This document shows positions 1 through 24,000 of a stretch of DNA of 24,000 nt, in pieces (within the stretch, counting starts at the first letter, position 1; each line of letters starts with the position of its first letter). The DNA lies in assembly GCA_002279065.1 (NCBI GenBank), contig NCKB01000005.1, positions 280,727 to 304,726 of the forward strand, in the 5' to 3' direction. The stretch comes from Lysobacterales bacterium 15-68-25 (lineage in GTDB: Bacteria > Pseudomonadota > Gammaproteobacteria > Xanthomonadales > Rhodanobacteraceae). The notes under the pieces were generated by a model. The model searched no databases and had not been told where the DNA came from. It saw only the letters and a list, made by a program, of their open reading frames with translations. Made by a program: the position numbers and the translations under genes.

Positions 1-1
1 C

Positions 2-262
2 ACCGGTACCGCGCTCTCCGGCGTGGATGCCGCCGTGCTGCAGCGACAGATCCGTACGGCCATCGTGGCGTTCGAACCCCGGCTGATCGCGAGCACGCTG
101 CAGGTCACGGTCAACGCCGACACCGACCGCATGGACCGGCAGTCGCTGGTGTTCAACATCGAATCGGACATGTGGGCGCAGCCGATTCCGCTGAAGCTCT
201 ACCTGAAGACCGAGGTCGACCTGGAAACCGGCGCCTTCCACGTCTCGGAGGGCTTCGGCTGA
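2..262 (+). CDS. tssE: T6SS baseplate protein TssE (gp25/GPW-like), 3' part only; the gene starts upstream of the window
   Basis: The frame is open from base 2. The track M at 23 is a GTG inside the gene. The C-terminal peptide ...IRTAIVAFEPRLIASTLQV...FNIESDMWAQPIPLKLYLKTEVDLETG matches the TssE/gp25 pattern (FEPRL, then a short C-terminal beta region). It sits 7 nt upstream of tssF, the usual tssE-tssF-tssG order. Confidence 0.8.
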   Translation, partial: TGTALSGVDAAVLQRQIRTAIVAFEPRLIASTLQVTVNADTDRMDRQSLVFNIESDMWAQPIPLKLYLKTEVDLETGAFHVSEGFG

Positions 263-269
263 GCACGCC

Positions 270-2153
270 ATGGACCCTCGCCTGATCCGCTATTACAACC
301 GCGAACTGCAGCACGTCCGGGAGATGGGCGGCGAGTTCGCCCGCGAATATCCGAAGATCGCCGGGCGGCTCGGGCTGGAGGGCTTCGAGTGCGCCGACCC
401 CTACGTCGAGCGCCTGCTGGAAGGCTTTGCCTTCCTCGCCGCGCGCGTACAGCTCAAGCTCGACGCGCAGTATCCGGTGTTCACCCAGCACCTGCTGGAG
501 ATGGTGTACCCGCACTACCTGGCGCCGGTGCCGTCGATGGCGGTGGTGCAGTTGCAGCCGGACCTGAAGGAGTCGGCACTGGTGGGCGGCCACACCGTGC
601 CGCGGCATACCTCGCTGCGCAGCCAGACCGGCCGCGACGACCGCACCGCCTGCGAGTACCGCACCGCGCACGACGTCACGCTGTGGCCGCTGGAGCTGGC
701 CGAGGCGAAGTATTTCGAGACGCCGGCGGCGCTCGCCGCAGCCGGCATCCCGATTCCCGAGGGCAAGCCGGTACGCGCCGGCCTGCGCCTGAAGTTTCGC
801 GTCACCGCCGGTGCAACGGCCAATGCGCTGGCGCTGGACCGGCTGCCGGTGTTCATCGCCGGCGCGGACGAGCTGCCCAAGCGCCTGTACGAACAGGTGC
901 TCGGCAACGCGGTGGGCTACCTGGTGCGGGCGCCGGGCGCCAGCGGCATGGTCAGTGCCAGCTATCCGGCCGAGGCGATCCTGCCGCGCGGTTTCGCCGA
1001 CGAGGAAGCGCTGATTCCCTACACGGCGCGCTCGTTCAGCGGCTACCGCCTGCTGCAGGAGTACTTCGCTTGCCCGGAGCGGTTCCTGTTCGCCGAGTTC
1101 ACCGGCCTGCGCCAGGTGCTGGCGCGCTCGCAGGGCAGCGAGTTCGAGATCGACGTGCTGCTCGATCGCAGCGTGCCGCGCCTGCACAACGCGGTGGATG
1201 CGGGCAACTTCCGGCTGTTCTGCACGCCGGCGATCAACCTGTTCCAGCGTCGTGCCGACCGTATCCATCTGCAGGCGGGCAAGGCCGAATACCACGTGCT
1301 GGCCGACCGCACGCGGCCGATGGATTTCGAGATCCACTCGATCAGCGAGGTCGACGGCTACGGCGACCGGCAGGAGCCGGAGCTGCGCTTCCAGCCGTTC
1401 TACGGCTGCGACGAGCGCAGCTGGCACAGCGGCACCGCCGCGTTCTACACCGTGCGGCGCGAGCCGCGCCTGCTTTCCTCGCGCCAGCAACAGCAGGGGG
1501 CGCGATCGAGCTACATCGGGCACGAGCTGTTCATCTCGCTGGTCGATGCACGCGACGCGCCGTATTCGACCTCGCTGCGCCAGATCGGCATGCAGCTGCT
1601 GTGCACCAATCGCGATCTGCCGCTGCAGATGCCGGTGGGCAAGGGGGCGACCGACTTCACCATGGAGGCCGGCGCGCCGGTGCAGGCGATCCGCTGCGTG
1701 GCCGGGCCGACCAAGCCGCGGGCACCGACCGCGACCGGCGAGACCGCCTGGCGCCTGCTCAGCCACCTGCAGCTCAACTACACCTCGCTGCTGGGCGAGG
1801 GCGCCGACCAGGGCGCCACCGCGCTGCGCGAGATGCTCACGCTCTACTGCGACGAGTTCGACTCCGGTGCGCGCCGGTTGATCGAGGGCGTGAAGTCGGT
1901 GCACTCGGCGCCGATCGTGCGACGCATTCCGGTACCCGGACCGATCAGCTTCGGCCGCGGGCTGGAGGTCACGCTGACCTGCGACGACGGCGCTTTCGAG
2001 GGTACCGGCGCCTTCCTGCTCGGCTCGGTACTGCAGCACTTCTTTGCGCGCTACGTCTCGGTGAATTCGTTCACCGAGACCGTGCTGCGCACCCTGGAAC
2101 GCAACGAGGTCGCCCGATGGCCGGCACAGCTGGGCAAGCGCCAGACACTGTAG
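270..2153 (+). CDS. tssF: T6SS baseplate protein TssF (ImpG/VasA family), 627 aa
   Basis: The N-terminus MDPRLIRYYNRELQHVREMGGEFAREYPKIAGRLGL and the ~620 aa length are typical of TssF. It lies between tssE and tssG. Confidence 0.95.
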   Translation: MDPRLIRYYNRELQHVREMGGEFAREYPKIAGRLGLEGFECADPYVERLLEGFAFLAARVQLKLDAQYPVFTQHLLEMVYPHYLAPVPSMAVVQLQPDLKESALVGGHTVPRHTSLRSQTGRDDRTACEYRTAHDVTLWPLELAEAKYFETPAALAAAGIPIPEGKPVRAGLRLKFRVTAGATANALALDRLPVFIAGADELPKRLYEQVLGNAVGYLVRAPGASGMVSASYPAEAILPRGFADEEALIPYTARSFSGYRLLQEYFACPERFLFAEFTGLRQVLARSQGSEFEIDVLLDRSVPRLHNAVDAGNFRLFCTPAINLFQRRADRIHLQAGKAEYHVLADRTRPMDFEIHSISEVDGYGDRQEPELRFQPFYGCDERSWHSGTAAFYTVRREPRLLSSRQQQQGARSSYIGHELFISLVDARDAPYSTSLRQIGMQLLCTNRDLPLQMPVGKGATDFTMEAGAPVQAIRCVAGPTKPRAPTATGETAWRLLSHLQLNYTSLLGEGADQGATALREMLTLYCDEFDSGARRLIEGVKSVHSAPIVRRIPVPGPISFGRGLEVTLTCDDGAFEGTGAFLLGSVLQHFFARYVSVNSFTETVLRTLERNEVARWPAQLGKRQTL

Positions 2154-3139
2154 CGCTGCTCGCGGCGCTGCATGCCGAGCCGGAGCGCTTCGATTTCCAC
2201 GACGCGGTCCGGCGGATCGAGTGCGCGCATCCGGACAAGCCGCGGCTGGGCGAGTCGACCAAGCCGGCGGAAGATCCGGTGCGGTTGCGCCACACGCCCT
2301 CGCTGGCCTTCGCGCCACGCACCATCGACCGCTTCGAACCGGCGTCCGGCGAACAGCCGCATCGCCTGTACGGCTTGTTCTTGGGCCTGTTCGGCCCCAA
2401 TGCGCCGTTGCCGCTGCACCTGACCGAGTACGCGCTCGATCGCCAGATCAATGCGCGCGACCACACCTTCAGTGCGTTCGCCGACGTCTTCCATCACCGG
2501 ATGATGAGCTTGTTCTACCGGGCCTGGGCAGACGCGCAGCCGACCGTGCAGTACGACCGGCCCGGGCAGGACCGCTTCGGCACCTATGTCGGCGCACTGG
2601 TCGGCCTGGCCACGCCGCACGCCGGTGAGCGCGATGCGATGCCGGACCGCTTCAAGCGCTTCTTCGCCGGTCGCCTGCTGACCCAGGCGCGGAGCCCGGA
2701 AGGCTTGCGCGGGCTGCTCGAGGACTTCTTCCGGGTGCCGGTTCGGGTGCTCGAGTTCGTCGCCGAGTGGATGCGCCTGCCGGACGAGTCGCATCTGCGG
2801 TTGGGGCAGTCGCCGCAGGTGGCCGGGCTGGGGCGCACCGCCGTGCTGGGCAGCGCCGTGTGGGAGGCGCAGCAGCGCTTCCGCCTGCGCATCGGGCCGC
2901 TCGACGCGGCCCAGTTCCACCACTTCCTGCCGGGCGGCGAGGCACTCCAGCAACTCGTCGCCGCGGTGAAGACCTACGTCGGCGAGGAGAAGGCCTGGGA
3001 CGTGCAGCTCGTGCTCGAGCGCGAGGACGTGCCGGTCACCCGCCTGGGCCAATCCGGTCGCATGGGCCTGACCACGTGGCTGGGCCAGCGCAGGCAGATC
3101 ACCGACGCCGACGACGTCGTGCTGCGGCCGGCCGGGTGA
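2117..3139 (+). CDS. tssG: T6SS baseplate protein TssG (ImpH/VasB family), ~340 aa
   Basis: Only the last third of the 389..3139 track ORF looks real. From ATG 2117 the peptide reads MAGTAGQAPDTVALLAALHAEPERFDFHDAVRRIECAHPDKPRLGES..., the typical TssG N-terminus (FDFfxAVRxxE). It overlaps the tssF end by 37 nt. The upstream 576 codons of that ORF are Arg/Ala/Gly-rich out-of-frame tssF sequence. Confidence 0.9.
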   Translation: MAGTAGQAPDTVALLAALHAEPERFDFHDAVRRIECAHPDKPRLGESTKPAEDPVRLRHTPSLAFAPRTIDRFEPASGEQPHRLYGLFLGLFGPNAPLPLHLTEYALDRQINARDHTFSAFADVFHHRMMSLFYRAWADAQPTVQYDRPGQDRFGTYVGALVGLATPHAGERDAMPDRFKRFFAGRLLTQARSPEGLRGLLEDFFRVPVRVLEFVAEWMRLPDESHLRLGQSPQVAGLGRTAVLGSAVWEAQQRFRLRIGPLDAAQFHHFLPGGEALQQLVAAVKTYVGEEKAWDVQLVLEREDVPVTRLGQSGRMGLTTWLGQRRQITDADDVVLRPAG

Positions 3140-3235
3140 GGAATTGACCGTGCCGACGAACGATTTCGACTTCCGATTCCCGCACCGCGCCGACCGCGCG
3201 GCTGCCCACCGCTAACTTCGCAAGGACTCCACGCC

Positions 3236-5971
3236 ATGGCCGACATCAGCCGCAGCGCCCTCTTCGGCAAGCTCAACAAACTCGCCTACCGGGGCATCGA
3301 GAGCGCCACCGTCTTCTGCAAGCTGCGGGGCAACCCGTACATCGAGCTGGTGCACTGGATCCACCAGATCCTGCAGCTGCAGGATTCGGACCTGCACCAC
3401 ATCGTCAAGCAGTTCAACCTCGATCCGTCCAACCTGGTGCGCGACGTCACCGACGCGCTGGACCGCCTGCCGCGCGGCTCCACCAGCATCTCGGATATCT
3501 CCAGCAACGTGGAAGAGGCGGTCGAACGCGCCTGGGTGTTCGCCACGCTGATGTTCGGCGAGGCGCAGGTGCGTACCGGTTACCTGATCGTCGGCATCCT
3601 GCAGACGCGCAGCCTGCGCAACGTGCTGGTGGGTATCTCCAGGGAGTTCGAGAAGATCAAGCTGGAGACGTTGACCGACCGCTTCGAGGAGGTGGTCGCC
3701 GGTTCGCCGGAGAACAACCAAGCCGCCTCGGACAGCTTCAGGATGGGCGGCGCCGTGCCCGGCGAGGCCAGCGGCGCGATGGGGCCGGCGCAGATGGGCA
3801 AGCAGGAGGCGCTGCGCCAGTTCACCGTCGACCTCACCGAGCAGGCGCGCAGCGGCAAGCTCGATCCCATCGTCGGCCGCGACGACGAGATCCGCCAGGT
3901 GGTCGACATCCTGATGCGGCGCCGGCAGAACAACCCGATCCTGGTCGGCGAGGCCGGCGTGGGCAAGACCGCGGTGGTGGAAGGCTTCGCCCAGCGCATC
4001 GTGCGCGGCGACGTGCCGCCGTCGCTGAAAGAGGTGGAGCTGCGCGTGCTGGACGTGGGCCTGCTGCAGGCCGGCGCCAGCATGAAGGGTGAGTTCGAGC
4101 AGCGCCTGCGCTCGGTGATCGAGGAAGTGCAGGCCAGCCCGAAGCCGATCATCCTGTTCGTCGACGAGACCCACACCCTGGTCGGTGCCGGCGGCGCGGC
4201 CGGCACCGGCGACGCGGCCAACCTGCTCAAGCCGGCGCTGGCGCGCGGTACCCTGCGCACCATCGGCGCCACCACCTTCGCCGAGTACAAGAAGCACATC
4301 GAGAAGGACCCCGCGCTGACCCGCCGCTTCCAGACCGTGCAGGTCGACGAGCCGAGCGAGGAGAAGGGCATCCTGATGATGCGCGGCGTCGCCAGCGTGA
4401 TGGAGAAGCATCACCGCGTGCAGATCCTCGACGAGGCGCTGGAGGCGGCGGTGAAGCTGTCCCACCGCTACATCCCCGCGCGCCAGCTGCCGGACAAGGC
4501 GGTCAGCCTGCTCGACACCGCCTGCGCCCGCGTCGCGGTGAGCCAGCACGCGGTACCGCCGGAAGTGGACGACACCCGCAAGCGCATCGAGGCGCTGGAG
4601 ACCGAGCTGGCGATCATCCATCGCGAGAAGACCGTCGGTGTCGACGTGGCCGAGCGCGAGGCCTCGGTCAACCAGAAGCTGGCCGTCCAGCGCGAACGGC
4701 TGGAGAAGGTTGAGGCCGATTGGGCCGCCGAGAAGGTGCTGGTGGGGCAGATCCTCGCCATCCGCGCCAGGCTGCGCGGCGACAGCGCACCGGTCGAGGG
4801 GACCGGCAGCACGCTGGAAGCTTCCGCCGAAGCCACGGCGCTGGCCGAGGATCCCGCTACCGCCGTCGAGTTCGACGACGTGGCCCGCGCCGCGGCACTG
4901 GAAGAACTGAAGACCCTGCAGGCCCGGCTCGCCGAGCTGCAGGGCGAGAACCCGCTGATCCTGCCGACCGTGGACATGGTCGCCGTCGGTGCGGTGGTCT
5001 CGGACTGGACCGGCATCCCGGTCGGCCGCATGGTCAAGAGCGAACTCGAGACCGTGATGAACCTGGCCGGCCTGATGGGCAAGCGGGTGATCGGCCAGGA
5101 CCACGCGATGGAGATGATCGCCAAGCGCATCCAGACCTCGCGCGCCGGCCTGGACAACCCGAACAAGCCGATCGGCGTGTTCATGCTCGCCGGCACCTCC
5201 GGCGTGGGCAAGACCGAGACCGCGCTGGCACTGGCCGAGGCGCTGTACGGCGGCGAGCAGAACGTCATCACCATCAACATGAGCGAGTTCCAGGAGGCGC
5301 ACACCGTCTCCACACTCAAGGGCGCGCCTCCGGGCTACGTCGGCTACGGCGAGGGCGGCGTGCTGACCGAGGCGGTGCGGCGCAAGCCGTATTCGGTGGT
5401 GCTGCTGGACGAGGTGGAGAAGGCCCATCCGGACGTGCACGAGATCTTCTTCCAGGTGTTCGACAAGGGCGTCATGGAGGACGGCGAAGGCCGTCGCATC
5501 GACTTCAAGAACACCCTGATCCTGCTCACCACCAATGCCGGTACCGACATGATCGCCAGCATGTGCAGCGATCCGGAGCTGATGCCCGACCCGGAGGGCA
5601 TGGCCAAGGCGCTGCGCGATCCGCTGCTGAAGATCTTCCCGCCCGCGCTGCTGGGCCGCCTGGTGACCATCCCGTACTACCCGCTCAGCCCGACCATGCT
5701 CGGCGAGATCGTCAAGCTGCAGCTCAACCGCATCAAGAAGCGCATCGAAGGGCGCTACAGGATCCCGTTCGAGTACGGCGACGACGTGGTCAAGCTGGTG
5801 GTCGAGCGCTGCACCGAGAGCGAATCCGGTGGCCGCATGATCGACGCCATCCTCACCAACTCGATGCTGCCGGACATCAGCCGGGAGTTCCTCAACCGGA
5901 CGATCGAGGGCAAGCCGATCGAGAAGGCGAGTGTCGGCGTGAAGGACGGTGAGTTCAGTTACGCATTTTGA
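3236..5971 (+). CDS. clpV: T6SS AAA+ ATPase ClpV (TssH), 911 aa
   Basis: ClpV-type N-domain: LFGKLNKLAYRGIESATVFCKLRGNPYIELVHW. Two AAA+ modules are present. Walker A1 is GEAGVGKTA with Walker B1 ILFVDETH; Walker A2 is GTSGVGKTE with Walker B2 VVLLDEVEKAH. AAGGA at 3222-3226 lies 9 nt before the ATG. Confidence 0.97.
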   Translation: MADISRSALFGKLNKLAYRGIESATVFCKLRGNPYIELVHWIHQILQLQDSDLHHIVKQFNLDPSNLVRDVTDALDRLPRGSTSISDISSNVEEAVERAWVFATLMFGEAQVRTGYLIVGILQTRSLRNVLVGISREFEKIKLETLTDRFEEVVAGSPENNQAASDSFRMGGAVPGEASGAMGPAQMGKQEALRQFTVDLTEQARSGKLDPIVGRDDEIRQVVDILMRRRQNNPILVGEAGVGKTAVVEGFAQRIVRGDVPPSLKEVELRVLDVGLLQAGASMKGEFEQRLRSVIEEVQASPKPIILFVDETHTLVGAGGAAGTGDAANLLKPALARGTLRTIGATTFAEYKKHIEKDPALTRRFQTVQVDEPSEEKGILMMRGVASVMEKHHRVQILDEALEAAVKLSHRYIPARQLPDKAVSLLDTACARVAVSQHAVPPEVDDTRKRIEALETELAIIHREKTVGVDVAEREASVNQKLAVQRERLEKVEADWAAEKVLVGQILAIRARLRGDSAPVEGTGSTLEASAEATALAEDPATAVEFDDVARAAALEELKTLQARLAELQGENPLILPTVDMVAVGAVVSDWTGIPVGRMVKSELETVMNLAGLMGKRVIGQDHAMEMIAKRIQTSRAGLDNPNKPIGVFMLAGTSGVGKTETALALAEALYGGEQNVITINMSEFQEAHTVSTLKGAPPGYVGYGEGGVLTEAVRRKPYSVVLLDEVEKAHPDVHEIFFQVFDKGVMEDGEGRRIDFKNTLILLTTNAGTDMIASMCSDPELMPDPEGMAKALRDPLLKIFPPALLGRLVTIPYYPLSPTMLGEIVKLQLNRIKKRIEGRYRIPFEYGDDVVKLVVERCTESESGGRMIDAILTNSMLPDISREFLNRTIEGKPIEKASVGVKDGEFSYAF

Positions 5972-6069
5972 TCGTCGCGTGGCGCGGGAGTGATGCCGGC
6001 AGGGGCGGAAGGGCCGCCCGGGTTGCCTTGGTCCCGATCCGGGGCGTCGATGTCAGCGAGGATGGCGTG

Positions 6070-6663
6070 ATGTTTCAGCGTAGATTCGAGGGGTTCTCTC
6101 AGCAGCAGCAGAGCGTCATTGCGGCCGCGTGCGACGGAATGCAACAGCGTGCGGCCCGTTCGCTTGATCAGGGCGCTCCGATCGCCGCGTGGTTTGGGGC
6201 GGCGGACAGGAATCAGGTGTTTCTCAAGCTGCGCATGATGCAGAACGTGATTCAGGATGGTTCGCGGACCGTCACGTTCGTCAATCGCACCGGCAAGAAG
6301 ATCGGTGTGACGCATACGGACGTCTATACCAAGCATCTCAATCCGGTCGGCCAGGAGACCCCGCTGCAGGGGTCGGGGATCGTCGCCTACGCCTTTCCGG
6401 TCGATCGCCGCTACGGAGATCCCGGGCCGCATTCCACGGTGTCCCATGTCGGGAGCGGGATGCGCATCTACCTGAATGACGTGTTTTTCACGCTCGACCC
6501 GGTGCTTCAGGCGGCGACGATCTATCACGAGATGACGCACAAGGTTCTGGCCACGAACGATCACTGCTACGACCCGGTGGCCTGCCGGATGCTGGCGGCG
6601 AGGAATTCGGCGCAGGCACTCGATAACGCGGACAACTTCGCGCACTACATAGCCAATTGCTGA
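6070..6663 (+). CDS. Aspzincin / M35-like (peptidyl-Lys metalloendopeptidase-like) zinc metallopeptidase, ~197 aa, no signal peptide
   Basis: HEMTH (HExxH) is encoded at 6526-6540. Nine residues later comes ATNDHCYD (6550-6573), which fits the aspzincin third-ligand motif GTxDxxYG. The C-terminal NADNFAHYI resembles the NADsyaxf end of M35-like domains. I prefer ATG 6070 (MFQRRFEGFSQQQQSVIAAACDG...) over the track start at 5968. The latter overlaps the clpV stop and adds an Arg/Gly-rich 34-aa leader. Confidence 0.8.
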   Translation: MFQRRFEGFSQQQQSVIAAACDGMQQRAARSLDQGAPIAAWFGAADRNQVFLKLRMMQNVIQDGSRTVTFVNRTGKKIGVTHTDVYTKHLNPVGQETPLQGSGIVAYAFPVDRRYGDPGPHSTVSHVGSGMRIYLNDVFFTLDPVLQAATIYHEMTHKVLATNDHCYDPVACRMLAARNSAQALDNADNFAHYIANC

Positions 6664-6813
6664 GGCGAAGGCGTCTTGATGGCCCTCCTGTCCAGAGCAG
6701 GGGCGCCGATCGGAATTTGCCGTGGATGTCGGGGACATGCGTGCCGGAAGCTGCTCCGAAGAATCAGGCGGTCTCCAGAAATATGACTTTCCCGACCAAG
6801 CGGAGAATGCATC

Positions 6814-7563
6814 GTGTGTCAGTTCGGTACCAATGGGATCATTTCGAATCCAAACGCCCCGCGGCCGACCCAGGCCGCTTCCGGATTCGCGTGCTACGGA
6901 GCCTTGGCGCTCGCCCAGATCGACAGCACGTGCGGCTCGCTGCGAGAGAGGAATCAGCGGTACTACAACATCGGAAAGCCGACCGGAGCGGTGCCTGGCA
7001 TCGCGGTTCCGCTCGCTTGTCATCACGTCATTGGTTGGGACGTCATCTGGGGCTTCTGGAATGCTTTGATCGCCAGCGGCGACTTCAAGAAAGCGCGGGC
7101 TTATCTGGCGATCTGCGGCGTGGCGCAGACCGAGACGGCCAAGCTGGAAAAGCAGGTCAAGAGCAACTCGTTCCAGGCAGGCCCGAACTGGGACGCAAAG
7201 CTCTGCTGGAATCCGATCAATCTCGTTCGGGGGCCTGAAGATCGGTCGGATGATCCCAATGGACTGCCCACGCCTCGCGAGAAGATCGACTTCAAGCTGG
7301 CGCCGTCGGATGTCTACGGCGGTCGCGTGGCCAAACTGGTCGAGACCGGAAACGCGATGTGCGACTACATGGACGCGCCAAGGAACACGGCGAAGGCGGA
7401 AAAGGCGATTCAGTATCTCAGGACCATCCGGGCAGAGCCGATCATGGAATGGGACGAGTCGCTCTGGGTGGTGGACAAGACCCGGCCCGGTTATTCGAGC
7501 ACGGCTGCGCCCGGTGGCGGATTTCTCGTCGTGCGGCCTACCTGGAAGATCGTCAACAGCTGA
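6814..7563 (+). CDS. Hypothetical protein, 249 aa, Trp-rich, no recognisable domain
   Basis: GTG start at 6814 with GGAGA at 6802-6806. The frame shows G/C-preferring third positions but island-type codon usage. No signal peptide or TM segment is visible. The only two His residues are in ...PLACHHVIGWDVIWGFWN.... Confidence 0.7.
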   Translation: MCQFGTNGIISNPNAPRPTQAASGFACYGALALAQIDSTCGSLRERNQRYYNIGKPTGAVPGIAVPLACHHVIGWDVIWGFWNALIASGDFKKARAYLAICGVAQTETAKLEKQVKSNSFQAGPNWDAKLCWNPINLVRGPEDRSDDPNGLPTPREKIDFKLAPSDVYGGRVAKLVETGNAMCDYMDAPRNTAKAEKAIQYLRTIRAEPIMEWDESLWVVDKTRPGYSSTAAPGGGFLVVRPTWKIVNS

Positions 7564-7671
7564 AGAGTTCATCGTCAGCCGCGCCGGGGCGACAAGGCCA
7601 TCGGCGATCGCAGTGACCGGGGCCGCAGTGAAGGCGGCTTCGTTCGACAAGGGTGGTTGCGGGGTTCTTAC

Positions 7672-7677
7672 AGGAGG
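7672..7677 (+). promoter_or_regulatory. Shine-Dalgarno sequence AGGAGG, 7 nt upstream of ATG 7685
   Basis: The sequence reads cttacAGGAGGacgactgATG. This is the strongest SD match I saw in the window, and it fixes the start of the deaminase-fold gene well inside the 7250..8434 track ORF. Confidence 0.7.
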
Positions 7678-7684
7678 ACGACTG

Positions 7685-8434
7685 ATGGCGAGATGCCCGG
7701 AATGCCGAGAAAACCTGACCATCGACGGGATCGGCCATGCCCGGGGCTGTTCCCGCCGCCGCGGCCGCGCGCGCCTCTCGCCGGCGCAGGCGGAGGAGCA
7801 GCGTGAGGAGCGCAGGTTGCAGGAAATGGCCCAGCGCGAGCGCGAGGCGGAGCGTCGCCGCCAGATCGTCGCAAGCACCAGGGCCGCGCTGCTGGATACA
7901 GCGCCTGTCACGAGTTCGAGCCGCTCCGCTCTGGATGACGTCGCCTACAACATCCACAACGCCTATGACTGGCAGGGTCGCGCGGATCAGTGCGTCACCG
8001 CCGTCGTTCGCAAGAGCAACGGGCGTTACGTGGTGTTTGCCCAGCGGTTCATGACCGTCATGGAGGAGTACGGCAGCCGCCACTATGCCGACCATCAGCT
8101 GTCATTCAAGCCCGGTGGAGGCGCGCATCTGCATGCCGAGATGTACGCAGTGCTGCATTACCTGCAGCGCGGAAAGCATCCTGGCCGGGAAATCGAGCGC
8201 ATCGGGGTGAGCAAGCCGATCTGTCCGTTGTGCCGGGCCGTGCTGATCCATCTCGGTATTCGCTTCACGGAGGGGTGGGTCACAACCGAGCCCAGCACCC
8301 ACTGGAGCGACCCGTGGAGCCTGCTGCCGGCAACGTGCAAGCCGCCGGTCAATCCGTGGCGAAAGGACGCCGATCCCGACGAGGACGCCGGAGGAGATGG
8401 CGGCGGCCTCCACGGCACGTCGATCAGGGTCTGA
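7685..8434 (+). CDS. Nucleic-acid/nucleotide deaminase-fold protein (cytidine-deaminase-like superfamily, OTT_1508-like signature), 249 aa; candidate T6SS toxin
   Basis: HAE is encoded at 8132-8140 (aa 150-152). SKPICPLC at 8210-8233 places the first Cys 28 residues after the Glu. This is the H[AC]E...(P)CxxC zinc-binding signature of the deaminase fold. The IGVSKxxCxxC form is what I remember for the OTT_1508-like clade. The N-terminus has C4-x2-C7...H18-x3-C22, a possible zinc knuckle. It is followed by an Arg/Glu-rich predicted helix (RRRGRARLSPAQAEEQREERRLQEMAQREREAERRRQ). Confidence 0.75.
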   Translation: MARCPECRENLTIDGIGHARGCSRRRGRARLSPAQAEEQREERRLQEMAQREREAERRRQIVASTRAALLDTAPVTSSSRSALDDVAYNIHNAYDWQGRADQCVTAVVRKSNGRYVVFAQRFMTVMEEYGSRHYADHQLSFKPGGGAHLHAEMYAVLHYLQRGKHPGREIERIGVSKPICPLCRAVLIHLGIRFTEGWVTTEPSTHWSDPWSLLPATCKPPVNPWRKDADPDEDAGGDGGGLHGTSIRV

Positions 8435-8650
8435 GGCGCGCTCGCATCGGTCGGGTCGGCCGACAGGAGCGGCGCCCTGACGGCTGACAGGAATTCCCCT
8501 CCGTTCACGCACTACCGATTGACAGGACTGCATCGCTCTCCCCTTCAGAGGGCGTTCGCCGGGATGGCATCAGCGGGTTGGATGTCCGGGCCAGGCCCCG
8601 GACGCTTGGTGCGATATGGCGTCGTCGACGCCTGGACTGGCGGGGGAACC

Positions 8651-8959
8651 ATGAACAGCGAACACGCACGTGCAGGCGGCTCGTTGCCATCGGGGCGGCG
8701 GCAGCCGAGGCGCGGTCGTGTCCGCGCCTTGGCGGTGGCGAACGTGCTCGCGGCCGACATCGACATGCCCGGCCGGATGGGGCGGGTCGAGGCGATGAAG
8801 CAGCAGCGGATGGAGCCGCTGGGCAAGATCGCGACCAGGAGCCTCGCCCCCTCGTGCCTGCAACTGGAGGGTCTGCCCTCGGACGATGGCCCGCACGTGG
8901 AGAAAGGCTTCGTCGCCGGCGTCAGGAGCAAGGCGCACAGGCAGTTGCATCTTTCCTGA
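8651..8959 (+). CDS. Candidate small ORF (~102 aa), unannotated; possible immunity gene; strand and start uncertain
   Basis: By hand count, 89 of 102 codons end in G or C in this frame, which is a strong coding-type signal for this genome. GGGGGA precedes ATG 8651. The track ORF 8519..8959 starts at a TTG, and GC3 is weaker before 8651. One caveat is that the antisense ORF 8545..8991 shares the same third positions, so the signal does not settle the strand. The plus-strand peptide looks more protein-like, but no motif is recognised. Confidence 0.3.
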   Translation: MNSEHARAGGSLPSGRRQPRRGRVRALAVANVLAADIDMPGRMGRVEAMKQQRMEPLGKIATRSLAPSCLQLEGLPSDDGPHVEKGFVAGVRSKAHRQLHLS

Positions 8960-9054
8960 CGGGCACGGCAGTCCGCATCTGCGGGCGGCACCCACGTCGA
9001 ATCACTTTGCGGGGAATGTCCGGCGCGGCGCCGGCTTTCCCGGGGAACATTTCC

Positions 9055-9558
9055 ATGAGAGTCAAGCTTGTCAGCCCGTCGGCCGATCTGTCGCTACCCG
9101 AATACTGCGTGGGTCAGGCATCCAGGACATGCGTCTATCCGGGCATCGCGCAGTGCTTCGCGATCGCCGGCTGGACCAAGGGCGGGATGCTCTGCACCCA
9201 CGTCAGCCCCGGTGCGACCAGCGAAGAGATGGCTGCCACCTTCGAGCACCTGCGGAACCTGGGCGGCGACCAGGCGCAGCGCTGGTACGTGGTGGGTCCA
9301 TTCACGGAACACTTCGCCGTGACCAAGGCGCAATGGCGCTCGGTCGAGGCGATCAAGAAGACCTTCAAGCAGTTGAAGAACAAGAATGCCGAGCGCTGGA
9401 TCCTCGACGTCACCGCCGAACGCCAGGCCTTCAGCTGGGGCATCGACATCCAGTCCACGCCTTGCGACTGGGCGCCGGTGATCTATTTCGACTACAGGAA
9501 GTGGGGCTCGAAGGGCGGCTGGACCGACCTGAAAGTCCACAAGTTCGTCCGCTTCTGA
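9055..9558 (+). CDS. Hypothetical protein, 167 aa, with a CheD-like Cys...His arrangement (possible deamidase/cysteine hydrolase fold)
   Basis: Real gene by GC3 and length. Start ATG 9055 is preferred, with GGGGA about 8 nt upstream; the upstream part of track ORF 8578..9558 is Arg-rich junk. The peptide GIAQCFAIAGWTKGGMLCTHVSPG has Cys34 (9154-9156) and His49 (9199-9201). It resembles the CheD consensus lGSCvavxlxDxxxxigGmaHxmLP as I remember it. The size (~160 aa) and a later segment (VEAIKKTFKQL...ILDVTAERQAFSWGIDIQS) also parallel CheD family layout. Confidence 0.7.
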   Translation: MRVKLVSPSADLSLPEYCVGQASRTCVYPGIAQCFAIAGWTKGGMLCTHVSPGATSEEMAATFEHLRNLGGDQAQRWYVVGPFTEHFAVTKAQWRSVEAIKKTFKQLKNKNAERWILDVTAERQAFSWGIDIQSTPCDWAPVIYFDYRKWGSKGGWTDLKVHKFVRF

Positions 9559-9773
9559 TCGCCGGCCTCCCCACTGCATCCGCAGATGGAGTACTTCACG
9601 AATGGAAGCGCAGATGCGGGAGTCACGAGCATGCCGGGCGCCTTGCGCGTGTTCCGTAACAGATCGGGGAGCTTTCCAGTGCGTTGGCGAGGGAGAGCAC
9701 GTCGACGCGGCTCCCCGCGATTCGAAGATCAACTTTTCCCGTTTTTCGATCCATCCATCCGAGGCGAACGATC

Positions 9774-10211
9774 ATGAAACGACTGGCCAAGGCAACCGGA
9801 GCCGGACTTCGGCACTTCTTCGGGGCGCGCGAGAGCATCAGCCAGCAGAAGAACCTGGCGCGACAGTTCAAGGCCGCCGATACGCGGGTCAGCAAGACGA
9901 AGATTCTCGCCGTCATGGGCATGTATGCCGTGTACAAGGGGTCGCCGATCGGACTGGGCAAGAACATCGCCGACAGCATCAAGGTCGGGCGATGGAAGCA
10001 CAGCGACCTGAAACGCCAGCAGGAAGAGGTGGATGCCTTGCTTGCCGGCACCGGGATGTCGCCGCAGGGCATCGCCGCCGTGTCGCGACTGGTTCGCCAG
10101 GGCGCCTCGGGCGATGAGGTCTACGCCAACCTGTCTCCGAACGACGCGCAGATACTCGCGGGCATCGAGAACGATCTGCATGTCCAGGCAGGTCACTGCG
10201 TGAACTTCTGA
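9774..10211 (+). CDS. Hypothetical protein, 145 aa, no recognisable domain
   Basis: ATG 9774 is preceded by GAGG at 9761-9764; the track start at 9684 adds an Arg/Ser-rich leader. The peptide is MKRLAKATGAGLRHFFGARESISQQKNL...; it is mostly helical and charged, with no signal peptide. Confidence 0.6.
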   Translation: MKRLAKATGAGLRHFFGARESISQQKNLARQFKAADTRVSKTKILAVMGMYAVYKGSPIGLGKNIADSIKVGRWKHSDLKRQQEEVDALLAGTGMSPQGIAAVSRLVRQGASGDEVYANLSPNDAQILAGIENDLHVQAGHCVNF

Positions 10212-10579
10212 ACCTCCGGCCGGGCGGTCTCCGGAGCCGGGGCGTCCAGTACCCGGTGGCCATGGGGCTGGCCGCCGCCTCGGTCGGGTCGGCGGCAGCC
10301 GGCCGGACGGATGCCCGCGGCGTGCCTGATCCTGCCGGACTGTATCGAAAGAGCCTGCAGTGAGGGCTGTCCGTGGCCGGCGGGCCGGCCCCTTCCTCCA
10401 CGGGACGAGCGGGATGATCAAATCCACCTGCCTTTTACGCACCTAACCATGGAGCGCCATGCCGGCCCGGTTGCGGAGCGGTGTCGCGGCGCGCAGCCAG
10501 GGGGAGGTGCCGGATGTCCCAGTCGTACCGTTCGCTTGCACTTGCCGCGCGCCGCGACGCGCGCGCGGAGCGCTGAGCC

Positions 10580-10870
10580 ATGCCGCAGCCGGCCGCGCGC
10601 CTGACCGACATGCACGTCTGCCCGATGGTGACGGGGGTGGTGCCCCACGTAGGCGGTCCGATCACCGCCCCCGGCAAGCCGAACGTGCTGATCGGTGGGC
10701 TGCCTGCTGCCCGCCTGGGCGATATGGCGACGTGCGTCGGGCCGCCGGACTCCATCGTGATGGGGGCGCCCACGGTGCTGATCGGTGGGCAGCCGGCGGC
10801 GCGGCTGGGGGACAGCTGCGCCCACGGCGGCACGATCGTGCTGGGCTGCTTCACCGTGCTGATCGGTTGA
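10580..10870 (+). CDS. PAAR-domain spike-tip protein, 96 aa, no extension domain
   Basis: Three PAAR-type repeats are present: QPAARLTDMHVCP, GLPAARLGDMATC and GQPAARLGDSCAHGG. The length is typical of a stand-alone PAAR. GGAG at 10567-10570 lies 9 nt before the ATG. Confidence 0.95.
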   Translation: MPQPAARLTDMHVCPMVTGVVPHVGGPITAPGKPNVLIGGLPAARLGDMATCVGPPDSIVMGAPTVLIGGQPAARLGDSCAHGGTIVLGCFTVLIG

Positions 10871-10880
10871 GGAGGATTCG

Positions 10881-12269
10881 ATGCGATCCGCGACCCGGGC
10901 CATGCCATCACGCCGCAAGCGGCGGCCGCCGCAGCCGTCCGATCCCGCCTTTGCCGGTCTGCTGCAGGAGGCCATGCGCGCCCATCAGTCCGGTGACCTG
11001 GATACGGCAGAGCGCCTGTACGGCGAGGTGCTGGCGCTGCATGCCGCCCAACCGGACGCGCTGCATTTCCTCGGCGTGCTGGCCCACCAGCGCGGCCGCA
11101 GCGACGAGGCGGTGCTGCTGATCAGTTCGGCGCTGAAGATCGTTCCCAGGCATCCGGACGCGCACAACAACCTGGGCAACGTGCACAAGGAATGCGGACG
11201 GCTGGCCGACGCCGAGCGCTGCTACCGCAAGGCGCTGGCCTGTGGACCGGAGCATTACCAGGCGCAGAGCAACCTGGCCGTGGTGCTGGAGGCGCAGGAG
11301 CGCCTGGACGACGCCTTCGAGGCGTATTCGAAGCTGATCGCGCAGGCGCCCACCTACGCGCACGGCTACTACCGGCTCGGCCTGTTCCTGCGCAACTACG
11401 CCCAGAGCGAGGAGCACCTGGAGCAGTCGGCGGAATGCTTCCGCGAATCCTTTCGCCACGATCCGGCCAACGTGCGCGCACTGGAGGGCGTGGGCGTGGC
11501 GCTGTACATGCTCCATCGCCACGACGAGGCTGCGGAGGTCTACCGCCAGTGGCTGGAGCGCGAGCCGGACAACCCGGTGCCGCGTCACATGCTGGCGTCC
11601 TGCGGCGCCGCCGAGGCACCGCCGCGTGCCGCCGACGACTATGTGCGCGACGTCTTCGACGGCTTCGCCGAGAGCTTCGACGAGCAGCTGATCCAGAACC
11701 TCGGCTATCGCGCGCCTGAGGTGCTGGTCGGCATGCTGGACGAGGTGACGCCGATTGCCGGCGCGACGCTCGACGTGCTCGACGCCGGATGCGGTACCGG
11801 CCTGTGCGCACCGCTGCTGCGCGCGCGGGCGCGCCGCCTGGTGGGCGTGGACCTGTCCGGCGGCATGGTCGACAAGGCGCGGCTGCGCGGTGGCTACGAC
11901 ACGCTGGAGGTGGCCGAGCTCACCGCCTGGCTCGAGGCCCATCCGCGCTCCTTCGACCTGGTCGTCTCGGCCGACACGCTGGTCTATTTCGGCCAGCTCG
12001 GCCCGGTACTCGCCGCCGCGTCTGGCGCGCTGCGCGCGGGCGGCTGGGTGGGCTTCACCCTGGAAGCCACGGAGGGCGAGGCCGAGGTGGCCGAGCTCAC
12101 CTCCAGCGGCCGCTACCGGCATTCGCGCCCCTACGTCGAGCGCGTGCTCGCGGACAGCGGCTTCGAAGCTGTCACCGTGCGCGGCGACACGCTGCGGCGC
12201 GAGGCCGGCAAACCCGTACACGGCTGGGTGGTCCGCGCCCGCCGGTGCGTTCCCCAAGACGGCGCCTGA
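10881..12269 (+). CDS. TPR-repeat protein fused to a class I SAM-dependent methyltransferase, 462 aa
   Basis: The N-terminal half has several 34-aa TPR-like units (AERLYGEVLALHAAQPDALHFLGVLAHQRG, AHNNLGNVHKECGRLADAERCYRKALACGP, and others). The C-terminal half has SAM motif I LDVLDAGCGTGL (from 11769), post-I VGVDLS, and FDLVVSADTLVYF. It starts 10 nt after the PAAR stop and ends 23 nt before vgrG. Confidence 0.9.
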   Translation: MRSATRAMPSRRKRRPPQPSDPAFAGLLQEAMRAHQSGDLDTAERLYGEVLALHAAQPDALHFLGVLAHQRGRSDEAVLLISSALKIVPRHPDAHNNLGNVHKECGRLADAERCYRKALACGPEHYQAQSNLAVVLEAQERLDDAFEAYSKLIAQAPTYAHGYYRLGLFLRNYAQSEEHLEQSAECFRESFRHDPANVRALEGVGVALYMLHRHDEAAEVYRQWLEREPDNPVPRHMLASCGAAEAPPRAADDYVRDVFDGFAESFDEQLIQNLGYRAPEVLVGMLDEVTPIAGATLDVLDAGCGTGLCAPLLRARARRLVGVDLSGGMVDKARLRGGYDTLEVAELTAWLEAHPRSFDLVVSADTLVYFGQLGPVLAAASGALRAGGWVGFTLEATEGEAEVAELTSSGRYRHSRPYVERVLADSGFEAVTVRGDTLRREAGKPVHGWVVRARRCVPQDGA

Positions 12270-12292
12270 GCGCACCACGACGGACCCCGCCC

Positions 12293-14350
12293 ATGGCCCA
12301 CGCGATCACCGTTACCTGCGATGTCGAGAGCACCCTGCTGTTCGTGCGCATGCGTGCCACCGAGGGGCTCGGCCAGCTGTTCTCGTACGAACTGCAACTG
12401 CTCAGCGAAAACGCCGAAGTCGACCTGCTCAAGCTGCTCGGCAAGCCGATGGCGGTGAAGCTGGTCGACGAGGACGGCACCACCCGCTACTTCCACGGCA
12501 TCGTCGCGGAGGCCGAGCAGACCGGCTTCGAGACGATCTCCAAGGTGCGCTATGCCGCCTACCAATTGCAGCTGGTGCCAAAGCCCTGGCTGCTGTCGCA
12601 GAAGGTCGATTGCCGCATCTACACCGAGATGGATGTGCCGTCGATCGTCAAGGCGGTGCTCGGCGACATCGGCTATGCCGACGTCAAGCTGAGCCTCACC
12701 GGCAACTATCCGCAGCGCGACTACTGCGTGCAGTACCGCGAGAGCGGCCTGAACTTCATCAGCCGGCTGATGGAGCAGGAGGGCATCTACTACTTCTTCA
12801 CCCATGCGGCCAACGCGCACACCCTGGTGCTGGCCGACGCGCTGGGCGCGCACGCGGCGACCAGTGGCTTCGAGCACGTGCCGTACTGCCCGCCGACCCA
12901 GCGCGGCGGACGCCAGGCCGGCTCGATGTCGCAGTGGCGCAGCGCCGGGCAGGTGCATTCGCTCAAGGTGCAGCTCACCGACTACAACCCGCTCACGCCC
13001 AAGGCCTCGCTGCTCGGCACCGCGACCCTGAGCGGCTCGGAGTACCACGGTGTCGGCGGGCTGGACGTGTTCGACTACCCCGGGCCGCACGACAACGCGT
13101 CGGACGGCAAGCGGTATGCGCAGGTGCAGGTCGAGGCCCGGAACGCATTGCACAAGGCATTCCACGGGCAGACCGACGCCTTCGGGATCGCCTGCGGCGC
13201 GCTGTTCACCCTGCAGGACTTTCCGTTGCAGGCGCTCAACCGGGAATACCTGATCACCCGGACCATCATCGAGCTGGCCGATCCCGGCTACTACGGCGGC
13301 GCGGACGCGGGCCAGGAGCCGTTCCGCTGCGAACTGCAGGCGATCCCCAGCAGCCAGCCGTTCCGCAGCCTGGCCACGGCGGCCAAGCCGCGCATCGCCG
13401 GCCTGCAGACGGCGGTGGTCTGCGGCAGCGACACCGACGAGGACATCGCGGTGGACAAGTACGGCCGCGTGCAGGTGACCTTCCCCTGGAACAAGCCGGA
13501 CAAGCCCGAGGCCAAGAGTTCCTGCCCGGTGCGGGTGGCCTCGCCCTGGGCCGGCAAGAACTGGGGCGCGGTGAGCATTCCGCGCGTCGGGCAGGAAGTG
13601 GTGGTGAGCTTCCTCGAGGGCGATCCCGACCGGCCGCTGATCATCGGCAGCGTCTACAACGCCGACAACATGCCGCCGTACTCGCTGCCGGACAACAAGA
13701 CCCAGTCCGGCGTGAAGACGCGCAGCCTGCTCGGCGGCACCGACGACGCCAACGAGCTGCGTTTCGAGGACAAGAAGGGTTCCGAGCAGTTCTTCATCCA
13801 CGCGCAGAAGGACATGCTCGAGGAAGTCGAGAACGACCACACCGTCACCATCGACCACGACGAGACGGTGACGGTGAAGAACGACCAGAAGCTCACCGTC
13901 AACCACGATCAGACCATGGAGGTCGGCAACGACCAGACCGAGACGGTCAAGCACGATCGCAAGATCACCGTGCAGAACGACGACACCCTCGACGTCACCG
14001 CCAACGGCACCACCAGCATCGGGCAGAAGTTCAAGCTCAGCGCGGGCACCGAGATCGAGCTGGTCACCGGCGCGTCCAGCATCACCATGAAGAGCGACGG
14101 CACGATCGAGATCAAGGGCGTCAACATCAAGATCACCGGCGACGTCGGCGTGAAGATCGAGGGTCAGGTGGAAGTCGGCATCAAGGCCGGCGCCACCATG
14201 GATCTGGGCGCCGGCGCGAGCCTTAAGGCGCACTCGGACGCCATGCTGGAAGTGGCCGGCAGCGCGATGACCACGGTCAAGGGCGCGATGACCACCATCA
14301 AGGGCGACGCGATGACCCAGGTCTCCGGCTCAATCATCATGATCGGCTGA
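12293..14350 (+). CDS. vgrG: T6SS spike protein VgrG, 685 aa, no C-terminal effector domain
   Basis: From ATG 12293 the peptide reads MAHAITVTCDVESTLLFVRMRATEGLGQLFSYELQLLSEN.... The gp27/gp5 modules follow (RVASPWAGKNWGAVSIPRVGQEVVVSFLEGDPDRPLIIGSVYN). A C-terminal beta-helix repeat then runs to the stop (HTVTIDHDETVTVKNDQKLTVNHDQTMEVGNDQTETVKHDRKITVQNDD...). The upstream part of track ORFs 11755/11789 is out-of-frame methyltransferase sequence. Confidence 0.95.
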   Translation: MAHAITVTCDVESTLLFVRMRATEGLGQLFSYELQLLSENAEVDLLKLLGKPMAVKLVDEDGTTRYFHGIVAEAEQTGFETISKVRYAAYQLQLVPKPWLLSQKVDCRIYTEMDVPSIVKAVLGDIGYADVKLSLTGNYPQRDYCVQYRESGLNFISRLMEQEGIYYFFTHAANAHTLVLADALGAHAATSGFEHVPYCPPTQRGGRQAGSMSQWRSAGQVHSLKVQLTDYNPLTPKASLLGTATLSGSEYHGVGGLDVFDYPGPHDNASDGKRYAQVQVEARNALHKAFHGQTDAFGIACGALFTLQDFPLQALNREYLITRTIIELADPGYYGGADAGQEPFRCELQAIPSSQPFRSLATAAKPRIAGLQTAVVCGSDTDEDIAVDKYGRVQVTFPWNKPDKPEAKSSCPVRVASPWAGKNWGAVSIPRVGQEVVVSFLEGDPDRPLIIGSVYNADNMPPYSLPDNKTQSGVKTRSLLGGTDDANELRFEDKKGSEQFFIHAQKDMLEEVENDHTVTIDHDETVTVKNDQKLTVNHDQTMEVGNDQTETVKHDRKITVQNDDTLDVTANGTTSIGQKFKLSAGTEIELVTGASSITMKSDGTIEIKGVNIKITGDVGVKIEGQVEVGIKAGATMDLGAGASLKAHSDAMLEVAGSAMTTVKGAMTTIKGDAMTQVSGSIIMIG

Positions 14351-14361
14351 CGGAGGCGCAC

Positions 14362-14901
14362 ATGTCGGCAGTCATTCACGCCTCGGTCCAGATGGAGCTT
14401 CCGACGGAAGCCAACGCCGTGCTTCGCGCGGAGATGACTCCGCAGGCGGCGGTGCAGGCGCTGCTCGCTGCGGGCCGTTCGCAGGACGCGCTCAAGCTGC
14501 TCGCCCGCCTGTTGCCCAAGCGCTACGCGGTGGCATGGGTGTGCCAGTGCGCGCGCGAGCAGCTGCTCACCCAGGAGGATCGCGCCGGCGCCTCGCTGGC
14601 TGAGCAGTGGGTGCGCGAGCCGAGCGAGAGCAATCGGCGCGCCGCGTTCGAGTTCGCCCATGCCGGCGGCTACCGGTCGCTGGGCGCATGGATCGCCGCC
14701 ACGGCCGGCTGGTCCGGCGGCAGCCTCGCACCGGCCACGCAGGAGACGGCGGTGCCACCGCCCGAGCATCTCACCGCGCGCGCCGCGGTGGCGGCGATCA
14801 ACCTGATGGCGGCGCTGGAGCCGGCCGAATTCGATGCCCGGCGCACCGCCTTCATCGAACGCGCGGCCAACCTGTTGCAGGCCGGGGGAGGGGAGGCATG
14901 A
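14362..14901 (+). CDS. Hypothetical protein, 179 aa, T6SS-associated by position only
   Basis: GGAGG at 14352-14356 lies 5 nt before ATG 14362, and the gene starts 11 nt after the vgrG stop. It is Ala/Leu-rich and helical (LLAAGRSQDALKLLARLLPKRYAVAWVCQCAREQLL). No signal peptide or lipobox, so it is not TssJ. I cannot assign a family with confidence. Confidence 0.7.
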   Translation: MSAVIHASVQMELPTEANAVLRAEMTPQAAVQALLAAGRSQDALKLLARLLPKRYAVAWVCQCAREQLLTQEDRAGASLAEQWVREPSESNRRAAFEFAHAGGYRSLGAWIAATAGWSGGSLAPATQETAVPPPEHLTARAAVAAINLMAALEPAEFDARRTAFIERAANLLQAGGGEA

Positions 14902-14959
14902 ACCGTTGCCCCATCCTTCCCGGTCGGCCCGCCTTCCGTCACGAAGAGGAGCGCTGAGC

Positions 14960-16306
14960 GTGTCGTCGATTCCCACCCTGGTCCTGGCCGTCACCGGCGT
15001 GCATGCGGCGCAGTTCGGCGCGCGCGGACGCAAGGCCTTCGAAGGACACGACGGCAGCATCGGCCGCTCGGAGGATTGCGACTGGGTGCTGAGCGCGTCC
15101 GGCGTATCGCGCGTGCACGCGATGATCCGCTGCCTCAACGGCATCTATTTCATCGAGGATCGCAGCACCAACGGGATGCTGCTCAATGGCGTGCCGTTGA
15201 TGAAGGGCGAGCCGTCCGCGCTCAAGGACGGCGACCGCCTGCAGATCGACACCTTCGAGGTGTCGGTCAGCGTGCAGGCAGCGGGAGCTGCCGCGCCGCC
15301 CGCGCCGGTGCCGTCGCCGCAGGACGTGTTCGCCACCTCGTTGCTGCCGCCGGTCGCAGCCGTGCCGATGGGGCGCGATCCGCTGGACGACTTTCTGGAC
15401 CTGGGCCTGGGTCCGGTGTCCCGGCCGCCGGTCGATGCCGGCCTGATTCCGGACCCGGTGGCGCCGGCGGGCGGCTCGCTCGATCCGCTGAGTTTCCTCG
15501 ACGAGCCGTTCGCTCCGGTACCCGTACCGACGCCGGCCGCGCCGTCGCCGGGCTGGAACCATACGCCCGGCATGTCCGACCACTTCCATCCGCCAGCACC
15601 GGAAGGCCAGCGGGCCAGCCAGATGCTGCCGGAGAACTGGGACCTGACCATCGGCGATTTCGGCGCTCCGGCCGCTGCGCCCGCGTTCGCTCCGGCACCT
15701 GCACCGGCCCCGGCCCCGGTAGCCCCTGCGCCAGCGGCGTGGGCGCCACCGACGACGATGCCTGCCGCGCCCGCCGGCAGCCCGATGCCTGCGGACGTCC
15801 AGCAGATGCTGGCCATCGTGGTCGATGGGGTGATGGACGTGCTGCGCGCGCGCGCGGAGATCAAGAACACCTTCCGCCTGCCGGTGACGATCATCCAGCG
15901 CTCGGAGAACAACCCGCTGAAGTTCGCCCCGAACGCGGACGAGGCGCTGCAGAAGATTCTCTCGCCGCCGAACGCCGCGTTCCTGTCCGGGCCCTCCGCA
16001 TTCGACGACGCCTTCGACGACATCCGCTGCCACCAGATGGCGATGCTCGCCGGCGTCCGCGCGGCGTTCGAATCGCTGCTGGCGCATTTCAGCCCCGACC
16101 GCTTCGAGCAGGAGGCCGACGGCGGCAAGCGCTCGGCGTTCGCCGGCAAGGGGCGCTACTGGGAGAAGTACCGCGAGCATTTCGAAGGGCTGGCGAAGAA
16201 CCCCGACGAATGCTTCCGCCGCCTGTTCGGCGACGAGTTCGCGCGGGCCTACGAAGAACAGCTGGCGCGCCTGAAGTCGGCGCGCCGCAACGCCGCGCGG
16301 CGATGA
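14960..16306 (+). CDS. tagH: T6SS-associated FHA-domain protein TagH (Fha), ~448 aa
   Basis: GTG 14960 is preceded by GAAGAGGAG at 14944-14952. The FHA core is GSIGRSEDCDWVLSASGVSRVHAMIRCLNGIYFIEDRSTNGMLLNG. A Pro/Ala-rich linker follows, then a conserved TagH C-terminal region (LAIVVDGVMDVLRARAEIKNTFRLPVTIIQRSENNPLKF). Confidence 0.9.
   Translation: MSSIPTLVLAVTGVHAAQFGARGRKAFEGHDGSIGRSEDCDWVLSASGVSRVHAMIRCLNGIYFIEDRSTNGMLLNGVPLMKGEPSALKDGDRLQIDTFEVSVSVQAAGAAAPPAPVPSPQDVFATSLLPPVAAVPMGRDPLDDFLDLGLGPVSRPPVDAGLIPDPVAPAGGSLDPLSFLDEPFAPVPVPTPAAPSPGWNHTPGMSDHFHPPAPEGQRASQMLPENWDLTIGDFGAPAAAPAFAPAPAPAPAPVAPAPAAWAPPTTMPAAPAGSPMPADVQQMLAIVVDGVMDVLRARAEIKNTFRLPVTIIQRSENNPLKFAPNADEALQKILSPPNAAFLSGPSAFDDAFDDIRCHQMAMLAGVRAAFESLLAHFSPDRFEQEADGGKRSAFAGKGRYWEKYREHFEGLAKNPDECFRRLFGDEFARAYEEQLARLKSARRNAARR
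15664..15750 (+). repeat. Pro/Ala-rich low-complexity linker inside tagH
   Basis: It encodes APAAAPAFAPAPAPAPAPVAPAPAAWAPP. Similar P/A tracts occur at the tssL N-terminus (about 17850-18000) and in the tagF extension (about 23515-23600). These are disordered linkers, not a nucleotide repeat element. Confidence 0.6.
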
Positions 16307-16331
16307 CATTTCAGACACGGGCATCGATCCG

Positions 16332-17672
16332 ATGACGCAAAACAACAAAGTGGTTTGGAGCGAAGGCCTGTTCCTGCGGCCGCAGCACCTGCAGCAGAAC
16401 GAACGCTACCTGGAGCGCTTCGTCGAGCTGCGTGCCGGTGCGCTGCGGCCGTACAGCTACGGCTTCACCGAACTGGAACTGGAGGCCGACCTGCTGGCGG
16501 TGGGCAAGCTGGGCATCAAGCGGGCGCGGGGCGTGCTGCCGGACGGCACGCCGTTCGCGATGCCTTCCGACGATCCGCTGCCGCCGCCGCTGGAGGTCGA
16601 CGCCAACTGGCGCGACCAGACCATCTACCTGACGCTGCCGCTGCGCTCGCCGACCCAGCCGGACAGTGGCCGGCCCGAGGCGCCCGCGGAGAAGCTGTTC
16701 CGCTTCCGCGTGCGCGAGGCCGAGGTGCGCGATGCGTCGGGCAGCACCGACGGCACCGCGGTGCTGGAGGTTGGTGGCATGACCAGCCGGTTGCTGCCCG
16801 AGTCGCAGCCGCTGGAGGGCCTGACCCGGCTGCCGCTGGCACGCGTGGTGGAGTGCCGCTCCGACCGCCGGGTGATGCTCGACGAGGGCTTCATGCCGAC
16901 CGGCCTGCGCTGCGAGGCGGTGCCGCGGCTGGTGACCTTCCTCACCGAACTGCTCGGTCTGCTGCACCAGCGTGGCGAAGCATTGGCGAGTCGCGTGGCG
17001 CTGACCGACCGCGGCGGCGCGGCCGAGATCGCCGACTTCCTGCTGCTGCAGGTGGTCAACCGCTACCAGCCGCTGGTTGCCCACCTGGCCGAGGCCCCGC
17101 TGGCGCATCCGGAGGAGCTGTACCGGCTGATGGTGGCGATGGCCGGCGAGCTGGCCACGTTCACCGCGCCGGGCAAGCGGCCGCCGGCATTCCCGGCGTA
17201 TCGCCACGAGGCGCTGCGCGAGAGCTTCGAGCCGGTGATCGCCGCGCTGCGTACCAGCCTCAGTGCGGTGATGGAGCAGACCGCGCTGGCGATCCCGCTG
17301 CAGCAGCGCAAGTTCGGCGTGTGGGTGGCAGTGGTGCCCGATCTATCGTTGCTCGACACCGCCGCCTTCGTGCTGGCGGCCAAGGCCGACCTGAAGTCCG
17401 AAGAGCTGCGCCGGCAGTTGCCGGCGGTCTCCAAGATCGGCCCGGTCGAGAAGATCCGCGACCTGGTCAACCTGCAGTTGCCGGGCATCGGGCTGACGCC
17501 GATGCCGGTGGCACCGCGGCAGATTCCCTACAACGCGGGCTACCTGTACTTCGAGTTCGACCGGCACTCGCCGATGTGGCGGGAGCTGAAGACCTCCGGC
17601 GGCATCGCGTTCCATTTCGGCAGCGAGTTCGCCGGACTCGACCTGCAACTCTGGGCGATCCGGGGAGGGTGA
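16332..17672 (+). CDS. tssK: T6SS baseplate protein TssK, 446 aa
   Basis: The N-terminus MTQNNKVVWSEGLFLRPQHLQQNERYLERFVE is the canonical TssK start (VxWxEGxxLxPQHxQQ). The length is typical. Confidence 0.95.
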   Translation: MTQNNKVVWSEGLFLRPQHLQQNERYLERFVELRAGALRPYSYGFTELELEADLLAVGKLGIKRARGVLPDGTPFAMPSDDPLPPPLEVDANWRDQTIYLTLPLRSPTQPDSGRPEAPAEKLFRFRVREAEVRDASGSTDGTAVLEVGGMTSRLLPESQPLEGLTRLPLARVVECRSDRRVMLDEGFMPTGLRCEAVPRLVTFLTELLGLLHQRGEALASRVALTDRGGAAEIADFLLLQVVNRYQPLVAHLAEAPLAHPEELYRLMVAMAGELATFTAPGKRPPAFPAYRHEALRESFEPVIAALRTSLSAVMEQTALAIPLQQRKFGVWVAVVPDLSLLDTAAFVLAAKADLKSEELRRQLPAVSKIGPVEKIRDLVNLQLPGIGLTPMPVAPRQIPYNAGYLYFEFDRHSPMWRELKTSGGIAFHFGSEFAGLDLQLWAIRGG

Positions 17673-17838
17673 GTCGGACCATGACTTCCCTCAGCACCGC
17701 GTTGCCGTCGAGCGGCCACGGCCCTGCCGTATCGGAGCGGCCCCCGCTCGCACGCCACGCCATGTCGTCCCCCTTCATGGGTGCACGCGCCCGCTGCCCG
17801 CGGCGCGGGGCATCCGCAAGCCACTCGCAGGCCCAGCC

Positions 17839-19197
17839 ATGAACACGCCGAACGGTCCCGGCTATCCGCCCGGTTATCCGCCGGTGCCCGATGACGCCAC
17901 CATCGTGCGTCCGCGCGGCACCCAGCCTCCGGCTCCAGCGCCTGCGCCCTATGCGCCGCCGCCGGCAGCTCCCTCCCATGCGCCTGCTCCATCGGCGCCG
18001 CGGGCCGACATCAGCGAGTTCCTCGGTGGCGGCATGAATCCGCTGGTGCAGGCCGCTGCGCCGCTGCTGCTGCTGGGCGTGCAGCTGCGCCACAGCGCGT
18101 CGCCTCCCGATGCCACGCACCTGCGCGAGCAGGTGATCACCCAGGTACGCCGGTTCGAGAGCCATGCCAACGCCGCCGGGCTGCCGGTGCAGACGGTCAC
18201 CGCCGCGCGCTACGTGCTTTGCGCGATGCTCGACGAGTCGGTACTCAACGCGCCCTGGGGCGAGCAGAGCGGCTGGGCGCAGAAGACCCTGCTGGTGACC
18301 TTCCACGGCGAGTCGTATGGCGGCGCCAAGTTCTTCCAGATCCTGGAGCGGCTGTGCGCCGACTTCAGCCGCCACATCGACCTGATCGAGCTGATGTACC
18401 TGTGCCTGGCACTGGGCTTCGGCGGCCGTTACCAGATCGAGGCGGGCGGCCGTGCCAAGCTGGCCGACATCCAGGAAGACATCTACCGCCGGATCCGCGT
18501 GCAGCGCACGGCGCCGGCCGAGGAGCTGGCCCCGCGCTGGCGCGGCATCGAGGATCGGCGCAACCCGCTGATCCGCTACGTGCCGTTGTGGGTGGTCGTG
18601 GCGGCGGCTGCCTGCGTGCTGCTGGTGGCGTTCCTGTTCTTCTTCACGCGGCTCAACGGCCTGGCCGCGCCGGCCAGCGCGCAGATCGCGCAGATCGGCA
18701 TGGAGGGCGCCACGCCGCCCGATACCACGCGCCTGAACCAGGCCAGGCCGCCGGCGCCGCACAAGACGCTCAAGGAACTGCTGGCGCCGGAAGCGCAGGC
18801 CGGTCGGCTCGAAGTGATCGACCAGAGCGACGGCAGCGAGCTGGTGCGCCTGAGCGGCTCGGACATGTTCGCCTCCGGCGGCGTGGACGTGAGCCCGGGC
18901 GAGATTCCGCTGCTGCACCAGATCACCGCCGCACTGAACCAGGTGCCGGGCCGGGTGATCGTGGTCGGCCACACCGACGACCAGCCGATCCACTCGCTGC
19001 GCTTCAAGGACAACTTCGAGCTGTCCGCGGCGCGCGCGCGCGCGGTGGTGCTGATCCTCGGCCAGGGCCTGGACAACCCGGCGCGGCTGGAGTCCAGCGG
19101 CGCCGGCTCGTCGCAGCCGATCGCGCTGCCACCGAACCTGCCGGCGAACCGCATGCGCAACCGTCGCGTCGAAATCAAGTACATCCCGGAGGGCTGA
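17839..19197 (+). CDS. tssL: T6SS membrane-complex protein TssL (DotU family) with C-terminal OmpA/MotB-type peptidoglycan-binding domain, 452 aa
   Basis: The layout is a Pro-rich N-terminus and a DotU core (NPLVQAAAPLLLL...ARYVLCAMLDESVLNAPWG...LIELMYLCLALGFGGRY). One TM segment follows (VPLWVVVAAAACVLLVAFLFFF). The OmpA-like end reads VIVVGHTDDQPI...FKDNFELSAARARAVV...NRRVEI. Confidence 0.92.
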   Translation: MNTPNGPGYPPGYPPVPDDATIVRPRGTQPPAPAPAPYAPPPAAPSHAPAPSAPRADISEFLGGGMNPLVQAAAPLLLLGVQLRHSASPPDATHLREQVITQVRRFESHANAAGLPVQTVTAARYVLCAMLDESVLNAPWGEQSGWAQKTLLVTFHGESYGGAKFFQILERLCADFSRHIDLIELMYLCLALGFGGRYQIEAGGRAKLADIQEDIYRRIRVQRTAPAEELAPRWRGIEDRRNPLIRYVPLWVVVAAAACVLLVAFLFFFTRLNGLAAPASAQIAQIGMEGATPPDTTRLNQARPPAPHKTLKELLAPEAQAGRLEVIDQSDGSELVRLSGSDMFASGGVDVSPGEIPLLHQITAALNQVPGRVIVVGHTDDQPIHSLRFKDNFELSAARARAVVLILGQGLDNPARLESSGAGSSQPIALPPNLPANRMRNRRVEIKYIPEG

Positions 19198-19201
19198 GCT
19201 C

Positions 19202-22200
19202 GTGAAGAAGGTGCTTTCCCTGCTCAAGTCCGGCTGGTTCATCGCCCTGGTCGGCCTGCTGCTGCTGTCGCTGCTGATCTGGCTCGGCGGACCGTACCTG
19301 GGCATCGGCGACAGCCAGCCGCTGGCCAGCCCGGTGACACGGCTGGTGGTGATCATCGTGCTGCTGGTGATCTGGGGCGTGGTGCTGCAGATCCAGCAGA
19401 TGCGCCTGCGCAGCAAGACCGCGCAGATGTCCGGCGACCTGGCCCACCAGGACGGTGGCGCAGCGGCCCCGGCTCCGGCCGGCGACGACCGCAGCGCGAA
19501 CGAGCGCGCGCAACTGGCCACCCGCTTCCAGGAGGCGGTGGACACGCTGCGCAAGCGACGCCATGGCGGCGGCAACCTGTACACGCTGCCGTGGTACGTG
19601 GTGATCGGTCCGCCCGGCTCGGGCAAGAGCACGCTGCTGCAGAACTCGGGGTTGAACTTCCCGTTGTCCGACCGCTTCGGCAATGAGGCGCTGCGCGGCA
19701 TCGGCGGGACCCGCAACTGCGACTGGTGGTTCACCGAGGAGGCGGTGTTCCTCGATACCGCCGGGCGCTACACCACGCAGGATTCCGACCGCCAGGCCGA
19801 CGCCTCGGCCTGGGGCGAGTTCCTCAAGCTGCTGCGCAGGTACCGCAAGCGCCGGCCGATCAACGGCGTGCTGATCGCGATGAGCATGTCCGATCTGCTG
19901 GTGCTGGACGACCATGCCCGCCAAGAGCACGTGCAGGCGGTGCGGCGCCGGCTGGACGAACTGGCCGAGCATCTGCGCATCGGCGTGCCGGTGTACCTGG
20001 TGCTGACCAAGTGCGATCTGGTGGCAGGCTTCAGCGAGTTCTTCGACGACTTCTCGCCGGAGCTGCGCGGCCAGGTCTGGGGCATGTCCTTCCCGGTCGC
20101 CAAGACCATGGACGGCAGTGCCGCGAAGGCCTTCGCCGACGAGTTCCAGTTGCTGCTCGACCGGCTCAACACGCGGGTGCTCGAGCGCGTGCACGCCGAG
20201 CCGGACCGCATGCGCCGCGCCGCGATCCTGTCGTTCCCGCAGCAACTGGCGGCGCTGCGCGACACGGCGCGGCAGTTCGTCGAGGGCGTGTTCGCGCCGA
20301 ACCCGTACGGCAGCCCGACGCTGCTGCGCGGCGTCTACCTCACATCCGGTACGCAGGAAGGCACGCCCATCGACCGCATGATGAGCGCGGTGGCACGCAC
20401 CTTCGGCGTGGACGCGGCGCGGGTGCAGGCCAAGGGCGCGCAGCAGCGCACCTTCTTCGTCGAAAGGCTGCTCAAGGACGTGCTGTTCAAGGAGTCCGGC
20501 TTTGCCGGCACCAATCCGAAGCTGGAGCGGCAGAAGATTCTCCTGCAGGCAGCGGCCTACACCGGCGTGCTGCTGCTGACCGGCCTGCTGTTCGCCGGCA
20601 TGGCGATCAGCTACGGGCGCAACCGTACCTACCTGGACAATGTGCAGAAGGCGCTGGCGGCCTACCCGGCGAAGACCTCGCTGGATGGCGCGCCGACGCA
20701 GAAGGCCTATTTCGCGCTCGTGCTCGAGCGGCTGGAAGGACTGGGCGCAGTGAGCGGCGTGGCCGAGCAGTACCGCGGCCATGTGCCCTGGCTGATGCGC
20801 TTCGGGCTGTACCAGGGCCATGCCGTGGGTGGCGAGGTGCACGATGCCTACCTGCGCGAGCTCAACGGCCTGCTGCTGCCGGGTGTCGCCTCGCAGTTCC
20901 GCGCCGGGCTCAGCGCCAGTGCCGGCGACCCGCAGGCGCTGTACTACTACCTCAAGGGTTACCTGATGCTCGGCGAGCCGAAGCATCGCGATCCCGGCCA
21001 GCTCGTCGCGCTGACCGACCTGGAGTGGCCCAAGGTCTTCCCCGGCGACACGGTGCTGCAGGACGCGATCGCCAGGCACTTCAAGGCGCTGGTGGACGAA
21101 CCGGACCGGATGCGTGCCGTCTCGCTCGACAAGGACCTGGTCGAGCAGGCGCGGGCGACCCTGCGCACGGCCGACCTGTCCTCGCTGGTCTACGGCAGCA
21201 TGAAGCTGTCGGGTGCGGCCTCCGATGCCCCGCCGCTGCAACTGGACAAGGCGCTGGGCCTGCTCGGCAACGTGTTCCGTCGCAAGAGCGGTACGCCGCT
21301 GTCGGCTCCGCTGCCGGCCCTGTTCACCCAGCCGGTGTTCGCCGAGGAGGTGAACAAGGGCATCGCCCAGGCCGTGGACAACTTCGCCAAGGACGACTGG
21401 GTGTTCGGTGCCAGCGGCATCGATGCCCTCGGCAAGGCGCGCCTGCAGCAGCAGGTGCTCGGGCTGTACCAGACCGATTACATCAAGGCCTGGGATGACC
21501 TGCTGAACGACCTGCAGCTGCAACCCATCGCCAGCATCCAGGACGCCAGCGCGATCGCCGCCAAGCTGGCCGGTCCCAGCTCGCCGTTGAAGGCGCTGCT
21601 CGGCGTGGTCCGCGACAACACCCGCGACCTGCTGCGCGCACCGGCAGAGGACGGAGCCGACAAGGCGTTGGCTGCAGCGAAGAAGGCCGCCGAGAAAAAG
21701 GCGGCGCAGAGCGCGCTGAGCCGCGCGCTGGCGGCGGCCGCGGGCTCGGCGCCGGCCGCCCCGGCGGCCCGGCCGGGCGACGCGATCAGCGAGCACTTCG
21801 ATGCGCTCGACAAGCTCAGCGAGGGCGCGCCGGGCGCCGCGCCGATCGATCAGACGCTGGCCACGCTCGACCAGCTCAGCAAGACGCTGCTGACGATGAC
21901 CGACTTCAGCAACGCCGCCGGCCAGCCCAATCCGCAGCTGCTGCTGGCGCAGCAGGCGGCGGCGCAGTTGCCGCCGCCGGTCTCCGGCTGGGTCGCCGCA
22001 CTCACCGGCAAGAGCCAGGCGCTGGTGGTCAGCGGTACCAAGGGCGCGCTGGACGACCAGTTCCAGCAGGCGGTGGCCAAGGACTGCGCCGATTTCACGC
22101 GCGGACGCTATCCGTTCGCGCCGAACGGCCGCTCGGAGATCCCGATCCAGAACTTCGCCGAGCTGTTCGGCTACGGCGGCGAGTTCGACAGCTTCTACAA

Positions 22201-22732
22201 GCAGACGCTGGAAAAGCTGGTCGATGCCAGCGGGCGCACCTGGCAGTGGAAGACTGGTCCGGGTGCGGTCAGCGGCTCGCCCGGCATGCTGGCGCAGATG
22301 CAACTGGCCGACGCGATCAAGCAGGCCTTCTTCCGCAACGGCAGTCCCACGCCCGAAGTCGGCTTCACCTGGCTGGCGCCGCAGCTGGACGCGGGCATCG
22401 GCAAGCTGGTGATCCAGGTCGACGGGCAGAAGTACGAGTACGCGCCCGGTGGCTCGACCAGTGCCGCGATGAAATGGCCGGGACCACAACCGGGCCAGGT
22501 CTCGGTGAGTGCCTACGATGCCGGTGGCAACCTGATCAGCAGCGTGGACTACCAGGGCGACTGGGCGTTCTTCCGCGCGCTGCAGGCGGCGCACCTGACG
22601 AAGCAGTCCGACCTGCGCTACACCGCCACTTTCCGCTTCGGCAGCCAGAGCGCCCGCGTGACGCTGCAGGCGGCCAACCTGAAGAACCCGTTCCTCGACT
22701 CCGACGTACAGCGTTTCCGTTGCGGGGGTTGA
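19202..22732 (+). CDS. tssM: T6SS membrane-complex protein TssM (IcmF family), 1176 aa
   Basis: GTG start 4 nt after the tssL stop. N-terminal TM helices are present (WFIALVGLLLLSLLIWL, LVVIIVLLVIWGVVL). Walker A is GPPGSGKST, followed by VFLDTAGR. The size is typical of IcmF. Confidence 0.96.
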   Translation: MKKVLSLLKSGWFIALVGLLLLSLLIWLGGPYLGIGDSQPLASPVTRLVVIIVLLVIWGVVLQIQQMRLRSKTAQMSGDLAHQDGGAAAPAPAGDDRSANERAQLATRFQEAVDTLRKRRHGGGNLYTLPWYVVIGPPGSGKSTLLQNSGLNFPLSDRFGNEALRGIGGTRNCDWWFTEEAVFLDTAGRYTTQDSDRQADASAWGEFLKLLRRYRKRRPINGVLIAMSMSDLLVLDDHARQEHVQAVRRRLDELAEHLRIGVPVYLVLTKCDLVAGFSEFFDDFSPELRGQVWGMSFPVAKTMDGSAAKAFADEFQLLLDRLNTRVLERVHAEPDRMRRAAILSFPQQLAALRDTARQFVEGVFAPNPYGSPTLLRGVYLTSGTQEGTPIDRMMSAVARTFGVDAARVQAKGAQQRTFFVERLLKDVLFKESGFAGTNPKLERQKILLQAAAYTGVLLLTGLLFAGMAISYGRNRTYLDNVQKALAAYPAKTSLDGAPTQKAYFALVLERLEGLGAVSGVAEQYRGHVPWLMRFGLYQGHAVGGEVHDAYLRELNGLLLPGVASQFRAGLSASAGDPQALYYYLKGYLMLGEPKHRDPGQLVALTDLEWPKVFPGDTVLQDAIARHFKALVDEPDRMRAVSLDKDLVEQARATLRTADLSSLVYGSMKLSGAASDAPPLQLDKALGLLGNVFRRKSGTPLSAPLPALFTQPVFAEEVNKGIAQAVDNFAKDDWVFGASGIDALGKARLQQQVLGLYQTDYIKAWDDLLNDLQLQPIASIQDASAIAAKLAGPSSPLKALLGVVRDNTRDLLRAPAEDGADKALAAAKKAAEKKAAQSALSRALAAAAGSAPAAPAARPGDAISEHFDALDKLSEGAPGAAPIDQTLATLDQLSKTLLTMTDFSNAAGQPNPQLLLAQQAAAQLPPPVSGWVAALTGKSQALVVSGTKGALDDQFQQAVAKDCADFTRGRYPFAPNGRSEIPIQNFAELFGYGGEFDSFYKQTLEKLVDASGRTWQWKTGPGAVSGSPGMLAQMQLADAIKQAFFRNGSPTPEVGFTWLAPQLDAGIGKLVIQVDGQKYEYAPGGSTSAAMKWPGPQPGQVSVSAYDAGGNLISSVDYQGDWAFFRALQAAHLTKQSDLRYTATFRFGSQSARVTLQAANLKNPFLDSDVQRFRCGG

Positions 22733-22736
22733 CGCC

Positions 22737-24000
22737 ATGCCGAATCCGACAGGGGGGATGACGGCATCGGTGGGATTCTTCGGCAAGTTGCCGGGCGCCG
22801 GGGATTTCGTGCAACGGCGGTTGCCCGGCGATTTCGTCGAGCGCTGGGACCGGCACTTCGAACATGCCGTGGCGGCCAGCCGCGAGCGGCTCGGCGCGAG
22901 CTGGCAGGAGCGCTGGTTCGCCAGCCCGGCCTGGCGCTTCGTGCTGGCGCCCGGTGTCTGCGGCGAGTCGGCGTGGGCGGGCGTGATGGCGCCGGCCGCC
23001 GACCGGGTGGGGCGCTGCTTTCCGATGGTGATGGCGGCACCGCTCGGCAATGATCCGGCGGCCTGCACGCGCACGCTGCGCGAGGCCCAGCGCTGGTTCG
23101 ACGTGCTGGAAGTCGCGCACGCCGAGGCGCGTCGGCAGGGTTGGGGCGCGGATGCGTTCGATGCCCGTCTGGCGGCGCTGCCTGGACCGCAGGGAGTCAC
23201 CCGCAGCGACCCGGCCGCGGCGCTGGCCGGCATCGACTGGCGCGGCGCCGCCCAGTGGCGCATGCCGCTGCGAGTGCACGGGCACGACGAGCGCTTCCTC
23301 GAAACGCTGTGGTCGCAACTGCTCGCGAACGGGCCGGGCTGGTGCCTGTGGTGGACCCACGGCGCCGCCATGGTGCCGGCCAGCGCGATGGCCACGCATG
23401 GCTTGCCGTTGCCCACCGGGTTCGCGGCCTTTCTCGACGCCGGGCAGGGGGACGACGCCTGGTGCACGCTGCGTGCGTTCGCGCCGGGGGCCGCCATGGG
23501 CCAGGTGCCGGTGGCATCCGCTCCTGCGCCCGCTCCCGCCCCCGCATCCGTGGTGGCACCTGCGGTGCCGCCCCCCGCGGCACCGGCGCCGGTCGACCGC
23601 GATACCACGGCTTCGCGGGTGCTGGCTGGCCATGCCGTGCACGTACCCGATGACGTGACGGTGCCAGGCTTTGGCCGGGGCTCACCCGCGGCCTCGCCAG
23701 CGCCCGCCGCCGAGCCATCGGCGGAGGCCGCCGGGGCTTCGCCTGTGCGCGATGCGGTCTATCGCGGTGCCGACGGGGCGCTGACCGTGCTTGCCGCGGA
23801 CGACGGCGCACACGACCCCCGTTGCCGGGCCGCGGCCACCGCCCAGGCGGTCGCCGCCGCGATGGCGTCCGGCGAGTTTTCCGGCGGCATGCACCTGTTG
23901 CGCGAGCGGTTGCTGGCACGCCATCCGGCGCTGCAGGCATCGAGCGAGGACCTGATCGACCCGGTGATGGAAGACGCCGCCGTGGTCGCGCTGCACACCA
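22737..24000 (+). CDS. tagF: TagF (DUF2094-type T6SS regulator) with long C-terminal extension, 3' end outside the window
   Basis: This ORF is not in the track because it has no stop in the window. My translation from ATG 22737, 4 nt after the tssM stop, is MPNPTGGMTASVGFFGKLPGAGDFVQRRLPGDFVERWDRHFEHAVAASRERLG...WRFVLAPGVCGESAWAGVMAPAADRVGRCFPMVMAAPLG. This contains the TagF hallmark GFFGKLPxxGDFVxRxLP. The frame stays open to base 24000. It passes through a Pro/Ala linker into a further domain (...AVYRGADGALTVLAADDGAHDP...). Confidence 0.85.
   Translation, partial: MPNPTGGMTASVGFFGKLPGAGDFVQRRLPGDFVERWDRHFEHAVAASRERLGASWQERWFASPAWRFVLAPGVCGESAWAGVMAPAADRVGRCFPMVMAAPLGNDPAACTRTLREAQRWFDVLEVAHAEARRQGWGADAFDARLAALPGPQGVTRSDPAAALAGIDWRGAAQWRMPLRVHGHDERFLETLWSQLLANGPGWCLWWTHGAAMVPASAMATHGLPLPTGFAAFLDAGQGDDAWCTLRAFAPGAAMGQVPVASAPAPAPAPASVVAPAVPPPAAPAPVDRDTTASRVLAGHAVHVPDDVTVPGFGRGSPAASPAPAAEPSAEAAGASPVRDAVYRGADGALTVLAADDGAHDPRCRAAATAQAVAAAMASGEFSGGMHLLRERLLARHPALQASSEDLIDPVMEDAAVVALHT

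Follow-up and report, generated by a model that had tools for sequence, protein, structure and literature searches.

What are the genes that separate clpV from the spike genes in a T6SS cluster where vgrG might be expected to follow at once? The window, i.e., the entire 24-kb stretch of DNA that we analysed, carries an H1-like T6SS cluster (i3, Xanthomonadales "group 3") of a Rhodanobacteraceae MAG. The first-pass annotation had taken vgrG directly after clpV as normal, which is true for the Pseudomonas relatives that we fetched (gaps of 83–275 nt). Here, six plus-strand ORFs lie between clpV and PAAR, in agreement with the five or six co-oriented genes noted before. We defined these ORFs, A to F, from public gene calls together with frame and GC3 analysis. 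With moderate confidence we read the island as small cargo effectors in a variable T6SS region, and the targets of C, E and B at least are probably eukaryotic (protist). The features are as follows:

3236..5971, plus strand: clpV (TssH), bordering the variable region on the left (AAA/ClpB Pfam domains, public gene call)
5972..10579, plus strand: variable cargo region of an i3/Xanthomonadales group-3 T6SS cluster (lower G+C, differing genes at the junction in relatives)
6070..6663, plus strand: A, M35/aspzincin-like zinc metallopeptidase, 197 aa (Pfam Aspzincin_M35)
6814..7563, plus strand: B, orphan of a rare unannotated family, 249 aa, candidate toxin domain (invariant motifs, eCIS_core fusions, BFVD fold matches)
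7685..8434, plus strand: C, OTT_1508-clade nucleic-acid deaminase, 249 aa (Pfam OTT_1508_deam)
8651..8959, plus strand: D, 3' remnant of a cargo gene for 335–415 aa (alignment to L004_g2 and L026_g4)
9055..9558, plus strand: E, Cys-His amidohydrolase of CNF1/CheD/NTAN1 fold, 167 aa (AF2 model and Foldseek)
9774..10211, plus strand: F, small PAAR-linked protein, well conserved (position in relatives)
10212..10579, plus strand: F–PAAR spacer, 73% G+C (alignment with L095)
10580..10870, plus strand: PAAR spike-tip protein, right border (Pfam PAAR_motif, 3.1e-26)
10881..12269, plus strand: TPR and SAM-methyltransferase protein between PAAR and vgrG (Pfam TPR, Methyltransf_11/25)
12293..14350, plus strand: vgrG (TIGR03361, 7e-178; Phage_GPD; start as in the public gene call)
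14362..14901, plus strand: DUF6931 protein after vgrG (Pfam DUF6931, 3.7e-43)

The lower G+C content of the island was borne out, with 64.7% in 5972–10579 compared with 68.5% in the left and 70.0% in the right flank. Of all 4.6-kb windows in the 24 kb, the one beginning at 5436 has the lowest G+C (63.7%), and it mostly overlaps the island. GC3 is lower as well, i.e., 0.77–0.87 in the six ORFs against 0.87–0.94 in all eleven core or conserved genes. The dip had been overstated by hand-counted values of 50–63%, as 400-nt windows give 60.5 to 70%. Intergenic gaps are indeed wider (95–368 nt) than in the core (−37 to 166 nt); the 620 nt given as their upper limit is the distance from C to E and contains ORF D. 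Pfam and NCBIfam confirmed that the island encodes no core component, no DUF4123, DUF1795 or DUF2169 adaptor and no mobility gene, and they revealed no T6SS loading marker or adaptor of known type. No repeats were found to flank the island, and its proteins had no match in PHROGs.

To see how this junction looks in relatives, we compared seven Rhodanobacter/Dyella/Xanthomonas-type loci (L003, L004, L005, L006, L008, L012, L070) that have the window's frame of clpV, PAAR, TPR/methyltransferase gene and vgrG. The ClpV of the window (911 aa) shares 86–87% identity with Rhodanobacter ClpV and about 74% with that of the Pseudomonas relatives. Between clpV and PAAR, all seven loci hold a segment of 2.0–5.6 kb whose G+C lies below that of its own locus (7/7). 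The suspicion that the cargo varies at this junction proved right, with another gene set in each of the seven clusters, and the six island proteins are almost never shared with them. Among the relatives' cargo are recognised effector or immunity families, namely Lipase_3 with DUF6795, Peptidase_M91, Muramidase, HNH, Peptidase_C58, Tsi1 and EEP.

Islands of this kind have been seen before: group-3 T6SS clusters of Xanthomonadales were described as having a "variable region", of about 5.2 kb in Dyella (Bayer-Santos et al. 2019, PMC6653060). The kind of region is known, the gene contents are new. Like the window, the X. citri and Dyella clusters of that study have tagJ, tssE-F-G-clpV, FHA and an upstream ECF sigma factor (in the window upstream of tssB, by the public gene call), a variable segment of similar size and conserved genes of unknown function behind both PAAR and vgrG. 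In contrast, the genomes compared do not share the island's gene content, the regulator pair EcfK/PknS of the X. citri variable region has no counterpart inside the window's region, and no functions were assigned to the Dyella-type cargo in PMC6653060.

Three catalytic-looking motifs had been reported for the island, and we found them in A, C and E, with the spacing in E corrected from C-x15-H to C-x14-H. A matches Pfam Aspzincin_M35 (2.9e-12, 47.6 bits, cut-off 30) and carries HEMTH and ATNDHCYD. Weak PDB sequence matches were to 1g12 (peptidyl-Lys metalloendopeptidase) and 2x3a (AsaP1), and one NCBI MAG labels the protein "M35 family metallo-endopeptidase". A shares 26% identity with a protein of 339 aa encoded after clpV in an Aquabacterium MAG (L026), and an alternative TTG start at 5968 overlaps the clpV stop.

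C matches Pfam OTT_1508_deam (9.8e-8, 32.3 bits, cut-off 27), and its motifs HAE, GVSK-PICPLC and THWSDP correspond to the clade signatures given in PMC3239186. A homologue of 67% identity directly follows clpV in Xanthomonas sp. AmX2 (L012), with other genes on both sides. OTT_1508 deaminases also occur in the post-clpV variable region of L043, directly after clpV, and of L087, several genes downstream, making four clusters with the window included. The T6SS deaminase toxins DddA and SsdA fall into other clades and form the C-terminal domains of large polymorphic toxins that come with immunity proteins. C shares the deaminase fold motifs (HAE, PCxxC) and has all OTT_1508 clade signatures; in contrast to DddA and SsdA it is free-standing, with a short Zn-knuckle-like N-terminus containing CxxC..HxxxC and an Arg/Glu-rich segment. 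Its substrate may be DNA C, RNA C or RNA A.

The AF2 model of E (pLDDT 95.5, pTM 0.91) matched NTAN1 (6a0f, 4e-4), CheD (2f9z_C, 4.2e-4, TM 0.47/0.50) and CNF1 (1hq0, 3e-2) in a Foldseek search against the PDB. These matches are moderate (TM-scores 0.35–0.50), and no sequence profile ties E to the CheD or CNF1 families. All 33 homologues have His49, and at least 90% of them have Cys34. E has the fold and the Cys...His pair in common with CNF1-type deamidases, in which the spacing is also x14. It is minimal compared with CNF1-type effectors, lacking delivery or receptor domains. In R. fulvus (L083), L087 and L101, too, E lies in the variable region behind clpV, which with the window makes four clusters; each of L083, L087 and the window has a different gene next to it. 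An effector with a CNF1 domain that is delivered by a T6SS is known from V. proteolyticus (Vpr01570, PMC13577199).

B is an orphan protein with a candidate toxin domain. Only 18 homologues were found among 5.8 billion proteins; a profile search gave 174 representatives, and 3/149 carry an N-terminal eCIS_core/DUF4157 domain, a marker that precedes the toxin domain in eCIS-associated toxins (Geller et al. 2021, PMC8213781). In these three relatives the B domain stands behind eCIS_core, in the C-terminal "toxin" position; B itself lacks eCIS_core and lies in a T6SS cluster, and the fusion is missing in 146/149 relatives. The motifs LACHHV.GWD..FWN and LCW.P.N.VRGP..R.DDP are invariant. No fold match to the AF2 model (pLDDT 82), including to the RIP fold, was found in the PDB. 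Matches in BFVD, insect-virus proteins among them, were to Q06VL9 (4e-7) and to a protein of the APSE-4 toxin cassette (3e-4, TM 0.46) that is named "putative Shiga-like toxin alpha subunit", the "Shiga-like" label being itself putative. Occurrence mainly outside T6SS contexts speaks against B as T6SS cargo, and this is what we found: four of five contexts elsewhere are non-T6SS and the fifth is ambiguous.

In D, residues 28–102 align to the last 75 residues (263–337) of L004_g2 with 57% identity and also to residues 264–333 of L026_g4, and upstream of the aligned part nothing matches. Only the last ~70 codons of the gene are hence left; GC1>GC2 and the stronger tblastn match favour the plus strand. 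F is well conserved (40 homologues, mean column identity 67%) and usually lies directly upstream of PAAR at a distance of 13–46 nt (L092/L096/L097, L093, L095, L100/L102, L101), and we therefore regard it as a spike-module accessory and not as variable cargo. In L098 and L099 it follows clpV instead, and in L091 it is close to tssB. The gene before F varies by locus, being an M91 peptidase, a small deaminase-like protein (CAE..CxxC motifs) or E. F had no Pfam, PDB, PADLOC or PHROGs match. The spacer between F and PAAR shows no promoter or terminator consensus; its 35-nt block at 10413–10447 is conserved in the closest relative (L095) only. The conserved spike module right of the cargo region comprises (F)-PAAR, TPR/methyltransferase protein, VgrG and DUF6931. 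Copies of the TPR/methyltransferase protein (36–79% identical) adjoin PAAR or vgrG in many loci, and the DUF6931 gene keeps its place after vgrG in relatives. The former is the conserved function-unknown gene downstream of PAAR in PMC6653060, which describes such genes after both PAAR and vgrG.

The multi-effector arsenal proposed earlier is supported in part: A, C and E are credible toxin-type enzymes, whereas D is a remnant, F a conserved accessory and B a protein of mostly non-T6SS contexts. The small, uncharacterised enzyme genes probably encode injected toxins. We propose that A, C, E and the orphan B would be exported as cargo effectors, the enzymes acting on the target cell once inside. 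They would most likely be loaded into the Hcp tube, as happens with the small Tse effectors of the P. aeruginosa H1 system, the core operon of which is homologous to the window's; alternatively, loading on the spike may be aided by the conserved F, TPR or DUF6931 proteins. Tse1–4 of the H1-T6SS are small, Hcp-borne and antibacterial, and are encoded elsewhere in the genome beside immunity genes. Like them, the island proteins are small and single-domain (16–28 kDa), without PAAR, VgrG or adaptor association. In contrast, the island genes lie inside the cluster without conserved immunity partners. Cargo content turns over by recombination, as indicated by the lower G+C and GC3, the remnant D and the differing gene set in each related genome. 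The piecemeal acquisition assumed before fits the remnant and the mosaic content; no mobility signature accompanies it.

With regard to the targets, no conserved immunity partners for island genes were found among neighbours in the compared loci. Of the systems studied, the nearest is the X. citri T6SS, which acts against amoebae and not against bacteria: it has an anti-Dictyostelium role (PMC6653060), with effectors listed as undetermined as late as 2026 (PMC13577199). On both points, the targets of C, E and B at least are probably eukaryotic (protist). For OTT_1508 deaminases that lack immunity genes, eukaryotic hosts were the predicted targets; in silico, such toxins of eukaryote-associated bacteria were predicted to be part of the clade, a Xanthomonas member among them (Iyer et al. 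2011, PMC3239186). For this junction as a whole the anti-eukaryotic reading does not hold, as it carries antibacterial cargo too. In two Burkholderiales clusters (L026, L021) the gene behind the A-like one encodes a lipoprotein of 143 aa with the look of a periplasmic immunity protein. Dyella choica (L008) has a Tsi1-like gene, and other relatives have a lipase or muramidase.

These antibacterial-type pairs, together with co-orientation, alternating gene sizes and enzyme-like genes at positions 1, 3 and 5, could indicate that the island consists of three effector-immunity pairs, A/B, C/D and E/F, like classical T6SS cargo bicistrons. We find this improbable, because no proposed partner co-occurs with its effector elsewhere: B is solitary in other contexts with known neighbours, the neighbours of the C homologue in L012 are unrelated, D is a fragment, and F follows a different gene per locus, yet regularly precedes PAAR. 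Moreover, B, D and F all lack a signal peptide by sequence. An anti-phage defence islet of deaminase, peptidase and nuclease-like genes inserted into the cluster is highly implausible. Defence systems too contain deaminases and HNH-like motifs, and OTT_1508-like deaminases act in antiviral RNA editing in Neurospora, fungal proteins of this type editing A to I in mRNA (PMC12754623); however, 0/6 proteins matched PADLOC, typical partner domains such as a sensor or an NTPase were not found, and it is specifically the clpV–PAAR interval of T6SS clusters in which the families recur.

Little also speaks for some or all of these genes encoding machine accessories or regulators in place of toxins, serving assembly, spike loading or post-translational control. 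The conservation of F next to PAAR, the match of E to CheD, a type of deamidase that regulates chemotaxis, and the regulators in the X. citri region of the same T6SS group would fit. A, B, C and E are, however, missing from most clusters with the same core and thus cannot be required parts, and even F is missing from the closest Rhodanobacter and Dyella genomes. It is unlikely, if less so, that a recombination-permissive gap has merely collected genes, horizontally acquired or in decay, whose products are not secreted by the T6SS. Reduced G+C and GC3, the remnant D, the sporadic B beside IS66 elements and prophage-like genes, an E homologue in a housekeeping context in Sulfitobacter and the presence of EcfK/PknS, i.e., not of effectors alone, in X. 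citri (PMC6653060) are consistent with such passengers. Against this, A, C and E have intact catalytic motifs, conserved frames and high GC3, OTT_1508 deaminases and E recur at the same junction, the relatives' cargo includes recognised effector families, and the entire island is retained at at least 90% identity in several metagenomic strains.

The gene order on the parent contig, i.e., ECF sigma, tssB, tssC, hcp, tagJ (ImpE), tssE, tssF, tssG, clpV, the island, PAAR, TPR/methyltransferase, vgrG, DUF6931, tagH (FHA), tssK, tssL-OmpA and tssM, is an H1-like i3 layout corresponding to "group 3" of the Xanthomonadales (PMC6653060). Public gene calls and Pfam (VipA, VipB, Hcp, ImpE, GPW_gp25, TssF, TssG, ClpV) confirmed the presence of tagJ (ImpE) and of the tssE-tssF-tssG-clpV order of this group. 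TagH, the FHA component of the PpkA-PppA-FHA pathway, was represented by FHA and T6SS_FHA_C domains at 14834-16306. The same DNA is contained in a 474-kb JGI metagenome contig and in the NCBI MAGs "Lysobacterales bacterium 14-68-21" and "Xanthomonadales bacterium 15-68-25", in which the island genes are labelled hypothetical proteins. The ClpV of the window is 83-87% identical to its counterparts in Rhodanobacter and Dyella species, and we therefore place the organism within the Rhodanobacteraceae. An ECF sigma gene lies just 5' of tssB on the parent contig, outside the window on its upstream side (2001-2570 in its copies L001 and L002; L-numbers denote T6SS loci used for comparison), and is reminiscent of the way in which EcfK controls the T6SS of X. 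citri.

Between clpV (3236-5971) and PAAR (10580-10870), the island at 5972-10579 had a G+C content of 64.7%, compared with 68.5% on its left and 70.0% on its right. It is overlapped by the lowest-G+C 4.6-kb window of all 24 kb, and GC3 was 0.77-0.87 in its ORFs vs. 0.87-0.94 in every core gene. The lower G+C noted in a first-pass annotation made from the sequence only is thus borne out. Its hand count of 50-63% had found the dip but exaggerated its size, as 400-nt windows gave 60.5-70%. Six ORFs were supported by an analysis of the reading frames and by public gene calls from two independent sources:

6070-6663, + strand, ORF A, 197 aa, predicted M35 peptidase
6814-7563, + strand, ORF B, 249 aa, candidate toxin domain
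7685-8434, + strand, ORF C, 249 aa, predicted OTT_1508-clade deaminase
8651-8959, + strand, ORF D, 102 aa, gene remnant (3' end)
9055-9558, + strand, ORF E, 167 aa, predicted Cys-His amidohydrolase fold
9774-10211, + strand, ORF F, 145 aa, spike-module accessory

The intergenic gaps of the island (95-368 nt) exceed those of the core, as had been stated; of the range of 120-620 nt given earlier, the 620-nt value is accounted for by ORF D, which lies within that distance. No promoter or terminator above chance was found in the large gaps. Mobile-element borders were likewise rejected: the search for direct and inverted repeats gave nothing meaningful, neither an integrase nor a transposase gene was detected, and Rfam families other than tRNA had no match. 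Pfam and NCBIfam agreed with the earlier reading that the island holds no core, adaptor or mobility gene, and the three catalytic-looking motifs reported there are all present in the sequence. T6SS loading markers or adaptors (MIX/FIX, DUF4123, DUF1795, DUF2169, or fusions to PAAR, VgrG or Hcp) were not detected in A-F by Pfam.

To survey the junction we fetched 80 clpV loci with 10-kb flanks from GTDB genomes. In H1-type clusters, vgrG had been expected to follow clpV directly, and the Pseudomonas loci indeed start vgrG 83-275 nt past clpV. The frame clpV...PAAR-TPR/MTase-vgrG(-DUF6931-tagH) was kept in seven loci, i.e., in Rhodanobacter aciditrophus, Rhodanobacter sp. KK11, Rhodanobacter sp. 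C06, Dyella nitratireducens, D. choica, Xanthomonas sp. AmX2 and a mislabelled contig (L070). Their clpV-PAAR segments of 2.0-5.6 kb contain different genes and are lower in G+C than the locus in all seven cases. The six island proteins of the window are nearly missing from these loci. C has a 67% identical homologue in AmX2, D corresponds to parts of longer proteins, and distant relatives of A occur in two Burkholderiales MAGs. The segments of the relatives encode Lipase_3 with DUF6795, Peptidase_M91, Peptidase_C58, an EEP phosphatase/nuclease, HNH, Tsi1-like, Muramidase and Ser/Thr kinase proteins. As the relatives thus hold other genes at this position, the variability of the segment, for which the earlier reading had proposed a synteny check, is established. 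The variability is not new, since it has been described for the same cluster group by Bayer-Santos et al. (2019), where the "variable region" of X. citri measures ~15.6 kb and takes in EcfK and PknS, and those of Dyella and X. oryzae measure ~5.2 kb and ~2.2 kb, respectively (PMC6653060).

Some features of the compared loci are recorded here. No PknS-like kinase was seen in the window; Xanthomonas sp. AmX2 has one inside its variable region (L012, 15281-18028), as do L087 and L098. A Lipase_3 gene (~385 aa) following a DUF6795 gene (~130 aa) forms a recurrent two-gene module (L004, L009, L021, L093), located in the variable region or just 3' of PAAR, which looks like a Tle-type effector with its partner. 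The contig L070 (JAHREJ010000002.1) was deposited as Bacillus subtilis subsp. subtilis SK7B5. It carries a proteobacterial T6SS cluster of 69% G+C, with a ClpV 74% identical to that of the window, and this cluster is almost certainly a contamination of the assembly.

ORF A matched Pfam Aspzincin_M35 (PF14521) with 47.6 bits against a cut-off of 30, in the C-terminal half of the profile only. It contains HEMTH as HExxH zinc site and, downstream, ATNDHCYD as a GTxDxxYG-type Asp motif, and gave weak sequence matches to peptidyl-Lys metalloendopeptidase and AsaP1. By these features A belongs to the aspzincins (peptidase family M35) and is a predicted peptidase. An Aquabacterium MAG (L026) encodes, after clpV, a protein of 339 aa whose C-terminal two-thirds have 26% identity to A, and T6SS linkage of A-type genes was recurrent (L026, the Pelomonas locus L021, and L076). 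In the two Burkholderiales loci L026 and L021, the A-like M35 gene, full length in the former and a 71-aa remnant in the latter, is followed by a gene for a conserved 143-aa lipoprotein with signal peptide and lipobox, which has the look of an immunity protein of the periplasm; in the window, A has no lipoprotein gene of this kind beside it. The start of A is ambiguous, with one public call at TTG 5968 (231 aa, overlapping the clpV stop) and another at ATG 6070 (197 aa). The alignment to the L026 protein 5' of ATG 6070 was too weak to favour either start, so that the N-terminal extension from TTG 5968 was not adopted.

ORF C scored 32.3 bits with Pfam OTT_1508_deam (cut-off 27). Its HAE, GVSK-PICPLC and T-H-W-S-D-P motifs are the clade signatures, i.e., H-x-E, GxxK before PCxxC and an H/aromatic-x-x-P loop, as given by Iyer et al. 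(2011) (PMC3239186). By its sequence, C hence belongs to the OTT_1508 clade and is a predicted deaminase. In Xanthomonas sp. AmX2 and X. euvesicatoria a gene for such a deaminase comes right after clpV, and another is part of the post-clpV island of L087; T6SS linkage of C-type genes was recurrent in four clusters. C and its AmX2 homologue have neither flanking gene in common. A Xanthomonas member of the clade was already listed by Iyer et al., who also described OTT_1508-like toxins as often lacking immunity genes and as possibly targeting eukaryotic hosts (PMC3239186). Fungal members perform A to I editing in mRNA (PMC12754623). The N-terminus of C (7685-7810) contains CxxC-x11-H-x3-C followed by an Arg/Glu-rich segment, which is kept in the Xanthomonas homologue (L012, 12794-12900), and a 216-aa post-clpV protein of L087 (8682-9332) combines an N-terminal CxxC..CxxC with CAE/PCxxCC deaminase-like motifs. 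These N-terminal cysteine segments may be a shared module for loading or nucleic-acid binding.

For ORF E a very confident structure model was obtained (pLDDT 95.5). Its best PDB matches were NTAN1, CheD and CNF1, with probabilities of 1.0 for the first two and 0.47 for CNF1. These proteins have the CNF1/YfiH-like cysteine hydrolase fold in common. The E-value was 4e-4 for NTAN1 and CheD, but TM-scores were only 0.35-0.50. His49 was invariant among 33 homologues and Cys34 was found in at least 90% of them; in the predicted model the two residues are assigned to strands 35-41 and 44-50. No Pfam model, CheD and CNF1 included, matched ORF E at an E-value of ≤0.1, and the profile of the 33 homologues found nothing among PDB sequences. 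Homologues of E follow clpV in R. fulvus Jip2, L087 and L101, and the adjacent genes differ from one of these loci to the next. Sulfitobacter has a copy in a housekeeping context; four of five contexts were linked to T6SS core genes. A T6SS effector with a CNF1 domain exists, namely Vpr01570 (PMC13577199). By eye, a strand-hairpin motif of the type G-C-[STA]...x14-16...H, like that of E, was also seen in unrelated-looking cargo of L003, L043, L087 and L092 (L003_g1_186, L003_g4_344, L092_349, L087_177, L087_217 and a 164-aa protein of L043 beside a deaminase). We rejected such proteins as paralogues of E, as hhalign was not significant for two and BLAST was negative for a third.

ORF D aligned solely with the C-terminal end (the final 67-75 residues) of a protein of 335-337 aa, whose gene is part of the post-clpV island in both Rhodanobacter sp. 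KK11 and the Aquabacterium MAG. This protein is distantly related to 415-aa proteins of two other Rhodanobacter genomes. Because only C-terminal residues align, and because the sequence 5' of D had no match to the remainder of the protein, D is a 3' remnant, and as such it directly attests gene replacement in the region. A minus-strand alternative (ORF 8545-8991) was ruled out by GC1/GC2 and weaker conservation.

ORF B belongs to a very rare family of 18 clusters among 5.8 billion proteins. Recurrent T6SS linkage was not found: four of its five other readable contexts were non-T6SS and the fifth was ambiguous. The B-type gene of a Polyangiales MAG is flanked by ECF sigma genes; others are located in a prophage-like stretch or beside a GDSL lipase, glycosyltransferases or IS66. 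A tblastn search in phage genomes gave no match. A profile search over 1.8 billion representatives yielded 174 relatives, and in 3 of 149 an N-terminal eCIS_core (DUF4157) preceded the B domain, which is the architecture of eCIS-associated toxins (PMC8213781). The AF2 model (pLDDT 82) had no PDB fold match and resembled predicted viral proteins, i.e., Q06VL9 (4e-7), an APSE-4 "putative Shiga-like toxin alpha subunit" (3e-4, TM 0.46), and baculovirus, granulovirus and entomopoxvirus proteins. The "Shiga-like" label of the APSE protein is itself only putative (PMC7313666). In view of the eCIS_core fusions, the fold matches of the model and the mostly non-T6SS contexts, B is a candidate toxin domain that is not T6SS-specific. 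An AHH/HNH-type nuclease, suggested by HH..WN..N..GP motifs, was not supported: Pfam was negative for 15 close and 149 distant members, and PDB searches by fold and by profile gave no match. Also rejected as a family member was L070_g1_318, encoded directly after clpV (13 columns in hhalign, negative in hmmsearch).

ORF F had 40 homologues (54-96% identical) and was found within the same type of T6SS cluster in 11 of 11 further loci. In the majority of loci it lies 13-46 nt 5' of PAAR; the distance is ~290 nt in the closest metagenomic relative (L095) and 368 nt in the window. As F tracks PAAR whatever gene precedes it, we conclude that it is a semi-conserved accessory of the spike module and not variable cargo.

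Taken together, the island is the variable effector region of a group-3/i3 T6SS cluster, with uncharacterised but individually interesting contents. The region is a recombination-prone cargo slot holding three intact enzyme genes of toxin-type families, and C-, E- and A-type genes recur at the clpV-PAAR junction of other clusters. The multi-effector arsenal of the first-pass annotation holds in part: the junction is variable and three toxin-type enzymes are encoded, whereas F is an accessory, D a remnant and B not T6SS-specific. An organisation as three effector-immunity pairs is contradicted by comparison of the gene neighbourhoods, in which no partner gene recurs; D is just part of a gene, and F goes with PAAR rather than with E. 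Across genomes, the same small partner gene was not found beside B, C or E. A defence islet or prophage fragment was rejected with negative PADLOC and PHROGs searches. The reading of the genes as passengers that sit in a permissive gap and are not secreted carries most weight for B, given its contexts; for the island as a whole we consider it rather improbable. Accessory or regulatory roles are credible for F only and would be a still poorer account of the region.

The island proteins are probably T6SS substrates and would then be cargo effectors. They are single domains of 16-28 kDa with neither PAAR/VgrG fusion nor recognised adaptor, and the system is homologous to H1 of P. aeruginosa, whose effectors Tse1-4 travel in the Hcp lumen; by analogy, and because of both properties, the Hcp-lumen route would be the most economical loading model. 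Alternatively, the conserved F, TPR/methyltransferase and DUF6931 proteins could serve as loading helpers. Among systems that have been studied, the T6SS of X. citri is the closest; it mediates resistance to Dictyostelium and does not kill bacteria (PMC6653060); its effectors were still given as undetermined in a 2026 review (PMC13577199). By analogy, eukaryotic targets are plausible for the island proteins, because the X. citri system is anti-amoebal, immunity genes are missing and the families are eukaryote-flavoured, i.e., the CNF1/NTAN1 fold, the immunity-less OTT_1508 deaminase and the APSE/eCIS-like B, with YopT-like C58 and NleD-like M91 peptidases in relatives. A purely anti-eukaryotic role is argued against by the junctions of relatives, where a Tsi1-like gene, lipase and muramidase genes, and an A-like gene with a lipoprotein gene as partner occur. 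Only tentatively do we entertain the most far-reaching version, in which the i3 T6SS, of the X. citri type, would use the island against protists and without immunity genes. It would inject into eukaryotic predators an OTT_1508 nucleic-acid deaminase that possibly edits RNA, a deamidase of minimal size with the CNF1/CheD fold, and a toxin fold common to eCIS, APSE and insect viruses, with F as a new PAAR partner aiding loading. If true, the anti-amoeba class of T6SS would gain its first concrete candidates for effectors.

The X. citri T6SS, which protects against amoeba predation, is the only studied one of this subgroup, and the Rhodanobacteraceae clpV-PAAR junction supplies a small set of candidates that can be tested: a free-standing deaminase of the OTT_1508 clade that may be of interest for base editing, a minimal CNF1/CheD-fold amidohydrolase, and an unannotated toxin-like family in common with eCIS and APSE cargo. 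In addition, the conserved small gene beside PAAR (F) may bear on the loading of small cargo. The value lies in these particular genes and not in a new principle, since variable effector slots of lower G+C within T6SS clusters are well established, even for the same group (PMC6653060).

In the spacer between F and PAAR, a 35-nt block at 10413-10447 (GATGATCAAATCCACCTGCCTTTTACGCACCTAAC) is kept in L095 despite diverged flanking spacer and may be a local promoter or operator. A general regulatory site was rejected, as the block was found in this closest relative only and was absent from all other loci. The genes right after PAAR (TPR/methyltransferase) and after vgrG (DUF6931) are kept in the window and its relatives, and conserved genes of unknown function 3' of PAAR and vgrG have been described for group 3 (PMC6653060). 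The former gene (10881-12269), between PAAR and vgrG, encodes a fused TPR and SAM-dependent methyltransferase protein, copies of which (36-79% identical) adjoin PAAR or vgrG in clusters of the Xanthomonadales and in many of those of the Burkholderiales. The DUF6931 gene (14362-14901) lies right 3' of vgrG here and in relatives, and beside PAAR in some Methylococcales and other loci. A literature search found one paper mentioning this domain, and the protein is a possible spike-associated adaptor.

What the first reader, a model, noticed from the sequence alone, without database searches (positions are those of the whole stretch)
7685..8434. Stand-alone deaminase-fold protein with N-terminal CCHC knuckle inside a T6SS cluster: candidate new deaminase effector
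The sequence shows HAE (8132-8140) and SKPICPLC (8210-8233) 28 residues apart, which is the zinc-binding signature of the cytidine-deaminase-like fold.

The IGVSKxxCxxC variant is the form I associate with the OTT_1508-like clade. Iyer, Zhang, Aravind and colleagues predicted that clade to be toxins, but as far as I know it has not been characterised as a T6SS effector. The characterised T6SS deaminases DddA and SsdA belong to other clades.

The architecture is also odd. There is no PAAR, Rhs, VgrG, MIX or other known loading domain. Instead there is a C-x2-C...H-x3-C knuckle and a roughly 40-residue Arg/Glu-rich helix. The gene has the best Shine-Dalgarno in the window and lies in the lower-GC island between clpV and PAAR.

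If it is a DNA or RNA deaminase toxin, it could be mutagenic to target cells and of interest as a base-editing scaffold.
Basis: partly seen in the sequence, partly recalled or inferred. Interest (0 to 1): 0.85.

Follow-up and report, generated by a model that had tools for sequence, protein, structure and literature searches.

The report
Stand-alone toxin-type deaminase in T6SS cluster
A real 249-residue gene inside a type VI secretion cluster encodes a zinc deaminase of the OTT_1508 toxin family; that family was predicted in 2011 to include secreted toxins, but the bacterial members, this one included, are still untested.

Summary
Window 7685-8434 (+) is an intact 249-aa gene under purifying selection, and every motif sits at the stated coordinates.

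Pfam places it in OTT_1508_deam above the curated cut-off (34.4 bits against 27). All three clade signatures from Iyer et al. 2011 are present. A confident AlphaFold model finds almost only cytidine and blasticidin-S deaminases in the PDB, though weakly.

The gene lies between clpV and PAAR of a complete T6SS cluster of Dyella/Xanthomonas type. It is the only gene shared by the otherwise different clpV-PAAR islands of the six island types compared.

Residues 23-244 match the whole cleaved C-terminal cargo of Rhs/TcC-type giant toxins. Relatives of the core domain also occur in eCIS-core proteins. It is therefore a toxin module.

No neighbouring gene is conserved. The gene that follows it in other Dyella is deleted here, so no adjacent immunity gene is visible.

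My best reading is an immunity-less T6SS cargo deaminase, probably aimed at eukaryotic predators or hosts. The substrate is unresolved. The only characterised clade members, the fungal OLD proteins, edit RNA adenosines.

This is a new member of a known kind, of moderate interest.

The parts
7672..7677 (+). Shine-Dalgarno AGGAGG, 7 nt upstream of the ATG
   Evidence: sequence read
7685..8434 (+). Deaminase gene, 249 codons plus stop
   Evidence: Pfam PF14441 E = 2.2e-8. 22 homologue clusters. dN/dS 0.05-0.18.
7694..7750 (+). N-terminal CCHC zinc knuckle (C4, C7, H18, C22)
   Evidence: An automatic pattern scan finds it in P0001-P0003, P0005, P0008-P0011 and P0022. P0004 has Tyr in place of the His. 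P0006 and P0007 are start-truncated annotations whose loci encode it. P0027 also has it. It is absent from the Rhs/TcC cargo versions. dN/dS is 0.05-0.07. pLDDT is only about 60.
7751..7897 (+). Basic stretch (SRRRGRAR) and long Arg/Glu-rich helix, residues 23-71
   Evidence: AF2 helix 33-71, pLDDT 87-95. Aligns with the start of the toxin cargo of P0028 and P0033, just after the Rhs cleavage motif.
7922..8329 (+). Deaminase core, residues 80-215: helix 82-91, strands 105-110 and 115-119, insert helix 124-133, HAE helix 151-161, strand 170-175, CxxC helix 181-190, then the H206/W207-x-x-P210 loop
8132..8140 (+). H150-A-E152: zinc ligand and catalytic glutamate
8204..8233 (+). G174-V-S-K177-P-I-C180-P-L-C183: clade-specific GxxK followed by the CxxC zinc ligands
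8300..8314 (+). H206-W207-S-D-P210: clade-specific polar residue plus aromatic-x-x-P loop
8366..8431 (+). Disordered Asp-rich, then Gly-rich tail ending in I-R-V
   Evidence: pLDDT < 50. The same compositional pattern occurs in distant stand-alone relatives and at the C-terminus of P0028 and P0033.
8727..8959 (+). 3' remnant of the gene that follows the deaminase in other Dyella (337 aa in L005). About 270 codons are deleted here.
3236..5971 (+). clpV (tssH), upstream border of the variable island
10580..10870 (+). PAAR protein, downstream border of the island
12290..14350 (+). VgrG spike

Best explanation
[quoted passage not shown] It is probably fired by the surrounding T6SS as a separate (cargo) effector.

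Shown.
- H150, C180 and C183 form the usual zinc site, and E152 is the proton shuttle.
- Residues 23-244 (basic stretch, Arg/Glu helix, deaminase core, acidic/Gly tail) form one evolutionary module. This module is also the autoproteolytically released C-terminal cargo of Rhs/TcC-type toxins.
- Relatives of the core domain are also carried by eCIS-core proteins.
- The gene is the only constant member of the clpV-PAAR effector island in a Dyella/Xanthomonas T6SS lineage.
- It has no conserved neighbouring gene.

Inferred.
- It is secreted by this T6SS.
- The strongly conserved CCHC knuckle is specific to the close stand-alone family. It serves either to load the protein on the spike or tube, or to bind nucleic acid.
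- There is no adjacent immunity gene. Its relatives ride in Tc and eCIS machines, which in my own knowledge typically act on eukaryotic cells. The related X. citri T6SS protects against amoebae and not against bacteria. The likeliest target is therefore a eukaryotic cell (a predator or host), where the enzyme deaminates RNA or DNA.
- The base is not resolved. It could be adenine in RNA, as in the fungal OLD proteins of the same clade, or cytosine, as Iyer et al. proposed from the APOBEC-like loop.
For: - Family and fold. Pfam OTT_1508_deam scores 34.4 bits against a cut-off of 27. The clade signatures GxxK and H/WxxP match Iyer's Table 1 and are invariant across 41 relatives.
- Structure. The AF2 model has pLDDT 83 and pTM 0.71, with the strand-strand-helix-strand-helix core. 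Nearly all of the top ~45 PDB Foldseek hits are cytidine or blasticidin-S deaminases, with TM 0.40-0.50 on the target.
- Selection. dN/dS is 0.06 in the core and 0.05 in the knuckle.
- Toxin module. P0028 (TcdB_midC + RHS) and P0033 (SpvB + TcdB_midN/C + RHS) carry the module right after the Rhs 'DPxG..DGLNLY' motif. They are 30% identical to the window protein, P0028 over residues 23-244 and P0033 over 26-212. P0046 and P0049 are eCIS_core proteins carrying related core domains.
- Context. The order clpV, island, PAAR, TPR-methyltransferase is seen in the window, in Dyella (L004, L005), in Xanthomonas (L001, L002, L006, L007) and in a soil metagenome (L008). VgrG follows wherever the sequence held reaches that far. 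The deaminase is the only island gene shared.
- No immunity candidate. The downstream genes are unrelated: a remnant, then 337, 252, 195 and 398 aa in different loci. L010 has a convergent aldehyde dehydrogenase gene instead.
- Biology of the T6SS group. The X. citri T6SS gives resistance to Dictyostelium, gives no advantage against other Gram-negative bacteria, and its effectors are unknown. The review places Dyella clusters in a branch of group 3, the group that also holds the X. citri system (PMC6653060).
- Substrate precedent. The fungal OLD proteins are A-to-I RNA editors (PMC12754623).
Against: - Secretion and enzymatic activity were not tested.
- No known loading domain or adaptor (PAAR, DUF4123, DUF1795, DUF2169) was found.
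- The same islands carry typical antibacterial-looking cargo: Endonuclea_NS_2 in L005, and Lipase_3 and a weak Tsi1 hit in L008. This T6SS branch may therefore also kill bacteria.
- An immunity gene could lie elsewhere in the genome.
- Two relatives (L003, L010) are not in T6SS clusters.
- The assignment of this cluster to the X. citri-like group rests on gene order and on the nearest genomes, not on a phylogeny.
Confidence: 0.6

Rival explanations
1. It is an antibacterial T6SS toxin of the DddA/SsdA type. It would be a DNA cytosine deaminase that kills or mutagenises rival bacteria, with the producer protected by an immunity protein encoded elsewhere or by one of the unrecognised island genes.
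For: - All characterised T6SS deaminase toxins are antibacterial DNA cytosine deaminases (PMC7901873).
- Iyer et al. suggested cytosine for this clade from the APOBEC-like loop, and noted that a few of the T6SS-delivered deaminase toxins of the OTT_1508 and XOO_2897 clades have immunity genes.
- Related islands hold nuclease, lipase and Tsi1-like genes.
Against: - No neighbouring gene is conserved across six island types, although the toxin is 50-84% identical.
- The directly downstream gene is deleted in this window, while the deaminase stays intact and under purifying selection.
- No Pfam match to SCP1.201, DYW or the other deaminase toxin families.
- The related X. citri T6SS gives no advantage against other Gram-negative bacteria.
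Confidence: 0.25
2. It is not secreted. It would be a cell-intrinsic RNA (or DNA) editor that acts on the producer's own transcripts, for example to regulate the T6SS. This would be analogous to the fungal OLD proteins that edit the mRNA of a neighbouring gene.
For: - It is the one constant gene of an otherwise variable island.
- It has no loading domain and no immunity gene.
- The fungal clade members are regulatory editors of neighbouring genes.
Against: - The same module is the released cargo of Rhs/TcC toxins, and related core domains sit in eCIS proteins. That fits a toxin, not a housekeeping enzyme.
- The family is rare and patchy: 94 hits in 1.8 billion representatives.
- GC3 is lower than in the core genes.
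- No neighbouring target gene is conserved.
Confidence: 0.08
3. It is a catalytically dead or purely structural protein that only keeps the deaminase scaffold. It could be a spike decoration or a decoy.
For: - The C-terminal half of the fold is degenerate: no clear strands 4-5 or helix 4 appear in the model.
- Matches to solved deaminases are weak.
Against: - All four catalytic or zinc residues and the substrate-loop residues are invariant over deep divergence.
- Core dN/dS is 0.06.
- C-terminal degeneration is a described property of this clade, and the clade includes the fungal OLD proteins, which are active RNA editors.
Confidence: 0.04

Closest known systems
OTT_1508-like deaminase clade (Pfam PF14441; Iyer, Zhang, Rogozin and Aravind 2011, PMC3239186), including the Xanthomonas member XCV4233 named there
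   Same: - HAE...CxxC zinc site.
- GxxK before CxxC.
- Polar residue plus aromatic-x-x-P loop.
- Degenerate C-terminal elements.
- Predicted toxin role with T6SS, PVC (eCIS) and other delivery routes.
- Versions without an adjacent immunity gene.
   Different: This subfamily is a short stand-alone protein with an N-terminal CCHC knuckle. I did not find the knuckle described in the main text of that paper. Whether XCV4233 is the orthologue, and where it lies in its genome, could not be checked with the tools.
Fungal OLD-1/OLD-2 (OTT_1508-like deaminases) of Neurospora crassa, as reviewed in PMC12754623
   Same: - Same named deaminase domain and the same HxE...CxxC centre.
- A helix between strand 2 and the HAE helix. 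Iyer et al. list this insert for the fungal members, and the model here has one at residues 124-133.
   Different: The OLD proteins are intracellular, virus-induced A-to-I editors of the mRNA of an adjacent zinc-finger transcription factor gene. Here the gene sits in a secretion cluster, its relatives are toxin cargo, and no partner gene is conserved. No direct sequence comparison was made.
DddA (SCP1.201-like, BaDTF1) and SsdA (DYW-like, BaDTF2), the characterised T6SS deaminase toxins (PMC7901873)
   Same: - Same deaminase superfamily.
- Linked to a T6SS.
- Toxin logic.
   Different: - They belong to different clades of the superfamily. Iyer et al. place SCP1.201 and DYW in the C-terminal-hairpin division and OTT_1508 in the helix-4 division.
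- No Pfam cross-hit.
- SsdA was crystallised in complex with its cognate immunity protein SsdAI. That both toxins are C-terminal domains of larger polymorphic toxins, and that DddA has the immunity protein DddI, is my own knowledge. The window protein is stand-alone with no visible immunity gene.
- Its substrate is unknown.
C-terminal hypervariable cargo of TcB-TcC / Rhs toxins, and eCIS (PVC) cargo proteins
   Same: Residues 23-244 align at 30% identity with the whole region that follows the Rhs cleavage motif in P0028, tail included, and residues 26-212 align with the same region of P0033. P0046 and P0049 carry related core domains behind an eCIS_core domain.
   Different: In the window the module is a free protein with an extra zinc knuckle. 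It is encoded in a T6SS cluster rather than fused to a shell or to the eCIS_core domain.

Membership tests
OTT_1508-like deaminase clade (PF14441) | Match to the family profile above the curated gathering score | tested here: met
   34.4 bits against a cut-off of 27, E = 2.2e-8, residues 149-211 on profile positions 1-60 of 64. 21 of the 22 homologue clusters carry precomputed PF14441; the truncated P0022 does not.
OTT_1508-like deaminase clade (PF14441) | HxE ... CxxC zinc-binding and catalytic motif | tested here: met
   H150-A-E152 and C180-P-L-C183 are invariant in A1 (23 sequences) and A2 (41 sequences).
OTT_1508-like deaminase clade (PF14441) | GxxK motif just before CxxC (Iyer 2011, Table 1) | tested here: met
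   G174-V-S-K177. G174 and K177 are at least 90% conserved in A1. The definition is quoted.
OTT_1508-like deaminase clade (PF14441) | Extended loop after strand 4 with a conserved polar residue (usually His) and an aromatic-x-x-P motif | tested here: met
   H206 and W207-S-D-P210. W207 and P210 are invariant in 41 sequences.
OTT_1508-like deaminase clade (PF14441) | Deaminase fold core with degraded elements after strand 3 | tested here: inconclusive
OTT_1508-like deaminase clade (PF14441) | Deaminase activity on a nucleic-acid or nucleotide substrate | not testable with these tools
   This needs biochemistry.
T6SS cargo effector | Encoded within or next to a T6SS cluster, near vgrG or PAAR | tested here: met
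   It lies between clpV (3236-5971) and PAAR (10580-10870), with vgrG at 12290-14350. It holds the same clpV-to-PAAR position in the seven related loci L001, L002 and L004-L008.
T6SS cargo effector | Known loading determinant (PAAR, VgrG or Rhs fusion, MIX, or an adjacent DUF4123, DUF1795 or DUF2169 adaptor) | tested here: not met
   Pfam finds only the deaminase domain in the protein, and none of these adaptor families in the neighbouring genes that were scanned. By eye there is no MIX-like motif.
T6SS cargo effector | T6SS-dependent secretion | not testable with these tools
   This needs a secretome comparison of wild type against a tssM or clpV mutant.
Antibacterial effector-immunity pair | A conserved cognate immunity gene adjacent to the toxin gene | tested here: not met
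   Upstream and downstream genes share no similarity between lineages (BLASTP and tblastn). The downstream gene is deleted in the window. In L010 the next gene is convergent.
DddA / BaDTF1 (SCP1.201-like) and SsdA / BaDTF2 (DYW-like) | Profile match to those deaminase families | tested here: not met
   At E <= 1 only OTT_1508_deam, dCMP_cyt_deam_1 (below its cut-off) and a spurious RING hit are reported.
Polymorphic-toxin C-terminal cargo (Rhs / TcC) | Homology to the region that follows the Rhs core autocleavage motif of a large toxin | tested here: met
   P0028 residues 1269-1510 and P0033 residues 2149-2341 align at 30% identity with window residues 23-244 and 26-212 respectively. Both lie downstream of the motif ...YYGARYY.P.LG.W...DP.G..DGLNLY....
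Fungal OLD-ZAO RNA-editing module | Deaminase gene paired with an adjacent zinc-finger transcription factor gene carrying an editable premature UAG | tested here: not met
   Pfam reports no zinc-finger transcription factor domain in the flanking genes of the window, or in those of the related loci that were scanned or carry precomputed Pfam calls. An editable premature UAG was not looked for.

The most novel reading that the evidence does not exclude
The protein is a T6SS-injected RNA-editing toxin. In this reading it would be a bacterial relative of the fungal OLD A-to-I editors that deaminates adenosines (or cytidines) in RNA of amoebae or other eukaryotic targets. It would need no immunity gene because its substrate or a cofactor exists only in the target. 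It would also be one of the long-sought effectors of the anti-amoeba T6SS lineage of Xanthomonadales. The CCHC knuckle would then be a new loading tag or RNA-binding tag for cargo of this T6SS.
Probability: 0.2. Interest if true: 0.8.

Novelty: new member of a known kind. Interest (0 to 1): 0.5.

Why it matters
- The bacterial OTT_1508-like deaminases were predicted to be toxins in 2011. In the literature I could search, none has a known substrate, target organism or delivery signal.
- This subfamily is a compact, stand-alone protein of 249 aa. It sits at a fixed place in a T6SS cluster whose closest studied relative (X. citri) defends against amoebae with unknown effectors. That makes it a tractable entry point for two questions: what these toxins deaminate, and what that T6SS lineage injects.
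- A new substrate or sequence preference could be of use as an editing enzyme. That remains speculative until activity is shown.

Tried and rejected
- **PDB by sequence.** A profile search of PDB sequences found no relative.
- **Profile comparisons.** hhalign of the family against TadA, the DddA toxin domain and APOBEC3A was uninformative. TadA aligned in register over HAE...PCxxC at E = 0.11, and the others did not align.
- **Second homologue search.** A search with a deeper alignment did not reach named relatives. I could therefore not establish whether XCV4233 is the orthologue or lies in a T6SS cluster.
- **Other libraries.**
  - PADLOC and PHROGs gave no hits for the deaminase or its neighbours, so I dropped an anti-phage or phage origin.
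  - NCBIfam gave no hit.
  - Rfam found nothing in the window, including the long non-coding stretch 8435-9075.
- **Small downstream ORF.** A tblastx search for a small conserved ORF just downstream gave only the noise typical of high-GC DNA.
- **The 8578-9558 ORF as one gene.** I considered and rejected this. Mismatch phase against L005 shows coding constraint only from about 9060 onwards.
- **The 337-aa Dyella gene or the 252-aa Xanthomonas gene as immunity genes.** Rejected. They are unrelated to each other, and the first is deleted in the window.
Full report
**1. The observation**

Window 7685-8434 (+) is an open reading frame of 249 codons. An AGGAGG lies at 7672-7677, 7 nt before the ATG.

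- HAE is residues 150-152 (bases 8132-8140).
- SKPICPLC is residues 176-183 (bases 8210-8233).
- E152 and C180 are 28 residues apart.
- The N-terminus reads C4-x2-C7 ... H18-x3-C22.
- Residues 23-75 hold 14 Arg and 8 Glu.

Homologues start at the same MARCPEC, which fixes the start codon.

Two details need softening.
- An equally good AGGAGG precedes the TPR-methyltransferase gene at 10881, so this is not uniquely the best ribosome-binding site.
- The gene's overall GC (0.665) is barely below the window mean (0.686). Its GC3 is 0.81, and the other island genes have 0.77-0.88. That is clearly lower than PAAR and clpV at 0.91-0.94.

**2. It is a real, constrained gene of the OTT_1508 deaminase family**

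Pfam matches OTT_1508_deam at E = 2.2e-8 and 34.4 bits, above the curated cut-off of 27. The only other deaminase hit is dCMP_cyt_deam_1, which falls below its threshold. NCBIfam, PADLOC and PHROGs report nothing.

A search of 5.8 billion proteins found only 22 clusters. Nearly all carry PF14441, and most come from metagenomes. A full HMM scan of 1.84 billion representatives found 94 relatives, of which only 10 score below 1e-30. The family is rare.

In an alignment of 41 relatives reaching down to 20-30% identity, H150, E152, C180, C183, L187, W207 and P210 are invariant.

Table 1 of Iyer et al. 2011 defines the clade by three features:
- a GxxK motif before CxxC;
- an extended loop with a polar residue (usually His) and an aromatic-x-x-P motif;
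- degraded elements after strand 3.

The protein has G174-V-S-K177, H206 and W207-x-x-P210.

dN/dS against orthologues is 0.05-0.18 overall. By region it is 0.06 in the core, 0.05-0.07 in the knuckle, 0.13-0.31 in the helix and 0.35-0.49 in the tail.

**3. Structure**

AlphaFold2 with the 23-sequence alignment gave pLDDT 83.3 and pTM 0.71. The model contains:
- a single long helix at 33-71;
- helix 82-91;
- strands 105-110 and 115-119;
- an insert helix at 124-133;
- the HAE helix at 151-161;
- strand 170-175;
- the CxxC helix at 181-190;
- then a loop region with no clear strands 4-5.

The knuckle is modelled at pLDDT of about 60. The last 21 residues fall below 50.

**4. Genomic setting**

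The window encodes tssF, tssG, clpV, a 4.6-kb island, PAAR, a TPR-methyltransferase, vgrG, DUF6931, fha, tssK, tssL and tssM.

The nearest genomes are Dyella ginsengisoli (84% protein identity), a Dyella MAG (82%), Xanthomonas bonasiae (69%) and Xanthomonas sp. AmX2 (67%). In all of them, and in a forest-soil metagenome contig (L008), the deaminase lies between clpV and PAAR.

The rest of each island differs.

| Locus | Other island genes |
|---|---|
| Window | an Aspzincin_M35-like gene, an unknown 249-aa gene, then two Dyella-specific genes |
| L004 / L005 | an Endonuclea_NS_2 nuclease and several unknowns |
| Xanthomonas (L001, L002, L006) | an EEP phosphatase/nuclease, a 252-aa unknown and a Ser/Thr kinase with TPR repeats |
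| L007 (Xanthomonas sp. AmX2) | the deaminase directly after clpV, then the kinase |
| L008 | five unknowns before PAAR (one with a weak Tsi1 hit), and a DUF6795 gene and a Lipase_3 gene after it |

The deaminase is the only gene common to all of these islands. Two more distant, knuckle-less relatives (L003, L010) are not in T6SS clusters.

**5. No immunity candidate**

The genes directly downstream are unrelated to one another by BLASTP and tblastn:
- 337 aa in Dyella;
- 252 aa in Xanthomonas;
- 195 aa in L008;
- 398 aa in L009;
- a convergent aldehyde dehydrogenase gene in L010.

In the window itself, the 337-aa gene has lost about 270 codons. Only its last ~67 codons survive (8756-8959). 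Substitutions against L005 in that stretch show no codon-phase bias, whereas the true genes at ~9060-9558 and ~9774-10211 do show it. The upstream genes are equally unconserved.

An adjacent cognate immunity gene is the usual mark of an antibacterial effector. That feature was tested here and not met.

**6. It is a toxin module**

Two giant proteins among the relatives end in the same module:
- P0028 has TcdB_midC and RHS repeats.
- P0033 has SpvB, TcdB_midN/C and RHS, which is the architecture of a fused TcB-TcC toxin shell.

The module begins a few dozen residues after the Rhs core motif '...YYGARYY.P.LG.W...DP.G..DGLNLY...'. P0028 aligns at 30% identity with window residues 23-244. That span includes the basic stretch, the Arg/Glu helix, the core and the Asp/Gly-rich tail. 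P0033 aligns at 30% identity over residues 26-212 and ends in a similar Asp/Gly-rich tail.

P0082 carries a related core domain after a PT-HINT domain. P0046 and P0049 carry one behind an eCIS_core domain.

The 'odd' helix and tail are therefore parts of a known kind of polymorphic-toxin cargo. Only the CCHC knuckle is an addition specific to the close stand-alone family. The knuckle is present in all eight T6SS-cluster copies examined, absent from L003 and L010, and present in P0027, whose context is unclear.

**7. What is already known**

Iyer et al. 2011 defined this clade and listed T7SS, PVC and T6SS as its secretion routes. They named a Xanthomonas member (XCV4233). They stated that deaminase toxins of this clade in Xanthomonas and Burkholderia are T6SS-delivered. 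They also noted versions lacking immunity genes that may act on eukaryotic hosts. The T6SS link as a prediction is therefore not new.

De Moraes et al. 2021 showed that DddA (SCP1.201-like), SsdA (DYW-like) and a Pput_2613-like toxin are DNA cytosine deaminases. They left the other toxin clades untested.

The only functional data on OTT_1508-like proteins that I found concern the fungal OLD-1 and OLD-2. These are A-to-I editors of hairpin loops in mRNA. Full-text searches for OTT_1508 and PF14441 turned up no experimental work on a bacterial member.

**8. Most likely mechanism**

Shown:
- a constrained OTT_1508-type zinc deaminase;
- homology to released toxin cargo;
- a fixed position in a T6SS effector island;
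- no conserved partner gene.

Inferred: it is a T6SS cargo effector, and the knuckle is either its loading handle or a nucleic-acid clamp.

The absence of an immunity gene, the Tc and eCIS relatives, and the biology of the related system together point to a eukaryotic target. Tc and eCIS machines, in my own knowledge, mostly act on eukaryotic cells. The X. citri T6SS confers resistance to Dictyostelium, gives no advantage against bacteria, and has unknown effectors. The review places Dyella clusters in a branch of group 3, the group that also holds the X. citri system (PMC6653060).

The substrate base and nucleic acid are open. I put 0.6 on the overall reading, and less (about 0.4) on the eukaryotic-target part.

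The main rival (0.25) is a DddA-like antibacterial DNA deaminase with an unlinked immunity gene. It is favoured by precedent and by the nuclease, lipase and Tsi1-like genes in related islands. Minor rivals are a non-secreted self-editor (0.08) and an inactive scaffold (0.04).

**9. Verdict**

The claims of novelty and of a DNA-mutator role are overstated.

This is a new, architecturally distinct member of a toxin family predicted fifteen years ago and still uncharacterised in bacteria. Interest is moderate. It would rise sharply if the protein proved to be an injected RNA editor, or the missing effector of the anti-amoeba T6SS lineage.

Noticed in passing
window 8727-8959 (+): This is the 3' remnant (last ~67 codons, 66% identical) of a 337-aa Gly/Ala-rich gene that is intact just downstream of the deaminase in the Dyella loci L005 (11099-12112) and L004. 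Substitutions show no codon-phase bias, so it is a decaying pseudogene. Together with 8435-8726 it makes an unusually long (~640 nt) non-coding gap.
   Followed up: yes
window ~6070-6663 (+): An ORF matches Aspzincin_M35 (lysine-specific metallo-endopeptidase) at E = 2.9e-12. It has no counterpart in any related T6SS locus. It may be a strain-specific protease effector.
   Followed up: partly
window 6814-7563 (+): A 249-aa ORF lies directly upstream of the deaminase. It has no hit in Pfam, NCBIfam, PADLOC or PHROGs and no counterpart in related loci.
   Followed up: partly
window ~9076-9558 and 9774-10211 (+): Third-codon-position substitution bias against L005 identifies two small genes here. 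One is shared with L005 only, the other with both L004 and L005. They are absent from the Xanthomonas loci and have no family hits. The mechanical ORF 8578-9558 is mostly non-coding at its 5' end.
   Followed up: partly
L005 7770-8423 and 9385-9855 (Dyella ginsengisoli), same in L004: Two further island ORFs carry deaminase-like motifs. One has an N-terminal four-Cys ribbon plus HCAE...PCLLCC. The other has ACAE...PCENC. Neither matches any Pfam family or PDB sequence. Next to them lies an Endonuclea_NS_2 nuclease (8480-9181). The island may hold several nucleic-acid toxins, two of them with N-terminal zinc ribbons.
   Followed up: partly
window 10881-12269 (+) and the same position in L001, L002, L004-L008: A TPR-repeat plus SAM-methyltransferase protein is encoded immediately after PAAR or, in L008, two genes further on (64-79% identical across loci). 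Its role in this T6SS lineage is unknown. It could be a chaperone or a modifier of cargo.
   Followed up: no
window 8366-8431; C-termini of P0023, P0034, P0028, P0033: An Asp/Glu-rich, then Gly-rich tail ending in a short hydrophobic motif (IRV, ITV, IAV, VAVA) persists from the window protein to distant relatives and to the Rhs/TcC cargo versions. It persists despite being disordered and fast-evolving. Its function is unknown.
   Followed up: partly
L007 10001-11023 (Xanthomonas sp. AmX2): The deaminase ORF is 340 aa here. The tail is replaced by unrelated sequence, probably through a frameshift. The gene directly follows clpV.
   Followed up: no
L012 8001-8738: A distant relative (P0034, 245 aa, with the acidic/Gly tail) lies between an ORF of more than 3457 aa and phage-like genes (AAA_24, Phage_Tail_Tip). 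This suggests yet another delivery context.
   Followed up: no
L003 743-1282: A 179-aa gene lies 27 nt upstream of the knuckle-less, non-T6SS relative P0016. It has weak RNase_T / Rv2179c-like exonuclease similarity (E = 0.02-0.05). It could be a partner or protector in that lineage.
   Followed up: no
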